In this document: one piece after another, positions 1 through 64,000 of the stretch
Position numbering within the stretch: position 1 is the first letter of the stretch
Layout: the number at the start of each line of letters is the position of its first letter
Assembly: GCA_965218095.1 (NCBI GenBank)
Contig: OZ244587.1
Span: 1,472,001 to 1,536,000 of the forward strand
From: Candidatus Poribacteria bacterium
GTDB lineage: Bacteria > Poribacteria > WGA-4E > PCPOR2b
Length of the DNA: 64,000 nt
Direction of reading: 5' to 3'
Notes under the pieces: model-generated
Databases searched by the model: none
What the model saw: the letters and a program-made list of their open reading frames with translations, nothing else
Told to the model about the DNA's origin: nothing
Position numbers and translations under genes: made by a program

Positions 1-74
1 CGACGCCTCCCTTAAAATGTAAAGTTTATTTTTTAGGACTTACGCAGTTGAACGCTCAAAGCCAACCCCCCTGT

Positions 75-197
75 CCCCCTTATCAGGGGGGTAGTTCGGC
101 GGTTCATCCCCGGGCAGTATAACGCCTGGTGCCCGATGAATCGGGCAACTACAATTTGGGGTGAGCGCATGTTTCTTAATCCCGATCTTGCATCGGG
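75..197. repeat. Cluster of short REP-like palindromes, including an inverted GTAG-type doublet
   Basis: GTAGTTCGGCGGTTCATCCCCG (91-112) faces the reverse complement of GTAGTTGCCCGATTCATCGGGC (131-152). Also CCCCCTTATCAGGGGG (75-90) and CCCGATCTTGCATCGGG (181-197). Confidence 0.65.
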
Positions 198-488
198 GTA
201 AATTTTTGATTTACCTAGCGAACCCCCTGAAGTGCGTAAGTCCTGTTCTTGAAACTTGCTTACCGATGCGTGGACAAAGCGTCGAGGCAAGAATGCCTCT
301 CTCACAGCCGACCTAACCCCCACTAGACGGTTATGATAATCACGATGTCACAAATTGTCACATATTTTATCGGATGCGGTCGTTGAGGCAAGGATGCCTT
401 TTCCACAACCTACGGGGAGAAGCTAACCCCGGTCAAACTTTCCGCTTGCTGCAACTGTGCCTCTAGCAGACAGTTTTGATAATTACGA

Positions 489-536
489 TGTCACAATATA
501 TCACAAATCGTCACATCAATGTGATATATTGTGACA
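489..536. repeat. Perfect 17-bp inverted repeat with 10-bp-phased TCACA motifs
   Basis: TGTCACAATATATCACA (489-505) and TGTGATATATTGTGACA (520-536), 14-nt spacer. A related segment occurs at about 335-365. Confidence 0.8.
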
Positions 537-590
537 CCGGCAGGCTTTGAGTTAAAAGTGCGGCTTTTTATCCTTGCTGTCTCCATCAAG

Positions 591-785
591 TTATTTCCTT
601 TCTAAGGTGGCAACTTGGGTTAATCTACCATTTCTCAAATCCGTCATTTTGGATCGAGTCATTCCCCGATTTTCAATCAGGCGATTGATCTTTGATGCTA
701 GTTTGACTTTAGCCAATTCTTCATCAGGATTGGGGAAACCTAAGTCCTTAAAGATGTTTCCTGAACTGATTGTATAGTCTGCCAT
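591..785 (-). pseudogene. Degenerate XRE/HigA-like helix-turn-helix protein
   Basis: SSGNIFKDLG..PDEEL..KLA..I..RGMT matches the HTH_37-type N-terminus, but the first HTH helix and the C-terminus appear to be missing (64 aa). Confidence 0.6.
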
Positions 786-845
786 TTTTTGCTTTCGGTT
801 TCCCCCTCTTGATAGAACTGGATGATTTCAATTCTAGGTTTCTTC

Positions 846-1631
846 TCATAGCTCCCCCTCACCATTTGCCTGTGAGTTAAGGAAGTTGTCAATTTCTTTC
901 AATAACGTCGTCTTCTCCGTTTCATAATTGGCGATGATGTCCTCCGGGATTGATCTGTTATGTGCCACGCAATTTCTCAACTGCTCAATCCACTCGACTT
1001 GATTCTCTAAACTTGCCAAAAAATCAATGTATTGCTTTCCTATGATCGGATTGCAATCGTTGAGCTTTTTATACTGCCTGAACACTAAATGAAAGAACTC
1101 ATTTTCATAAGACTCATTCATCAGTTTTGCAGTACGTCGTGGAGGGGGGGTAACAGGATCAATATTGGTCTCGTTTAAGAAGTCGTAAAAATCTTTGCCA
1201 TAGGTATCAATGAAAATCAGGGAAAGGGCTTCTCGTAGTTTCATTTCGATTTCAAAGATTTCTTTTCCGTAATCACGAAGCGTGCGCTGCAATTGTGGAT
1301 CATTCAGTTTCAGCAGATGCTTGATCCTTTCGTCAGTGCAATCCGCAGTGCAATCTGCTACGAATTCGCTGAAGTTGTTGATTAAATCTTCCATTTGTTC
1401 CTCTGCGCTATCAAATGTTATCGAAAATCCGCAGGTCCAGCGACCATCTTCTCGTGTCGTGGTGTGGCGGATAGTAATATGCTGCTCTAGTTCCTCGACT
1501 CCCGGCGGTTCATCGTCGATAGCTGCCAACGCACTCTTTAACATTTCCGTTAAAAGTTCTATCAACCCCATCTCACCAGATAGACCGATCTCGCTAGAAC
1601 ATACAACAAGGTAATCTACCGTCACGGACAT
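846..1631 (-). CDS. HEPN (Swt1-like) domain protein coupled to the RM locus
   Basis: C-terminal half has FEIEMKLRE and the RxxxxH motif RNCVAH. The ATG lies 1 nt after the S-frame stop. Confidence 0.7.
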   Translation of the reverse strand: MSVTVDYLVVCSSEIGLSGEMGLIELLTEMLKSALAAIDDEPPGVEELEQHITIRHTTTREDGRWTCGFSITFDSAEEQMEDLINNFSEFVADCTADCTDERIKHLLKLNDPQLQRTLRDYGKEIFEIEMKLREALSLIFIDTYGKDFYDFLNETNIDPVTPPPRRTAKLMNESYENEFFHLVFRQYKKLNDCNPIIGKQYIDFLASLENQVEWIEQLRNCVAHNRSIPEDIIANYETEKTTLLKEIDNFLNSQANGEGEL

Positions 1632-1632
1632 C

Positions 1633-3078
1633 TCAGGATACCTCCCTGCTCAAAAGCTGTGCTTCAAATTGTGCCTTCGCGGCTTCCCATTCCTCCGTGG
1701 CTTCTTGTTTGAGTTTTTCCGCTTTCGTGAGGCGTTGTTTGACGTCTGCAACGATTTCGTTTTGAACCTCAATCGGTGGAAGAATAACCTTTAGGGATTT
1801 CAAGGCTTTATAGTCCAGAGCGGGGCGAGTTCCACCCGTCACTTCCCTAATTGCCAGAGATCTACCAAGTTCAGAGTTAAGAAAAGCCGCAACATAATGC
1901 GGGTTGATATTGACGTTTGCAATTTGTTCTTTAAGATGGAATCGAACAGAGTGCTGATTTATATTCCCTTCAAAGTTATCCGGTACAACCGAGACGCTCC
2001 CGATTCGCCCTGTTATCGTAAACACCAGATCATCTTTTTTAAGTTGCGAACGACAAAGCATTCCCTCATGAACTTCTCTCTTGATGAACTTTGCATCACT
2101 CAAATCAATTCCCTGACTTGTAACATTTTGGACTCTCAAAAACGGGATACCAGATGAATCTGTGTAATAATCTTCGTCCACCTTTGGAGTGACTCCAGTA
2201 GAGATGTCTCTTATCAACATGCCCAAATTGAAAACATCAGACCGTGCACTTTCAACGATTTGGTCAATGGTTCTAAATTTGGATTGGTAGTAATACGAAT
2301 CAACCCGCCTCCCCACCGTTTCATTGGCGCGAACCGCAAAGCACTTCTTTTCCTCAACAACCGGCATCTCAATCCCCAATTCCGCCAGCACATAACCATC
2401 AATTGAATTCAAAAGCGTGTCCGCCTCTTTTAGTTTCTGCTCTCGTGCTTTTCGTGCCTCTTGCATCTGTGAAACAAGAGCGTGCTCAAATTCTACCTTG
2501 GGGATTTGAACCGAAGCAACATCTTCAGTTATAATTTTACCCTGGACCTGTCCGCTTTGGTTTCTCTCAAGTTGAAGTGCTCCTAGAGTACTGGACAGGA
2601 AGAACTGGATATAGGTTGGATCAAGATCAGCAACCCGTCGAATCGCAATCAGATTCGCTGATATGTTCCAAACTGGATAGGTTGAAGGAATAACAGCAGA
2701 GATTCCAAGTGTACCCCGCTGGGATATTACGAGATCACCTGGTTTGACCTGCGTTGAATTTAGTGAATTCGCTTTTTTCTCCGAAAGAAAAATGAGTGCT
2801 TTTTCATCGATCGTGCCTTCCATTGTGATGTTTGAAATACGGACAAGAGGAATGCCAGTCTCCTGATATTCGGCGGAAGTGATAGCTGACCCAAATGGAC
2901 CGCATATAACTTCCGAATAAAAATCAAGGCGTTGGATGTCTGGAAAGCGTCTCCGAATCTTGTTTATCAAGATCTGATATTTTGGAAGATGGTAATGGTA
3001 ATCTGCCCGTTTTGTTACTTCGCCCCGCCGAACCGCAAAGTGCTGTAGCTCTCCCTCAGCGGCGGGGCTTAGACGAAA
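1633..3078 (-). CDS. hsdS: RM specificity (S) subunit with two TRDs; frame probably entered by -1 frameshift (first in-frame start codon is TTG at 2970)
   Basis: Two repeats of GIP.(V/L)R..N, GDLV/DDLV...G..G and IP/LPP plus helical spacer. Frame is open from 3096 to 1633 with no ATG/GTG/TTG until 2970. Confidence 0.85.
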   Translation of the reverse strand, partial: FRLSPAAEGELQHFAVRRGEVTKRADYHYHLPKYQILINKIRRRFPDIQRLDFYSEVICGPFGSAITSAEYQETGIPLVRISNITMEGTIDEKALIFLSEKKANSLNSTQVKPGDLVISQRGTLGISAVIPSTYPVWNISANLIAIRRVADLDPTYIQFFLSSTLGALQLERNQSGQVQGKIITEDVASVQIPKVEFEHALVSQMQEARKAREQKLKEADTLLNSIDGYVLAELGIEMPVVEEKKCFAVRANETVGRRVDSYYYQSKFRTIDQIVESARSDVFNLGMLIRDISTGVTPKVDEDYYTDSSGIPFLRVQNVTSQGIDLSDAKFIKREVHEGMLCRSQLKKDDLVFTITGRIGSVSVVPDNFEGNINQHSVRFHLKEQIANVNINPHYVAAFLNSELGRSLAIREVTGGTRPALDYKALKSLKVILPPIEVQNEIVADVKQRLTKAEKLKQEATEEWEAAKAQFEAQLLSREVS

Positions 3079-3081
3079 AAA
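3022..3081 (-). promoter_or_regulatory. Putative -1 programmed ribosomal frameshift cassette
   Basis: mRNA U_UUU_UUC (3081-3075) in the RM frame, 6-nt spacer GUCUAA, perfect 9-bp stem GCCCCGCCG (3068-3060) / CGGCGGGGC (3030-3022). Confidence 0.75.
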
Positions 3082-4874
3082 GGTTCGGGATTCTTTTCAA
3101 ATACCCGGTACTGCCTCACCACCTCCGGGAGTTGATTCTCAGTTTCACGTCCGGTGGCGTTATAGCCAATCAACTCCGGTGCTGCCATGAAAATGGCTTC
3201 GTCGTCGCTCAGCTTCTCACCGTCGTCGCGTCTGCGGAGAAAAACGATGCTCGCTTTTACGCCCGCCCCGAAATGGGCAAAGGTCATTTGTGGTAGGCTT
3301 ACGATGGCGTTAATCTGGAAACGTTCCAACAGAAAGTCGCGTACCTCTTGCAGCGAGGAGTTAGTTAAAATTCCGTCGGGTATGATGACGGCTGCACGTC
3401 CGGTGCCGGGTTTGAGAAAATCCCAGATACGTTCAATAAAGAGGATCTCGGTCCGCTGGTTTTTGCGAGGTCTCTTGTGCCCGGCTTTATTCATCTGATT
3501 CCCCAACTCATAGTCCTCAAGATAGGGGTGTTCAGACAGTGACACCTTTGCCCCGAAAGGTGGGTTTGTCAAAATCAGGTCAAAGTACCCTTCTTTGAAC
3601 TCGTTGTTACCTGTTCTCTCACGGATGCGGTCGAACTCTTGCAGTGCGTCTGCGCTGATGACGTTGGTGTGACCGTCGTCGTGGAGAATCATGTTCATTT
3701 TAGCAACGCGTGCAATCTCTTCGTTGACCTCAATCCCGAAAAGCTGATCTTTAGCGAAATCATGCCAATGCTTAGAACGTTTTCCTTGATCGTCGTGATA
3801 ATCCTTTGCTCCTTTGCGAACATCGTTGAGTGCATGGAGTAGGAATCCACCCGAACCGCAAGCTGGATCCAATACGCGTTCATAGTGTTGGGGCTGCATC
3901 ATCTGGACCGCAAAATCAATGATTTCCCGCGGGGTGAAATACTGACCGAAATGGCCCTTGAAAAAGCCGTCCATAAACGTTTCAAATGCCAACCCTTTTG
4001 TATCAAGATCTGTGTCGGAGAGGTTAATCCCCTCAATGTGGGAGACAATGGTGCGGAGTGTTGGGGCGTCGATCTTGATGGTATCGGTGAAAACATCAGG
4101 TTCCCTCCGCTGCTGCACCTCATAGATTGACCGGATGCGCTCGTAGAGTTTGCTACTCGGCTCATGTGTCTTAATCTGAAATTCGTAAGGTTCGCCCTTT
4201 TTCTTATTTACTTCGTCATTGATTTTGACGAAGATAATTTTACACAGCTCGCCGAAAGCCTCGGGAGGCGAGAGTCTACCGCCTCCCCAAAGGGTCTGAT
4301 GGCATTTCTTGATCGTAGCAATGAGCACCTCTTTGGTGACATCGGAAATATCGTTTTGGGTTCCTTTCCAAAAACGGAATTTCTCCGGTTTACCATACTG
4401 TTGGGGAAGGTCTGCGACGATATTCGCCTCGCGTTCAAGAATCCCATATTTCGGAGAGAAATCGAGGAATCGCCGTGTCTGACCGGCGACCACCCCAACA
4501 AAGTTTGCACGAAACTTGGCCCATGCGCCGTTGCCACAAGCCTGCTCAACCGCTTGATCGAATTCCGAATCGGTGATGTCATCGCGCTTGCACTCAATCA
4601 CGGCATAGGGACGCTTCCGTTCGTCATCGCGAAAAACGACCAGATCAGCGATGTCCCTCGGGGTCCGGTCAGGCACCGTTACTTCAACCCGGATACGGTT
4701 CGGTTCATAGCCGTAGCGGTAGATTAGTTCCGCCCAATATTCCGCTCTAACTTTCTCTTCGGGGTCAGCGTATTTTTCTGTGCGGTTAATCGCAACATAG
4801 GTAATCTTTTCAGCGTTCCCCTTGCCCGAAAGATGTGCATCTCCATTTTTAAGTGCTTTCTCCAAGTAGGTCAT
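3069..4874 (-). CDS. Fused restriction endonuclease/N6-adenine methyltransferase (HSDR_N-type nuclease + N6_Mtase; Type IIB/IIG-like RM subunit)
   Basis: N-terminal PEEKVR..ADLVV..IECK PD-(D/E)xK motif; GQYFTPR, motif I DPACGSGG, motif IV NPPF. SD AGGAG upstream. Confidence 0.9.
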   Translation of the reverse strand: MTYLEKALKNGDAHLSGKGNAEKITYVAINRTEKYADPEEKVRAEYWAELIYRYGYEPNRIRVEVTVPDRTPRDIADLVVFRDDERKRPYAVIECKRDDITDSEFDQAVEQACGNGAWAKFRANFVGVVAGQTRRFLDFSPKYGILEREANIVADLPQQYGKPEKFRFWKGTQNDISDVTKEVLIATIKKCHQTLWGGGRLSPPEAFGELCKIIFVKINDEVNKKKGEPYEFQIKTHEPSSKLYERIRSIYEVQQRREPDVFTDTIKIDAPTLRTIVSHIEGINLSDTDLDTKGLAFETFMDGFFKGHFGQYFTPREIIDFAVQMMQPQHYERVLDPACGSGGFLLHALNDVRKGAKDYHDDQGKRSKHWHDFAKDQLFGIEVNEEIARVAKMNMILHDDGHTNVISADALQEFDRIRERTGNNEFKEGYFDLILTNPPFGAKVSLSEHPYLEDYELGNQMNKAGHKRPRKNQRTEILFIERIWDFLKPGTGRAAVIIPDGILTNSSLQEVRDFLLERFQINAIVSLPQMTFAHFGAGVKASIVFLRRRDDGEKLSDDEAIFMAAPELIGYNATGRETENQLPEVVRQYRVFEKNPEPFFV

Positions 4875-4982
4875 GTTTTTCTCCTGTAGGTGTGGGATAG
4901 GTACATTGCAGTCATGCAGTTAAAAAATATCACGAACTTCAATTTGTGTCAAGGGCAAACAGAGAAGTACGCATCTTTAGGT

Positions 4983-5011
4983 TTGCAAGATTCAGTCGGG
5001 CTTGCTATAAT
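4983..5011 (+). promoter_or_regulatory. Sigma70-type promoter of pduO
   Basis: TTGCAA-17 nt-TATAAT with extended -10 TG. Confidence 0.7.
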
Positions 5012-5039
5012 GAAATACCAAGGAGGTGGAAGCTGCAGA

Positions 5040-5606
5040 ATGAAAATCTATACCAAAACCGGCGATGGCGGCGAAACAGGACTTTATGGCGGAACACGGA
5101 TTCCCAAGGATTCTATGCGTGTTGAGGCTTACGGAACGATTGATGAGCTCAACGCCTGCATTGGATTGGCGCAATCACAGATCCAAGATGCGGAGCTCTG
5201 CGCAATTCTCCACCGTATTCAGAATGAACTCTTTGATCTCGGGGCAGACCTCGCGACACTGGATGCGCATCCGAAAGCGGATAATCTGAGACTCACATCC
5301 GATTCGACCGCTTCACTCGAAAGAGAGATTGATCAGTTTCAAGCAGAACTCCCGGCGATGACCCATTTCATTTTGCCCAGTGGTTCGCCGGGGGCGGCGG
5401 CACTGCACCTCACCCGAGCTGTCTGTCGTCGTGGTGAGCGGTGTGTTGTCCGTCTTGCCAAAACAGAGACGGTTAATCCAGAGATCTTGCGCTACCTGAA
5501 TCGGCTTTCCGATCTGCTGTTTGTCCTTGCCCGCCTGGTTAACCGTCGTTCAGACGCCTATGAACCGTTTTGGAGTTCACCTTTGGAGCGCGCGAAATCC
5601 AAATAG
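5040..5606 (+). CDS. pduO: ATP:cob(I)alamin adenosyltransferase, PduO type
   Basis: MKIYTKTGDGGET, EAYGTIDELN, RAVCRRGER and YLNRLSDLLF motifs. Start moved to ATG 5040 after AGGAGG. Confidence 0.93.
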   Translation: MKIYTKTGDGGETGLYGGTRIPKDSMRVEAYGTIDELNACIGLAQSQIQDAELCAILHRIQNELFDLGADLATLDAHPKADNLRLTSDSTASLEREIDQFQAELPAMTHFILPSGSPGAAALHLTRAVCRRGERCVVRLAKTETVNPEILRYLNRLSDLLFVLARLVNRRSDAYEPFWSSPLERAKSK

Positions 5607-5665
5607 GTAAATCGGCGAATAAGCAAAATTAGCAAAGCTTCAATTCGCAAGGAAGGAGTGATTTT

Positions 5666-6423
5666 ATGCGGCTGAAAGATAAGGCAGCCATTATCACCGG
5701 TGCAGGTAGAGGCATCGGTAAAACAACCGCAATTCGCTTTGCGGAGGAAGGGGCGAAGGTTGTCGTTGATGACGTGAACCCAGAGATTGGAAACGCAACT
5801 GTCGAGCAAATCATTCCACAGGTGGAGAGGCGATTTTTGTTCGTGCAGATGTCTCGTCTCAGGAGGAAGTGGCGGCGCTTGTTTCGGGGACAATCGAAAC
5901 CTTTGGGCAGGTGAATGTTCTAGTCAACAACGCGCTCTGCTCGACGGAGGATGTTGTCAACAACAATTGGGACGCTAACTTGAACGTTGCGCTTCGCGGC
6001 ACAGATTTATGCTCGCAGGCCGTGATTCTAGAGATGCAAAAGATTGGTGGCGGAAGCATCATCAATATCGCGTCGGTCAATGGGTTAATCGGCTTGCAAG
6101 GCATCCACGCCTACGCCGCCGCCAAAGGTGGGGTCATTTCGCTGACCCGATCACTGGCGGTGTGGCATGGCAGAGACAATATCCGTGTCAACTGTATCTG
6201 CCCCGGCACCATTCAAACGGAAGTGTGGGAGCCAATCATCGCAAAGAATCCGCAGATCTTCGACGAAATCACGCCCTGGTATCCACTTGGTCGGATCGGG
6301 AAGCCGATTGACATTGCGAATGCCGCGCTGTTCCTTGCGTCTGACGAATCTTCGTTTGCAACCGGGGCAACATTCGTGATTGACGGTGGACTCACGGCGG
6401 GATTACATCGGTTTCCGTTGTAG
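5666..6423 (+). pseudogene. Short-chain dehydrogenase/reductase, frameshifted near 5810-5820
   Basis: TGAGRGIG is in one frame; [22 protein letters not shown] and IDGG are in another. Confidence 0.8.
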
Positions 6424-6505
6424 CCCAGAGAAAGGAGGGACTTGCTACGGCATCAAACACATCTCATTAATCCCAAACAAACTGGACTAACAGGAAGGAG
6501 CAAGT

Positions 6506-7642
6506 ATGAAAAACTCAAAAATAGATTGCATTGAATGGGCACAGCTTACCGGTCAACGTCCGCGGGAAGCTGGGTGCAACTCACGTCTTAAGGTACACGG
6601 ACTGCATGTCAGGCCCCCCATTGCCCGTGTCACCACCGACGACGGTGCGATGGGCTTTGGTTGGTCACGCATCACCGAGGCTCAAGCCAAAGCGCTTGTC
6701 GGCTTGAACTTGAGCGAGGCTTTCGATTCGGCGGATGGCGTCAGTGAACAATTCCGCGTGCTTGAATACCCGATTTGGGACCTCGCAGGGCAACTCGCCG
6801 GAAAGCCGGTATATGCGCTGCTCGGTGGTCAGGTAGGCGATGATGGTGTTTTTCGCGCCCGCTGTTACGACACCTCGCTGTACATTGATGACCTGCATCT
6901 CGAAGATGACGGTGAGGCAGCCGCACTCATTGCCTCCGAAGCGCTGGAAGGTGCGGCGCGGGGTCATACGGCATTCAAAATTAAGGTAGGACGCGGGGCG
7001 ATGCACGTGCCACTCGAAAAAGGAACGCATCGAGATGTTCTCGTGATTCGTGCCGTCCGGGAAGCTGTTGGCCCCGATGCAACGATTCTAATCGATGCCA
7101 ATAACGGCTACAACTTGAACCTTACAAAGCGAGTGTTGAGCGAAACCGCCGATGTGGGCGTCTACTGGATGGAGGAGGCATTCCACGAGGATGCGAGCTT
7201 CTACGCCAATCTGAAAGAATGGCTCAATTCGGAGGGGTTAAAGACCCGGATCGCCGATGGGGAAGGCGGCGCCTCACTCCGGCTGCTCGATTGGGCAGAG
7301 GAGGGGTTGATCGATATTGTGCAATATGACATCTTCCACCCCGGCTTCTCCCGCTGGCTTGAGCTTGGGCCGCAGCTCGACGAGTGGAACGTCGGTTCAG
7401 CGCCACACCATTATGGCGGGCATTACGGCAATTATGCGGCATGCCATCTTGCTGCGGCAATCCAAGGCTTTGAGTTTGTCGAATGGGACGAAGCCGAAAC
7501 GCCCGGTTTGGACGCCTCTGGGTATTCGATTTCCGATGGTTATGTCAAGGTCTCCAAGCTGCCCGGCTTTGGTCTCAGCCTTGATGAGGCGATCTACGCT
7601 CGCGCCGTCAAAGAGAATGGATTTGTTGTGCGCGGAACGTGA
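6506..7642 (+). CDS. Mandelate racemase/muconate lactonizing enzyme family (enolase superfamily)
   Basis: KIKVG, IDANNG, WMEE, ADGE and PGFG motifs. Confidence 0.85.
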   Translation: MKNSKIDCIEWAQLTGQRPREAGCNSRLKVHGLHVRPPIARVTTDDGAMGFGWSRITEAQAKALVGLNLSEAFDSADGVSEQFRVLEYPIWDLAGQLAGKPVYALLGGQVGDDGVFRARCYDTSLYIDDLHLEDDGEAAALIASEALEGAARGHTAFKIKVGRGAMHVPLEKGTHRDVLVIRAVREAVGPDATILIDANNGYNLNLTKRVLSETADVGVYWMEEAFHEDASFYANLKEWLNSEGLKTRIADGEGGASLRLLDWAEEGLIDIVQYDIFHPGFSRWLELGPQLDEWNVGSAPHHYGGHYGNYAACHLAAAIQGFEFVEWDEAETPGLDASGYSISDGYVKVSKLPGFGLSLDEAIYARAVKENGFVVRGT

Positions 7643-7920
7643 TGCGTGAGATGAAAAATGTGCACTATTTTGAAAGGCATGTTATAATTTGACTTTGTAT
7701 GAGATAATCGGCAGATCCACTGCTGGCTCCGGTGCTGGCGCTTCGCACCGAGCATCCTCGACCTTCGGGCTGCAGGTCCCCCAACCAAAGACCGCAGTAG
7801 TCAATGGTTAGCCCCTTCTATTTGAATTAGTTTCTTGACTTAAGCCTTGTTCCTGCTCATACCAGTGATTCAACCCACACTTGCTTCCTTTCGTATCTTT
7901 GCCCTTCCTTAAAAATGAAG

Positions 7921-8001
7921 TTGACAAACTGCAAAAAATAGATTACCATATACTAATTATAAATTTAGGAGTGACTAAATATAAATTTTGGATAGCCAAG
8001 A
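7921..8001 (+). promoter_or_regulatory. Promoter with tandem DtxR/MntR-like operators
   Basis: TTGACA-17-TACCAT; palindrome ATTTAG-N6-CTAAAT (7963-7980) and a second copy TTTTGG-ATAG-CCAAGA 22 bp downstream. Confidence 0.7.
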
Positions 8002-8670
8002 ATGATAACCTATGCGATGGAAGATTATCTAAAGACGATCTATCTTCTGCAAAAAGATCAGGAGAAAGTTTCTACCACTGCGATTGCCCAACAAATGAAC
8101 GTCTCAGCCGCATCTGTCACGGGCATGATCAGAAAGCTGGGATCGATGGGACTGCTCAATTACACATCTTATCAAGGCGTTGAATTGACAAAAGGTGGGA
8201 AAAAAATCGCTCAAGAGATTATTCGCCATCACCGGTTACTGGAACTTTATCTCGTTGAAATCATGGGATTTACCTGGGACAAAGTGCACGATGAGGCAGA
8301 TAAACTGGAACATGTTATTTCCGAGGAGTTTGAGGAAAAGATGAGCGAGGCGTTGGGGCATCCGACAACCGACCCACATGGACACGCCATCCCAGCAAAG
8401 GATGGAGCGCTCCAAGAAGTCGCTCATGAAACGCTAGTGGAAGTCGATGCAGGGAGTTCTGCCACCGTTCAGCATGTCAATGATAGTAATCCCGATATGC
8501 TGCGTTATCTCGATCAGTTGGGCATCCTGCCGGGCACCGTTGTTCAAGTTGTGGCGAAAGAACCTTTTAACGGTCCGTTGCGTTTGAGGATTGACCAAAC
8601 CGAACACTTTGTTGGCCGTGAAGTCGCAGGAAACGTGTTCGTAGAAGTGTCTCGAAAGAAGGCACATTGA
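8002..8670 (+). CDS. DtxR/MntR-family metal-dependent repressor with C-terminal FeoA domain
   Basis: MEDYLKTIY, RHHRLLELYL, EADKLEHVIS and DPHGHAIP motifs. Confidence 0.93.
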   Translation: MITYAMEDYLKTIYLLQKDQEKVSTTAIAQQMNVSAASVTGMIRKLGSMGLLNYTSYQGVELTKGGKKIAQEIIRHHRLLELYLVEIMGFTWDKVHDEADKLEHVISEEFEEKMSEALGHPTTDPHGHAIPAKDGALQEVAHETLVEVDAGSSATVQHVNDSNPDMLRYLDQLGILPGTVVQVVAKEPFNGPLRLRIDQTEHFVGREVAGNVFVEVSRKKAH

Positions 8671-8852
8671 CGGAAAACACAGAACTTATAGCGAGTAAAA
8701 CGCGCGCTTCTCCCGTCAGCCTCAACGAAGGGATCTCTTGCACCTTAATGAGGGGATTCTTCACTGCGCTCTATTAGACTTCCAAGAAACTACCTGCAAT
8801 GAGTTCACAGAAAAGGTAAATTCTAAATTTTACTTTTATGGGGGAGTTGAAT

Positions 8853-9920
8853 ATGGGAATAGTAAAGAGAACTAAGGAGTTTTTATCAAGACGGGATTTT
8901 CTACGGGTAAGCGCGGCAGGGGCGGCCGGGCTTACCGCCACTGGAGCGATTCTGACGTCAAGTCGCGCTCAAGATGCCGCAAAACCTTCGTATGATTCGT
9001 CAGATTCAGCGGATATGAGTATGGGAGGTCCAGGGCATGGTCAAACTGGCATGTTCGGCTCTATCGGGAAAACAACATCTGACGGATTTAACCCGAACAA
9101 ATATCTCACTCACTTCGACTATGGCAAAGTGAGCACACTTCCAGATGGCAGAACCCTGAGAGAATATAGTATAACCGCGATAGAAAAGGAGATAGAAATT
9201 GCACCCGGGGTGATGTTTCCGGCGTGGACATATAATGGCACCGTGCCTGGCCCTACGTTGCGTTGTACAGAGGGCGATCGTGTTCGCGTCTATTTTAAGA
9301 ACAACGCAACTCATCCGCACACCATCCATTTTCACGGCTTCCACCCTGCGAATATGGACGGCGTTTTTGAGCAGATTCCACCTGGAGCCAGCTACACCTA
9401 TGAGTTTGACGCGGAGCCTTTTGGGTTGCACCTTTATCATTGTCACACAATACCTTTGAAGCGTCACCTCCATAAAGGACTTTATGGGGCATTTATTATC
9501 GACCCCAAGCAGCGCCGCCCGGAGGCCAAAGAGTTGGTCATGGTGATGAACGGCTTTGATACGAATTTCGATGCCGAGAATGAATTTTATGCGGTAAATA
9601 CGGTCGGGTTCTATTATCAAGATCACCCTATTCCGCTTAAAGTCGGGGAGTTAGTCCGGATATATCTCGTCAACGTGTTAGAATTTGACCTGATCAATTC
9701 GCTTCACATTCATGCCGGTTTCTTCAAGCTTTTCCGCACAGGCACGAACCTTGATTTTTATGAGTTTACGGACACCGTCATGCTCTGTCAGGGTGAGCGG
9801 TGCGTCGTGGAGTTTACCTATAATTATCCTGGTATGTTCATGTTTCACGCACATCAAGCCGAGTTTGCCGAATTGGGCTGGATGGGCTTCTTCGACGTAA
9901 AGGAGGAAACCCATGTCTGA
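8853..9920 (+). CDS. Tat-exported two-domain multicopper oxidase
   Basis: SRRDFLR signal; HTIHFHG, YHCH..H..GL, LHIH and FHAH motifs. T1 Cys is present only in domain 1. Confidence 0.9.
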   Translation: MGIVKRTKEFLSRRDFLRVSAAGAAGLTATGAILTSSRAQDAAKPSYDSSDSADMSMGGPGHGQTGMFGSIGKTTSDGFNPNKYLTHFDYGKVSTLPDGRTLREYSITAIEKEIEIAPGVMFPAWTYNGTVPGPTLRCTEGDRVRVYFKNNATHPHTIHFHGFHPANMDGVFEQIPPGASYTYEFDAEPFGLHLYHCHTIPLKRHLHKGLYGAFIIDPKQRRPEAKELVMVMNGFDTNFDAENEFYAVNTVGFYYQDHPIPLKVGELVRIYLVNVLEFDLINSLHIHAGFFKLFRTGTNLDFYEFTDTVMLCQGERCVVEFTYNYPGMFMFHAHQAEFAELGWMGFFDVKEETHV

Positions 9921-11148
9921 TCTTGATAAAAACAGTTCACATCCTGAACAGCCCGATTCCGATTCAAGCGATAGGTTTCGGATGCCAATTTGGCTCAACG
10001 CGATTCTGCCGATTATCTTGCTTGGCATTTTGCTATACCTTATCGTCAACGGGACTTTAGGGACCTTCCGAGACGTTTTTCCGCCCGTTGAGGAGTTGAG
10101 TATTCAGCGCATCGTCTTGCCAGAGCCCGGTAAGATCGTCGTCCATGTGATCAACGACGGTCCCAGTCCCGTCACGATAGCTCAAGCCACGGTTGACGAG
10201 GCAATCTGGAGGGATATTACTATCGAGCCGAGCAGTACGCTCAAACATCTTGAAAAGGCGACCATCACGTTTTCCTACCCCTGGGTCAAAAATGAAACGC
10301 ATGAAGTGACCTTGATAACGAGCACCGGTTTAACTTTCAGTGGTGAGATTCCAGTTGCAGTGGTGTCTCCTCGGCCGTCGCTAAGGCTCCTTGCGACTTT
10401 TGCGATGCTTGGCATTTATGTAGGGGTTATACCGGTTTGCCTCGGGCTTTTATGGTTTCCTTTTTTGAGGCAACTGTCTGGCGGATGGTTTGACTTTTTG
10501 ATCAGCTTAACTGTGGGCTTGCTGGTCTTTTTAGGTATAGACGCATTTGCGGAGTCCATTGAATTGAGTGAAAGGGTGCCCAGTTCCTACCAGGGGGTGG
10601 CAATTATCACCATCGGTCTGCTTTTGACTATCCTCATACTCACTGCCATCAGCCGGTACGCTAGAGCTGCCTCCGCACAAAGAGGCGAATCATACGGCGC
10701 GTTGGTCTTAGCTTATCTGGTTGCATTTGGCATCGGCGTCCATAACCTCGGCGAAGGGCTTGCTATCGGTGCCGCATACGCCGTGGGCGAGATAGCGGTG
10801 GGAACATTGTTAGTTCTGGGGTTTACCATTCATAATACCACAGAAGGTATCGCCATTGTCGCTCCCATAACCCGCTCGAAGTTCAAATGGATCCATTTGG
10901 TCTGGATGGGACTCCTGGCAGGGGGGCCCACCATCATCGGCACATGGGTGGGCGGGTTTACATATTCTGACGTCTGGTCGGTACTGTTTTTGGCGATCGG
11001 TGCCGGCGCCGTCTTCCAAGTCGGCTATCAGATTGTTAAAGGAATGGCGGCTCAATCCGTTCAATCATTAGTTTCTTTTTCAAACGTAGCTGGATTTTTA
11101 GCCGGATTATTAATCATGTATGTGACAGGCTTATTTGTAGCGGCCTGA
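9913..11148 (+). CDS. ZIP-family metal transporter with N-terminal extracytoplasmic domain
   Basis: HNLGEG and HNTTEG ZIP signatures; overlaps the MCO stop. Confidence 0.88.
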   Translation: MSDLDKNSSHPEQPDSDSSDRFRMPIWLNAILPIILLGILLYLIVNGTLGTFRDVFPPVEELSIQRIVLPEPGKIVVHVINDGPSPVTIAQATVDEAIWRDITIEPSSTLKHLEKATITFSYPWVKNETHEVTLITSTGLTFSGEIPVAVVSPRPSLRLLATFAMLGIYVGVIPVCLGLLWFPFLRQLSGGWFDFLISLTVGLLVFLGIDAFAESIELSERVPSSYQGVAIITIGLLLTILILTAISRYARAASAQRGESYGALVLAYLVAFGIGVHNLGEGLAIGAAYAVGEIAVGTLLVLGFTIHNTTEGIAIVAPITRSKFKWIHLVWMGLLAGGPTIIGTWVGGFTYSDVWSVLFLAIGAGAVFQVGYQIVKGMAAQSVQSLVSFSNVAGFLAGLLIMYVTGLFVAA

Positions 11149-11169
11149 AATTGCACAGGAGCATATCAG

Positions 11170-11550
11170 ATGAGAAGAATTATCTACCCATTGGCTTTTG
11201 TAGTGATCGTAGCAGTGGTAGGGGGATCCTTATGGGGATTCAACTTCAGTAGGGCGTCCAATAGCCTGCCCCCCGTTAATATTGAGGTCATCGCTAGGGA
11301 AATGAGCTTCAACGAAAATAACCCGCCTATTGTTATTAAAAAAGGTCAAACGATTCATCTCACTGTGAAGAATGAGGAAGAGTCGGGCGTGTATCACGAT
11401 TTCGAGATCTCGGCATTGAGAGTGAAAACACAGCTCCTGGAACCCGGTGAGGCTGAAACGCTTAACTTCACCGCAAATCGTGAGGGGATATTTACCTATA
11501 CATGCCCGTTCCATCCACGAATGATGGTGGGCAAAGTGATAGTCGAATAA
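11170..11550 (+). CDS. Cupredoxin-domain protein
   Basis: Signal anchor; YHDF and YTCPFHPRMM T1-type ligands. Confidence 0.8.
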   Translation: MRRIIYPLAFVVIVAVVGGSLWGFNFSRASNSLPPVNIEVIAREMSFNENNPPIVIKKGQTIHLTVKNEEESGVYHDFEISALRVKTQLLEPGEAETLNFTANREGIFTYTCPFHPRMMVGKVIVE

Positions 11551-11670
11551 CCCAAAAGCTGGATTGACCGTCACTGGATTTCCGAAAATCTCAGCCTACC
11601 AACCATTTCAGGCTGTACAGTGCCTTCCTACCAATTACTCACCGTCTCAGCGCGAATGAGAGAGGGGATT

Positions 11671-12126
11671 ATGCGTATTAGAATTTATGTTGCCATGGGC
11701 ACCATTGTGATTTTGGGTTGGGTCGGCTGTGCGGGTGTAGACTACATTCGAGATGCACCTGAGCGAGTGAAGGCGGCGGATTGGGCCAAAATGGAAACCG
11801 TTCAGGCCTCTCTCACCGAGTATACTTTTTCGCCGTCAACGTTAGTGTTTCAGGAAGGTGTTCCGTACAAGTTAGAGATAATGAACAAAGGGACGATGAA
11901 GCACTACTTCACGGCTGAGGGGTTCTTCAAGGCAATTGCCACGCGAAAACTTCAATCGAACACCGATGGTGAGATTAAAGCGCCCTATTTTACGGCGATT
12001 GAGATTTTTCCCGGCCGTTCCTTGGACCTGTACTTCATACCTATCAGACAAGGTAGCTATGAGCTTCTATGCACCATCGAAGGGCACGCTGGAAAAGGGA
12101 TGGTCGGGCAGATACGGATCGAGTAA
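11671..12126 (+). CDS. Cupredoxin/plastocyanin-like putative lipoprotein
   Basis: Lipobox-like WVGC; KHYF and CTIEGHAGKGM ligands. Confidence 0.8.
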   Translation: MRIRIYVAMGTIVILGWVGCAGVDYIRDAPERVKAADWAKMETVQASLTEYTFSPSTLVFQEGVPYKLEIMNKGTMKHYFTAEGFFKAIATRKLQSNTDGEIKAPYFTAIEIFPGRSLDLYFIPIRQGSYELLCTIEGHAGKGMVGQIRIE

Positions 12127-12239
12127 TGAAAACAGCCAGCGACTTCAGATAATAGTGTGTGAAGCCCTATCGCTCCTTTGGTCATTCCCGCAGTACTGAG
12201 ACATCGTTTGACCTACCAACCATATCGATTTGGTCCCCA

Positions 12240-12465
12240 CGGTTTTCCCCACGGTTTCTTGCTCCTGGTTTGCCATCAGCACCGTTTTGCTTGGTACGTC
12301 CTCATACAAGATGCCCCTTAGCCCACCGACGCTGTAAGATCCAATCTTCTTTCCCGGCATGATAATCGGGTTGACGCCCGTCCGGCAGTAGTTCCCCATG
12401 TATGTTGCATTCGCCCCGATAGGCGGCACTTCGCAGCATCCATTGATTTGGCGCCGATCTGTCAA
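12240..12465 (-). pseudogene. Fragment of a GlmU-like hexapeptide (left-handed beta-helix) C-terminus
   Basis: YMGNYCRTGVNPIIMPGKKIGSYS..LYEDVP with no upstream gene body. Confidence 0.5.
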
Positions 12466-12713
12466 CTTTTGATCACGACCATCATTCCAATCGTCATCAC
12501 CATTGAAGGACGACGATTTGACGATTTGACGATTTATGTCTCGGCATTATGAAGCGGAAGCACAACGGCGTGCGGCGGATAGGACTGCTTATCTGTTAAA
12601 CAGCTTGGCAAGTCAAAATCCGACGGAATAGCAAAGCGTGGGCAGTATTTTGGCTGAACCTCCAACTTTTCGGGAGTGATACAGCGGAGTGCAAGAAGTC
12701 CGTGTCATCGATA

Positions 12714-13217
12714 TTAAATTCCCATCCGCATGGCAACCGCGGCAAGCAGGATGAGCAGGGCAAACACACCCATGAGGCTGGATACGACTGTCATCTGACC
12801 GCGCATTTTGTCAATATGTCCGGGGAGTTCTTGAGCATCCGGTTCAAGCTCCTCGACGGCTTTCGCCAACCGCGGGGCCATGATGAAGCCGTGAATTGCG
12901 GTTAAGACAATCAGGATGAGGACGAGAATCACTTTGATGCCAAGCATCCGCATGAAGGGAACGATCAAATCCGAATTTTCTAACACGCCAGCGGTAAAGA
13001 TGTTAAATAGCCCGGAGAAGATGAGAATGAGCACGCATGCCCACCCAATCGGTTCAAAGCCTTTGCCGATCTGTGTCAGGATCTTGATCCGTTCCACAGG
13101 GGAAACAGATCGTTTGAAGTGAGGCACAATCACCATTGCCATCATCAGATTGCCGCCGACCCAAATTGCAGCAGCGGTGACATGTAACCATAAAACCAAT
13201 ACACCGAGTATTTCCAT
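12714..13217 (-). CDS. CopD-family membrane protein
   Basis: WLHVTAAAIWVGG, LGIKVILV and AIHGF motifs; four TM segments. Confidence 0.75.
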   Translation of the reverse strand: MEILGVLVLWLHVTAAAIWVGGNLMMAMVIVPHFKRSVSPVERIKILTQIGKGFEPIGWACVLILIFSGLFNIFTAGVLENSDLIVPFMRMLGIKVILVLILIVLTAIHGFIMAPRLAKAVEELEPDAQELPGHIDKMRGQMTVVSSLMGVFALLILLAAVAMRMGI

Positions 13218-13587
13218 AAGATCTCCTTTATTTCAGAACATGGATTCGGTAAGATTTATACGCCAACGACTTTCTATTTGATCACAGGTATACTTTTTCA
13301 GTCGTTGGCGTCCATAGTTATCGGACACGAATTGTCTTTTGTCTAAATTAGATATTCGTGCTATGACTGGATTTCTTTTTTCGAGATTCCCGAAAAGTGG
13401 CGAAATGATGAGTGATCGGGTGCGTTTATTGGTCACTTCCTATTTTCGTATCTTTTCACCGCTTCCATCGCTTCGGGTGTTTGTATCTTTCTCAGGACCT
13501 CAGCCGCACCAGAAAAAACCTGACTCTTACTGACAGGTAAAACGTCTCAGATCGTTGTGAAGTTACCACAGACTCTGCTTGGAAGTG

Positions 13588-14427
13588 CTAAATTTTTTCA
13601 ATCGCCTCCGCGGTTAGCCAGCCCGAATTTTCATCGGGTAGATAGATTTTTACCCAATCACTGCGTTCCTCCTGAAGTTGGACCTTGGTTCCCTCATGTA
13701 AGGGAAGAGCGATTGTCTCTGCCCCCGAATCGGGTTCACTCTGCACCATGACTTCGTTTGCGATGACAATTGCATACGGAACGTTGAGATCTCGAATTTT
13801 CAAGCCCAAGAGCAACAGGGAAAACAGCCATGCAAAGCACCCGATCAGGGCGACATAGCGCAGTGCCTGTTGGAGACGAAGATTCTGAATGAATTGGATT
13901 GCGACGATACTTACGGCTGCGATCCAATAAGGAACAAGCCCTGACCACGCGATCTGGTTTGGGTGTAAAGCGCCATACAGGAGCGAAAAGCCGGATGGTA
14001 GTTTAACGAGATCAAATTGATCGATATTCCGTGCCCCGGCGACTTTGAGATTGAAGCTAGTATCTTTGTCCCTTGGCATCAATTGCTTCGCACGCTCGTA
14101 GTTCAAGATTGCCTTTCCCCTATTTCCAAGACGAAAATAGGTGTTGCCGAGATTATAATAAATAACGCCATTTTGAATCGAAGCTGCAATCTGTTCGTAC
14201 TTGTCAACCGCCTGTTGGTACTGCCCACCGGCATATAAAGCGTTTGCACGCCGATAGTTAGCTTCCAAACTTGATTGGGATTGGGAATAGGCGTACCCCT
14301 CCCAGAAGGTGAAAAAAAGAAAAGAGACGAAAAACGTAAAACGTGAGACGAATCCTTCCTTATCTCCTATCCTTCTATTCTTCCATCCTTCCAATCTCCT
14401 TACCTCATCATACATAATGCACATCAT
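13588..14427 (-). CDS. batE: BatE-like TPR + SH3 protein
   Basis: YYNLGNTYFRLG, AILNYERA and LHEGTKV..W..I..GW motifs; overlaps the batD stop. Confidence 0.8.
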   Translation of the reverse strand: MMCIMYDEVRRLEGWKNRRIGDKEGFVSRFTFFVSFLFFTFWEGYAYSQSQSSLEANYRRANALYAGGQYQQAVDKYEQIAASIQNGVIYYNLGNTYFRLGNRGKAILNYERAKQLMPRDKDTSFNLKVAGARNIDQFDLVKLPSGFSLLYGALHPNQIAWSGLVPYWIAAVSIVAIQFIQNLRLQQALRYVALIGCFAWLFSLLLLGLKIRDLNVPYAIVIANEVMVQSEPDSGAETIALPLHEGTKVQLQEERSDWVKIYLPDENSGWLTAEAIEKI

Positions 14428-16250
14428 GTCTTCAACTGCCGTTCCTTCTCAATTTCGTGAATCGCTCCCCTGGCATGATTGAGGGCATTCTCCATATCTT
14501 TTGGATTCGCAGCAACTGGGGCAAAGCGCACATAGTCGCACCGCGTCAGCATATCAACGAACCGCGTCGTCGAAGATTCAGGGATGTCCCCTGCCTCACA
14601 TCGCTGACGTGCAAGTTCGGGATTGAGTCCACCTGGCGAAATATCAAAGATGTCTCCAACATACTGGTACAATCCGGTGGCGAGGGCAGCGAAAAACGCC
14701 GCCGGTCCATTCTCGATCTGCTTCTCAGCTTCTTCAAGGGTTTTGAGAGCTCGTTTTGCAGCGTTCTGCTGTCGAAGCTGTTTGGGGTCGCGCCTGGCTT
14801 GCTGCTGCTGATAGAACCATACAAACAAAACAACGATGACTGGCAAGATCTGGGCAATCCAGAACGATGCACGTCTATAGGGATAAGCACTTCTATCCGT
14901 CAATTTCAGCGAATCCGGCTTGATATATCGAATATCCTGTTTGAGGAGGTGCATCTCGGAATGCGTCACTTGTGTGGTTGTTGTTCTGGTTGCTCCATCC
15001 GGGTTAGGACGCACAGTGATAGTAATTGGAACCGTACGTGCAATATGGTAACTCTCCTTTTGTGGATGGAAATAAGAGTACTCAATTGCAGGAATCGTCC
15101 AATTCCCTTCTTCTGATGGAATGATGACATATTCATACGTGCGATTCCCCTGAATTTTTGAGTCCACTTCGCCAATGGCATCCGTAATCTTGGGGTCATA
15201 TATCGTCATATTGGGGATGGTGGGAATAACCGGCGGTGTCAACGTCTCGATATTCCCTTGTCCTGAGACTTGTAACCGCAGGGTAAATCCATCTCCCGCT
15301 TTGATCGTCTGCGGATGTGCTTGCGTATGAATCTGATATTGACCGACGGTGCCCGTGAAGTTCGCGGGTTTCCCCGCTTGAGGAAGTGGGCGAACATCGA
15401 CTTCGATTGCATCCGCGACCAATACACTGGGCGAATTGATGCGACCAAAACCCCTGGAAATGGGAAGAGAAAGTTTCGCCGGTTCGATTGTCACCTTGCC
15501 GGCGGTAATTGGAAACAGCGCAACCTGAATCTCCTCAACCCAATAGGGCGTTCCGTCAATCACCTGTCTTTGACGCCGTTTTCTTTCCAAATCCTTTTCC
15601 CAAAAGCGCGTCAAAGGCGGTGGGGCATATTTGGGCGAGTTGAAACCTGGAATCCGGGCGTTATAGAGATACCGAAAGGCATATGTGATCTGTTCATTGA
15701 CATAGGGACGTGAATTATCGACAGAGGCTTCAACTTTATGGGCGCCACCGGAAAATGTATCCGTGAAAGCATTCGGACTCGATTCCCTTCGGGAGGGCTT
15801 CTGCGATTTTGGTAATACTTTGATGGTGATCGGATCAGTTGTGTAGGTTTTGCGGCCATAGGTAATATGAATTTCCGGCACTGTAAATCGGCCTACTTTC
15901 TCAGGTCTCAACAGATAAGACCAGGTCATTGAGACAGAAATCTGATTGCCGATGAGATTATATTGACTGGATGAGCCGCTATAAGAGACCTCGAACGCTG
16001 GCAACGATTTCAGCCTTGGTGGCGCAATCTGGCTGAATTGTGTGTTGCCAGAAAGCGTCACGCGCAGAGTTGCCATCTCGTTGAGATTGATAATTTTCGG
16101 GGTGACACCTGCTGATACCGTAATGTCCTGGCTGTAAGCAACCCCGGCAAAGAGAGCGTAAACAAAGAGCCCAGGAAGCGTGAAACGTGAAACGTGATGC
16201 GTGATGCGTGATGCGTATTGCGTAAGAATATGATTCATTGATTTGCCCAT
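14424..16250 (-). CDS. batD: BatD-family protein
   Basis: Ig-like repeats, VRPLP..KP.NF.G.VGQY, GQGNI, DIRYIK, a TM helix and a CDYVRFAP C-terminus. Confidence 0.88.
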   Translation of the reverse strand: MGKSMNHILTQYASRITHHVSRFTLPGLFVYALFAGVAYSQDITVSAGVTPKIINLNEMATLRVTLSGNTQFSQIAPPRLKSLPAFEVSYSGSSSQYNLIGNQISVSMTWSYLLRPEKVGRFTVPEIHITYGRKTYTTDPITIKVLPKSQKPSRRESSPNAFTDTFSGGAHKVEASVDNSRPYVNEQITYAFRYLYNARIPGFNSPKYAPPPLTRFWEKDLERKRRQRQVIDGTPYWVEEIQVALFPITAGKVTIEPAKLSLPISRGFGRINSPSVLVADAIEVDVRPLPQAGKPANFTGTVGQYQIHTQAHPQTIKAGDGFTLRLQVSGQGNIETLTPPVIPTIPNMTIYDPKITDAIGEVDSKIQGNRTYEYVIIPSEEGNWTIPAIEYSYFHPQKESYHIARTVPITITVRPNPDGATRTTTTQVTHSEMHLLKQDIRYIKPDSLKLTDRSAYPYRRASFWIAQILPVIVVLFVWFYQQQQARRDPKQLRQQNAAKRALKTLEEAEKQIENGPAAFFAALATGLYQYVGDIFDISPGGLNPELARQRCEAGDIPESSTTRFVDMLTRCDYVRFAPVAANPKDMENALNHARGAIHEIEKERQLKT

Positions 16251-16262
16251 TCGCGCATCCCC

Positions 16263-17081
16263 CTACCAATCCTTCTCAGGTCTCTGGCGCCTCGAAAATC
16301 GCTTTCGTAATATCTTCTTCTGAATTTCCTTTTCGTCATCTTTGACGGCCTCCAGGAGTCGAATTGCATCTTCCCTGGATATTCCATCTGGCTGTTGGGC
16401 TGAGTCTTGTTCAGGTTGTGAAGGGGATTCTTCGGATTCGGCTACCTGTTCAGATGATTTCTGGTTCTGTTGATTTTGCTGCTGTGGCTCTGATTTTTCC
16501 GCATTCTGCTGATTTTGCGCTTGTTCTCTCTCATTTTGTTGATTTTCTTCGGCGTTCTGTTGGCTCTGTTTTTGTTGATCGCTCTCCCCATCCTCGGAAT
16601 CTGATTGGTTCTGGTGCCGTGATTGTTGTTGCGTCAACTTCTCAAACGCGAGCTCAAGGTTATGCTTGGCATCTAGATCGGTCGGGTTCAGGCGTAGTGC
16701 GCTTTTGTAGGATCGGATTGCCCCCTCCAAATCACCTGATTGGACTTGAGCATTCCCCAGGTTGTAATATCCTTTTGACCGACGAATCGGATCTTTTGCG
16801 TCGAGTGATTGTCTGAATTCATCTGCGGCTTTTTCAAACCGTTTGTTTTGGTAAAGGACTGTGCCCAGGTTATAGTGGGAAATCGTATCTTCAGGTCGAT
16901 CTACCACTGCCGATTGGTACGCTTCGAGGGCGGCATTGTACTCTCCCGCTTCATAATGTTTGTTCCCATCCTTGATGAGGCGGGACCAACTTCCTATCCA
17001 CCCGATCAGAAAAAGGGATAAAAGGATGAGCGTGTAGCGCGAATTGTGGATTGTAGATTGTGGCGAATAACGGGTTCTCAT
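16263..17081 (-). CDS. batC: BatC-like TPR protein with Q-rich linker
   Basis: YNLG TPR repeats, ALRLNPTD.DAKHNLE and C-terminal EKDW. Confidence 0.82.
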   Translation of the reverse strand: MRTRYSPQSTIHNSRYTLILLSLFLIGWIGSWSRLIKDGNKHYEAGEYNAALEAYQSAVVDRPEDTISHYNLGTVLYQNKRFEKAADEFRQSLDAKDPIRRSKGYYNLGNAQVQSGDLEGAIRSYKSALRLNPTDLDAKHNLELAFEKLTQQQSRHQNQSDSEDGESDQQKQSQQNAEENQQNEREQAQNQQNAEKSEPQQQNQQNQKSSEQVAESEESPSQPEQDSAQQPDGISREDAIRLLEAVKDDEKEIQKKILRKRFSRRQRPEKDW

Positions 17082-17287
17082 CTGCCTGTTTCCCTGAATT
17101 ACCTGTCTTTAGGCGAATTGAGAAGCATGTTCCGCTATTATAGCCTACATTGAATCCATTTTTCAATTGGTGTTTTATACAACCTGAAAGGTTGTGGACG
17201 CTAGCGTAGGCAATAGCGCTATTAACTAATTGAGCACGATTCCGTTATAAATTCTATCAGGAAATCTCCTACATGCGTTTAATAGAC

Positions 17288-17343
17288 AAATAAAAAGGCT
17301 GGAGAGGGGAAATCTACCGTCTTAATTTCTCCTTCCAGCCTTT
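17288..17343 (-). terminator. Putative intrinsic terminator downstream of gatB
   Basis: AAAGGCTGGA...TCCAGCCTTT inverted repeat followed by a U tract on the minus strand. Confidence 0.55.
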
Positions 17344-17490
17344 CAATCAAAGTAATTTTCAAAAAGAAAGTAATGGTTTGTAGTGAAGTCTCTAGCGTAG
17401 CGAGATCCCGATCTATCTACTGGTGTGTCTGCTTGCAAAATGTTGGCAATTTCAGTCATCGTTTGTTGGTTCACGGATTCGCGGATTCCC

Positions 17491-18936
17491 TCATCCATCG
17501 AGTTTCTGCTGCAGAAGTTGATTGACCATTTGTGGATTGGCTTTGCCTTTGGTGGCTTTCATCACCTGACCAACCAGGAAACCGATTGCTTTCTTTTTCC
17601 CATCTCGGTAATCTTGCGCGGGTCCCGGATTTTCTGTGATAACCTGATCAATGACTACCTCGATCGCCGACGCATCGGAAATTTGTGAAAGCCCTTTTTC
17701 CTCGACGATCTGGCTTGGCGTTTTGCCGGTTTCAAAGACATCGGGGAGTACGGATTTCGCGATTTTGCCGCTGATTGTCCCATCCTTGATCAGCTTAATC
17801 AATTCGCTAAGATGGGCGGGCGTCACTTTGGAATCCTGAATCTCCATTCCTTCACTGTTTAACAGGCCCGAAAGATCCCCCATGATCCAGTTACTGCTCG
17901 CCTTGGGATCGCTACTCAGACGCGCGGTTTGGTCGAAAAAATCCGCCATCTGCCGCGTAGTCGTGAGGAAGCCCGCATTGTAGGTGGGAATGTCGTACTC
18001 TTCCACGAAACGCTCGCGCCGATCAGCGGGCAGCTTCGGCAAGGACGATCGGATGCGCTCAACCTTTTCCGGCTCGACCTCAAAAGGAACAAGATCTGGT
18101 TCCGGGAAGTAGCGGTAGTCGTGGGCTTCCTCCTTACTCCGCATGGGCGAAGTCCTACCGGTGTCGAGGTCAAACAGCAGGGTGACCTGCTCGACTTCCC
18201 GACCTTCATCGAGCATTCTCGCTTGACGTTTTTCTTCGTATTCCAGGGCAGTCAGAACATGTTGAAATGAATTCTTATTTTTTAACTCTGTCCGAGTCCC
18301 AAATGCCTCGCTGCCAACGAGGCGCAGAGAGATGTTTGCATCACATCGAAAACTGCCCTCTTCCATGTTGCAATCGCTGACGTCCACATATTCCATGATC
18401 TCTTTGACGGCGCGCCAGTAGACGATCGCTTCGGCCGGTGATCGCAGATCGGGCTCACTCACAATCTCAAGCAGCGGTACACATGAACGGTTGAAATCCA
18501 CATAACTCCGATTCGGGTTTCCGGTCACGTCCACATGGACGAGTTTGCCAGCATCCTCCTCCAGGTGAATGCGATGGATGCGGACACGCTTTATCTCGCC
18601 TTCAAATTCAAAATCGACGTAGCCATCGTAGCTCAAAGGCAGATCGTATTGTGAGATCTGGTAGCCCTTCGGCAGATCTGGATAGAAGTAGTTTTTCCGA
18701 TCGAACTTGCTATAAGACGCGATCTTACAATTCATTGCTAAGGCGGCGCGGATCGCAAACTCTATCGCGCGCTCATTCATTACGGGCAGCACACCCGGCA
18801 TGCCTAAACAGATGGGGCATGTTTGCGTATTCGCCTCTGATCCAAACTTAACTTCGCAATTACAAAAGAGTTTACTGTTTGTCGATAATTCGGCGTGGAT
18901 CTCCAGGCCAATTACGGTTTCGTATTTATTTGCCAT
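17491..18936 (-). CDS. gatB: Asp/Glu-tRNA amidotransferase subunit B
   Basis: VIGLEIH, FDRKNYFYPDLPKGYQISQ, HLEEDAGK and YRYFPEPDL motifs. Start set at MANKYE after GGAG. Confidence 0.97.
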   Translation of the reverse strand: MANKYETVIGLEIHAELSTNSKLFCNCEVKFGSEANTQTCPICLGMPGVLPVMNERAIEFAIRAALAMNCKIASYSKFDRKNYFYPDLPKGYQISQYDLPLSYDGYVDFEFEGEIKRVRIHRIHLEEDAGKLVHVDVTGNPNRSYVDFNRSCVPLLEIVSEPDLRSPAEAIVYWRAVKEIMEYVDVSDCNMEEGSFRCDANISLRLVGSEAFGTRTELKNKNSFQHVLTALEYEEKRQARMLDEGREVEQVTLLFDLDTGRTSPMRSKEEAHDYRYFPEPDLVPFEVEPEKVERIRSSLPKLPADRRERFVEEYDIPTYNAGFLTTTRQMADFFDQTARLSSDPKASSNWIMGDLSGLLNSEGMEIQDSKVTPAHLSELIKLIKDGTISGKIAKSVLPDVFETGKTPSQIVEEKGLSQISDASAIEVVIDQVITENPGPAQDYRDGKKKAIGFLVGQVMKATKGKANPQMVNQLLQQKLDG

Positions 18937-18986
18937 ATTTGACTCTCCAAAACGTGAAGCATGAAACGTAATGCGTGAAACGTCCC

Positions 18987-20159
18987 TCAAGGGCGTCGCG
19001 TCAGCCATCTTTGCGTATTCAAACGGTTATAATTGTGCCAAAGCTCAAAGTAGAGAACCTCACCAATTAGCGATCCGGTTTCGCCGACCGTCCCAATTAT
19101 CTTTTTCGCTCGGACAGCGTCTCCCTTTTTAACGAGCATATCTGAAAGATGCGCGTAAACAGAGATGTATCCGTTACCGTGTATAATGAGGATCGTGTTG
19201 CCGTAGCCGACAATCGATTCGACTGTTCTGGCAACAACGCCATCTGCAACGCAGCGTACGGGACTTCCTTTTTGGGCTTGAATTGTGATACCGCGATCAA
19301 TGGCTGTTTGGTTCGACACAACTTTGCCGACAACGGGCCAGGGGAGTTTACCCAACAGATCCGGACGAATGCCTCCAATTGCCTTCGCTTTCTCTTCGAT
19401 ACCTTCCTCGCTAACGATTCCGAGTAGATTCTCGAACTGTACAACGGCGGCTCTCAATTCTTCTAACGTCTGATTATAAATCTCTTTCCGCGTTTGGTAC
19501 CGATGCAGGAGTTGTTCACGCTGCTCTTTCTGACTAAGGATGCGCGCATGTTTCGCTTGAGCCGCTTTCGAGATAGCCTCTATCGTTTTAATCCGCTGAA
19601 CAAGCTCAAGGTGCATTTGTAAGATCTCGTCCTGCTGGCTCTGTAGTTGACCTAACACGGCTTGATCGGCCCCGGCAATAACGCTCATGTACTTATATTT
19701 TTGCAGCAGATCTATCATATTCTGAGCACCCAGCAATATCTCCAGCGTATGCAGATGATGCCCGTTATAGCCAATCTTATAGATTGCGCGAACCCGCTTT
19801 GCAACCAGCTTCTTGTATCGCTTGTCTTGAGAAATCAATCTCCGCAATTCAATCTGAAGTTCCCCTGCTTTTAATTGGTGGCGTTCAATCTCTTTGCGGT
19901 ACCGATCGAGTTCTTTTTCGTTGGCAGCTAAGTCGGATTCGATCTGCTGTAGTTTTTGTAAGACTCCTCGTTCTTTCTTGACGATCAAGTTTCTCTGTTT
20001 TTCAACAGTGTGCTTTTCCGTCAGTTTCTTTTGACGTTCCTGCTGCCACTGTTCCACCTGTTCAGAGGCCTGCGAAGGAAGTTGTGATTGCGCCTGGAGG
20101 GAAACCACGGCAATGATGCAAAATAGTAAGACAACGATTTTCAATCCGAACAGTTTCAA
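18987..20159 (-). CDS. envC: EnvC-like murein hydrolase activator (coiled coil + degenerate M23)
   Basis: Signal peptide, long coiled coil, LPWPV.G, GYGN..II.H, YAHL and LYFE motifs. Confidence 0.8.
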   Translation of the reverse strand: MKLFGLKIVVLLFCIIAVVSLQAQSQLPSQASEQVEQWQQERQKKLTEKHTVEKQRNLIVKKERGVLQKLQQIESDLAANEKELDRYRKEIERHQLKAGELQIELRRLISQDKRYKKLVAKRVRAIYKIGYNGHHLHTLEILLGAQNMIDLLQKYKYMSVIAGADQAVLGQLQSQQDEILQMHLELVQRIKTIEAISKAAQAKHARILSQKEQREQLLHRYQTRKEIYNQTLEELRAAVVQFENLLGIVSEEGIEEKAKAIGGIRPDLLGKLPWPVVGKVVSNQTAIDRGITIQAQKGSPVRCVADGVVARTVESIVGYGNTILIIHGNGYISVYAHLSDMLVKKGDAVRAKKIIGTVGETGSLIGEVLYFELWHNYNRLNTQRWLTRRP

Positions 20160-20214
20160 AAATTCTGTCCTCTCTACTTGAGTATGACTGTTTTCTTAAT
20201 TGCCCTGAATGAGG

Positions 20215-21005
20215 CGGCTTGCATCTCGTAGAAATAGATGCCGCTTCAACCTTATCACCATAGGCGTTTCTGACATCCCAGTAGGCTGCCCGGCTTCGAG
20301 AAACGTAAACACCGGGAGGCGTGTAACCTAAATTTAAAGTCCGCACCAATCGGCCTGTGGCATTGTATACCCTGATTGTCACATCACCGGCTTTACTTAG
20401 TCTAAACGGTATCCATGTCCCAGGGTTTCCTGGATTAGGGAAGGACTGCAAGAGAACGGAAACCGCCGGGGCAGTCGGCTCTAAATTAACTTGTGCCAGC
20501 GGAGCTGCGTTAATTGGACTATCGAAGACGATGTAGGCGACGTGCTCGGTGATGTGGTTGCGCTCGGTGTCTCCCTGCTGGTCTTCGTCGATTGCCAGTT
20601 GAAGCCAACCGAAACCGAGTTCGAGCCGTAAAGCACAACCCAGCCCCCCCCCATTGTTGCCATCCATCGCCGATTGGCTGACGATTACCACAGACGCATC
20701 GGAAAGTCCATTCAGGAAGTAGCTGTAGCAGAGAATCGCTCACCCCGCGAATCATGTCCGAACCGAGCCCCATGACGCAGTTTATCGTGTCTATCGTGCT
20801 AACACCTGCCTCAATGACGATATACTCAATCGTTTCGTCCGCCTGCGTCTGATTGGGGTATTCACTCACATGCTTGCCAACCTTCAGGCTGGCATTCGGT
20901 GGCGTGACTGCAGATGATTCGCTCCGGCTCCAAAGACCGACCAGTTGGGGTCGTTGTAGGTCATGACCTGGCTAACCACCACTGGATTGGTGTAGGAGTT
21001 GAGGT
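20215..21005 (-). pseudogene. Remnant of a secreted protein with a C-terminal FlgD-Ig/T9SS-like sorting domain
   Basis: Fragments in several frames ending LLQSFPNPGNPGTWIPF.L..V..YN.TG.LVRTL..G.Y.SRSRAAYWD.RN; no intact 5' end. Confidence 0.7.
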
Positions 21006-21070
21006 CTTATTAAATGTAGAACGTTGCATCTTCGACCCTGCCTTTGTCTGGATCCAAACTCGACTGATGT

Positions 21071-21847
21071 TTAATGCTTAATCTGTTGCCGCGTCAGTTC
21101 ATTGACAATTGAAACATTCTCTTTGACTTCTCGCCGGCTCGTCATACCAATTGTCATTGCGTGAACACAAGGCAATTCTATGACGAATTCGATGGCTTTC
21201 CTCGGACCATCCTCTTTGGCTAACTTCCCCTGTCCAAGCACTTTCATACCGTAGATACCCTTGCCAAATGCTGCCATCTGCTCCATCGTTCGGATCACAT
21301 CTGCGGGGGACGCATCCATGTTGACCCCTGCATAGTTAATCCGGGCTAATACGACTTCGACCCATTTGGTCATGGCCGCGGTCTGAAACGCGCCATAGTC
21401 GTGACACGAAACACCATGGGCACGCAGGAGTCCCTGTTCTTTGCATCGCGTCAGGGCTTCCATCGCATCAGGATAGCGTGTTGTCCAATCGGGATTTGTG
21501 AGGCAGTGCAACAGCACAATATCCACATAGTCCGATCCAATCTCCCTCAAGAATCGCTTGACATCGTTTTCAACCGATTCCCTTGTGCGTGAAACGGTCT
21601 TGGTCGTGATAACGACTGAAGACCGATCTAATCCCTGGAGGGCTTCTTTGACGTGGGGATGGCTTCCATATTGATCCGCTACGTCCCAAAATGTCACGCC
21701 TTGATCATGGGCAAACCGAAGCAGATCTGCCAATCCTTTCAATCCCAACGCTGTCTGATCTGATTTGCCGCCCCAGCCCTGTGTGCCTGTACCAATCGAA
21801 AGCCGCGCAACGCGCAGTCCTGTCCTGCCAAAATCAACAACTTGCAT
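21071..21847 (-). CDS. Aldo/keto reductase
   Basis: FGRTGL, WDVADQYGSH, ITTK, DYVDIVLLH and GVSCH motifs. Confidence 0.9.
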   Translation of the reverse strand: MQVVDFGRTGLRVARLSIGTGTQGWGGKSDQTALGLKGLADLLRFAHDQGVTFWDVADQYGSHPHVKEALQGLDRSSVVITTKTVSRTRESVENDVKRFLREIGSDYVDIVLLHCLTNPDWTTRYPDAMEALTRCKEQGLLRAHGVSCHDYGAFQTAAMTKWVEVVLARINYAGVNMDASPADVIRTMEQMAAFGKGIYGMKVLGQGKLAKEDGPRKAIEFVIELPCVHAMTIGMTSRREVKENVSIVNELTRQQIKH

Positions 21848-22017
21848 TGGATGACTCCTTTACTTCATCGATTTCATTAATGTAGACAGTATAATATCAT
21901 AACGTACTCATGTGGTCAACCCAATTCATTTATCAGATCTTGAGTCGTTGGACAACAGATTTTCAGAATAAAATGTAAGGTGCATGACACGATTTCTAAT
22001 TTTCTGCGAAAAACCTC

Positions 22018-22156
22018 TTGACAAATGTCTTCCGCTGGATTATACTTTTTTCAAATCAGCAATTGAAGCTGAGTCTCAATATCATCTGGCAAGCAAGAAA
22101 GCTGAAAAAGCAACTTGCTTATTTTTTTAGAATCATAAATGATACTGAGTCTCAAT
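22018..22156 (+). promoter_or_regulatory. Sigma70 promoter with two Fur-box-like sites
   Basis: TTGACA-17-TATACT (22018-22046); ATTGAAGCTGAGTCTCAAT (22062-22080) and AATGATACTGAGTCTCAAT (22138-22156). Confidence 0.72.
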
Positions 22157-22186
22157 TTCAACACAATTAATGTATGAGGAGTTTTT

Positions 22187-24487
22187 ATGAATTTTAACAC
22201 TTTAATCGCTGTAATGGCGATTTTAATCGGTTTTACTGCCAGTCAATTTGTAATGGCAGATCAGTCATCCGTTGAGACTGAAGATACAAATGCTCAAACG
22301 GACACAGATCAAACCATCCAGCTCAAGGAAATTACTGTCGTTGGTTCCAAAGAAAATACAAGAAACCTTCCGGGCTCCGGGGCTTACCTTGATGCCCGCG
22401 ATATTCGCACCCATAGCTATGGTGATATTAACAGAGTTCTTCGCAAAGTCCCCGGCGTCTATCTCCGTGAAGAAGATGGTTATGGACTCTTCCCAAACAT
22501 TAGCCTGCGTGGCGTCGATCCTGGACGTAGTGGGAAAGTCTCAATGATGGAAGATGGCATCCTGACGGCTCCCGCGCCGTACTCGGCTCCCGCCGCCTAC
22601 TATTCGCCGACGACCGGTCGCATGCGTGGCATTGAACTTCTCAAAGGCTCCAGCCAGATTAAATACGGTCCCCATACCACAGGGGGTGTTATCAACTATC
22701 TCTCCACCCAGATTCCGAAAAAAGCCGCGTTCTATACGAAAAACCTCATTGGGACGGATAACGAAATCCGTTCTCATACCCATTACGGTAACAAGATTCA
22801 GACCGATGCCGGCCGATTCGGCTTCTTGGTCGAAAATTACTATCGGGAAACGGGTGGTTTTAAGACGATTGATTTTGAGGATGACTTTCAGGATGTCGAC
22901 CGCACCGGCTTCCGGAAGCATGACATGATGCTCAAGCTCTCTTTCGAGCCGAACACGTCTGTCGCCCAACGGATTGAAGCGAAGGTCGGTTATCTGAATA
23001 AAAACGCGGACGAGACCTACTTGGGGCTTACCGACAAAGATTTCGAGAAAGACCCGTATCGGCGCTATGCCGCTTCTCGATTCGATAATATCGAAACCAA
23101 CCAACTGCGAAGTTACCTGCGCTATACCGCTGCTTTTACCCGAAGCCTGAACCTCTCAGTGACCGGATATTACAACGATTTCCACCGAAACTGGTTTAAA
23201 CTTCGCGGCAGTGGCGCAGATCTGCTGGATCCTGAAGCGCTTGCTGTGTTTAAAGGCAACGCGGCTGGCACACTGAAATATCGAAACAATAACCGTGATT
23301 ATTACCTTGGCGGCGTCCAGTCCAATCTCAACTTCAACCTAAATACCGGCGATATTTCCCACGCTTTTGACCTCGGCACCCGCTTCCATCTCGACCAAAT
23401 TCGTCGATTCCAGAGCGATGTGGAGTTTGAGCAGGACGACAGCGGCAACATCATCAACCGGACGGATAAGGGCCCGGGATCTGGCGGGAATCGTCTCCAA
23501 GAGACCACCGCGATTGCCCTCTCCTTACAGGATAACATTGGCGTCGGCGACTTGCAGATCACGCCGGGGGTTCGCTTCGAGCATGCAGCCTACGATTTCA
23601 CGGAGTTCGACACAGGAGACGCCCCGGATAAAGTCGTCCTTGAAGGAGAGCCTTCATCAATCGATGTCCTCACGCCGGGGATTGGAGTCAACTACAACGT
23701 TTCAGATCAACTGTCAGCTTTTGCGAGCGTCCACAGTGGTTTTTCCCTCCCCGGTCCCCGCGCCAACGCCAAAGATGGATTGACCGAGGAGACCAGCCTC
23801 GGCAGTGAACTGGGTATCCGCTACAACGGCAAGGGCTTGCGCGCTGAAACCATTTTCTTCTACACAGACTTCAATGACCTGCTTGTTACTGATAATATTG
23901 GTGGTGGGGGCGTCGAAGGGGTAACCGAAAACGTTGGAAATGTCATTAGCTCCGGCGTCGAACTTTCAGTTGGATATAATGCCGGGATTGCAAATAACTG
24001 GGGATTCCTCAATCCCTACCACATTGCATTCACTTACAGCGACGCAACGTTGGATGGCGATGCAAACTCCCTTGACGAGGAATCGATCTTCGCCGGTGGT
24101 AAAGATGGCGCCAGGGTTCCCTACGTCCCTGAAATCCAACTCTCGGTTGGTACAGGGATTGAGTTTGACAAGTGGGGGCTCTTTGTCGACACGACCTATG
24201 TGGATGAAACCTTCACCACAGCCAGCAATACCGCCGATCAAATCCAGGTCATACCGAACGAAGAAAACCCAGAGCAAACTAAACGTGTACCCAATGCCAA
24301 TTTTGGCAAAACGGATGCTTACCTGGTGATCGATGTCTCAGGGAAGTACAAAATTACTGATGGCCTCAATGCAGTCATCAACCTCCACAACATTACGGAT
24401 GAGGCGTACATTGTCTCACGTCATCCCATCGGCCCCCGTCCTGGGAAACCCTTCAGCGCCACCCTTGGCATTGAAACAAGATTCTAA
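22187..24487 (+). CDS. TonB-dependent receptor, FecA-like
   Basis: Signal peptide, TonB box EITVVG, plug EEDGYGLFPNISLRG..IELLKG..YGP..GGVIN and C-terminal Phe. Confidence 0.93.
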   Translation: MNFNTLIAVMAILIGFTASQFVMADQSSVETEDTNAQTDTDQTIQLKEITVVGSKENTRNLPGSGAYLDARDIRTHSYGDINRVLRKVPGVYLREEDGYGLFPNISLRGVDPGRSGKVSMMEDGILTAPAPYSAPAAYYSPTTGRMRGIELLKGSSQIKYGPHTTGGVINYLSTQIPKKAAFYTKNLIGTDNEIRSHTHYGNKIQTDAGRFGFLVENYYRETGGFKTIDFEDDFQDVDRTGFRKHDMMLKLSFEPNTSVAQRIEAKVGYLNKNADETYLGLTDKDFEKDPYRRYAASRFDNIETNQLRSYLRYTAAFTRSLNLSVTGYYNDFHRNWFKLRGSGADLLDPEALAVFKGNAAGTLKYRNNNRDYYLGGVQSNLNFNLNTGDISHAFDLGTRFHLDQIRRFQSDVEFEQDDSGNIINRTDKGPGSGGNRLQETTAIALSLQDNIGVGDLQITPGVRFEHAAYDFTEFDTGDAPDKVVLEGEPSSIDVLTPGIGVNYNVSDQLSAFASVHSGFSLPGPRANAKDGLTEETSLGSELGIRYNGKGLRAETIFFYTDFNDLLVTDNIGGGGVEGVTENVGNVISSGVELSVGYNAGIANNWGFLNPYHIAFTYSDATLDGDANSLDEESIFAGGKDGARVPYVPEIQLSVGTGIEFDKWGLFVDTTYVDETFTTASNTADQIQVIPNEENPEQTKRVPNANFGKTDAYLVIDVSGKYKITDGLNAVINLHNITDEAYIVSRHPIGPRPGKPFSATLGIETRF

Positions 24488-24562
24488 AATTTCCTTTCAG
24501 GTCAGGAGATAACTCCCCACACCAACTTCTTCGTTTGAATCGAGGTTCTAAGGTGGCAGAAG

Positions 24563-25585
24563 ATGAAATCTAGCAGCTTTTGGAAATGTGTACCGTCGTT
24601 TGCAATGATGATCTTTCTGGTAGGGACGGAGGCCCATGCCGCCGTCCGCGAATATTGGATCGCCGCTGAGAAGATCCATTGGAATTACGCCCCTAGCGGT
24701 GAAAATCTGATCCGTCCTGAGATGGGAATGGACGTTTGGGGAAAAGATCTCGTCTATCGAAAATATCGCTACATCCAGTATGCCGATGGGAGTTATACGC
24801 AACGGGTTGAACAGCCCGAGTGGATGGGCATCCTCGGTCCCCAACTCCGAGCGGTGGAGGGGGACACCCTCAAGGTGCATTTCCTCAATCGCGCTGACAA
24901 GCCACTCAGTATGCCCCCGCACGGCGTTCAGTATGATGAGGCAAACGAAGGCGCCGACATGAAGGATTCTGGGGCTTTCGTGATACCGGGTGGTTCATTT
25001 ACCTATATCTGGGAAGTCAATAGTGGTGCCGGCCCCGGCCCAAATGATCCATCTTCCATCGTCTGGCTCTATCACTCCCACGTCGATCCAGTGACGGAAG
25101 TGTATGATGGCTTAATTGGGACAATTGTAATCACTAAAAAAGCAATGGAGCTCTCCGCGGATGACCTTCGCCCAAAGGATGTGGACAAAGCGTTTACCAC
25201 GCTGTTCATGGTCTTTGACGAAAACGGCCGAGAAAAAGTAGAGGATGCTAAATATGAGTCTCCTGAAGAGGAGGAGGAAGCGCATCTGAAACACGCGATT
25301 AACGGATTCATTTTCGGTAATCTACAGGGGCTGGAAGTTAAGAAGGGAGATCGAGTGCGTTGGCATCTGATTGGCATGGGAACGGAAGTTGACCTGCATT
25401 CCGCTCACTGGCACGGTCAAACCGTATTAGATCATGGTAGATCGACCGATGTCGTCGAATTGCTTCCCGGTAGCATGGTGACTGTCGATATGAAAGCGGA
25501 AACGCTTGGAAATTGGTTGTATCATTGCCATGTCACCGATCACATTACCGCAGGGATGGTGACGCGATGGAAGATTATACCATAA
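24563..25585 (+). CDS. Two-domain multicopper oxidase, ceruloplasmin/hephaestin-like (putative ferroxidase)
   Basis: REYWIAA..WNYAP, GILGP.LRA..GD, WLYHSHVD, HSAHWHG and WLYHCHV.DH..AGM. First His motif reads SMPPHG. Confidence 0.88.
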   Translation: MKSSSFWKCVPSFAMMIFLVGTEAHAAVREYWIAAEKIHWNYAPSGENLIRPEMGMDVWGKDLVYRKYRYIQYADGSYTQRVEQPEWMGILGPQLRAVEGDTLKVHFLNRADKPLSMPPHGVQYDEANEGADMKDSGAFVIPGGSFTYIWEVNSGAGPGPNDPSSIVWLYHSHVDPVTEVYDGLIGTIVITKKAMELSADDLRPKDVDKAFTTLFMVFDENGREKVEDAKYESPEEEEEAHLKHAINGFIFGNLQGLEVKKGDRVRWHLIGMGTEVDLHSAHWHGQTVLDHGRSTDVVELLPGSMVTVDMKAETLGNWLYHCHVTDHITAGMVTRWKIIP

Positions 25586-25605
25586 TTTTCAAGAGAAGAA
25601 GGGAG

Positions 25606-25960
25606 ATGATCACTGTTGCAAATCGTATATTTGCCGCACCGAAGTATGCCGAAGCCTTTGAAGAACGATTTCGCAAACGCGCCAGACTTGTGGGTGGCAC
25701 GCCCGGCTTTATCTCAAACCAGGTACTGCGACCTGTCAATGAAAGGGGATTCTTATGTTGTGTTCACTCTGTGGGAATCGCGGAAGCACTTTGAGGCGTG
25801 GATCAAGTCGGAGGAATTCAGGAGGCACGCCCAATCCGGGACGCTGCCGAAGGACGCCTTCACCGGCTCGAACAAACTCGAACTTCATGAAGTCTTTCTC
25901 GATTCGAGCCGTCCCGATCCTGAGGAGGAGCCACATGGCGGCCCATTCAATATCCACTAA
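25606..25960 (+). pseudogene. ABM/IsdG-MhuD-like heme-degrading monooxygenase, frameshifted at about 25741-25748
   Basis: MITVANRI..FEERF..PGF..VLRP then YVVFTLWES..FEAW..S in the next frame; one extra base in GAAAGGGG. Confidence 0.78.
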
Positions 25961-25972
25961 TTGGAGGTTACC

Positions 25973-27007
25973 ATGTTAAAAGGTTTTGCCAAAATTCTAA
26001 GTTTATTCTTAAGTAAGTTTTTCAGATTTACGCTGTTGCTACTCACCCTTGCTACACTATTCGCCGCGTGTGGTGAAGATGACAAAGAATTGGCGATCTA
26101 TTCAGGACGAAGCAAAGGCTTGGTGCAGCCAATTATCAAACAGTTTGAAAGGGAGACCGGCATCAAAGTTAAGGTGCGTTACGGAGATACTGCCCAACTT
26201 GCGGTTGCCTTATTGGAAGAAGGGGCAAAAAGTTCTGCGGACCTTTTCTGGGCGCAAGATGCCGGGGCGCTTGGTGCAGTCAGCAAGCAGGGGCTGTTTA
26301 AACCGCTGCCCGAATCCATGCTGTCAAAGGTGCCTGAGAGTTTCCGTACGGGAACATGGATCGCCATCAGCGGTCGTGCGCGTGTCCTCGCATACTCGCC
26401 TAAACGTGTCAAAGCGGAGGCATTGCCCGATAGTATCTTCGATCTGACCGATCCGAAATGGAAAGGGCGAGTCGGTTGGGCGCCCCAGAATGCCTCATTC
26501 CAGGCCTTTGTGACGGCGATGCGGGTAATCGAAGGAGAAGACAAAGCGGAAGAGTGGCTGCGTGGTATGAAGGCAAATCGCGCGAAAAGCTACCCCAAAA
26601 ACACGCCTATCATTCAGGCGCTCGCCGCCGGGGAGATCGACCTCGGCTTGCCGAATCACTATTACCTGTTGCGCTTCAAAAAGAGCAACTCCAAGTTTCC
26701 AGTTGAGCAGACCTTCTTTACGTCCGGTGACCCGGGGAATCTCGTGAATGTGGCTGGAATCGGTATCCTGAAAAGCAGCCAACACGCTGATGAGGTGACA
26801 ACCTTCATCCAATTCCTGCTCTCCCCCAAAGCCCAGCAGTTCTTCGTCAGCGAGGTCTTCGAGTATCCTGTCACTGATGAGGTCATTCCCAGTGAGAAGT
26901 TGCTGGCGCTGGATGAGCTCTTGAAGCTCACGCCCCGGTTCGACCTGGAAGATCTGGACGACTTAGAAGACACATTGAAACTGCTGCGGAAGGCAGGTAT
27001 CCTGTGA
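25973..27007 (+). CDS. fbpA: Fe(III) ABC transporter substrate-binding lipoprotein (FbpA/FutA)
   Basis: Lipobox FAAC; YSGR, GRARV and NHYY motifs. Confidence 0.88.
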   Translation: MLKGFAKILSLFLSKFFRFTLLLLTLATLFAACGEDDKELAIYSGRSKGLVQPIIKQFERETGIKVKVRYGDTAQLAVALLEEGAKSSADLFWAQDAGALGAVSKQGLFKPLPESMLSKVPESFRTGTWIAISGRARVLAYSPKRVKAEALPDSIFDLTDPKWKGRVGWAPQNASFQAFVTAMRVIEGEDKAEEWLRGMKANRAKSYPKNTPIIQALAAGEIDLGLPNHYYLLRFKKSNSKFPVEQTFFTSGDPGNLVNVAGIGILKSSQHADEVTTFIQFLLSPKAQQFFVSEVFEYPVTDEVIPSEKLLALDELLKLTPRFDLEDLDDLEDTLKLLRKAGIL

Positions 27008-28587
27008 TCTATTCGGAGACACGACCACTCCCGCCATGGTATTTCTTTGTCCCGGCGGTTGTCGTTGGGACTGGAGTACTTTTACCGTTGATTTACCTCC
27101 TCGTCCGAGCATTCAAGGCGGTAACCCCAGAACTAATCCAAATCGTCTTTCGCGCCAGAACCCTGCACCTCCTCGGCACCACCCTTCTTCTCACCGCCGG
27201 GGTTATGGCTACCGGTGTGCTTTTGGCGGCACCCCTCGCATGGCTTACAACACGCACTGATCTCAATGGCAGACGATTTTTCACGCTGCTGGGCGTATTG
27301 CCACTGGCGATCCCCGGCTACGTAATGGCTTACGCCTTGTTGGGTTTAGGTGGTTCCAACGGAACTTTCGCGAGTCTGTTCGGTCCAAGTTTACCGCGTC
27401 TTAGCGGATACTGGGGGGCCCTCATCGCCCTTAGTTTCTACACCTTTCCTTACCTCTTTCTCAACCTGCGTGCGGCGCTATTGGGGTTAGATCCTGCCAT
27501 TGAGGAATCCGCACGTAGCCTCGGCAGTCAATCCCCAGAGGTTTTCCTGCGCGTGATTTTGCCGCAACTTCGTCCAGCCTTCTATGCTGGCGGGCTTCTC
27601 GTCGGACTGCATGTGCTGGGCGACTTCGGTGTGGTATCCCTAATGCGCTACGAGACCTTTAGTTATGCCCTCTACACGCAGTACATCGCCTCCTATGACC
27701 GCATCTACGCCGCGTGGCTTGCCCTGATGCTTCTCGCCCTCACGGGAAGCCTGCTCTATCTCGAAGCAAGACTGCTGCGTGGAAGCAAGTTTCACCGTGC
27801 TGGCAGCGGGACCACCCGTCAAGCCAACCCAATCGCCTTGGGGGTTTGGAGTATCCCTGCCTATTTTTACATCGGGGTTCTGGGGCTCGCTAGCGTGGTC
27901 GCCCCAACCGTGACCGTTGGCTTCTGGATGCTCAAAGGATTTAAGGTGTCACATCTGCAAGATTTTCTTGGTGCCCTTTCCGGCTCTCTCTTGGCATCGA
28001 TACCGGCCGCTTTTCTCACCGCTGGTTTAGCTATCCCCCTGGCGTACTTGGGGGTACGGTATTCATCTCCGATCTGCCGGGTGCTGGAACGTGGCGCGTA
28101 TATCGGCTACGCCACGCCGCCCTTGGCATTTGCGCTTGCCCTGATCTTCTTCACGCGCCGGGCGGCGTCGGGAGTCTATCAGACCCTTTGGATCTTGATC
28201 TACGCCTATACCTTGCACTTCCTCGCCGAGGCAATCGGCCCCGTCCGCAGTGCGCTTTATCAGGTGTCGCCTCGCTTAGAGGAAGCTGCCCGGTCTCTCG
28301 GCTATCCGCCCCTCAAGACGTTTCTCAAAGCCACTTTTCCACTGTTGCACGGCGGGCTTACCGTCAGCATCGCTTTCGTTTTTCTGTCGGCGATGAAAGA
28401 ACTTCCGCTCACCTTTCTACTTTCGCCTATGGGATATGAGACATTAGCGATGAACGTCTGGAGCTACACAACAGAAGCAATGTTCGCGAAGGCGGCGCCG
28501 TATGCACTTGCCATTGTGCTCTTTTCTGCTCTATTCGTGGGCTTGTTGCTGATCCAGGAAAGGAACCGTTATGAATCCCCTGCTTAG
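27004..28587 (+). CDS. fbpB: Fe(III) ABC transporter permease
   Basis: Two EESARSLG/EEAARSLG loops and KELP.T. Confidence 0.9.
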   Translation: MIYSETRPLPPWYFFVPAVVVGTGVLLPLIYLLVRAFKAVTPELIQIVFRARTLHLLGTTLLLTAGVMATGVLLAAPLAWLTTRTDLNGRRFFTLLGVLPLAIPGYVMAYALLGLGGSNGTFASLFGPSLPRLSGYWGALIALSFYTFPYLFLNLRAALLGLDPAIEESARSLGSQSPEVFLRVILPQLRPAFYAGGLLVGLHVLGDFGVVSLMRYETFSYALYTQYIASYDRIYAAWLALMLLALTGSLLYLEARLLRGSKFHRAGSGTTRQANPIALGVWSIPAYFYIGVLGLASVVAPTVTVGFWMLKGFKVSHLQDFLGALSGSLLASIPAAFLTAGLAIPLAYLGVRYSSPICRVLERGAYIGYATPPLAFALALIFFTRRAASGVYQTLWILIYAYTLHFLAEAIGPVRSALYQVSPRLEEAARSLGYPPLKTFLKATFPLLHGGLTVSIAFVFLSAMKELPLTFLLSPMGYETLAMNVWSYTTEAMFAKAAPYALAIVLFSALFVGLLLIQERNRYESPA

Positions 28588-29629
28588 TCTCCGCAACATC
28601 ACCAAGCGATTCGGTCGCCACCTCCCGCCGGTCGTCGATAGCGTGAGTTTCGAGGTCTACCCCGGCGAAATCTTTGCGCTCTTGGGCCCGAGCGGCTGTG
28701 GGAAGACAACGACTCTGCGCCTGATCGCTGGATTCGAGCGTGCTGATGCAGGAGAGATTTGCCTGGATGGACAATGCTTTGCAGGACAAAAAGTTCACCA
28801 ACCGCCTGAAGTACGAGACGTTGGAATTGTATTCCAGGAGTACGCTCTTTTTCCGCACCTCAACGTGCTGGGGAATGTCGCCTTCGGACTCAAAAAACTG
28901 TCCGCGAAATCACGCCATGAGCGTGCCATGGAGGTTCTGGAAATGGTGGGACTGACCGCCTTCAAAGATCGGAAGCCACACGAGCTCTCCGGCGGACAGC
29001 AGCAGCGGGTGGCGCTGGCTCGCTCGATTGCCCCAGGTCCCAAGCTCATCCTGTTGGACGAACCATTTTCCAACCTCGATGCCGGTTTGCACCATTCTAC
29101 GCGAGAAGAGGTTCGGACGCTGTTGAAGGATACAGGGATGAGCGCGGTGCTGGTCACGCATGATCAGGAAGGAGCCCTCTGCTTCGCAGACCAGCTAGCG
29201 GTGATGCAGAACGGACACATTGAACAGATCGACACGCCCGAAGCGGTCTACCACCGTCCGCAGACCTCATTCGCAGCGGACTTTCTAGGCAGGACTAACC
29301 TGATTCCTAGTCACGCCAGTGAAGGCTACGCTGACACGCCCTTGGGAAGGTTTGAGATTGATCAAGCCGCCCAGGGCAAGGTGCTCCTCTCGATCCGTCC
29401 AGAGCATCTACTGATGGTTCAGCCTGAAACGGCAGATCGAAGTGGTAGTGTTGGCGAAATCATCATGCGTGAGTTTAAGGGACACGATCTGACCTATCGA
29501 GTGAAGGTTGGAACGGAGAACTATGTTGTGCAGACCGACTACCGTTGTCCACTTCAAGTTGGTGATCGAGTGACGCTCCGAGCCGTTGAGCCTGCGGTGG
29601 TCGTGAAAGAAGATAAAGAGATGTCGTGA
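28571..29629 (+). CDS. fbpC: Fe(III) ABC transporter ATPase
   Basis: GPSGCGKT, LSGGQQQR, LDEPF and a TOBE C-terminus. Confidence 0.92.
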   Translation: MNPLLSLRNITKRFGRHLPPVVDSVSFEVYPGEIFALLGPSGCGKTTTLRLIAGFERADAGEICLDGQCFAGQKVHQPPEVRDVGIVFQEYALFPHLNVLGNVAFGLKKLSAKSRHERAMEVLEMVGLTAFKDRKPHELSGGQQQRVALARSIAPGPKLILLDEPFSNLDAGLHHSTREEVRTLLKDTGMSAVLVTHDQEGALCFADQLAVMQNGHIEQIDTPEAVYHRPQTSFAADFLGRTNLIPSHASEGYADTPLGRFEIDQAAQGKVLLSIRPEHLLMVQPETADRSGSVGEIIMREFKGHDLTYRVKVGTENYVVQTDYRCPLQVGDRVTLRAVEPAVVVKEDKEMS

Positions 29630-29742
29630 GTGATGAAGCGTAAAATTTCCGGAGCGATAGGGAAGGGTTTGGAGCGATTACTCAACTCGTGCGATTTATC
29701 CCCGACCAACTAGATTACCAACCAAGCGGTTTTCTGAAAAAT

Positions 29743-30496
29743 TCATGAATTCCAACTTCGAGCGTAGCATTTCACGGAGTTCCCCGTTTGCATCGACTCA
29801 GATCCGCCGACCACCACTTCTGGCGGCGGCAAGCCCTCCGATAAGGCGGTAAATCCCTTGAGATCGGATTCCATGATGGTCACTTTGCGTGTGTCCCTAC
29901 CGACCTTTAAGCCTTGTGGGGATTGCAGCAGGTTCTCGACCACTTAATCGGTGAGATAATGACCGAAGACCTTACGGATAAATTCATTTCGTTTCTACAA
30001 TTCTATCGCTTACCGCTTGACCTGTTTTTAGGAATTTTCGAGTTCAGCGTTTTTCTCTTGAAATTTTTTGTTTGCTGCTCTCAATCCATCCTGAAGCTGT
30101 TTGATGGTCAAATGGGTCTGTACCCTAATACGAACCTCCTCATGTTGGAACGGCTTGGTGATGTAATCGATGCCGCCTACACCAAAGCCTTCAACGACAC
30201 TCTTTGTCTCGTCTTGAGCGGTGATGAAGATGGCGGGAATATCTGCGGTGGTTTCATCTAACTTGAGTCTTCGGCAGGTCTCAAAACCGTCTATCCCCGG
30301 CATCAGGATGTCCAGAAGGATCAGGTCCGGCTGGGCGCGCGCCGCAATCTGGAGCGCAACCGTCCCGCTGGGAGCCGCAATGACACTATAGCCTTTCCGA
30401 TTCCAGGGCTTACCGCAAAACGTTGAGATTGGCTGGAATATTATCAACGATGAGAATTTCCGTTCGCTTCTCATCTATTATTGGGGGTTCACTCAT
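29743..30496 (-). pseudogene. Decayed response regulator-adenylate/guanylate cyclase
   Basis: Receiver domain (PDLILLDILMPG.DG, DYITKPF) with stops and frameshifts, followed by truncated RKVTIM.SDLKGFTALSE; adjacent to IS701. Confidence 0.75.
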
Positions 30497-30655
30497 GATG
30501 GGAGCCTCCTCAAGCAGGCATATATACTGGTAACGATCACAAATGACGCTTTCGGCGCCTGAATCATGAATCTTGTATCTGGCGTTGATACAGAGCCTGC
30601 ACCGATTATCGGGGATTCAAGATGCAAAACGGTAGTGGTGTAAGTTATACAGGGT

Positions 30656-32532
30656 TAGGAGTTACGCACTTGGACAGAAAATAGATTATAATAAAGGCTA
30701 TGAATCGACCCCAATGCAATGAATATGACTATATCAACTTTCTAATTGCGACTCCCAGATACTACAGTTGTACCGAGGCTGCCAGAGTCCAACCTCAACA
30801 GAACACCCCGGCAGCGCATGACTCGCTGAATCGATTCCTCTATCGGCTTACACCCAATCCACAACAATTGTGGCAAGAGTCACAGGCTTATGTCACCCAA
30901 GACCGGGGGATTTTGGTCATAGACGACTCAACCCTTGACAAACCCTATGCACAAAAAATAGAGCGGGTGACCCGCCATTGGTCAGGCAAACACAAAAAAG
31001 TGGTCTCAGGGATTAACCTCATTACTCTGATGTGGACTGATGGCGACAGTCACATTCCCTGCGATTACCGCCTCTATAATAAACGCAATGATAGCTTGAC
31101 CAAAAATAATCACTTTCAAGCTCTAATCTCCAATGCTCATGCGAGAGGCTTTTCTCCGGAGTGTGTGGTCTTTGACAGTTGGTACAGCAGTTTGAAGAAT
31201 CTTTTGACGATTCGGAACTATCGATGGCATTGGCTCACCCAATTGAAGTCCAATCGACGGGTCAAACTAGGTTCTGTTGACATTTCAAGGGAGCCATATA
31301 AGAGTGGAGACAAAGCTGAGAAATCCAAAATAACGGACAGCTAGCTTCTCAAACCGAGAGACAAACCAAGAGAAGACACGACGATACCATTTTATCTTGT
31401 TGATGAAACATTCAACCCGATGTCTCTCTTTGTATAAGTGTTTGTCATACGTTCTTTGGTCAACACGATGACTTTTGGGCGGTATCACCGCAATCGCTCC
31501 ATTCGCCTCAATAACCGCGATAAAAGCGTCTGAATCGTACCCCTTGTCTCCAATCACATATTCACTGTTATATCCGATTATCAACCCTTCCGCCTCAGTT
31601 ATGTCATGTCTCTGACCAGGGGTCAGATGAATTCTTAGGGGATTGCCTAGTCCGTTAACTGTGATGTGATTTTTTGTACTGAAACCGCCCCGAGACCGAC
31701 CTAATGCTTGGTTTTCAGTGCCACCCTTTTTTTTAAGGCGCCAGCTTTTTAAGGCGCCCGCCGCACACGGGAGATGGTACTGTCCACAATAAGCGACTTA
31801 ATACCGGGGTCAGAGGCGAAGTGGTGGTGCATCTGTGTGAAGATACCTTTGTCGCACCATCAAGCAAACCGCTTATAGAGGTTTGCCATAGGTGTCTGGT
31901 AGAAGTCTCCATTGAGCCCCGCTACGAGTCACCCACAGGACGGCTTCGACGAAGCGGCGTGTAGCAGCTTCGTCGCCAACATAGATAGATGGTGGGACAG
32001 CTTAGAAGAAACCGGTATATCTTATTCCATTGTTCATCAGGTAAGGTTATTGGCGTCATTCTTCTATTATGCCACAACCTTATACTCAAATGTCAACAGA
32101 ACCTAGATAACCGGGGCAATCAGCGGGTCTGCGAACTGGCTATTAGTGAGAGAGGAAGCATCGTTCATCTAAAGGGATATGGATTGATTAAGGTTTTCAA
32201 GATAGTTTCCCCACACGGTGACATTGAATACTAGGCAACGAGCGACGCACTGTTTTGACTCAAGTATGACGAATGACGAACTGTCTTGGGCGATTGAACA
32301 ATACCATCAAGGCATCAAGCAATTTGTCGGTGTTGAGAGGTGCATGGTTCGCAAGGAAGTTGCGCAACGCCATCATATTGGGCTGGCATTGCGAGCGTTT
32401 CTACGCCTAGAGCGGCACTGTTTTTCGACCGGCATCAGTTGGTTTGAAGCGAAAGTCTCGCTTATCAGAGAAGCGGTTCGTGCCTATCTGGCTCAACCGC
32501 TTTACACTTTAACACCAACTGCGTAATTCCTA
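30656..32532 (+). mobile_element. IS701-family element (defective), interrupted by IS5
   Basis: TIRs TAGGAGTTACGCA / TGCGTAATTCCTA, flanking direct repeat CAGGGT, transposase motifs IDDSTLDKPY and FDSWYSS. Confidence 0.9.
31271..32102 (-). mobile_element. IS5-family (IS427-like) element, degenerate copy nested in IS701
   Basis: TIRs GTTCTGTTGACATTT and CTAG duplicated (the uninterrupted IS701 copy has a single CTAG). Near-identical to 42835-43668 but with indels. Confidence 0.92.
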
Positions 32533-32583
32533 CAGGGTATCGTTCACGTCAGTATGTATAAGTGGTGGAGGTTCATCGAATGA

Positions 32584-33471
32584 TTACATTTCCGCCACTG
32601 TAAAGAAATCAACGGCTTCCAATTGATTACGCAAACTGTTCCGTCTATCTTCAGGTAACGGAAGGTTGGGGAGACGGGGATTTCCACAGTCAAAGCCCAG
32701 TATCCTCATAACTTCCCGGAGCGCACCCATGACACCAGCGGAAAGCACGACATGAGTCACCCGATTCGCGCGAACCTGGAGTTCCTGCCCTTGAGCAAGG
32801 TCGCCCGCCTTGTAACTGTTGTGTATCTCCCGATATACCCCTGGAATAAAGTTCAGCGTTAAGCCAATGTTGCCGCAAGAGCCCTGCATGGCGGCATAGA
32901 TGCATTGTTCGTCCATGCCAGAGAAAATCGTCCAATTCTCACGACGCAGCTCTACAACCTGCCTGAATTCATCCATATTTGGACCTGTGTACTTAGAGCC
33001 GGCAACATTGGGAATTTCCATCAGTTGGCGCATCAGCGCAACGGCATCTGTCGGCCCACCAAATATATAAGTCAGCAGAGGCCGGTTGGGCGCGGCTGCC
33101 CCAATCGTCGCAAAGTAGGTATATAGGCTCTGAGCGTTACCGTACAGCGGAGGAATTACGCTGCTGACTCCAGCGGCGCCGACCTGCCCTGCATGTTGTG
33201 CCAATTCCGCTGCATCGCGCACAACCATGCAGCCTACATGTACGATGACTGGGACACGTCCATCGACTTGCTCAATCGCGGTTTCAGTCACCAGTTTACG
33301 CTCATCCAGGGACATGAAGAGTCCGTCTCCGGTACCACCGCAGACGTAAAAACCTCCTACGCCCTTGCCGATCAGATACTCAACCAGGTCCTGTAACACC
33401 GACACATTGACTTTATCTTCTGCAGTAAAGGGTGTGACTAAAGCAGGCCACGCACCACTAAAACTGAACAT
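32584..33471 (-). CDS. Dihydrodipicolinate synthase/N-acetylneuraminate lyase family protein
   Basis: PALVTPF, YVCGGTGD, PVIVHVG, GSKYT and SGMDE motifs. Confidence 0.88.
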   Translation of the reverse strand: MFSFSGAWPALVTPFTAEDKVNVSVLQDLVEYLIGKGVGGFYVCGGTGDGLFMSLDERKLVTETAIEQVDGRVPVIVHVGCMVVRDAAELAQHAGQVGAAGVSSVIPPLYGNAQSLYTYFATIGAAAPNRPLLTYIFGGPTDAVALMRQLMEIPNVAGSKYTGPNMDEFRQVVELRRENWTIFSGMDEQCIYAAMQGSCGNIGLTLNFIPGVYREIHNSYKAGDLAQGQELQVRANRVTHVVLSAGVMGALREVMRILGFDCGNPRLPNLPLPEDRRNSLRNQLEAVDFFTVAEM

Positions 33472-33731
33472 AAGCTCCCTCCGTCTTTTATGCAAGTTCA
33501 CCTTGTGAAGGTTTGGAACCTTCGTAAGGTGCTTAGGTCAATTTCCGAGCTGAAGCCATTATATACCGGCCTTTCCAAATTGTCAAAAGGTATTCGTTCA
33601 AGGATAGGGTTTACCAGGACTTGTCCGATATGCTATAATACCGTTCCAATAACCTTCAGCAAATTCAGAGTGTCGAATTTATTGAACAACTCAAAACTTC
33701 AACCGTTTTCCGCATAGCATATAAGACCGCC

Positions 33732-34040
33732 ATGGGCCTACAATTTTTTATTGTGTTTGTACTCTCAATTGCTTTCTTATCTGTGGGCGTCACGGGATGG
33801 CGAGATTTTATCTCCATCACATGGGATAGTGGGCTGCCTAAGCTAGCATTTGAAGCGAACTATTTTGCCATCTTTCAATGTTCTCTTGGCTTTCTGCTAT
33901 TTTTCGTTAGTTTGTATCTGATGGGATTCTTCCTCTATCTCGAAGAGCGGGAGAGTGGTCGGATTATGAAGAACATTAAAAGTTTCGTGAAACTCCGAGA
34001 ATTTCTTGAACGGCGTCAAAAAGAGGAAATGAGAAAATAA
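33732..34040 (+). CDS. Hypothetical two-TM membrane protein
   Basis: Two hydrophobic helices; first gene of the hem unit, downstream of TGCTATAAT (33631-33639). Confidence 0.6.
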   Translation: MGLQFFIVFVLSIAFLSVGVTGWRDFISITWDSGLPKLAFEANYFAIFQCSLGFLLFFVSLYLMGFFLYLEERESGRIMKNIKSFVKLREFLERRQKEEMRK

Positions 34041-34073
34041 TCCAATTTGCCTCAAAAAGGATAGACGACTCCT

Positions 34074-35216
34074 ATGCTTAAAAATGATCTTCTGCTTCGT
34101 GCAGCGCGTCGGCTTCCGGTGGAACGTGTACCTGTGTGGATGATGCGTCAGGCCGGGCGTTCAGATCCAGCCTACCGAGCACTCAGAGCAAAGATTAACC
34201 TCCCTTTAGAACGCTTATTTCGGACCGTCCCAAGTCCGTTCACTCCCGAAGAAATTGAATGGGCGATTGAAATTTCGCTCTTACCCAAACACATCGGGGT
34301 TGATGCCATTATTGTGTACATGGATATTCTCACCCCGCTTTGCCCGATGGGCGCACATTTTCGCTTTGCCCCAGGCCCTGTCCTAGAATCTCCCATTCGT
34401 ACGCGGAAACAGATTGAAGCGCTACACCCTCTTGATGACCCCCATGCACAGTTGGTGTTTACCGGAAAAGTGATCAGTGGTCTCCGTCAGGCATTAGATC
34501 GAGAATTGCCACTGGTCGGTTTTGCTGGATTACCGCTGACCCTTGCTTTTTTTATGGTCGCAGGGAAAAGCCCTATGGTAAAGGGAGGCGGCATTTCAGA
34601 TGCAGGCGAGATTGTTTTTCAGATGATGTACGAGGAACCGCACCTGTTTCACGAACTGTTGCGACGTCTGACCCGGCTGACGATTAATTATCTCGATTAC
34701 CAAATTTCAGAAGGCGCCCAAATCGTGCAACTCTTTGAATCTATCGCTAATCAGATTGACCGACCGACCTATGAAACTTTTGTTCAACCGTATCACGAAC
34801 AGATTTTTGCAGCGTTAAATCCGAGCGTACCGTCCATTCTGTTTGCCAAAGAGTGCCCTCACTTAGATCTCATGTTAAAAAGTGGCGCCAACGTTCTGAG
34901 TATTGGAAAATGTGTAGATCTGGCAAAAGCACAAGCAGAAGCAAAAGGCAGAGTCGCCTTTCAGGGCAACGTGGACAATGAGCTTTTACGAGATGGCGCT
35001 CGTGATGATATTACAGCAGCCGTCAATCGCTGCTTGCAGGGCGGCGGTAAGGTTGGGCATATTCTGAACCTGAGTCACGGGCTTTACCCTGATACGCCGT
35101 TTGAGAATGTGAAGCACTTTGTGAAAGTTGCAAAAGAATATGTTTGGGTAAGTAATGTATCGCGCCGAGTGGGCCGCCAGAGTCCTATATCCCCAGAGTT
35201 TTCTCAGAAAGTCTAG
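34074..35216 (+). CDS. hemE: Uroporphyrinogen decarboxylase
   Basis: PVWMMRQAGR, QGNVD and HILNLSHG motifs. Confidence 0.95.
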   Translation: MLKNDLLLRAARRLPVERVPVWMMRQAGRSDPAYRALRAKINLPLERLFRTVPSPFTPEEIEWAIEISLLPKHIGVDAIIVYMDILTPLCPMGAHFRFAPGPVLESPIRTRKQIEALHPLDDPHAQLVFTGKVISGLRQALDRELPLVGFAGLPLTLAFFMVAGKSPMVKGGGISDAGEIVFQMMYEEPHLFHELLRRLTRLTINYLDYQISEGAQIVQLFESIANQIDRPTYETFVQPYHEQIFAALNPSVPSILFAKECPHLDLMLKSGANVLSIGKCVDLAKAQAEAKGRVAFQGNVDNELLRDGARDDITAAVNRCLQGGGKVGHILNLSHGLYPDTPFENVKHFVKVAKEYVWVSNVSRRVGRQSPISPEFSQKV

Positions 35217-35306
35217 GCGACCCCGTCCCTCCGTAGCCGAACTCGTGGTATCCGAATTCTCACGAATTCAACTACGGGCTCCTCCAGTCAAAGAAGGTAA
35301 CAGCTC

Positions 35307-36278
35307 ATGAAGAACGATACCAACGCATACGACAGCATTCTACTCGTCGGATTTGGGGGGCCAACACCTGGTTGCTGCAAGCAATACGATTCATGTCCCG
35401 GTGAGGCGTACTGTTTCGTCGAAGGGATTGTCGGCACGGCGCCGTTGCATGCCGAGCGGGTACAAGAAGTTGCGCACCACTATGTGGCGCTCGGTGGCTT
35501 TTCGTCGTTTAATGAACTAACGTTCAGACAAGCGGATGCACTCGAAACCACATTGAAAGATAGAGGTGTTGATGCCCCTATCTACGCGGGGATGCGAAAT
35601 TGGATGCCGTACCTGCACGAGACGCTTGCGCTGATGGTCGAGAAAGGACATCGCAACATACTTGGTATTATCATGTCCGCCTATCAGTCCAAATCCAGTT
35701 GGGAGCGTTATCAGAACGATGTCACGGCTGCAATCGAAAGGCTAAATGGAGTGACACCAAATGTCAGCTATTTAGAGGACGCGTGGCATATACGCTCTGG
35801 CTTTATTAACGCCATTGCGGATCAGATTCGTGTCGCGTGCGGAGAAATGGAGGATAATCGCTTCGAGAAAGCCGCTTTGATTTTTACAGCCCACGCAATC
35901 CCGCGACCCGCAGCGAAGTCTTCGCCATATACAAAGCAGTTTCGACAAACCGCGTCAGCCGTGGCGTCGGTTCTCGGGAAAGATTTCGGTATTGCTTACC
36001 AGAGTTCACCCGATAACCCAACGGCGCCGTGGACAGGTCCCGACATCAATAATCTGATTCAAGAAAAAAAGAAGGTGGGCATTCAAGACGTCATCGTCTC
36101 GCCGATTGGCTTCCTCTGCGATCACGTCGAAGTGCTATACGACCTCGACATGGAAGCAAGAGCAACAGCCGAAACGTGCGGCATGAGCTTTATTCGTGCT
36201 GGAACCGTCGGCGATCACCCGGAATTTATCGGCATGCTGGCAGATCTGGTTTGCGAGCGGTTCAAAACGTTGAATTAA
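35307..36278 (+). CDS. hemH: Ferrochelatase (coproporphyrin-type)
   Basis: GFGGP, FTAHAIP, YQS, W.GPD and PIGFLCDHVEVLYDLD motifs. Confidence 0.93.
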   Translation: MKNDTNAYDSILLVGFGGPTPGCCKQYDSCPGEAYCFVEGIVGTAPLHAERVQEVAHHYVALGGFSSFNELTFRQADALETTLKDRGVDAPIYAGMRNWMPYLHETLALMVEKGHRNILGIIMSAYQSKSSWERYQNDVTAAIERLNGVTPNVSYLEDAWHIRSGFINAIADQIRVACGEMEDNRFEKAALIFTAHAIPRPAAKSSPYTKQFRQTASAVASVLGKDFGIAYQSSPDNPTAPWTGPDINNLIQEKKKVGIQDVIVSPIGFLCDHVEVLYDLDMEARATAETCGMSFIRAGTVGDHPEFIGMLADLVCERFKTLN

Positions 36279-36311
36279 ACATCAGGAGAATTAAACATCA
36301 GGAGAAAGAAA

Positions 36312-36683
36312 ATGGCCAAGTCAAAATCAAAAGTGTTTCATGCAAAATTTCATGTCAGATAGGCAATTATAGAAAGTTTGATGGAGGATTTTAAGACGGA
36401 CGATGGCTGGGCCCCAGAAGCACCAAGATTTTACCACGAAGTTAAGAATGATGATGATTTGATTGAGGTCAGTTTTGATGTTGATGAAGAAGGACTTCAA
36501 CTTCTGATGAAAGATTTTGAGACAGACGACCCAATCACCGCGCTCCAATATACAATCGATTAGGTGACAGTAGCATACTTCACGTCACAAATCAGAGGAA
36601 AATTAAGACTTGATGGTTTTGATGATGAAGGCAACCCCAAAGTCTGGACCGATGAATCGTATAACCCCTCAAATTCTGATTGA
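36312..36683 (+). pseudogene. Small acidic ORF interrupted by two in-frame TAG codons
   Basis: SD AGGAG plus ATG 36312; TAG at 36360 and 36561; internal repeat LMEDFKTDD/LMKDFETDD. Confidence 0.5.
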
Positions 36684-36829
36684 TACCACGCTATCACTGA
36701 ATTTGTGAGAATCTGCACCAGGACTGGATCTGTAACTGAAACTAATATGAAGAGAAAACCCATTGAAAAATTAATCGCCATAGAAAAAAACTTGCTGATA
36801 AGAGAGGTAACACATTACAGGAGATTCCA

Positions 36830-38347
36830 GTGCCAAACACTTCAGAACCAAAACAAGTTAAGCCCCGATCTACAGATCGGGATAAACTGCGCGAAATCCC
36901 ACGCAGCGGGGCTATCGTCATCGGCGGGGGCATCACGGGACTGACAGCATGCTACCGCCTGATCACCGAGTCGGCCAGACGCGGCCTCCCGCTCGATGTC
37001 AAGTTGCTCGAAGCCAGCGATCGCGTTGGGGGTGTTATCCGCACGTCAGAGCAGGACGGCTTTATCATCGAGCACGGCCCCGATGTTTTTCTCTCTACGA
37101 AGCCGTGGGCAAAAGCTCTGTGCGAAAACTTAGGACTCACCGATCAGTTCATCAACACAAATGCAAAGGAACGGCGCAGTTTTGTCCTCCACAAAGGCTC
37201 ACTACACCCCGTCCCTGAAGGTTTTTACATGATGGCACCCGCTTCTTTTGGCCCATTTGTGAAGACGTCCATTTTCAGTTGGGCGGGGAAACTGAGAATG
37301 GGGTTAGATCTGGTCATACCGCGCCGCCGAAGCGGTGAAGATGAGTCGCTGGAAGATTTCGTCACACGTCGCTTGGGGAGAGAAGCGTTCACTCGGATAG
37401 CGCAGCCGATGCTCGGGGGCATCTACACTGCGGACGCGAAGGATTTAAGCCTGAAAGCCACAATGCCCCAATTCCTTGAGATGGAGCAGAAGTACGGCAG
37501 CATCATCAAGGCGCTAATCGTCCGTAAAAAACAATCGAAGCAGAGTTCTAGCGGCACAAGCGGCCCGCGTTACAGCCTGTTTTTGTCCTTCAAATCTGGG
37601 ATGCAAACCCTGATCGATACCCTCGCCGAGCGTTTGCCCGACGATTGTATACAGCTTGGTGCAAAAGTCAGTCGTGTGGATTACCGCAATGAACAGGAAA
37701 GGTGGCGTATTCATCTGGAGGATGGACAGCAAATGTGCGCCGATCTCGTCTGCGTTGCGCTTCCCGCACACCACGCCGCGAGACTCACCCAAACGGTTGC
37801 GCCGGAGTTGTCAGAACACCTTGCCGCCATTTCTTATGCCTCCTCCGCTACCGTAAACTTCGCTTTCCGTCGCGATGTCATTGAACACCCACTCAACGGC
37901 ATGGGCTTCGTTGTACCTGCCATTGAAGGACGGTCGATTCTTGGATGCACATTCAGCAGCGTCAAGTTTGAGGAACGGGCCCCCGCCGATCATGCCCTGT
38001 TGCGGACTTACGTGGGCGGGGCGGTGCAGAAAGATCATTTTCACCAATCGGAATCCGAGATAATCGAATCGGTCCTTAGAGAACTGCGTGAGTTGCTCGG
38101 GGTCAAGGGGGATCCAATACTGGTCGTTGTGAGCAAACACCCCAGCGCGATGGCGCAATATCATTTGGGACATCTGGACAAGGTGGAGGAAATCGAGGCG
38201 CAGGTGAAAAAACTCCCCGGATTTGCGCTTGCGGGTAACGCCTATCACGGAGTCGGCATTCCCGATTGTATCCACAGTGGGGAGAAGGCTGCATATCTTC
38301 TCTTGGACAACCTTGTTGGAAATAATGGCATAGAAAGAGCAAACTAG
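36830..38347 (+). CDS. hemY: Proto/coproporphyrinogen oxidase
   Basis: VIGGGITGL, EHGPD, GIYTAD and GVGIPDCI motifs. Confidence 0.94.
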   Translation: MPNTSEPKQVKPRSTDRDKLREIPRSGAIVIGGGITGLTACYRLITESARRGLPLDVKLLEASDRVGGVIRTSEQDGFIIEHGPDVFLSTKPWAKALCENLGLTDQFINTNAKERRSFVLHKGSLHPVPEGFYMMAPASFGPFVKTSIFSWAGKLRMGLDLVIPRRRSGEDESLEDFVTRRLGREAFTRIAQPMLGGIYTADAKDLSLKATMPQFLEMEQKYGSIIKALIVRKKQSKQSSSGTSGPRYSLFLSFKSGMQTLIDTLAERLPDDCIQLGAKVSRVDYRNEQERWRIHLEDGQQMCADLVCVALPAHHAARLTQTVAPELSEHLAAISYASSATVNFAFRRDVIEHPLNGMGFVVPAIEGRSILGCTFSSVKFEERAPADHALLRTYVGGAVQKDHFHQSESEIIESVLRELRELLGVKGDPILVVVSKHPSAMAQYHLGHLDKVEEIEAQVKKLPGFALAGNAYHGVGIPDCIHSGEKAAYLLLDNLVGNNGIERAN

Positions 38348-38702
38348 CCAAAAACGATGAATACAGCGGCAGGTTCGCCCCGTCCTCTTTTAGTGTCGGG
38401 GAAACCAATCATTCCGACCGGTGTCCGTGGGAAAGACGGTAGGTGGGCACACATCAAAGGAAGGCATTAAGATCAGTCCATTTTGAACGGGTAATATTTT
38501 CCACTCAGAATTTCCCACGGAACGTTTACAGTGTATTACAATGTCAAAGTACCACAAAAGGATTTCTTCTTTACGATTCGCTTTTTCCTGTGCCAGATTT
38601 ATGATCAAGTGGTTACAGAAAACGCGCAACTCACAGATCTCGCTTTGATTCGATTGTTGGTAGGATAGACTTATGAGATATGGAAATTGAAAGGATGGAA
38701 GA

Positions 38703-39797
38703 ATGGCAAGGGGAAAAGGACTCATTTCACGTTTCATGCTTGACATTTGTGAGACAAGATGGCGTCTTGCCTTATTCTGTTTAATACCAATCAGCTTAAT
38801 CGTTGTTCTCATTGCACAAGTGGGACCTCCCAATGAAATCGAGGGTGAAGAAGAACCTCCCTTTGAGCCCAGCTATCTTGGGTACGATGACATTTACCGA
38901 GAGTTCACAAAGCGGAAAAAGTGTAAAAGTTGTCATCCAGCGATCTGGCGGGAGTGGGAGAAATCGATGCACGGACAAGCGTGGAACGATCCAATCTTTC
39001 AAGAAGCGGCAAGTCAAGTCCCAGATCGCGAAAAAAGTTGTGACCCGTGCCACGCTCCCGAACCAATTCTGATCACCGGCATCGGCAAGATGCCGAAGCT
39101 GCGTGCGGCGGATCGGAAATTTGGCGTCTCCTGCCTCGTGTGTCATATTGATGCGCACGGTGCAATGCATGGGCCGCCCGCCAGCGTTGATGCGATGTAC
39201 CACGCAAACGTGACTTCCGAAACCCACATGAATCCAACTGAGTTGTGTGGCACCTGTCACGGACAGCCGAGCGTTCCTGAGCACAATCAACTTATCAGCT
39301 TCAAGACTGGTCCCGCGGCAGAATCGGGCAAAACCTGTGCAACCTGCCACATGCCCGGCATCAAGCGGGTGCAAAGCACCTTCAGTTACGAGGCAATCCC
39401 AGGCAGACGACACACATGGATTGGTAGTCGCAGTGTCCACATGCTCAAAAGTGCGGCGGATTTGAAGATTGTACTTACGGGAGGTAAAGCGATTATTCGT
39501 CTGACCAACAAAGCTGGGCATATCCTCCCCGGCGAAGCGTTACGCGCTGTCATCCTTGATGTGAAGATCTCAGATGCCAAGGGCGATGTCACCCGGCATG
39601 AGCAAGTTTTCATCTCCGCTTCATCGGGTGAGGAGGAAAGCGATAATCGTATACCCCCCGGCGACACATGGCAGTTTGCGTATGAGATCAGTGCAAAAGC
39701 GCAGGTCGAAGCGATAGTGCGCTATCGGTTGCTGCCGACGACGCCGGAAGCCGAATGGGTCACAATGGCAGAGGCAAGTCAAAAAATTGATAATTGA
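38703..39797 (+). CDS. Membrane-anchored pentaheme cytochrome c
   Basis: Five CxxCH motifs (CKSCH, CDPCH, CLVCH, CGTCH, CATCH), W..S.H and N.AGH..P; exact start uncertain. Confidence 0.85.
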   Translation: MARGKGLISRFMLDICETRWRLALFCLIPISLIVVLIAQVGPPNEIEGEEEPPFEPSYLGYDDIYREFTKRKKCKSCHPAIWREWEKSMHGQAWNDPIFQEAASQVPDREKSCDPCHAPEPILITGIGKMPKLRAADRKFGVSCLVCHIDAHGAMHGPPASVDAMYHANVTSETHMNPTELCGTCHGQPSVPEHNQLISFKTGPAAESGKTCATCHMPGIKRVQSTFSYEAIPGRRHTWIGSRSVHMLKSAADLKIVLTGGKAIIRLTNKAGHILPGEALRAVILDVKISDAKGDVTRHEQVFISASSGEEESDNRIPPGDTWQFAYEISAKAQVEAIVRYRLLPTTPEAEWVTMAEASQKIDN

Positions 39798-39836
39798 CAT
39801 ATGTGGACACAAATTTCTGCATATTTTTCGGCGGTA

Positions 39837-39868
39837 AGAAACCAAGTTTTCCGAAAAACTTGGTTTCT
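39837..39868. repeat. Perfect 14-bp hairpin (REP or terminator)
   Basis: AGAAACCAAGTTTT-CCGA-AAAACTTGGTTTCT. Confidence 0.7.
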
Positions 39869-40068
39869 AAACATCCAAAAACTTATGTTCAGGCACTCAG
39901 TAGATTACACTTTTGAAAAAACAGGATTAATGCGGAAAAGCGGCCTGTTGGAAAACTGCACTATAGCTAGATTTGCATGGGCTGAATCATGCGAGAAATT
40001 TCCGCATTCAGAAAAGTATTACCGAATCTACCTATCCATACAATAACCCATTTTGAAAAGGTAAAACA

Positions 40069-41445
40069 ATGATGACAAATACCGAAAAAGAACTATCCAC
40101 ACAGGATTACCGAAAAATCGATCAGGCGCACGTCTGGCACCCACTCTTTCAGCATCAAACCTTGGATCAGACGGACCTGATTGTGTTCAAAGAAGCTCGC
40201 GGAACAACCGTCATCGACGCGGAGGGGCGCGAATATCTGGATGCCTACTCGGCGCTATGGAATGTCAACGTCGGATACGGACGACAGGAGATTGCTGATG
40301 CTGTCTATGAGCAGATCCAGACGTTGCCGTACTATCCGCATGCACAGATCAACATTCCCGCAACCCTGCTGGCTGAGAAACTCACCGAGATTTTGCCGGG
40401 GAATCTGAACCACGTTTTCTTCTGCAATGGTGGTTCTGAAGCCAATGACACCGCGATCAAAATTGCGCGACAGTACGGACGACAGAAATACCCCGGCGAT
40501 AATCGCTACAAGATCATCAGTCGCTATCGTGGGTATCACGGCTTCACTTATGGGGCAATGTCCGCAACGGGCCAAACCCGTCGGCGGAAAGCCTTTGAGC
40601 CACTTGTTCCCGGTTTCATCCACGCCCAGCCGCCTTACACCTATCGACATGCCGCGGGACGCAGCGAATCGGAGTTTGGACTCGTCTGCGCCGATGAAAT
40701 TGAACAGGTTATTCGGTGGGAAGGGCAGGAAACCGTCATCGCCGTTATTGCGGAACCGATCATCGGCGGCGGTGGGGTTATCGTGCCACCAGACAACTAT
40801 CTTCCGAGGGTAAGAGAAATCTGCGATAAGTACGGCATCCTGCTGATCCTTGACGAAGTGATCACCGGCTTCGGCAGGACTGGAAAGATGTTTGCCTGTG
40901 AGCAATGGGGCGTGCAGCCCGACATCATCAGCCTCGCCAAAGGGCTAACAAGTGGTTATCTTCCACTCGGCGCTTGTGTCGCAAGCGATGCAGTCTTTGA
41001 AGAATTCCTCGGCGAGCCTGATGAGCATCGAGAATTTGCACAAGTTTGCACCTACGGTGGACATCCCGTTGCTTGCGCGGCGGGCGTGGCAAACTTGAAG
41101 ATCCTCACAGAGGAGCGGTTATGGGAAAATGCCGAGCGCGTCGGAAGCTATCTGATTGAAAAACTGAATACGCTGCAAGATTTCCCGATTGTCGGAGACG
41201 TTAGGGGCAAAGGGCTGATGATCGGTGTTGAGTTGGTCAAGGATAACCACAAGACACCACTGGACACCGCTACAACGAAAAAGATCTGCGGGGCCATCCT
41301 GGAGAGAGGTATCATTGTTGGGCGAATTGGGCAGACCGTGGACGAGCCTGAAAATATCATTTTTATTGCTCCACCCTTGATTCTCACGGTTGCGGAGGCA
41401 GATCGAATTTTTGAAACGTTCCGGGAGGTACTTGGCCGCTTTTGA
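40069..41445 (+). CDS. Class III (omega) aminotransferase
   Basis: WHP, GGSEAND, YHG, DEVITGFGRTG and AKGLTSGY.P motifs. Confidence 0.93.
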   Translation: MMTNTEKELSTQDYRKIDQAHVWHPLFQHQTLDQTDLIVFKEARGTTVIDAEGREYLDAYSALWNVNVGYGRQEIADAVYEQIQTLPYYPHAQINIPATLLAEKLTEILPGNLNHVFFCNGGSEANDTAIKIARQYGRQKYPGDNRYKIISRYRGYHGFTYGAMSATGQTRRRKAFEPLVPGFIHAQPPYTYRHAAGRSESEFGLVCADEIEQVIRWEGQETVIAVIAEPIIGGGGVIVPPDNYLPRVREICDKYGILLILDEVITGFGRTGKMFACEQWGVQPDIISLAKGLTSGYLPLGACVASDAVFEEFLGEPDEHREFAQVCTYGGHPVACAAGVANLKILTEERLWENAERVGSYLIEKLNTLQDFPIVGDVRGKGLMIGVELVKDNHKTPLDTATTKKICGAILERGIIVGRIGQTVDEPENIIFIAPPLILTVAEADRIFETFREVLGRF

Positions 41446-41596
41446 ATCGGTAAGGACACCTATCCATAAATGTTATATTGAGCGCAACGAAAAATCTCGT
41501 TATAGAGACCCTCCGCTGCACCCAGAGAAAAGCAAAATTTTAGCGTTGCAACACCATCACTCTCATTTCGATGTATCTGTCGTTGGGTGTGCTAGC

Positions 41597-42271
41597 TCAT
41601 AATCGTCCGCCTGGTGAATCGCCGGTACCGACCTTGACGTGAGTTCCCTCCATCTGCTTCACAACATGCTGGATACACTCGTCAACCGTCTTGAACGGGG
41701 GATGCGGATACGTTTCCAGACTAAAATTCAAGTCATTCGCGCCAAACGCGAACATGTCAACGCCGGGTTTGCCAAGCTGGCGTGCGTTGGTGACCGCGTT
41801 GACAGATTCTAGTTGCAAGCAAAGGATGCCGTTGTTGTTCCACCATTCGGCGTACTCCAGGCGGTCACGACGTTCCTTGACCCCGTACCCTGAGCTGGGT
41901 CCCCAACTCCTTTTGCCGATTGGGGGATAGTAGAACGCATTGATCGCTTCATCAACCGTTGCTTCATCCTCAACCTGTGGCACCACAATAGCAAAAGGAC
42001 CCAGGTCGAGGTAGTTGCCGATGAGGTAAGCGTTCCGCGTGTGTTTGATGCGAAGCTGGACGGGTACCCCCAATTCCGCTGCTATGGCGCAAAACGCGAC
42101 CAGGTTCCTTTCACTGAACGCCGCGTGCTGGGCGTCAACGCCAACAAGATCGTAGGAATCCTGACTGAGGATGTCTTCAAGTTGACTTTTTGAGACATCC
42201 ATGGGCGCGTTTGCGACTTGAATAGTTTCCCTTTCGTGGATGCGTTGTTTCAACAATTTCTGATCTGACAT
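41597..42271 (-). CDS. HpcH/HpaI aldolase family protein
   Basis: VDAQH, YPPIGKRSWG, QLES and FGANDL motifs. Confidence 0.85.
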   Translation of the reverse strand: MSDQKLLKQRIHERETIQVANAPMDVSKSQLEDILSQDSYDLVGVDAQHAAFSERNLVAFCAIAAELGVPVQLRIKHTRNAYLIGNYLDLGPFAIVVPQVEDEATVDEAINAFYYPPIGKRSWGPSSGYGVKERRDRLEYAEWWNNNGILCLQLESVNAVTNARQLGKPGVDMFAFGANDLNFSLETYPHPPFKTVDECIQHVVKQMEGTHVKVGTGDSPGGRL

Positions 42272-42436
42272 ATCTAGTGCCTCCGTTAAACAATTATATC
42301 AATTCTGGTAATGCGAGATCTACTGATAAGAAAGTCTACCATGATTTCGTGTCAGGTTTCAATTCAGAATTGGTCACCAAATTTTCTACTTGATTCCTTC
42401 ACAGGTTTCTGCGAAAATAAAGCTATCCATTATTCA

Positions 42437-42834
42437 TGATCTGGCTGCTCACTCCCCGTGATTCTTCTGGTCATTAACACATTCATCTGGGGAGTTACCG
42501 CGTCACAGGTAGTTCAACAAAAATTTCCGTCCTTATCCGTTTCGGGGTTCAGTTGAACAGCGCCATTGTCGCTGGAGAGTATTGGCGACTTTTTAGCGGG
42601 ATGTTCCTGCATATTCGGATTGAACACTTCCTTTTTAACTGCCTGGCCCTCTTTTTTCTTGGAAAGGTATTGGAATCGCTGTATGGCAGATACAGGTTCC
42701 TGGCGATTTACCTCCTCACTGGATATTTTGGTAGCCTCCTGTTCCTCGCCTTTGGACCGCCGAATATCATATCAGTGGGTGCTTCCGGCACAGTATTCGG
42801 CATCATCGGCGCTCATATTAACCAATGGTGCTAG
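42437..42834 (+). pseudogene. Rhomboid protease fragment, frameshifted and ending at the IS5 insertion
   Basis: GEYWRLF..MFLH..H..FN and VGASG.VFG motifs; the catalytic His region was not found. Confidence 0.8.
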
Positions 42835-43668
42835 GTTCTGTTGACATTTGAGTATAAGGTTGTGGCATAATAGAAGAATGACGCCAATAACCTTACCTGA
42901 TGAACAATGGAATAAGATATACCGGTTTCTTCTAAGCTGTCCCACCATCTATGTTGGCGACGAAGCTGCTACACGCCGCTTCGTCGAAGCCGTCCTGTGG
43001 GTGACTCGTAGCGGCGCTCAATGGAGACTTCTACCAGACACCTATGGCAAATCGAACACCCGCTACAAGCGGTTTGCTCGATGGTGCGACAAAGGTATCT
43101 TCACACAGATGCACCCCCACTTCGCCTCTGACCCCGATATCGAGTCGCTTATTGTGGACAGTACAATCTGCCGCGCTCACCCGTCTGCGGCGGGCACCTT
43201 AAAAAGCTGGCGCCTTAAAAAAAACGGTGGGACTGAAAACCAAGCATTAGGTTGCTCTCGGGGCGGTTTCAGTACAAAAAATCACATCACAGTTGACGGA
43301 CTAGGCAATCCCCTAAGAATTCATCTGACACCCGGTCAGAGACATGACATAACTGAGGCGGAAGGGTTGATAATCGGATATAACAGTGAATATGTGATTG
43401 GAGACAAGGGGTACGATTCGGACGCTTTTATCGCGGTTATTGAGGCGAATGGAGCGATTGCGGTGATACCACCAAAAAGTCATCGTGTTGACCAAAGAAC
43501 GTATGACAAACACTTATACAAAGAGAGACATCGGGTTGAATGTTTCATCAACAAGATAAAATGGTATCGTCGTATCTTCTCTCGGTTTGAGAAGCTAGCT
43601 GTCCGTTATTTTGGATTTCTCAGCTTTGTCGCCACTCTTATATGGCTCCCTTGAAATGTCAACAGAAC
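42835..43668 (+). mobile_element. IS5-family (IS427-like) element with an intact single-frame transposase (42878-43654)
   Basis: 15-bp TIRs, CTAG duplication, G..WR.LP, VDST, GDKGYDS and YKERH.VE.F motifs. Confidence 0.93.
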
Positions 43669-43764
43669 CTAGCTATAAATCTGTTAAGGTGTTTGTTTAT
43701 GAAGAATCTCTTTGGCTAGGATTTGGGCGACAAGGCGGCAGCCATCGTCTGATAGGTACCCTTC

Positions 43765-44616
43765 TCATTTTCCGATTGGTTGGCTTTCGCATTTGGTGCA
43801 TCGGAAGCCGATGTGGTAGTATGCCCCTGACAGGGCGTAAGCACGTGCAGCGCAGCGGAGGTCGAATATCGCATCAAACCAACTCCCGCCCCGAACGACA
43901 AACGGTCCCTTCGCAGGAAGCGTCAGACGATTCACATCACGCCTGCGATAATGCGGCAGATAGCTATCTGCACACCATTCCGCGACGTTGCCTCCCATGT
44001 CATAGAGGGTATAGCCGTTCAGTTGGAAGGCGCCGACAGGTTTCAGGTATCGCCGCATATTTTTAACCCCACCACTGCGGATGCTTCTCACATCGTAGTT
44101 TGCCGCCTCCTCGTCAACCTGGTTCCCCCACGGATAGAGCAGATTCGGCGTCCTACCCCGCGCTGCTTTCTCCCATTCCGCCTCCGATGGTAAACGTTTC
44201 CCACGCCATTTGCAATATGCCTGCGCCGCTTCATAGGTGACATACGTCACAGAATACCGCTCCATGCTAGGAGGAAAATCGTTTCCGTCCCAATGCTTGA
44301 GATAATCCCGAACCTTGATGGCTGACTTTTGCCATTGAGGATTTGCCAGAACGAACACCTGATAATCGGCGTTGGTGACTTCGTATCGGTCGATAGAGAA
44401 CGCATCCACTGATACTTGATGCACAGGCGTTTCATCGGGTCTGCCTTTATCACTTCCCATCTGGAATTGACCGGCAGAGATAAATATCATCTCTGATAAT
44501 GTTAGATCCTGGGAATGCCCGATTGAGTTAATGGATAGTAAAACGTAAAACGTGAAACGCAATGAGTGATGAGTGAGTGAGTGATTACGCATGAGTTTTT
44601 CTTCTTTAATACTCAA
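43765..44616 (-). CDS. Formylglycine-generating enzyme (SUMF1)-fold protein
   Basis: F.MGS, EVTN, RLPSEAEWEKAARG, DMGGNVAEW, RGGSW and GFRC motifs; lacks the catalytic CxxxxC. Confidence 0.88.
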   Translation of the reverse strand: MSIKEEKLMRNHSLTHHSLRFTFYVLLSINSIGHSQDLTLSEMIFISAGQFQMGSDKGRPDETPVHQVSVDAFSIDRYEVTNADYQVFVLANPQWQKSAIKVRDYLKHWDGNDFPPSMERYSVTYVTYEAAQAYCKWRGKRLPSEAEWEKAARGRTPNLLYPWGNQVDEEAANYDVRSIRSGGVKNMRRYLKPVGAFQLNGYTLYDMGGNVAEWCADSYLPHYRRRDVNRLTLPAKGPFVVRGGSWFDAIFDLRCAARAYALSGAYYHIGFRCTKCESQPIGK

Positions 44617-46412
44617 TCATTAGCTTGGCTAAGTGCGCCCTCCGCAATCTCCTCTTCCGCTGCCGTGCGCGGTGGGGTTGACATTTCGAGCTTGAAGGCG
44701 AGCATGTACATCATCACCACACCCAAAGCCCACCAAACAATCTGCCACACCCAGAGTTTCGGCAGACCGAAAATAAATGCCTTTGCATCGCTGCCCAAAA
44801 CTACGCCAGGACCAATTGCGAAAATGAACCAGATTGGCGTTAGAATCCACATCAGCCTTTTGAGGCCCTGCTTTTCTGGCGGAACGCTTGCTGTCTCATG
44901 GAGATAGCCGTGAAACTCCGATATGCGTTTCAGATCTTCCGCTTTGGGCTGTGGGCCCAGATAGCTGACTAGCACCGCGATTGGCAGATTCAATAGAATG
45001 CCCCAACCAGCGCTGTGGATGGTCAACGGGTAGCGAAAACCTTGAATCATATACGTTACATTTACAGCAATGAGTCCGGCAATCAAACCGGCAACAATCC
45101 CTGGTCGCGTCAAGCGTTTCCAGAAAAGTGCACCGATTAATGCAGGATACATTTGAAATCCATAAGAAACAGCAAGTCCGCCAAGCAAGACCAGTTGATC
45201 ACCGGAAATGAAAGCCACAATAAAAGCAAGCATCGTAATACAGATGACGCTCAAACGTCCAAACCAGATCTGCGCGGTGTGACTGGTATCCGGCTTGATA
45301 TATCGCACAAACAGGTCACGGGTCACCATGCCGCCGCCTGTGGACATGTACGCCGCGCCTGTCGATTGCATCGCAGCCAGCGCAGCGATTGCCGTAAACA
45401 CCAGAAGTGGCGTTGGCAATGTCTTTTTCATCAAAGTTGGAACGAGCGCGTCAGTGGCTAACTTGCCGTCGGGTGTTCTCAGATTGATCTCGCCCGCTTG
45501 ATGCAAAATCTGTCCACCGAGTCCCTGGAATGCTGTGAAAAAGATGAGAACGGCGCCAACAATCAGTGATGAGGCAAAAACCTGTTGCCAGGGAAAAGGA
45601 CGTGTGTCTTTGTTGCTGAACGCCCACATGGAAAATGCCGGTGCAGCTTGGATGCCCATCAAGGCGAACATATACGTGAGCGTTTTGATGCCTGTCCACT
45701 CAGGACCTGGCGCTTTGAATTTCATGATGCCAGGGACTTCCAGGAATTTTGCGTCAAGTCCATGCAGTTTTGCCGTGAATGCTGACCAGCCGCCGATTGC
45801 AACGACTGTGGAAATCCCGATGATAACAATTCCAGCAATCAGTAAAAGGCATTGCAGGCAATCAACCCATGCCACAGACCTCAAGCCGCCTGCAGCAACA
45901 TAGAATACGACGACGGCTGAAAGTAAGATTGCGCCTCCGTATATCGGAAGGCCCGTCAGTCAGTTAAAGAGCAATCCGCACGCCTTCAACTGTACCGCCA
46001 GGTACGGGATGCTGAATACGAGCGCGACGATAACCGTCAAAATTCGCATGGCTTCACTACCATAGTAATATCGGAACATCTCTCCGGGGGTAATAAACTC
46101 ATATTTCTTGCCGACAAGCCATTGCCGTTTTAAGAAGAGCACGCCGGAAAACGGAATCGTAATCGCATAAAACGACGCAAAGGCATACGCCAACCCCGAT
46201 TTGAGAAGCGTCGCCGGATGTCCAACAAATGTCCAACCGCTGAACGATGTCGCTGTGGCAGCGAGGACAAACACCCAGAGCGGCAGTTGCCTACCTGCGA
46301 TGAAATAGTCAGAGGCGGTTCTGGTTCGACGGAATCCTTTGACGCCCCAGAAAATACAGTAGATCCAGTATAGGGTCACGCCAAACCATACCCAAAATAC
46401 TGCTTTTTCCAC
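44613..46412 (-). pseudogene. Sodium:solute symporter with one in-frame TGA at 45960-45962
   Basis: DYFIAGR, ATATSFSGWTF.GHP, GGLRSVAWVD and AAMQST motifs; both ORF halves are in the same frame. Confidence 0.82.
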
Positions 46413-46674
46413 TTTTGTTCCCTTTCTCTTAAAGAATGCTTGTGATTTTTCTGATAGCCTTTGGGACAACTCACCCCAACACTCGCACGGAGTTTAGCAA
46501 AAAGGAGGGCGTTTGTCAAATGGAAAATTGAGGGAAAAAATCGGAGAATTGCAGGAAGCAATCTGTGACATAATACCAAATACAGCTTAAAATGAGCTTT
46601 TTCAGATTTTCGTATCAAGCTGGTTGAGGTGCTCGACTTGAGATTGAAAACTATCATTTAAAACTGAAAACGGT

Positions 46675-47707
46675 TAGGAGTTACGCAGTTGGTGTTAAAG
46701 TGTAAAGCGGTTGAGCCAGATAGGCACGAACCGCTTCTCTGATAAGCGAGACTTTCGCTTCAAACCAACTGATGCCGGTCAAAAAACAGTGCCGCTCTAG
46801 GCATAGAAACGCTCGCAATGCCAGCCCAATATGATGGCGTTGCGCAACTTCCTTGCGAACCATGCACCTCTCAACACCGACAAATTCTTGATGCCTTGAT
46901 GGTATTGTTCAATTGCCCAAAACAGTTCGTCATACTTGAGTCAAAACAGTGCGTCGCTCGTTGCCTAGTATTCAATGTCACCGTGTGGGGAGACTATCTT
47001 GAAAACCTTAATCAATCCATATCCCTTTAGATGAACGATGCTTCCTCTCTCACTAATAGCCAGTTCGCAGACCCGCTGATTGCCCCGGTTATCTAGTTTG
47101 ACCCGTCGATTGGACTTCAATTGGGTGAGCCAATGCCATCGATAGTTCCGAATCGTCAAAAGATTCTTCAAACTGCTGTACCAACTGTCAAAGACCACAC
47201 ACTCCGGAGAAAAGCCTCTCGCATGAGCATTGGAGATTAGAGCTTGAAAGTGATTATTTTTGGTCAAGCTATCATTGCGTTTATTATAGAGGCGGTAATC
47301 GCAGGGAATGTGACTGTCGCCATCAGTCCACATCAGAGTAATGAGGTTAATCCCTGAGACCACTTTTTTGTGTTTGCCTGACCAATGGCGGGTCACCCGC
47401 TCTATTTTTTGTGCATAGGGTTTGTCAAGGGTTGAGTCGTCTATGACCAAAATCCCCCGGTCTTGGGTGACATAAGCCTGTGACTCTTGCCACAATTGTT
47501 GTGGATTGGGTGTAAGCCGATAGAGGAATCGATTCAGCGAGTCATGCGCTGCCGGGGTGTTCTGTTGAGGTTGGACTCTGGCAGCCTCGGTACAACTGTA
47601 GTATCTGGGAGTCGCAATTAGAAAGTTGATATAGTCATATTCATTGCATTGGGGTCGATTCATAGCCTTTATTATAATCTATTTTCTGTCCAAGTGCATA
47701 ACTCCTA
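46675..47707 (-). mobile_element. IS701-family element (defective), second copy
   Basis: Same TIRs, flanking repeat ACGGT, near-identical to 30656-32532 without the IS5. Confidence 0.92.
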
Positions 47708-47740
47708 ACGGTATAAGAGGCAATACACGTAACAATGCAC

Positions 47741-47772
47741 AAATAAAAAAGGCTACTTCATAATGAGTAGCC
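47741..47772 (-). terminator. Intrinsic terminator downstream of vapC
   Basis: GGCTACT..AGTAGCC hairpin followed by TTTTTTATTT on the minus strand. Confidence 0.65.
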
Positions 47773-47846
47773 CTATCATGGCTGATTTCTCCTGATGTCA
47801 AGAGGGTTATCTGTACGCCCGGTGGCAATTCTGTGAAAAGTGTTTT

Positions 47847-48254
47847 TTACTCTCTCAACCAATTTTCTACGGTGAGATCTTCAACCCATTGAAAATGCGA
47901 ATCATCTGGGACAAGAATCAAGTTTCGGGTCAGTGCCGTGGCAGCAATCAGGATATCTGCATCTGGTATGGGTCTCCCTCTCCGTCTCAGGTCTACATGG
48001 ATGTCCACCGCTTTATCGAAAACTTCCTGACCGTCCCAAAATAGCATTTGGAAATTTTGGCGGATTGCCTCAAAGTCCCTGAACTTTCTTGTGGCGTTTA
48101 CGGCTAAAAGGCCACGTTTAATCTCATAGTAGCTGACCGCACTCGTAGCATGAGGCCCCTTAGAAAAATTGGCTTCGTCCCATTTTGCAACTACCATTTC
48201 ATTCTTGTTGATTCGGGCGCTAATGATGTTCGTGTCAAGAAGATACAACATCAT
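47847..48254 (-). CDS. vapC: VapC/PIN-domain ribonuclease with no adjacent antitoxin
   Basis: YLLDTN, YYEI, DADILIAATA, DDSHF and ENW motifs. Confidence 0.88.
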   Translation of the reverse strand: MMLYLLDTNIISARINKNEMVVAKWDEANFSKGPHATSAVSYYEIKRGLLAVNATRKFRDFEAIRQNFQMLFWDGQEVFDKAVDIHVDLRRRGRPIPDADILIAATALTRNLILVPDDSHFQWVEDLTVENWLRE

Positions 48255-48256
48255 CT

Positions 48257-48377
48257 TAGGAATTACATAGTTGCCCCTAATTATTCCACTATTCCTACAT
48301 CTTGAATCTTGATCGGGATTCACGATGCAAGATTCAGGTACGGCAGGACTTGTTTAATATGAAGTGCGTAACTCCTA
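48257..48377. mobile_element. 121-bp MITE with IS701-type ends
   Basis: TAGGAATTACATAGTTG ... AAGTGCGTAACTCCTA, with a 7-bp direct repeat ATCATCT at 48250-48256 and 48378-48384. Confidence 0.85.
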
Positions 48378-48386
48378 ATCATCTAT

Positions 48387-48415
48387 ATTCTATCAGCAGA
48401 ATCAGGTTCTGTCAA
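48387..48415 (-). promoter_or_regulatory. Sigma70 promoter of vapC
   Basis: TTGACA-17-TAGAAT on the minus strand. Confidence 0.7.
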
Positions 48416-48443
48416 ATCCAAATGACGACAGACGTTTCACACC

Positions 48444-50183
48444 CTAAATCTTGAAAATCTCTCCCAAACGACTACCCAGCACGCGCCCAGAGGCAAGAAG
48501 GCACGCTGTTAAAATGAACATTCCCACGACGCCTAACGCACAGGCAACATACGCGCCGCCAACAGGACGTTGTGAGAGGCTCCAGATTGCCTTGGTAATT
48601 GGGTTGTACTGATCGCGCATCGCAAGGATTAAGCTATCACTCACTTCTAGCATGGAGAATGAGAACACGAGAATCGATCCGGCAATGATATTGGCAATCA
48701 CAAGGGGCAGCGTAATCTTATAGAGCGTCCGCACCGAATTTGCGCCGAGATTCTGTGAAGCTTCTTCGTAAGTAATGCTGGTCTGCTGAAGGCCTGCATA
48801 AATTGACCGGAGCATATACGGCAGACGCCTCACGGCATAGCTGATGATTAAGAGGGCAATTGGGTTTTGACGGGGATCTAAGACGGATACGATGGATTGG
48901 GGCAGATGACGAAGCAGCAGCGTCGTGTCCGCAAAGCTACCGACATAGCCAAAAGCGAGCGCGACGCCGGGGAGTGCTAAGGGCAGCATCGCGATTGCAT
49001 CAAGCAGATTCTTGAAGGGGATGCGCTTACGGGTGAGGAGATATGAGATAATAATCCCAAGGATGAGCCCGAGTAGCGTGCTGAAAACACTGTATAACAA
49101 ACTGTTTTTTATGCTCGGCCATGTGTCATCGTGGGTAAATACCGTCGCATAATGTTTCAATGTGTAGCTCTTGGGCAGCACACTCAACCGCCACTGACTT
49201 GCGTCAGGAGTGAGCGAAGTCAAGATAATGCTGATATGCGGCAACAGCGCCATGAAGATGATCGCTCCCACGAAAAAATAGATCGCGGCGCACATCCAGC
49301 GGCTTGCCTGAACCTCACGTGAACCAACATGTCCGCGTCCGAGCATCGCATACTGTTTCGTTCCAGCCCAACGCTTAGAGATGTAGAACGCAAGGGCTGT
49401 CAGCACAATAATCAGGACGACGAGCGCGTACCCCATCGGGTTGACGTTGGCGTCAGTAACTTGACGGAAAATCCGTACGGCGATGACTTCATTGTAATCG
49501 AATATCAGCGGCGTGCCCAGATCGGTGAATGCCCAGATGAAAACCAGGATTGCCCCAGCGAAATATCCGGGAAGCATGAGCGGTAATATCACCGTCCAGA
49601 AAAGTTTCAAGCGCGATGCCCCCATGTTTTCGGCGGCTTCCTCCAGACTCGGATCAACGTTTGCCAGCGCCGCGACAACGTTGAGATACATGATTGGGTA
49701 GAGGTGCAGGGTTGCCAGCAGGGCCACGCCCCAAAATCCGCTGCCGAACCAGTCGATCGGTTCTGCCAAATCCATGAGTCCAATCTTGTTCAGGAAGATG
49801 TTCACGCTGCCGTACAAGCCAAAAAGCTGCTTCATGCCAATTGCTCCGACAAAGGGTGGCATAATAATTGGGATGAGGATCACCCCCTGCAAGGCGCCAC
49901 GTCCGGGGAAGCAATAACGGGTGAGGAAATAGGCGAGCGGCAGGCTAACGAACGTCGTCATCAGTGTCACCACCACCCCGATCTTGAAGCTATTGATGAC
50001 GAGCTCACGGATACTCTCATCCGTAATCATCAGCTTGAAATACTCAATGCTCAGACGGTCGTTAATCCAGAAGGATTCTTTGAAAATGTACAGGAGTGGA
50101 TATATCAGAAATGCGAAGAAGAAGAAGATAATCGGCAGGAGAAGCAGCGGGACAGAGGGCGTTAAATCGTATTTTCTCAGCAT
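48444..50183 (-). CDS. Stand-alone ABC permease, Fe(III)/thiamine (FbpB/ThiP) type
   Basis: Two EEAA..GA/EEAS..GA loops, about 12 TM segments and DLGTP. Confidence 0.88.
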   Translation of the reverse strand: MLRKYDLTPSVPLLLLPIIFFFFAFLIYPLLYIFKESFWINDRLSIEYFKLMITDESIRELVINSFKIGVVVTLMTTFVSLPLAYFLTRYCFPGRGALQGVILIPIIMPPFVGAIGMKQLFGLYGSVNIFLNKIGLMDLAEPIDWFGSGFWGVALLATLHLYPIMYLNVVAALANVDPSLEEAAENMGASRLKLFWTVILPLMLPGYFAGAILVFIWAFTDLGTPLIFDYNEVIAVRIFRQVTDANVNPMGYALVVLIIVLTALAFYISKRWAGTKQYAMLGRGHVGSREVQASRWMCAAIYFFVGAIIFMALLPHISIILTSLTPDASQWRLSVLPKSYTLKHYATVFTHDDTWPSIKNSLLYSVFSTLLGLILGIIISYLLTRKRIPFKNLLDAIAMLPLALPGVALAFGYVGSFADTTLLLRHLPQSIVSVLDPRQNPIALLIISYAVRRLPYMLRSIYAGLQQTSITYEEASQNLGANSVRTLYKITLPLVIANIIAGSILVFSFSMLEVSDSLILAMRDQYNPITKAIWSLSQRPVGGAYVACALGVVGMFILTACLLASGRVLGSRLGEIFKI

Positions 50184-50514
50184 AGATTCGATAGGTAATA
50201 CTCTGTAACATAAATTATGAGAGCTGAAGTCCAGTGAGCAGATGCTTGCTGACCCCCCCCGCCTGCGGGGGGAATAAAGGGGGGGGGAGGAAGAACGAGG
50301 CAAGAACGGGTCGTAAAACGTGACAGGTCAGAAGAACTCTCTTATGACGCATTACGTTTTACGCATTACGTTTCACGACCCCCTTTCTGACGCAGATTGT
50401 TGTACATGTCAAAACTTACTTTACAGTGTAGTAATTACCCGGAACTTTTAATTTGATAGATTTCTGGATATCCCTTCGCGTCGTTTCCCCTCGAACGCAG
50501 TACAGGGCTCTAGG

Positions 50515-50575
50515 GCAAGCGACGGCTTTAGCCGGTCGCTCTTTCGCAAAGACCCGGCTAAAGCCGCCTGATAGA
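50515..50575. repeat. Inverted REP-like doublet
   Basis: CGGCTTTAGCCGG ... CCGGCTAAAGCCG 13-bp inverted repeat; each arm is itself palindromic. Confidence 0.65.
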
Positions 50576-50688
50576 TCGCCTGTCCCGATCCCATCAGGGG
50601 ATGCGAGGACCGGCATCCAAGGTAAGCATACGATTATCGAAATAATTATGTCCGGTTACTTATGACGTAGGGACATGAGAGCAATCCC

Positions 50689-52185
50689 CTACTTTTGCGC
50701 GATAGCGAGGTTTCGATGAAGGCCACACATGAGCTCTCGAGATTTGAAATTTGGCGAGAAATCGTACAGCCCGTAGTGAAGCAACCCATCATTTGCAACA
50801 ATCTCATCTTCAACAGGATCGAAAACCAGACGTTGCAAATATACATTCTTGTGCCCGATCCTTTGTACATCCATGTTCCGCCGTTTTGTAATTTGTACGG
50901 CTTCCTGAAGTTCAGGTGGGATCGGCTCGTGATTTCGACGCATCTGTAGATATTTCTTCATCACATGCCAACGCTTGGGACCGCCGTTATAAAAGCTATA
51001 ATCCGTCCAGTGATACGGATCTGGATCTTGCGCGAGGTTGAGTTCATCTTTGAGGATTTTGGCATTCTTGCTGTAAAAATCCAGACACTCATCGAAGCGA
51101 TAGGCCCCATCCCGCTTGATATGATAGGCCGCCAGGAAAGCACCAATGTGAGGGGCTTTCAGAAGATTGATGTAATATTGCCCGGTCGGATTTTCTTGGC
51201 GATTGTAGGTGCCCTTTAGCTCCTCTTCCAATCGGACGAGATAGTCCGCCCAGGTCAGTCGCGTCCCCGTCCAATCCTCGCCAGGGCTGAGAAACTCAAA
51301 AAAAGGACTATACACAGGCGTACTTGGATCTAAAATGTGGCGAATCAAGTTGGGTAAGACTGCAAGATTATTCTGAGCGATGCCAATATCATCGTTGCCA
51401 ATGGCATTCGTATTGCGGCCGACTGTGGTTTCATTGAAATCGGTCTCAATTTCAAAAATCTTCAATAGCCGCAACGGGTCTACGCCGGCAACCTGTCCCG
51501 CAATAAGCGCGAATGGAAAGTAACGTCGTCCCTCAAACAGCGTTCTGCTTAACGCCATCGTGGAATATCTCGGCACGTTTAATCGTTTTTGGTATACCAG
51601 TTCGTTCGTGGTAATCCCATATACTTTCTGCTCAGTTTCCGGATCAAAATTGTTATAGATACTATATGCTTGATCGATCGCTGGTTGAATCCGTTGATTA
51701 AAGATCATTTGGTAATCGGAGCGCACTTTCTGGTCGTAAACGATAACGTGCTGCCCATCCCAATCGCTTCGAGCATATCCGTCTATAGTGAGCTGAATCA
51801 ACTTCTCTTGGAAAGTTTGACCCGGTTTCGTGAGTTGCTCCAGAACATCATCAATTGCAGCGTCCTGTACTTTCTTCTGGTTTGTGAGCGTGAAGGTAAC
51901 GGTCTGATTGTTTTTAAGATAGTGCCAGAACGTCTCTCGCTCCCTCACCACGCGATAGGCTAGAAAGGCACCAAGCCCCAGCGGAAGCAGGAGGCAAATG
52001 GTGAGAGTAGCTCGGACAAACATCCGAAAAAAGTGCTTCGCCCGTGCGGTGAGAGAAGTTTCTGGAATATACGGCGGGAGAATTTCACTCAGACGTTCAT
52101 TTATTTCTTGCTGTTCAGAGGAATGTGTCTCAGTAGGATAAGACTCTAATGTCTTCGGTAATGTGTTCATGGTCCTCATCTCCAT
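50689..52185 (-). CDS. Membrane-anchored hypothetical protein with divergent lytic transglycosylase-like motifs
   Basis: One TM helix; GVDP..L..I..IETDF, DIGIAQNN and YNGGP resemble SLT motifs I-III. Confidence 0.6.
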   Translation of the reverse strand: MEMRTMNTLPKTLESYPTETHSSEQQEINERLSEILPPYIPETSLTARAKHFFRMFVRATLTICLLLPLGLGAFLAYRVVRERETFWHYLKNNQTVTFTLTNQKKVQDAAIDDVLEQLTKPGQTFQEKLIQLTIDGYARSDWDGQHVIVYDQKVRSDYQMIFNQRIQPAIDQAYSIYNNFDPETEQKVYGITTNELVYQKRLNVPRYSTMALSRTLFEGRRYFPFALIAGQVAGVDPLRLLKIFEIETDFNETTVGRNTNAIGNDDIGIAQNNLAVLPNLIRHILDPSTPVYSPFFEFLSPGEDWTGTRLTWADYLVRLEEELKGTYNRQENPTGQYYINLLKAPHIGAFLAAYHIKRDGAYRFDECLDFYSKNAKILKDELNLAQDPDPYHWTDYSFYNGGPKRWHVMKKYLQMRRNHEPIPPELQEAVQITKRRNMDVQRIGHKNVYLQRLVFDPVEDEIVANDGLLHYGLYDFSPNFKSRELMCGLHRNLAIAQK

Positions 52186-52359
52186 TCATGGTCCTCATCT
52201 CCATAGGATAAAGTAAAGATTTCAGTGGTTTGGAGACCGGGCTGGTGTTCTATCATTAACCCCTTGAGGGCCCATGCTGTGACTCCATCCATGCGTGAAA
52301 CGTAAAACGTAAAAAATTGTCCGGCTTACGTTTCACACTTTAGGCCTCTTAGGTCGGTG

Positions 52360-54507
52360 TTAAGCGGTGCTCCTGAAGAAGTATTCCAACTGCTCAAGCG
52401 GGGTGTCCAACTGCATTGGCATCAACTCGTTAATAAGCGATCGAAGTTGATTTTCACGCCCTGGGACGCTCTGAAGTTGCAGATTTTGCGTGTTCAAGTA
52501 TTTCTTCAGTTGCTCTACGAGGAAGGTCTGCAACCCTTTCCCAGATTCGTGCAATTGTGCCGGCAGCAATGCGGGAACATTAATTCCGCTGATAAAGATC
52601 TCAATCAGCTCCAATTGGTAGTCAATCTGTTCGGCGATTTGCTCGTATTTCTCAATTGCAGACTCACGCACCTGATCATTGAACCCTGCGACATCACGAT
52701 GGACAAACTCCGTATAAGTAGTATTCCAATTATTTTCATTGAATTGCTCGTTAGCGGTGCAAAACTCTTCCAACTTTTTCGTAATCTTCGTTAGCCGATT
52801 CGATAAAGCCATGTTGATGTCGTCATGAAGGGTAGTGATCAGCGGGGCAAGTGTTCTAAGGAATTCAAGCTCAAATTCCTTATAATTCTCATCCGATTCC
52901 CGCTGCATCAGTTCAATCAGTTGATTAGAAATATCGCGCAAGTCGGGAAACTCCTTCAAATGAAGTTGAACTAAGATGTAAGCAGATTTTGCCAGACCAA
53001 AAGCAACATCAAGCGCGGAGTCGTTGGCTTGTTCTTGAATATGCTGAATGGCTTTTTGGACCTCCAGCAACCGCTCGTAAAAGCTCATTTGTCCCTCTGT
53101 TTTGTCAAGGGTGTAGGTGCGGGAGTTAGGCACTTCAAACGCTTTCTTCGTGAGGATCTCACGTCTGTCATTGATTTCACGATGGCGTTGCTTATCTTCC
53201 GCATCTTCAAGGGCTTGTGCAAGCGATTGGACAGGCTCTTGAAGCGCATCAACCTGGACGCGGATGGGCGGATAGTGGGTGTAGCGGAAATCTGTCGTAA
53301 TGTCGCGAATCCCCTCTAACAACTCGACAAGGATCTCTTCATACGCTTGATCTTCGAGAGGCGAGTACTCCACTTCTTCTTGTTCCACATCTTCTTCTTC
53401 GTCTAATAACCTTTGCACAAATTGATAGAGATATTCAAGTTGGTGCTCTTGTAGCAAAGAGGTCTCTGTATAGAAGCAGAGTTTATCCTTCAAAATTGCA
53501 CAACCATCAGTGACTGCCCCCCGGTCCAGGCTCAACGCTGCGAGGCTGATATGCATCAAATCCTCCTCAATTTCTGAGAAGTGTTTCTCAAAGACAAAGG
53601 CTAGCATCTCATACATTTCGTCCGGAACGGGTTCGGGGCGGGTTTGATCGAGGGTTGGACGCTGACCGGGGTGTCCCCCACGCGCGGGTTGACGTGCTTT
53701 TGTGATAATTAAGGGGCGCTCTTCATCTTCTGGAAAGCTGGTAGATCGGCGCATAGAAGTTCGTTGGTTGTATAGGTTGAGTGCCTCCTGGTAGTGTTGG
53801 AGCAGCTCCTCATTGCCGAGTTCGATCAGTAAGGACTCAATAGTATTCTTCGGATCGATGACGATACCTTCCTGGGCGAGTAATCGATTCGACAGGGCGG
53901 CAAACCCATCGGCCCCCAAATTCCGGAAGGGGCGCAGCAAATATGCCCGTTGACCGTCAATACAGATTTTATGTTGCCCGAGTGGAAAAAACTGTTCGAC
54001 AGGCTTCCGATCACTATCGAACCAGATCTCCAGCGGATAGGTCTTGTTATAAACCTGGAAATTGATCGCTCTGGTTTTGAGTTGATTAAACAGCCCCTGA
54101 TTGACGTGAGCCAGATCATTTGCATCAACAAGGATGGCAGAAGAATTGTCGTCCGTATAAAAGTTTGCTTCAATGATCCGGTCTTCTGGAAGAAAATGAC
54201 GTCGTTCGATGATATGTGTTCCTGTGGCGTTTTCATTCGTAATTGCAAGCCGCGGGATGTCATACGCATCGTAGTAGTAATAAGATTTCCAACTCAAGGA
54301 GCGCCGTCTCATTTTCTCAAACAACTGATACGACAAACGCTCCTTGACTTGCCTTTCACGTCGTGTTGCCGTTTCCTCATAGATGGCAATTTCCTCAGTG
54401 GCCTCAGGCGCTTGCAGGCTGAGTTGCGGGAGCGTCGAAGTCTTTTTCTTTCCTGAAAGGTGCGTGAGTGTGTTCTCAATATATTTACTCCAATTTGTCA
54501 TACTCAT
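52360..54507 (-). CDS. Hypothetical acidic, helical protein (about 715 aa)
   Basis: Long ORF with protein-like composition; no family recognised; start uncertain. Confidence 0.7.
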   Translation of the reverse strand: MSMTNWSKYIENTLTHLSGKKKTSTLPQLSLQAPEATEEIAIYEETATRRERQVKERLSYQLFEKMRRRSLSWKSYYYYDAYDIPRLAITNENATGTHIIERRHFLPEDRIIEANFYTDDNSSAILVDANDLAHVNQGLFNQLKTRAINFQVYNKTYPLEIWFDSDRKPVEQFFPLGQHKICIDGQRAYLLRPFRNLGADGFAALSNRLLAQEGIVIDPKNTIESLLIELGNEELLQHYQEALNLYNQRTSMRRSTSFPEDEERPLIITKARQPARGGHPGQRPTLDQTRPEPVPDEMYEMLAFVFEKHFSEIEEDLMHISLAALSLDRGAVTDGCAILKDKLCFYTETSLLQEHQLEYLYQFVQRLLDEEEDVEQEEVEYSPLEDQAYEEILVELLEGIRDITTDFRYTHYPPIRVQVDALQEPVQSLAQALEDAEDKQRHREINDRREILTKKAFEVPNSRTYTLDKTEGQMSFYERLLEVQKAIQHIQEQANDSALDVAFGLAKSAYILVQLHLKEFPDLRDISNQLIELMQRESDENYKEFELEFLRTLAPLITTLHDDINMALSNRLTKITKKLEEFCTANEQFNENNWNTTYTEFVHRDVAGFNDQVRESAIEKYEQIAEQIDYQLELIEIFISGINVPALLPAQLHESGKGLQTFLVEQLKKYLNTQNLQLQSVPGRENQLRSLINELMPMQLDTPLEQLEYFFRSTA

Positions 54508-54713
54508 CTCCTTAGAATTTTGGCGTACGATCGCCACTAGTCTAATCTGTAGTCTATATCCACCACTATGTGGAACGCTTTTGCTGAAATAGTTGTTTCA
54601 TTTTTGAGCAATCTAGTGTATAATTTCCAAAAGTCCGAATTCATAATTACTTGTGAACTTATTGAATCCTCAGTTCTTTATCAGACAACTAATTTATTAT
54701 AGCACAACTTCTC

Positions 54714-55694
54714 ATGGAAGAAAAGAAGAATCTCACTACAGTGGAAAATCCTCAGCAACTAATGAAGCATGAGGCTTCAGCGGATCGTCTACCCTCAGAA
54801 TCCCTGAAACAGGTGTTGTTAGGGTTAGATTTATTGGTGGAGGACTTTGAAAAATCTGATAGTTTTGTGAATCAAATCGAACATTTTATTTCAGCCCCGC
54901 TGGCGTTTGATGTGCTTCAGAGAAAGGTCATACATCTCATCGAAAGCCTTAAAACCGTCACGGAGCGGTCAGTTGAAAATTACCAATATCTCGCCGACGT
55001 CCTCGAAGATATCTACCGACAGACAATTGAACTGGAAAATGCAATCGGTGAAACCCACGAAAGCCTTAACGCTCGCTTCACGTTCTGGCTGCACACATTT
55101 CAATCTGGAAATCGGAGTGAGGGAAAGACCTCACGCGAAATCCCAAACTTTTCGGAATTTCTCGATTTGCTCGCTGCAAGGCATGGTCGCTACGCTTACT
55201 TTTTAGCGCCATTCGAATCAAAACCGCTTCTCATTTGCCGGTATATCCCACTTGATTCCAGTGCAGCAAACTTTGCGGCCGATGCCCTGCAATTTTCCAC
55301 CTACGTTGCACCGCCGACCGGATCGTTTCGCGTCTTAAAAAGAGCATGGGATAAACTGTTCAAATCTCCCAATAAAAGTGTGTTACACCTTTTTCACCAT
55401 TCTCGCTCCAGGTCGTTACTTGGAACATTCAAGCGACGTTCATCGGTCTTGATGACCCCCTATCGCCCCTATCAACATAGCGAACTGGATCAACTTCCCA
55501 AAATCGTCTATGATTTCATCAATATCTACGGCATTTCCGGATGCTGTCACGTCCACCTGTTAAAGCGCGATGATCAATGTGCTGTGTTCGCAACACAGCG
55601 ACACGTCCAGTTTGACGGGCGTTCAGTTCAGTTGTCCGACGCGGATTGCCCCGGCGAATCACCGAAAGACCGTCATCGGCTAATCATTGAATAG
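54714..55694 (+). CDS. Hypothetical protein (326 aa)
   Basis: Long ORF divergent from the previous gene; helical N-terminus; no family recognised. Confidence 0.65.
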   Translation: MEEKKNLTTVENPQQLMKHEASADRLPSESLKQVLLGLDLLVEDFEKSDSFVNQIEHFISAPLAFDVLQRKVIHLIESLKTVTERSVENYQYLADVLEDIYRQTIELENAIGETHESLNARFTFWLHTFQSGNRSEGKTSREIPNFSEFLDLLAARHGRYAYFLAPFESKPLLICRYIPLDSSAANFAADALQFSTYVAPPTGSFRVLKRAWDKLFKSPNKSVLHLFHHSRSRSLLGTFKRRSSVLMTPYRPYQHSELDQLPKIVYDFINIYGISGCCHVHLLKRDDQCAVFATQRHVQFDGRSVQLSDADCPGESPKDRHRLIIE

Positions 55695-55751
55695 AGGCGT
55701 GAAACGTGAGGCGTGAAACGTGAGGCGTGAAACGTGAGGCGTGAAACGTGA
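55694..55751. repeat. Perfect tandem repeat (GAGGCGTGAAACGT)x4, i.e. alternating heptamers
   Basis: Directly visible; same family as the dispersed (A/G)CGT(G/A)A heptamer tracts. Confidence 0.95.
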
Positions 55752-55853
55752 AGGGTTTCGTTAATTTGCTACTTTCTACTATACACTAAACTCAAAAATC
55801 TGTCAACACAAAACATTCAATTCAATCTAAAGAAAACTGAAATCATTTAAGTG

Positions 55854-55882
55854 TTGACAAGCCCAATCAGATTTGGTATGCT
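55854..55882 (+). promoter_or_regulatory. Sigma70 promoter of the Mo-hydroxylase operon
   Basis: TTGACA-17-TATGCT with extended -10 TG. Confidence 0.65.
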
Positions 55883-55954
55883 TTAACATTCAAGGAGATG
55901 TCAAATATCCTGCGGGGCACGGGAATGCCCCGTCCTTTCAGGGAGGTTTTAACA

Positions 55955-56821
55955 TTGAGAAATTTTGAGTTTTTTGAACCCACAACAATTGAAGAAGCGT
56001 CATCCCTGCTTACCCAATACAATGGTAAAGCTCAACTTTTAGCCGGCGGAACAGATCTTATTATCGCAATGAAAGATCGGGCGATGACGCCTGAATACGT
56101 TATCAGTTTGGAAAAAATTCCTGAATTAGATGGCGTCACATATGATGAGGGCAACGGTCTGCGAATCGGCGCCATGACAAAGATGCGGACATTGGAACTA
56201 GATCCAATCATCCGTGACCGGTACGCAGCCATTGCGGAAGGGGCGGAAGAGGTTGGTGGCATCCACATTCGCAACCTTGCAACGATAGGTGGTAACATCA
56301 GTCATGGGTCGCCTGCTGCAGATACTGCTGCGCCGTTGTTGGTATTCGGAACACAGGTCAACATTGCTAGCACAGATGGTGAGCGCACGGTGCCAATCGA
56401 AGAATTCTTCCTGGGACCGGGAGAAACTGTGCTAAAGACAGGGGAGATTGTTACGGCGTTTGAATGTCCGCCGCCTCAAGCAAATGAAGGTTCGCAGTAT
56501 ATCAAACAAAAAATCAGAGAAGTGATGGATCTCGCCTTCGTTGGCGTGGCAACATCTGTAAAACTGAATAATGGCGCCGTAGAAGATACGAAGATTGGGC
56601 TTGCAGCCGTGGCGCCCACTCCCATTCGAGCGACCGATGCCGAGGCGATCATTAATGGGCACTTCCTAACAGCGGATCTGTTGGAACAAGTGGCAGTTGC
56701 CGCCTCGGCTCAATCACGTCCAATTTCAGATCTGCGGTGTTCAGCCAAATATCGTCGAGAGATGGTCGGCGTCTTAACCCGGCGGACTATTCAGACCGCG
56801 ACTAACCGCGCACAAGGCTAG
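55955..56821 (+). CDS. Xanthine dehydrogenase/CoxM-family FAD subunit
   Basis: LAGGTDL, IRNLATIGGN and SPAAD motifs; start TTG after GGAGGT. Confidence 0.92.
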   Translation: MRNFEFFEPTTIEEASSLLTQYNGKAQLLAGGTDLIIAMKDRAMTPEYVISLEKIPELDGVTYDEGNGLRIGAMTKMRTLELDPIIRDRYAAIAEGAEEVGGIHIRNLATIGGNISHGSPAADTAAPLLVFGTQVNIASTDGERTVPIEEFFLGPGETVLKTGEIVTAFECPPPQANEGSQYIKQKIREVMDLAFVGVATSVKLNNGAVEDTKIGLAAVAPTPIRATDAEAIINGHFLTADLLEQVAVAASAQSRPISDLRCSAKYRREMVGVLTRRTIQTATNRAQG

Positions 56822-56881
56822 TTCAATCTTCCAAAGGTTCAAAACCTTTGAAAGGTTAGAGATTAAACGAGGAGAAATCAG

Positions 56882-57361
56882 ATGAAGAAGTATCCAGTCA
56901 GTTTGACAGTCAACGATGATCAGTATGACCTGCTGATCGAACCTAGAAAAACACTGTTGGCGACCCTTCGTGATACGATTGGTTTAACGGGTACAAAGGA
57001 AGGCTGTAGCACTGGTGACTGTGGGGCTTGCACAGTTATTGTGGACGGGAAATCCGTGACATCTTGTATGGTGCTTGGTGTGAGCGCCAATGGCAAAGAG
57101 ATCACAACAATCGAAGGACTTGCGAGCCGCGATCAATTGCACCCCATCCAGCAAGCATTCATGGATAAAGGTGGGTATCAGTGTGGCTTCTGCACGCCGG
57201 GGTTCATCGTCGCGTCCAAAGCATACCTTGATGAAAACCTGAATGCAACAGAAGCCGAATTGAGACATGCACTCGGTAACAATATTTGCCGATGCACGGG
57301 GTATACGAAGATTATCGAAGCGGTGATGAGTGCGGCTGAAGTTATGCGTAGTAACGCGTGA
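56882..57361 (+). CDS. CoxS-family [2Fe-2S] subunit
   Basis: GC..GDCGAC, QCGFC and CRCTGY motifs. Confidence 0.95.
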   Translation: MKKYPVSLTVNDDQYDLLIEPRKTLLATLRDTIGLTGTKEGCSTGDCGACTVIVDGKSVTSCMVLGVSANGKEITTIEGLASRDQLHPIQQAFMDKGGYQCGFCTPGFIVASKAYLDENLNATEAELRHALGNNICRCTGYTKIIEAVMSAAEVMRSNA

Positions 57362-57601
57362 TGCGTATTACATTACATATTGCGTATTGTGGTGACCCTA
57401 CATTTTATACTGTGCAACGGCATAAACTATGTTTTTCTGTTGTCATTCTCAGCGAAGCGAAGGATTTTGTTATTCAGAGATCCTTTGTCAGGAAGCTACC
57501 CTGAGCGAGGCCGATAACCGAAAAGTGCAATTTAATGCGGTGTTGAGTATACTCATCACGCTTCACGTTTCATTCCAGAATTCGAAAAAGGAGTATTTTT
57601 C

Positions 57602-59899
57602 ATGTCAGAATATTCAGTGATTGGCAAAAGTCTACCTAGAGTTGATGCACTTGAAAAAGTGACGGGTGCGGCGCAGTACGGGGCAGATGTTCTACTGCCC
57701 GGTATGCTTTATGGGAAGTTTGTTCGCAGCAAACACCCCCATGCGAAGATTCTTCATATCAATACAAGTGAAGCGGAAAAGCTGCCTGGTGTGCGTGCTA
57801 TTATTACGCAGGAGGATGTCGAGAGTGGGCGACGGGTCTTTGCTACTGACAAAGTCCTGTACCTCGGTGAACCCATTGCGGCAGTTGCGGCAACCGATCC
57901 GGACATCGCAGAGGAAGCCATCGATCTCATCAAAGTCGAATATGAAGTGCTACCCGTCGTTCAGGACGTGATGGAAGCCATTAAGCCTTCGGCGCCGCAC
58001 TTGCACAGCGGTGATACAAAAGATGGTCCGACCCGCCGAGCGATTAAAGCGAAATTGAAAAAGTTCGAAGATGACAGTTCGCAAGATCACAGCACGGAGA
58101 TTGACGAGTTAAATGCGCAGTTGAAAGACCTTGAAGATGAGCTCTATTACAACATCTCCGCTGAAACACACTCTGCGGCTGGCGATATCGAACAAGGCTT
58201 CGCGGAATCAGATCTTGTTGTCGAAGACACATACATCATTCCCCGGGTCCATCAGACCTACATGGAGCCGCATGTCTCCGTTGCTGATGTCGAGTCCACC
58301 GGAAAAGTTACGGTGTGGGCAAGCACACAGGGCCCCTTTGCCATCCGATCCGGCATCGCTGGAACGCTTGGTATTCCGCTTAACCAGATTAACGTCATCC
58401 CGACAACAATGGGCGGTGGATTTGGTGGACGGTTCGGCGTTGTGCTCACGCATGTGCCTGCTGTCCTCCTTTCCCAGAAGACAGGACGTCCGGTGAAGAT
58501 TCAGATGACCCGCGAAGAGGAGTTTACCGATGGCCGTCCGGCGCCGGGATGTGTCATCAAGCTGAAGACCGGTGTGAAGAACGATGGCACAATCCTCGCT
58601 CGTGAAGGCCTTGCTTTCTGGGATTCCGGCTCCATATCTGGCGCCTCGATCGGTAGCACTATTCGCCTGCGTGGCGTCTATAAATTCCCGCACCTGAGGG
58701 TTGACGCGTACGGCGTTTACACCAACAAGTCTGGGACAGCCGCCTATCGCGCGCCGGGGACGCCGCAAGTCGCTTTCGCCGGCGAATCTCAGCTTGACGA
58801 GATCGCACGCAGACTCAACCTGGATCCAGTCGAATTCCGCCTCAAGAATATGCGGGTCGAAGGCGATCCGGTGCCTGCAGGCGCGAAAGAGCCGAAAGTC
58901 GGCTATAAGGAAACCCTGCAAGCTGTCGCTGATGCAGTTGACTGGAAGAATCGGACGAAAGGACCGAACCAAGGTTGGGGCGTAGCAATTGGCGATTGGA
59001 CAAATGGCTGTGGCCCCGGTGGGATGTACGTCTCTATCCACGAGGATGGCAGCGCCCGAATCTTCCACGGCTCGATAGACATCACCGGCACGGATACGGC
59101 ACTTGCCCAGATCGTTGCTGAAGTCTTGACCCTTCCTTATGATGAGGTCACCATCACTCGCGGCGACACCGATTCTGCGCCCTATGCAACCGGTTCTGGC
59201 GGCAGTGTCGTGACCTTTACGATGGGCAATACCGCCAAGCTCGCGGCTGAAGACACGCGACAACGTCTCCTTGAGCTCGCCGCTGAAAGGCTGAACATGT
59301 CGATTGATGACCTCGAACTCAAAGATGGAAAGGTTTCAACGGTTGTTGGAGATCCACCGAAATCTATTGGATTCGGTGAGTTGGCAGCCTACAGTCTTTC
59401 AACAACAGGGGGACCCATCATTGGCAAAGGTTCGTTTGCACGTAAGCCGAGCACGCCCGCTCTCGCTGCACAAATTGCAAAGGTCGAGGTCGATCCGGAC
59501 ACTGGTAGAATCAAGGTACTGAAGATGGCATCATCACAGGATGTCGGCTTTGCGATTAACCCAATGGCGGTTGAGGGGCAGATTGAAGGCGGAACAGTGC
59601 AGGGCTACGCCTGGGCGACCATGGAGGAGATGCAGTATAACGAGAACGGCAACGTGAATCCGGGCTTCGTCGATTACCGTGTGCCGACCACCGCAGACCT
59701 CCCCACGGTAGAGTCGGTTATTGTTGAGGTTGAATCACCCCATGGCCCCTTTGGCGCAAAGGGTGTCGGTGAACCGCCGATCACACCAACGCTGGCAACG
59801 ATGGCAAACGCCGTCGCCGATGCGGTTGACGTCCGGATTACAGAACTCCCGATGAAGCCGGAAAAGGTTGTCGAAACGTTGCATAGCAACGGGAAGTAA
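57602..59899 (+). CDS. Xanthine dehydrogenase-family molybdopterin-binding subunit
   Basis: GGGFGG, AYRAPG, GQIEGG and GAKGVGE motifs. Confidence 0.93.
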   Translation: MSEYSVIGKSLPRVDALEKVTGAAQYGADVLLPGMLYGKFVRSKHPHAKILHINTSEAEKLPGVRAIITQEDVESGRRVFATDKVLYLGEPIAAVAATDPDIAEEAIDLIKVEYEVLPVVQDVMEAIKPSAPHLHSGDTKDGPTRRAIKAKLKKFEDDSSQDHSTEIDELNAQLKDLEDELYYNISAETHSAAGDIEQGFAESDLVVEDTYIIPRVHQTYMEPHVSVADVESTGKVTVWASTQGPFAIRSGIAGTLGIPLNQINVIPTTMGGGFGGRFGVVLTHVPAVLLSQKTGRPVKIQMTREEEFTDGRPAPGCVIKLKTGVKNDGTILAREGLAFWDSGSISGASIGSTIRLRGVYKFPHLRVDAYGVYTNKSGTAAYRAPGTPQVAFAGESQLDEIARRLNLDPVEFRLKNMRVEGDPVPAGAKEPKVGYKETLQAVADAVDWKNRTKGPNQGWGVAIGDWTNGCGPGGMYVSIHEDGSARIFHGSIDITGTDTALAQIVAEVLTLPYDEVTITRGDTDSAPYATGSGGSVVTFTMGNTAKLAAEDTRQRLLELAAERLNMSIDDLELKDGKVSTVVGDPPKSIGFGELAAYSLSTTGGPIIGKGSFARKPSTPALAAQIAKVEVDPDTGRIKVLKMASSQDVGFAINPMAVEGQIEGGTVQGYAWATMEEMQYNENGNVNPGFVDYRVPTTADLPTVESVIVEVESPHGPFGAKGVGEPPITPTLATMANAVADAVDVRITELPMKPEKVVETLHSNGK

Positions 59900-60023
59900 C
59901 TCACGCTTTTCCCATCTCCTCCTCTATCGGGAGGGGATGGGATTAGTGTATGCTCTCAATGAGAGCACACATTAAAGATCTATAAAAACAGATACGATTA
60001 GAAAAATCACATCGAGAAAAGGC

Positions 60024-60170
60024 ATGTGGAATTTGATCAGTTCATGAAAGAACTCGCCGTTGACTTTCTAGCGGAGATTGTTTCTCTTTTCTTGCCGGAC
60101 TTGGCACGGTGATTAGATTTCTCCCAGACAAAAGATCTTAACAAGATGCTTTACACTGCCTCTCCCAAAA
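60024..60170 (+). pseudogene. Remnant N-terminus of an Rpn/PD-(D/E)xK transposase-like protein
   Basis: FDQFMKEL..FL.E...LFLPDLAR*LDFS...LNK.LYT resembles the Rpn/YhgA-like N-terminus; internal TGA. Confidence 0.5.
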
Positions 60171-60193
60171 GAGTGGCAGATAGAGAAACATCT

Positions 60194-60931
60194 ATGTTTG
60201 GCGAAATTAAAAACGCGCTTGGCGAACTGCTAGACTACAGCTTCCATACGGGTAAAGAAGAATCCAAAAACATTGTCGTCCTTGGTCACGGCGTGACCGG
60301 CAACAAAGACCGGCCTTTCATCGCGGCGTTGGCGGAAGGCTTGGCGGCGGCAGGCATTCCAGCCTTACGCATCTCCTTCTCCGGCAATGGCGACTCGGAG
60401 GGCAAATTTACCGATTCAACCATTTCCAAAGAGGTTGAGGATCTGGGAGCTGTACTCGACGCCGTGAACGGTTACACCGTCTGTTACGTCGGTCACAGCA
60501 TGGGTGGAGCTGTGGGTGTGCTTCGGGCAGGGGTAGACGATCGCATTAAGTTACTCGTTTCTTTGGCAGGCATGGTCCACACCAAGACTTTCGCGCAAAC
60601 TGAATTCGGCGATGTCACCCCCGGAGAAGGCTTCATGTGGGACGAACCCAATTGCCCGCTCTCGCAAGCCTACATGGATGATTTGACGCAGATTGACACG
60701 GTTGTTGAGCTCGCACCGCAGATCGCCGTGCCGTGGCTTTTCGTTCATGGCGCCGATGATGACGTTGTGCCGATTCAAGATTCCTACGACATCTTCGACG
60801 AGGCAAACGAGCCCAAACAATTCATTGAAATTAAAGGCGCAAACCACGTATTCAGTGATGAATTTACTCCCCTTATAGTCGAGAAGGTGGCCAACTGGAT
60901 AACAACTCAGTGGTTTCATAAGTCCGTATAG
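60194..60931 (+). CDS. Alpha/beta hydrolase
   Basis: HG, GHSMG, HG..DDVVP and ANH motifs. Confidence 0.9.
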   Translation: MFGEIKNALGELLDYSFHTGKEESKNIVVLGHGVTGNKDRPFIAALAEGLAAAGIPALRISFSGNGDSEGKFTDSTISKEVEDLGAVLDAVNGYTVCYVGHSMGGAVGVLRAGVDDRIKLLVSLAGMVHTKTFAQTEFGDVTPGEGFMWDEPNCPLSQAYMDDLTQIDTVVELAPQIAVPWLFVHGADDDVVPIQDSYDIFDEANEPKQFIEIKGANHVFSDEFTPLIVEKVANWITTQWFHKSV

Positions 60932-60935
60932 GGTT

Positions 60936-60966
60936 GACCTGACAGGTTTTTGAAACCTGTCAGGTC
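60936..60966. repeat. Nested palindrome of a dispersed 31-33 bp family (also 33499-33531, 56825-56857, 63132-63164)
   Basis: GACCTGACAGGTTT-TTG-AAACCTGTCAGGTC. Confidence 0.75.
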
Positions 60967-61049
60967 TGGGGGCAAACCCTATATGAATTTAAGAAATAGA
61001 CCACGCAGTTTGCCCAATTCGATCAGAAGACGAAAGCGTAGATCCGGGA

Positions 61050-61703
61050 ATGTGTCCACTTTGCTTCTCTGAACATCTTCATCAACTTGCCGCCGTTGAC
61101 ACCAAGACCTACTGGCGTTGCGACGTATGCTGCCTAACGTTTCTTTCGCCAGAACATCACCTTTCTCCAGAAGCTGAACTCGCCCAGTATCAGTTGCACG
61201 AAAACAACCCTGAAGATGCCCACTACCGCAAATTTCTCAGCCGACTGACCGACTATCTTGTACCCAAGCTCTTTCCGGGCGCAGAAGGTCTCGATTACGG
61301 CGCTGGTCCCGGACCGACACTCTCAGTGATGCTCGAAGAACAGGGGTTTCCCATGAGCATTTATGATCCCTTTTTTGCCCCGAACACAGACGTGCTTGAG
61401 CGGATGTATGATTTTATCACATGCACGGAAACCGTCGAGCACTTCTATCAGCCAGCCAAAGAATTTCAACGGCTGGATCACCTGCTCCGGCGCGGTGGGT
61501 GGTTGGGCAGCATGACGGAGATACTGGAATCGGACGAGGGTTTTCCCGGGTGGTATCATCGCGAGCCCACGCATGTGTGCTTCTATAAGCGAGAAACGAT
61601 GGCGTGGATCGCCGAGCGATATGCCTGGGAGGTCGAGTATCCGCGGAAGAACGTTACACTGTTTCACAAGCCTGAACAACATCTCAAACAAGGAGGAGAA
61701 TAA
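61050..61703 (+). CDS. Class I SAM-dependent methyltransferase with N-terminal Cys motif
   Basis: CPLC..C..C, LDYGAGPG, YDPFF, ETVEH and PTHVCFY motifs. Confidence 0.88.
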   Translation: MCPLCFSEHLHQLAAVDTKTYWRCDVCCLTFLSPEHHLSPEAELAQYQLHENNPEDAHYRKFLSRLTDYLVPKLFPGAEGLDYGAGPGPTLSVMLEEQGFPMSIYDPFFAPNTDVLERMYDFITCTETVEHFYQPAKEFQRLDHLLRRGGWLGSMTEILESDEGFPGWYHREPTHVCFYKRETMAWIAERYAWEVEYPRKNVTLFHKPEQHLKQGGE

Positions 61704-61704
61704 T

Positions 61705-62472
61705 ATGGCACGAATTAAACAATCCGCAACAGGATGGAGTTTCATTCGAGAGGACTTTACCCCCGAAGAGTTTATCAGGGGCGCAGCCAAAATCGGCTTA
61801 TCGGCAGTCGAACTGATTGATCAAAAGTATTGGCCGCTTGCGCAGGAATTGGGACTCAAGATTGCGACCTTTGGTGGACACGACACGCTGACCGATGGAC
61901 TCAACAAGCGCGAAAACCACGACCGTATCGAAAATGAACTTCTCGCAAGCATTGAACTTGCCATCGCTAATGACATCCCCGGCGTGATCGTCTTCTCCGG
62001 CAATCGTTATGAAGGCGTGTCCGATGAAGAAGGAATTGACATCACGGCGGAAGGGTTGAACCGAGTGACGAAAGCCGCAGAGGAGAAAGGAATTAATCTC
62101 TGCCTGGAGTTGCTCAACAGCAAGGTCGATCACCCCGATTATCAGTGTGATCACACCGCATGGGGAGTGGAGGTGTGTAAGCGCGTGAATTCGCCGCGTG
62201 TGAAACTGCTCTACGACATCTACCACATGCAAATTATGGAAGGCGACATCATCCGAACAATCCAGGAGAATATTGAATATATCGCACACTTTCACACCGG
62301 GGGCAATCCCGGTCGCCACGAGCTAGATGTAACGCAGGAGATCCTTTATCCACCTGTAATGCGAGCCATCGTGGAAACGGGCTACGAACTCTATGTTGGA
62401 CACGAATTTATCCCGAAAGGTGATCCGATTGAAGGGCTGCGAGCAGCGTTTCATCTGTGCGATGTTAGGTGA
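61705..62472 (+). CDS. Hydroxypyruvate isomerase family TIM barrel
   Basis: LELLNSKVDH, LLYDIYHMQIMEGD, PGRHE and GHEFIP motifs. Confidence 0.9.
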   Translation: MARIKQSATGWSFIREDFTPEEFIRGAAKIGLSAVELIDQKYWPLAQELGLKIATFGGHDTLTDGLNKRENHDRIENELLASIELAIANDIPGVIVFSGNRYEGVSDEEGIDITAEGLNRVTKAAEEKGINLCLELLNSKVDHPDYQCDHTAWGVEVCKRVNSPRVKLLYDIYHMQIMEGDIIRTIQENIEYIAHFHTGGNPGRHELDVTQEILYPPVMRAIVETGYELYVGHEFIPKGDPIEGLRAAFHLCDVR

Positions 62473-62535
62473 ATCAGCAGACCTGTGAATCTACGCATTA
62501 CGTTTCACGTTTTACGCATAGGAAATGTTTTCAAG

Positions 62536-63123
62536 ATGGCATATCCAAAGTTACTAACGGCTATGAACCTCGTCTACTACTGCATGATTTTCCTTACGCT
62601 TTGTATCTTCGGCTGCGGAAACGGCGATGATGATTCCTTTGAATCAAAGCTTGATCCGGATTGGCAAATTCAGAGCAGCGCATTCGTAGAAGGAGGAGAG
62701 ATACCCCAGCGCTTTTCTTGCGAAGGTGAGGACATTTCACCGGCGCTTTCCTGGGCAGACTCACCTGCGCGGACCCAAAGCCTAGCGCTGCTGATGGACG
62801 ATCTCAACGCGGGCAATTTTACGCATTGGATTTTGTATAATCTTTCAACGGAGCTTCGCAAGCTCGACGAGAATATCCGGCAAGGACCAGCAGTCGATGA
62901 ACTTAACAGGGCGAATCAGGGCAAGACAGACTTTAGTCGTGACGAAGTCGGTTATGGTGGACCTTGCCCGCCGAGTGGTTCAAGGCACCGGTATCGCTTT
63001 CGCCTGTTTGCCCTTGATGCCAAACCCAATCTTCCGCCTGAGGCATCACGCACCGATTTTTTGGATGCCATCAACGACCACATTATCGCTTTTGCACAAC
63101 TGACGGGGGTATTTAGCCGATGA
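62536..63123 (+). CDS. YbhB/YbcL (PEBP) family putative lipoprotein
   Basis: SP.LSW, FTHW, YGGPCPP and HRY.F..FALD motifs; lipobox IFGC; start uncertain. Confidence 0.85.
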   Translation: MAYPKLLTAMNLVYYCMIFLTLCIFGCGNGDDDSFESKLDPDWQIQSSAFVEGGEIPQRFSCEGEDISPALSWADSPARTQSLALLMDDLNAGNFTHWILYNLSTELRKLDENIRQGPAVDELNRANQGKTDFSRDEVGYGGPCPPSGSRHRYRFRLFALDAKPNLPPEASRTDFLDAINDHIIAFAQLTGVFSR

Positions 63124-63167
63124 TGGACTTTAACCTTTGAACGGTTTTGAACTTTTCAAAGGTTGGT

Positions 63168-64000
63168 TCACTGGAAATTCGGGAAGGTCAACGGCATATC
63201 AGTAAACACCTTTTCATCAATCGTCAAAACTCCCTCAACAATTGGTTTGAACCCCATCGCATTAAGGAGATCGCGCTCAATGTCGATCCCCGGTGCAACT
63301 TCCTTCAATACGATGCCCCGATCGATCAGTTGGAAAACAGCACGCTCAGTGACATATAGAACTTCCTGTCCCGTCTCACGAGCATATCTGCCGCTAAACG
63401 TAATCTGCTCAACCTGATTGACAAACTTCGAGGCAACGCCTTCCTTAACAACCCTAACCTGCCTATCTCGGATCTCGACCTCCGCCTTCACAGAAAGCGT
63501 ACCGCAGAAAACCACCTTCTTCGCGTTCTGCGAAATGTCGATGAAACCACCGCAGCCGGGGAGACGGTCCCCGAACTTGCTGACATTCACATTACCGTGC
63601 CGGTCCACCTGGGCATGCGACAGAAACGCAATGTCAATTCCCCCGCCCTGATACGAATCAAACTGGTACGGCTGATCCAAGATCGCCATCGGATAGTACA
63701 TCGCCCCGGAATCCAGCCTGCCCGCAGGGATACCGCCCAAACTTCCTTGCTCAATACTTAGGGTAATCTGATCTTTGATTCCGCTCTCCTCGGCGATCAT
63801 TCCAACCCCAAAGGGCATGCCAAACCCCAGATTCACAACGGAATCTGGATGTAATTCCTGTGCTGCCCGCTTGACAATGACTTTGCGCTCATCAAACGGA
63901 AGCGTGCCCATACTAAGGTCGCCTCCGCGGGCATCTCCGCACAGCGCCGGATCATAATCGATCTGATAAGTCTGCTTCTGATTCGGATCAAGGACAAGAG
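63168..64000 (-). CDS. Acyl-CoA:acetate/propionate CoA-transferase (YdiF/Pct type), 5' end outside the window
   Basis: VNLGFGMP, EQG, GNVNVSKFG and GCGGFIDIS motifs; frame stays open to the window edge. Confidence 0.9.
   Translation of the reverse strand, partial: LVLDPNQKQTYQIDYDPALCGDARGGDLSMGTLPFDERKVIVKRAAQELHPDSVVNLGFGMPFGVGMIAEESGIKDQITLSIEQGSLGGIPAGRLDSGAMYYPMAILDQPYQFDSYQGGGIDIAFLSHAQVDRHGNVNVSKFGDRLPGCGGFIDISQNAKKVVFCGTLSVKAEVEIRDRQVRVVKEGVASKFVNQVEQITFSGRYARETGQEVLYVTERAVFQLIDRGIVLKEVAPGIDIERDLLNAMGFKPIVEGVLTIDEKVFTDMPLTFPNFQ

What the first reader, a model, noticed from the sequence alone, without database searches (positions are those of the whole stretch)
1633..4874. Restriction-modification gene that appears to make two subunits (RM and RM-S) by programmed -1 frameshifting
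Seen in sequence: the nuclease-MTase ends CCU UUU UUC GUC UAA. The heptamer U_UUU_UUC (3081-3075) fits X_XXY_YYZ in the correct phase and is followed after 6 nt by a perfect 9-bp all-GC stem (3068-3060/3030-3022, 29-nt loop). The -1 frame is the specificity-subunit frame, open from 3096, with no ATG/GTG/TTG until 2970. That start-less stretch still looks coding: ELQHFAVRRGEVTKRADYHYHLPKY aligns with the internal repeat EKKCFAVRANETVGRRVDSYYYQSKF that precedes TRD2. Established: Type IIB enzymes such as BcgI, and Type I MTases, use two catalytic subunits per two-TRD S subunit. Inference: stop-versus-shift yields RM (601 aa) and RM-S (about 1,080 aa), which as a heterodimer reproduce the 2:1 stoichiometry from one cistron. 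The second FAV..RxD..Y repeat could complete the truncated RM in trans. I do not recall this described as a characterised mechanism, but could not search the literature.
Basis: partly seen in the sequence, partly recalled or inferred. Interest (0 to 1): 0.92.

Follow-up and report, generated by a model that had tools for sequence, protein, structure and literature searches.

The report
Frameshift-fused restriction enzyme and specificity subunit
A restriction-modification gene ends in a slippery U_UUU_UUC site followed by a strong RNA hairpin, a signal kept in about 150 related loci from many bacterial phyla, so ribosomes very probably slip back one base part of the time and make both the enzyme alone and the enzyme fused to its DNA-recognition subunit.

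Summary
On the minus strand, a 601-aa nuclease-methyltransferase (RM, 4874-3069) ends CCU UUU UUC GUC UAA. A 9-bp all-GC stem starts right after the stop. The two-TRD specificity (S) frame is the -1 frame and has no start codon until 2970.

In 147 of 160 homologous loci from more than 12 phyla, RM stops exactly one codon after an in-phase T_TTT_TTY. The hairpin keeps its place and shows compensatory changes. The -1 frame encodes a conserved S N-terminus, mostly upstream of any start codon.

The exceptions fit the same logic. Eight single-TRD "half-S" genes are fused in frame, and seven of these lack the heptamer, the stop and the stem. They are scattered singly among frameshift-type relatives. 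Two close relatives have T7 and read exactly as the predicted fusion.

Best reading (0.85): programmed -1 ribosomal frameshifting yields RM (69 kDa) and RM-S (123 kDa), which together would match the (RM)2S make-up of Type IIB enzymes. No protein or ribosome data exist, and the shift efficiency is unknown. Nine literature searches found no description of this. One H. pylori paper noted a start-less S gene after an RM stop and read it as inactivity.

The parts
4924..4952 (-). Promoter-like site (TTGACA-17-TATTTT, TG before the second hexamer) about 50 nt upstream of the RM start
   Evidence: Consensus scan, (10 of 12 matches). 6 such sites were found in the region against 4.5 +/- 2.4 in shuffles, so this is weak evidence. 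No minus-strand promoter-like site lies between RM and S.
3069..4874 (-). RM gene: nuclease-methyltransferase, 601 aa, 69.1 kDa (product of ordinary decoding; stop TAA 3071-3069)
   Evidence: Closest solved structure is RM.BsaXI 8w0p, E 4.6e-39.
4551..4763 (-). N-terminal PD-(D/E)xK-type nuclease domain (HSDR_N_2, residues 38-108; D77, E94, K96 invariant in 24 homologues)
   Evidence: Pfam E 2.5e-12; invariant columns.
3159..4004 (-). N6-adenine DNA methyltransferase domain (residues 291-572; DPACGSGGF and NPPFG invariant)
   Evidence: Pfam N6_Mtase E 7.9e-40; invariant columns.
3075..3081 (-). Slippery heptamer U_UUU_UUC in X_XXY_YYZ phase (codons CCU UUU UUC = P598 F599 F600)
   Evidence: In-phase T_TTT_TTY one codon before the RM stop in 147 of 160 homologous loci. 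Third position of the preceding codon is T in 72 of 72 whatever the amino acid, and the first Phe is always TTT.
3069..3074 (-). 6-nt spacer = last sense codon GUC plus zero-frame stop UAA
   Evidence: Spacer is exactly 6 nt (one sense codon + stop) in 73 of 73 analysed.
3022..3068 (-). Stimulatory hairpin: 9-bp all-GC stem (3068-3060 with 3030-3022), 29-nt loop with further inner pairs
   Evidence: -27.1 kcal/mol against -8.5 +/- 3.3. Covariation in homologues.
1633..3096 (-). S reading frame (-1 relative to RM), open from 3096. After a shift it is read from 3075 to 1636 (480 codons after the second Phe), with stop at 1635-1633. Two TRDs.
   Evidence: PADLOC Specificity_I models match in two stretches.
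2992..3042 (-). Conserved S N-terminal block HFAVRRGEV..RADYHY, upstream of any start codon. Family consensus CFAV[KR]RGE..R.D.
   Evidence: the block is conserved in 72 of 72 -1-frame translations. Also present in natural in-frame fusions.
2968..2970 (-). First ATG/GTG/TTG of the S frame (TTG). It lies after the conserved block and has no visible Shine-Dalgarno sequence.
1735..2166 (-). Second target recognition domain (Methylase_S, P0001 residues 311-454)
   Evidence: Pfam E 3.8e-14.
846..1631 (-). 261-aa ORF starting 2 nt after the S stop; possible accessory gene (weak Abi_2 hit, below the Pfam cut-off)
   Evidence: Homologues lie directly after S in 6 further distinct loci: L001, L002, L015, L017, L112, L124 (L090 is the same place as L015).

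Best explanation
This is a Type IIB-like restriction-modification system whose two proteins come from one translated message by programmed -1 ribosomal frameshifting.

Proposed mechanism:
1. Ribosomes translate the nuclease-methyltransferase (RM).
2. When UUU and UUC (codons 599-600) occupy the P and A sites, the GC-rich hairpin 6 nt downstream sits at the mRNA entrance.
3. A fraction of ribosomes slip back one base on U_UUU_UUC. They read on through RLSPAAEGELQHFAVRRGEV... into the two-TRD specificity subunit and give a 1080-aa RM-S fusion.
4. The remaining ribosomes read GUC and stop at UAA, giving the 601-aa RM.
5. One RM-S plus one RM would then contain two nuclease-methyltransferase units and one two-TRD S, which is the (RM)2S make-up of Type IIB enzymes.

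Shown here: the signal, its conservation at the nucleotide level, covariation in the stem, a conserved -1-frame peptide upstream of any start codon, and natural in-frame fusions at exactly this junction.

Inferred: that ribosomes actually shift, how often they shift, and that RM and RM-S assemble one to one.
For: 1. Unbiased count.
- Genome set: in 70 of 80 loci RM stops one codon after an in-phase TTTTTTY.
- Metagenome set: 77 of 80.
- Of the 148 loci where RM ends near 600 aa, 147 have it. The exception, L003, is a truncated gene.
- Hosts include Poribacteria, Planctomycetota, Verrucomicrobiota, Bacillota, Chloroflexota, Cyanobacteriota, Thermotogota, Nitrospirota, Spirochaetota, Synergistota, Bacteroidota, Acidobacteriota, Armatimonadota and Lentisphaerota.
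- Of 113 related proteins of 590-650 aa, 112 end in FF plus one residue.

2. Selection on the nucleotides rather than the protein.
- The codon before FF ends in T in 72 of 72 (CCT 64; also ATT, CGT, TCT, CAT, CTT, GAT, AGT). CCT is only 24% of Pro codons elsewhere in the same genes.
- The first Phe is TTT in 72 of 72, while Phe elsewhere is 54% TTT and a conserved Phe ten codons before the stop is 35 TTC / 36 TTT.
- In-frame half-S fusions lack PFF altogether, so RM does not need it.

3. Hairpin.
- It starts right after the stop in 73 of 73.
- Mean MFE of the next 50 nt is -23.6 against -8.3 kcal/mol for background windows. It is the most stable of about 124 windows in 57 of 73 loci and within the best 5% in 73 of 73.
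- The outer helix has 84.9% of cells paired against 76.6% in shuffles (0 of 500 reach it). The covariation score is 0.190 against 0.086 (0 of 500). Slid controls reach at most 58% paired.
- Pair 14-63 is CG 40 / GC 25 with no one-sided change. In 117 distinct sequences, pairs 1-5 stay paired in 115, by U-G or by double changes. U-G pairs fit a sense-strand RNA structure.

4. S frame.
- S is in the -1 frame, about 455-500 codons long.
- The -1 peptide FFR[LIV][ST]P...CFAV[KR]RGE..R.D is conserved in 72 of 72. In 51 of 72 the first start codon lies within or after this block.

5. Natural fusions.
- L001 and L002 (85% and 84% identical) have T7 and read NPDFFRVSPD..., a 1069-aa product identical in form to the predicted shift product.
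- P0123 reads DFFWISPD at the junction.
- Eight single-TRD S genes are fused in frame. Seven lack the heptamer; L015 keeps the heptamer but has neither stop nor stem.
- On an RM tree these eight lie singly among frameshift-type rows: 8 changes, at least 7 forced by well-supported branches.

6. Literature.
- H_HH.U_UU.Y heptamers are among the most efficient in E. coli, and U_UU.U_UU.C is used by IS elements (PMC4066793, passages).
- BsaXI is (RM)2S (PMC11997821, passages).
- The engineered EcoKI M-S fusion cuts in vitro only with added free M (PMC3510504, section 18).
Against: - There is no direct evidence of shifting: no proteome, ribosome-profiling or reporter data. RNA run X10 covers only 3183-3700 from relatives, not the site.
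- In 16 of 72 loci an ATG, GTG or TTG overlaps or abuts the RM stop (A/GTGA). A free S made by translational coupling is therefore possible there. Those loci still keep the heptamer and stem.
- A U6/U7 run could in principle also support transcriptional slippage.
- The loci are the best-scoring 80 + 80, not a random sample, and many are close kin, so the shuffle controls overstate independence. The main stem covariation (G-C against C-G at pair 0) largely follows two big clades.
- The 3' arm also encodes the conserved R-G of the S N-terminus, so part of its conservation is protein-level.
- A simple 101-nt fold of the window was not unusual against shuffles (z = -1.1).
- The one-to-one assembly of RM and RM-S is an inference from other enzymes.
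Confidence: 0.85

Rival explanations
1. Termination-reinitiation (translational coupling). Ribosomes finishing RM restart at or near the stop and make a free S subunit, as hsdM-hsdS of EcoKI do. The U-run and hairpin would serve some other purpose, for example tuning the coupling.
For: 16 of 72 loci have ATG, GTG or TTG overlapping or abutting the RM stop. EcoKI hsdM/hsdS overlap by 1 nt and are translationally coupled (PMC3510504 abstract).
Against: In the other 56 of 72 loci, including the window, no ATG/GTG/TTG lies near the stop; the codon overlapping it is CUA, AUA or GUA. Coupling does not explain four things: the invariant in-phase heptamer, its synonymous-site conservation, the fixed 6-nt distance to a covarying hairpin, or natural in-frame fusions at this exact junction.
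Confidence: 0.07
2. Transcriptional slippage. RNA polymerase adds one U in the U6 run, so a share of the mRNAs encode the fusion in frame.
For: A homopolymer of 6 to 8 T is present in all loci. UUUUUUU is noted as slippage-prone (PMC4066793 passage). Natural T7 DNA alleles encode the fusion.
Against: By recalled knowledge, known bacterial slippage sites are usually runs of about 9 or more. The conserved hairpin lies 3' of the run at ribosomal-frameshift distance, whereas recalled work places slippage-stimulating hairpins 5' of the run. The run is held in heptamer phase. No RNA reads over the site were available.
Confidence: 0.04
3. No recoding. The split is a frameshift mutation, an assembly error, or a DNA-level T6/T7 phase-variation switch that turns S off and on.
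For: T7 in-frame alleles exist in close relatives (L001, L002). Another gene 1 kb away (SDR, 5666-6423) is split by a frameshift in this assembly. Several homologous loci have degenerate S genes: L007, L012, L013, L076, L130.
Against: The T6 state with stop is found in 147 of 160 loci from independent assemblies and phyla and in independent contigs over the window. A pseudogene would not keep a 480-codon open -1 frame, a covarying hairpin and synonymous-site conservation. By recalled knowledge, six T is short for high-rate slipped-strand switching.
Confidence: 0.03

Closest known systems
E. coli dnaX tau/gamma -1 frameshifting (recalled knowledge; the dnaX gene is named as a true case in PMC4066793)
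   Same: Heptamer, spacer of about 6 nt and a downstream hairpin. Two products of one gene work in the same complex in a set ratio. An SD-like AGGA/GGAG 13-16 nt upstream occurs in 49 of 72 loci here, reminiscent of the dnaX upstream SD (recalled).
   Different: In dnaX the shift gives the shorter product; here it gives the longer fusion. The heptamer is U_UUU_UUY, not A_AAA_AAG. The window itself lacks the SD-like element. Here the zero-frame stop lies inside the spacer.
IS3/IS911 OrfAB and phage tail-chaperone G/GT frameshift fusions (recalled; IS use of U_UU.U_UU.C in PMC4066793)
   Same: A -1 shift near the end of the first ORF fuses it to the second, which has no start of its own. Both the short and the fused product are functional.
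   Different: Those are transposase or virion-assembly genes. Here the fused parts are an enzyme and its DNA-recognition subunit in a defence system.
Type IIB restriction enzymes with separate S: BsaXI and BcgI
   Same: Nuclease-methyltransferase fusion plus a two-TRD S, with no motor subunit. BsaXI is an (RM)2S heterotrimer (PMC11997821). RM.BsaXI is the closest solved structure.
   Different: Per that paper, half of the Type IIB enzymes modelled have 'RM + a separate S subunit'; there S is a separate polypeptide. Here S has no start and is reached by frameshifting, so it would stay tethered to one of the two RM units. The sequence relationship to BsaXI is distant (E 4.6e-39 over residues 154-551).
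Engineered EcoKI 'Type IMS' M-S fusion (Roberts et al. 2012, PMC3510504)
   Same: Removing the frame offset between M and S gives an active fusion. In vitro cleavage needs added free M, and the authors propose a complex of one fusion plus one M (sections 18, 19, 21). That is the assembly proposed here.
   Different: Man-made; Type I with a separate HsdR motor. The source of free M in vivo was unclear. Here the free RM is the default translation product.
Single-chain RMS Type IIB-like proteins (P0122-P0241; for example from Methanocaldococcus fervens, Brachyspira, Microcystis, Planktothrix)
   Same: Same domain order, nuclease-MTase-TRD1-TRD2, in one polypeptide of 1054-1225 aa.
   Different: They are in frame, at most 54% identical to this RM, and far fewer (265 hits against more than 8000 capped hits near 600 aa). 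Of the 13 junctions looked at, 12 lack the PFF and stop of this family; P0123 (DFFWISPD) keeps the FF junction in frame.
[quoted passage not shown] 2013, PMC3936762, section 27)
   Same: The authors report a stop codon after the RM gene and no potential start codon for S.
   Different: They read this as the likely cause of inactivity and added a ribosome-binding site and a start codon. Frameshifting was not considered. I could not fetch those loci, so I do not know whether they have the same heptamer and hairpin.

Membership tests
Programmed -1 ribosomal frameshift cassette | Slippery heptamer X_XXY_YYZ in the zero-frame phase | tested here: met
   U_UUU_UUC at 3081-3075 in phase. In phase in 147 of 160 homologous loci. 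The heptamer class is efficient in E. coli (PMC4066793).
Programmed -1 ribosomal frameshift cassette | Stimulatory RNA structure 5-9 nt downstream, conserved as a structure | tested here: met
   6-nt spacer in 73 of 73. Covariation score 0.190 against 0.086 in shuffles, 0 of 500 reach it; slid controls at most 58% paired. Far more stable than the local background in 73 of 73.
Programmed -1 ribosomal frameshift cassette | Long conserved ORF in the -1 frame that overlaps the site and lacks its own initiation signal | tested here: met
   Window: the frame is open from 3096 and the first start is at 2970. The conserved peptide lies upstream of the first start in 51 of 72. 16 of 72 do have a start at the stop.
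Programmed -1 ribosomal frameshift cassette | Reduced synonymous variation at the site | tested here: met
   Third-position entropy is 0 at the two codons four and three codons before the stop, against 0.8-2.0 at the 41 codons before them. The 72 rows were picked by a motif, but the unbiased count shows that almost no locus was excluded.
Programmed -1 ribosomal frameshift cassette | Two protein products and a trans-frame junction peptide observed | not testable with these tools
   No proteomic or ribosome-profiling data. The RNA contigs do not cover the site.
Type IIB restriction-modification enzyme (BcgI/BsaXI kind) | One polypeptide with a PD-(D/E)xK nuclease and an N6-adenine methyltransferase | tested here: met
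   HSDR_N_2 plus N6_Mtase. D77, E94, K96 and NPPFG are invariant. Best PDB hit is RM.BsaXI.
Type IIB restriction-modification enzyme (BcgI/BsaXI kind) | Type I-like S with two TRDs | tested here: met
   Methylase_S. PADLOC Specificity_I models match in two stretches. Internal repeat of the FAV..R.D..Y block.
Type IIB restriction-modification enzyme (BcgI/BsaXI kind) | No ATP-dependent motor subunit | tested here: met
   The neighbours within 1-9000 are an HTH protein, a cobalamin adenosyltransferase, an SDR, an enolase-superfamily protein and an iron-dependent repressor. No helicase or HsdR gene. Only this neighbourhood was examined.
Type IIB restriction-modification enzyme (BcgI/BsaXI kind) | Cuts on both sides of a bipartite site; (RM)2S assembly | not testable with these tools
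   Biochemical property. Inferred from BsaXI (PMC11997821).
Classical Type I R-M system | Separate HsdR translocase-nuclease; HsdM meeting the curated model | tested here: not met
   No HsdR nearby. TIGR00497 hsdM scores 67.6 bits against a cut-off of 242.75. The nuclease is fused to the MTase instead.
MADS (methylation-associated defence system) MAD2/MAD5 | Scores above NCBIfam equivalog cut-offs | tested here: not met
   MAD2 scores 292 bits against a cut-off of 720; MAD5 scores 105 against 400. Related domains, not a member.

The most novel reading that the evidence does not exclude
The cassette sets subunit stoichiometry from a single cistron. A shift rate near one half would give RM and RM-S one to one, so every S is born tethered to one catalytic unit and recruits one free unit.

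The same cassette also appears to run in reverse in natural T7 alleles (L001, L002). There, ordinary decoding gives the fusion. A -1 slip on U_UUU_UUU, 7 nt before the retained hairpin, would meet a stop five codons later and give the short RM (frames seen).

A one-base change in the run would then swap which product is the default without losing either. Single-TRD systems need no such device and have dropped it at least seven times.
Probability: 0.3. Interest if true: 0.9.

Novelty: new variant of a known kind. Interest (0 to 1): 0.85.

Why it matters
- By recalled knowledge, conserved programmed -1 frameshifting in bacterial cellular genes is known for only a handful of cases (dnaX, copA, csoS2 and a few others). 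This would add a very widespread one: 147 loci seen here in more than 12 phyla, and thousands of related proteins that end at the same place (capped search).
- It would be the first such case in a restriction-modification system, as far as my nine searches show.
- It gives a simple answer to how a two-TRD specificity subunit is matched with two catalytic subunits.
- It explains why S genes of such systems look start-less. Annotation then tends to truncate them, call them pseudogenes or call the system inactive, as was done for H. pylori BcgI-like systems (PMC3936762).
- It tells anyone who wants to express such enzymes that the native junction should be kept.
- It offers a short (about 60 nt), naturally varied set of U_UUU_UUY-plus-hairpin cassettes from many phyla for studying frameshift efficiency.

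Tried and rejected
Tried, with no gain:
- A fold of 101 nt around the site against shuffles gave z = -1.1, uninformative in GC-rich sequence. It was replaced by the local-background comparison.
- RNA evidence: the one metatranscriptome run found (X10) holds only contigs of relatives over 3183-3700 and says nothing about the site. Parts without cover in any run are not evidence.
- Plasmid collection: 8 records, all below 60% identity, none of this family.
- Genomes of the same family: only 4 of 28 carry it, all already in hand.
- Own genome: one copy only.
- Attempt to reach H. pylori BcgI-like loci through the control genomes of the genome search: no handles given and H. pylori is not among those named. 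Left as a next step.
- I did not run structure prediction, complex prediction, the search of protein representatives or the protein-atlas search. M-S binding is a textbook pair, and a pass would not have changed my odds on frameshifting.

Considered and rejected:
- An ATG or GTG 21 codons upstream of the heptamer in the -1 frame occurs in 11 loci. It arises from the conserved Y-D codons of RM, and in most loci the -1 frame is closed between it and the heptamer.
- Intrinsic terminator: no T-run follows the stem and none is called at the junction.
- MADS membership.

Literature. Nine searches found no paper describing frameshifting between RM or M and S genes.
- Atkins 2016 review (PMC5009743): find mode over the first 300,000 of 449,034 characters gave 0 hits for restriction-modification, restriction enzyme or restriction endonuclease.
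- Antonov 2013 (PMC3711429): find mode, nothing relevant in the main text.
- Sharma 2014 (PMC4066793): find mode, no restriction or methylase term.
- Liang and Blumenthal 2013 (PMC3850674): passages; an unrelated C-REase fusion where frameshifting was tested and not seen.
- PMC6158711: passages only.
- Supplementary tables of the GeneTack and heptamer surveys (146 and 69 candidate clusters) are closed and could list this family. Sharma 2011 (PMC3199440) is not held. REBASE could not be consulted.

Rows left out:
- Alignment A2 used 71 of the 74 motif hits. L043 and L068 (loops of 62 and 50 nt) and L038 (too short) were omitted.
- The tree used all 80 genome loci, the window and 22 of the 80 metagenome loci. 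I chose these by hand for diversity and included both half-S loci; 58 were left out, many of them near-identical gut contigs. L003 and L020 were unlabelled. The last 12 codons were excluded. The method was FastTree only.
- worked on loci picked by a motif pattern. Searches give the unbiased denominators.

Full report
**What is in the window.** On the minus strand, an ORF of 601 aa runs from 4874 to 3069. It carries an N-terminal HSDR_N_2 nuclease domain (residues 38-108) and an N6-adenine methyltransferase domain (residues 291-572). The catalytic D77, E94 and K96 and the NPPFG motif are invariant in 24 homologues. Its closest solved relative is RM.BsaXI, a Type IIB enzyme (E 4.6e-39). The gene ends CCT TTT TTC GTC TAA. 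The heptamer T_TTT_TTC occupies 3081-3075 in X_XXY_YYZ phase. The six bases GTCTAA follow. Directly after the stop comes GCCCCGCCG (3068-3060), which pairs perfectly with CGGCGGGGC (3030-3022) across a 29-nt loop. The -1 frame is open from 3096 and runs 487 codons to 1636. It encodes a Type I-like specificity subunit with two recognition domains. Its first ATG/GTG/TTG is a TTG at 2970, 37 codons after the heptamer.

**Is the A6 run real?** Contigs of four public runs were laid on 2500-3700. One 336-nt contig of run X1 is identical to the window across 2921-3256. Several contigs of roughly 90%-identical relatives cross the run without a gap. No insertion or deletion is listed at 3076-3081. These are contigs, not reads, and X1 may be the source sample, so a rare T7 sub-population cannot be excluded. 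The comparison below shows that the T6 state is the family norm.

**Homologues.** A protein search gave more than 8000 capped hits. Of the 113 best hits of 590-650 aa, 112 end in FF plus one residue. I then fetched DNA for 80 loci from species-representative genomes and 80 from metagenomes. I classified them without reference to the motif, using only the tblastn frame.
- Genomes: in 70 of 80, RM stops one codon after an in-phase TTTTTTY.
- Metagenomes: 77 of 80.
- The 13 others are two T7 in-frame full fusions (L001, L002), eight in-frame fusions to a single-TRD half-S (L015, L026, L034, L049, L073, L079, L124, L143), one with a different C-terminus (L020), one truncated gene (L003) and one that runs off its contig (L150).

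The carriers span Poribacteria, Planctomycetota, Verrucomicrobiota, Bacillota, Chloroflexota, Cyanobacteriota, Thermotogota, Nitrospirota, Spirochaetota, Synergistota, Bacteroidota, Acidobacteriota, Armatimonadota and Lentisphaerota.

**Conservation is at the nucleotide level.** The codon before the two Phe codons ends in T in 72 of 72 loci, whatever it encodes (CCT 64, then ATT, CGT, TCT, CAT, CTT, GAT, AGT). CCT makes up only 24% of Pro codons elsewhere in the same genes. The first Phe is always TTT, although Phe elsewhere is 54% TTT and a conserved Phe ten codons before the stop splits 35/36. These 72 rows were found with a motif pattern, but the unbiased counts show that practically nothing was excluded. 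The in-frame half-S fusions have no PFF at all, so the RM protein does not need these residues.

**The hairpin.**
- In all 73 sequences analysed, the spacer is exactly one sense codon plus the stop, and the stem begins at the next base.
- The 50 nt after the stop fold at -23.6 kcal/mol on average, against -8.3 for about 124 other windows of the same locus. This is the single most stable window in 57 of 73 loci and within the best 5% in all of them. The window scores -27.1 against -8.5 +/- 3.3.
- On a 71-sequence alignment, the outer helix has 84.9% of cells paired against 76.6% in shuffles, and a covariation score of 0.190 against 0.086. None of 500 shuffles reaches either value, and sliding the partner by 1-3 columns drops pairing to 58% or less.
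- The closing pair is C-G in 40 and G-C in 25 distinct rows with no one-sided change. On the S frame, that links a Ser/Thr difference in the linker with a synonymous Gly codon position.
- Over 117 distinct sequences, pairs 1-5 stay paired in 115, through U-G wobble or double changes (L015, L019, L043, L065, L074, L103). U-G pairs fit an RNA structure on the sense strand.
- Many loci add an inner helix whose 3' strand is the TGCTTTGC that encodes Cys-Phe-Ala.
- Caveats: the two large clades account for most of the closing-pair covariation, kin are not independent, and the 3' arm also encodes a conserved Arg-Gly.

**The S frame.** The long ORF downstream is in the -1 frame and is about 455-500 codons long where intact. 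Translated from the heptamer, it reads FFR-[LIV]-[ST]-P, then a variable linker, then CFAV-[KR]-RGE...R.D in 72 of 72 loci. The same block precedes the second TRD inside S and is present in the natural in-frame fusions.
- In 51 of 72 loci, the first start codon lies within or after this block.
- In 5 loci, it lies between the stop and the block.
- In 16 loci, an ATG, GTG or TTG overlaps or abuts the RM stop.

Coupled initiation of a free S is thus possible in about a fifth of loci and may coexist with shifting there. It cannot be the general route.

**Natural experiments.**
1. L001 and L002, the closest genome relatives (85% and 84%), have seven T and read ...NPDFFRVSPD... straight into S. This 1069-aa protein has exactly the form of the predicted shift product. 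A more distant protein, P0123, has DFFWISPD at the same junction. The fusion is therefore a viable protein.
2. All eight loci whose S part has a single TRD are fused in frame. Seven have neither heptamer, stop nor stem. L015 keeps the heptamer but has CAG in place of the stop and no stem.
3. On a FastTree of 103 RM sequences with the last 12 codons removed, these eight sit singly next to frameshift-type sisters. That needs 8 changes, at least 7 of them forced by well-supported branches.

A half-S fused to each RM gives two RM per two half-S on dimerisation without any recoding. A two-TRD S needs two RM per S, and that is where the frameshift signal is found. I saw no intact locus that combines the signal with a single-TRD S. 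The short -1 ORFs I checked (L007, L012, L013, L076) continue in another frame or through a stop. L113, L132, L157 and L164 also have short -1 ORFs, and I did not examine them further.

**Mechanism proposed.** Ribosomes pause with UUU-UUC in the P and A sites against the hairpin. Some re-pair both tRNA-Phe in the -1 frame (UUU-UUU) and go on to make RM-S. The rest read GUC and terminate. U_UU.U_UU.Y belongs to the H_HH.U_UU.Y class, which is among the most efficient in E. coli and is used by IS elements (PMC4066793, passages). An SD-like AGGA/GGAG lies 13-16 nt upstream in 49 of 72 loci but not in the window. RM-S plus RM would equal the (RM)2S heterotrimer seen for BsaXI by cryo-EM (PMC11997821, passages). 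An engineered EcoKI M-S fusion is active in vivo but cuts in vitro only when free M is added, and its authors proposed a complex of one fusion and one M (PMC3510504, abstract and sections 18, 19, 21). The signal is shown here. The shifting, its rate and the assembly are inferred.

**Rivals.**
- Translational coupling (0.07) fits the 16 loci with a start at the stop. It does not fit the rest, and it does not explain the heptamer or its synonymous conservation.
- Transcriptional slippage (0.04) could add a U, but the run is short and the hairpin is on the ribosomal side. No RNA reads were available.
- Mutation, assembly error or DNA-level phase variation (0.03) is contradicted by conservation across 147 loci. 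Note, however, that T7 alleles exist and that an SDR gene 1 kb away is split by a frameshift in this assembly.

**Comparison with what is known, and novelty.** The parts are known kinds: a Type IIB-like RM + S system and a classical -1 frameshift cassette. The combination appears not to be described.
- Nine full-text searches found nothing.
- The large 2016 recoding review has no mention of restriction-modification in the 300,000 characters held.
- The two genome-wide surveys of candidate frameshift clusters do not mention it in their main texts.
- The nearest published hint is the remark that H. pylori BcgI-like systems have a stop after RM and no start for S, which was taken as the reason for inactivity (PMC3936762, section 27).

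I rate this a new variant of a known kind, with high interest. It would be one of the most widespread cellular frameshift signals in bacteria. It explains start-less S genes and is directly testable with a 100-nt reporter.

**Limits.** All evidence is computational. The loci are the top-scoring hits, not a random sample. Many gut-derived loci are near-duplicates; I reduced them to 117 distinct stems. The tree is a quick FastTree on a hand-chosen subset of the metagenome loci. Knowledge of dnaX, IS911 and the run length needed for transcriptional slippage is recalled, not taken from a call.

Noticed in passing
L001:5801-5870 and L002:5801-5870: Two sister Poribacteria chromosomes carry T7 instead of T6, putting RM and the two-TRD S in one 1069-aa frame. 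The hairpin is retained 7 nt after the T_TTT_TTT heptamer, and the -1 frame stops 5-6 codons later. A -1 slip there would give the short RM, the mirror image of the window's arrangement. It could also be a homopolymer error in long-read assemblies.
   Followed up: partly
window 5666-6423 (+): A short-chain dehydrogenase gene is split into two frames: an 82-aa N-terminal part at 5666-5914 and a 184-aa C-terminal part at 5869-6423. The frame changes around 5815-5835, with no slippery heptamer there. This is a pseudogene or a 1-base assembly error, and it shows that this assembly can hold indels.
   Followed up: partly
window 846-1631 (-): A 261-aa ORF starts 2 nt after the S stop. It has only a weak Abi_2 hit (E 0.0013, below the cut-off) and no NCBIfam or PADLOC hit. 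Homologues (37-53% identity) sit directly after S in L001, L002, L015, L017, L112 and L124, so it may be an occasional accessory gene of this RM family.
   Followed up: partly
window 591-785 (-): A 64-aa HTH_37 (XRE-like) protein lies just downstream of the 261-aa ORF. It is possibly an antitoxin or regulator. Its partner was not examined.
   Followed up: no
window 3072-3073; runs X1, X2, X3 (table 7): Contigs in three runs match RM up to the last sense codon and then diverge. One loose end, reverse-complemented by hand, reads QLGITPPQEE, like the in-frame RM-half-S junction PFFVQLGITPPQKE of L015 and P0106. Frameshift-type and in-frame half-S variants of near-identical RM genes seem to coexist in the same samples.
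   Followed up: partly
L015:2295-6512: Tandem arrangement in one Poribacteria genome: a frameshift-type RM end plus a two-TRD S (heptamer at 2295), followed by a second RM fused in frame to a half-S (4001-6512).
   Followed up: no
20 nt upstream of the heptamer in 72 loci: An SD-like tetramer (AGGA, GGAG or GAGG, mostly from the codons AAG GAY) lies 13-16 nt before the heptamer in 49 of 72 loci. The Lys codon there is AAG in 57 of 72, although AAA is slightly commoner elsewhere. This is a possible dnaX-like upstream stimulator. The window (AAGAAT) lacks it.
   Followed up: partly
L043:5930-6010 and L068:3950-4020: Two Chloroflexota loci have loops of 62 and 50 nt because an extra, nearly perfect inner hairpin (GACTTCCGAAGTC-type repeat) is inserted in the linker. 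It adds residues to the RM-S linker while keeping the outer stem.
   Followed up: no
L007, L012, L013, L076, L130 and others: Several loci keep the heptamer and hairpin but have an S gene broken by a further frameshift or stop. This is ordinary decay of RM systems and shows that not every locus is functional.
   Followed up: partly
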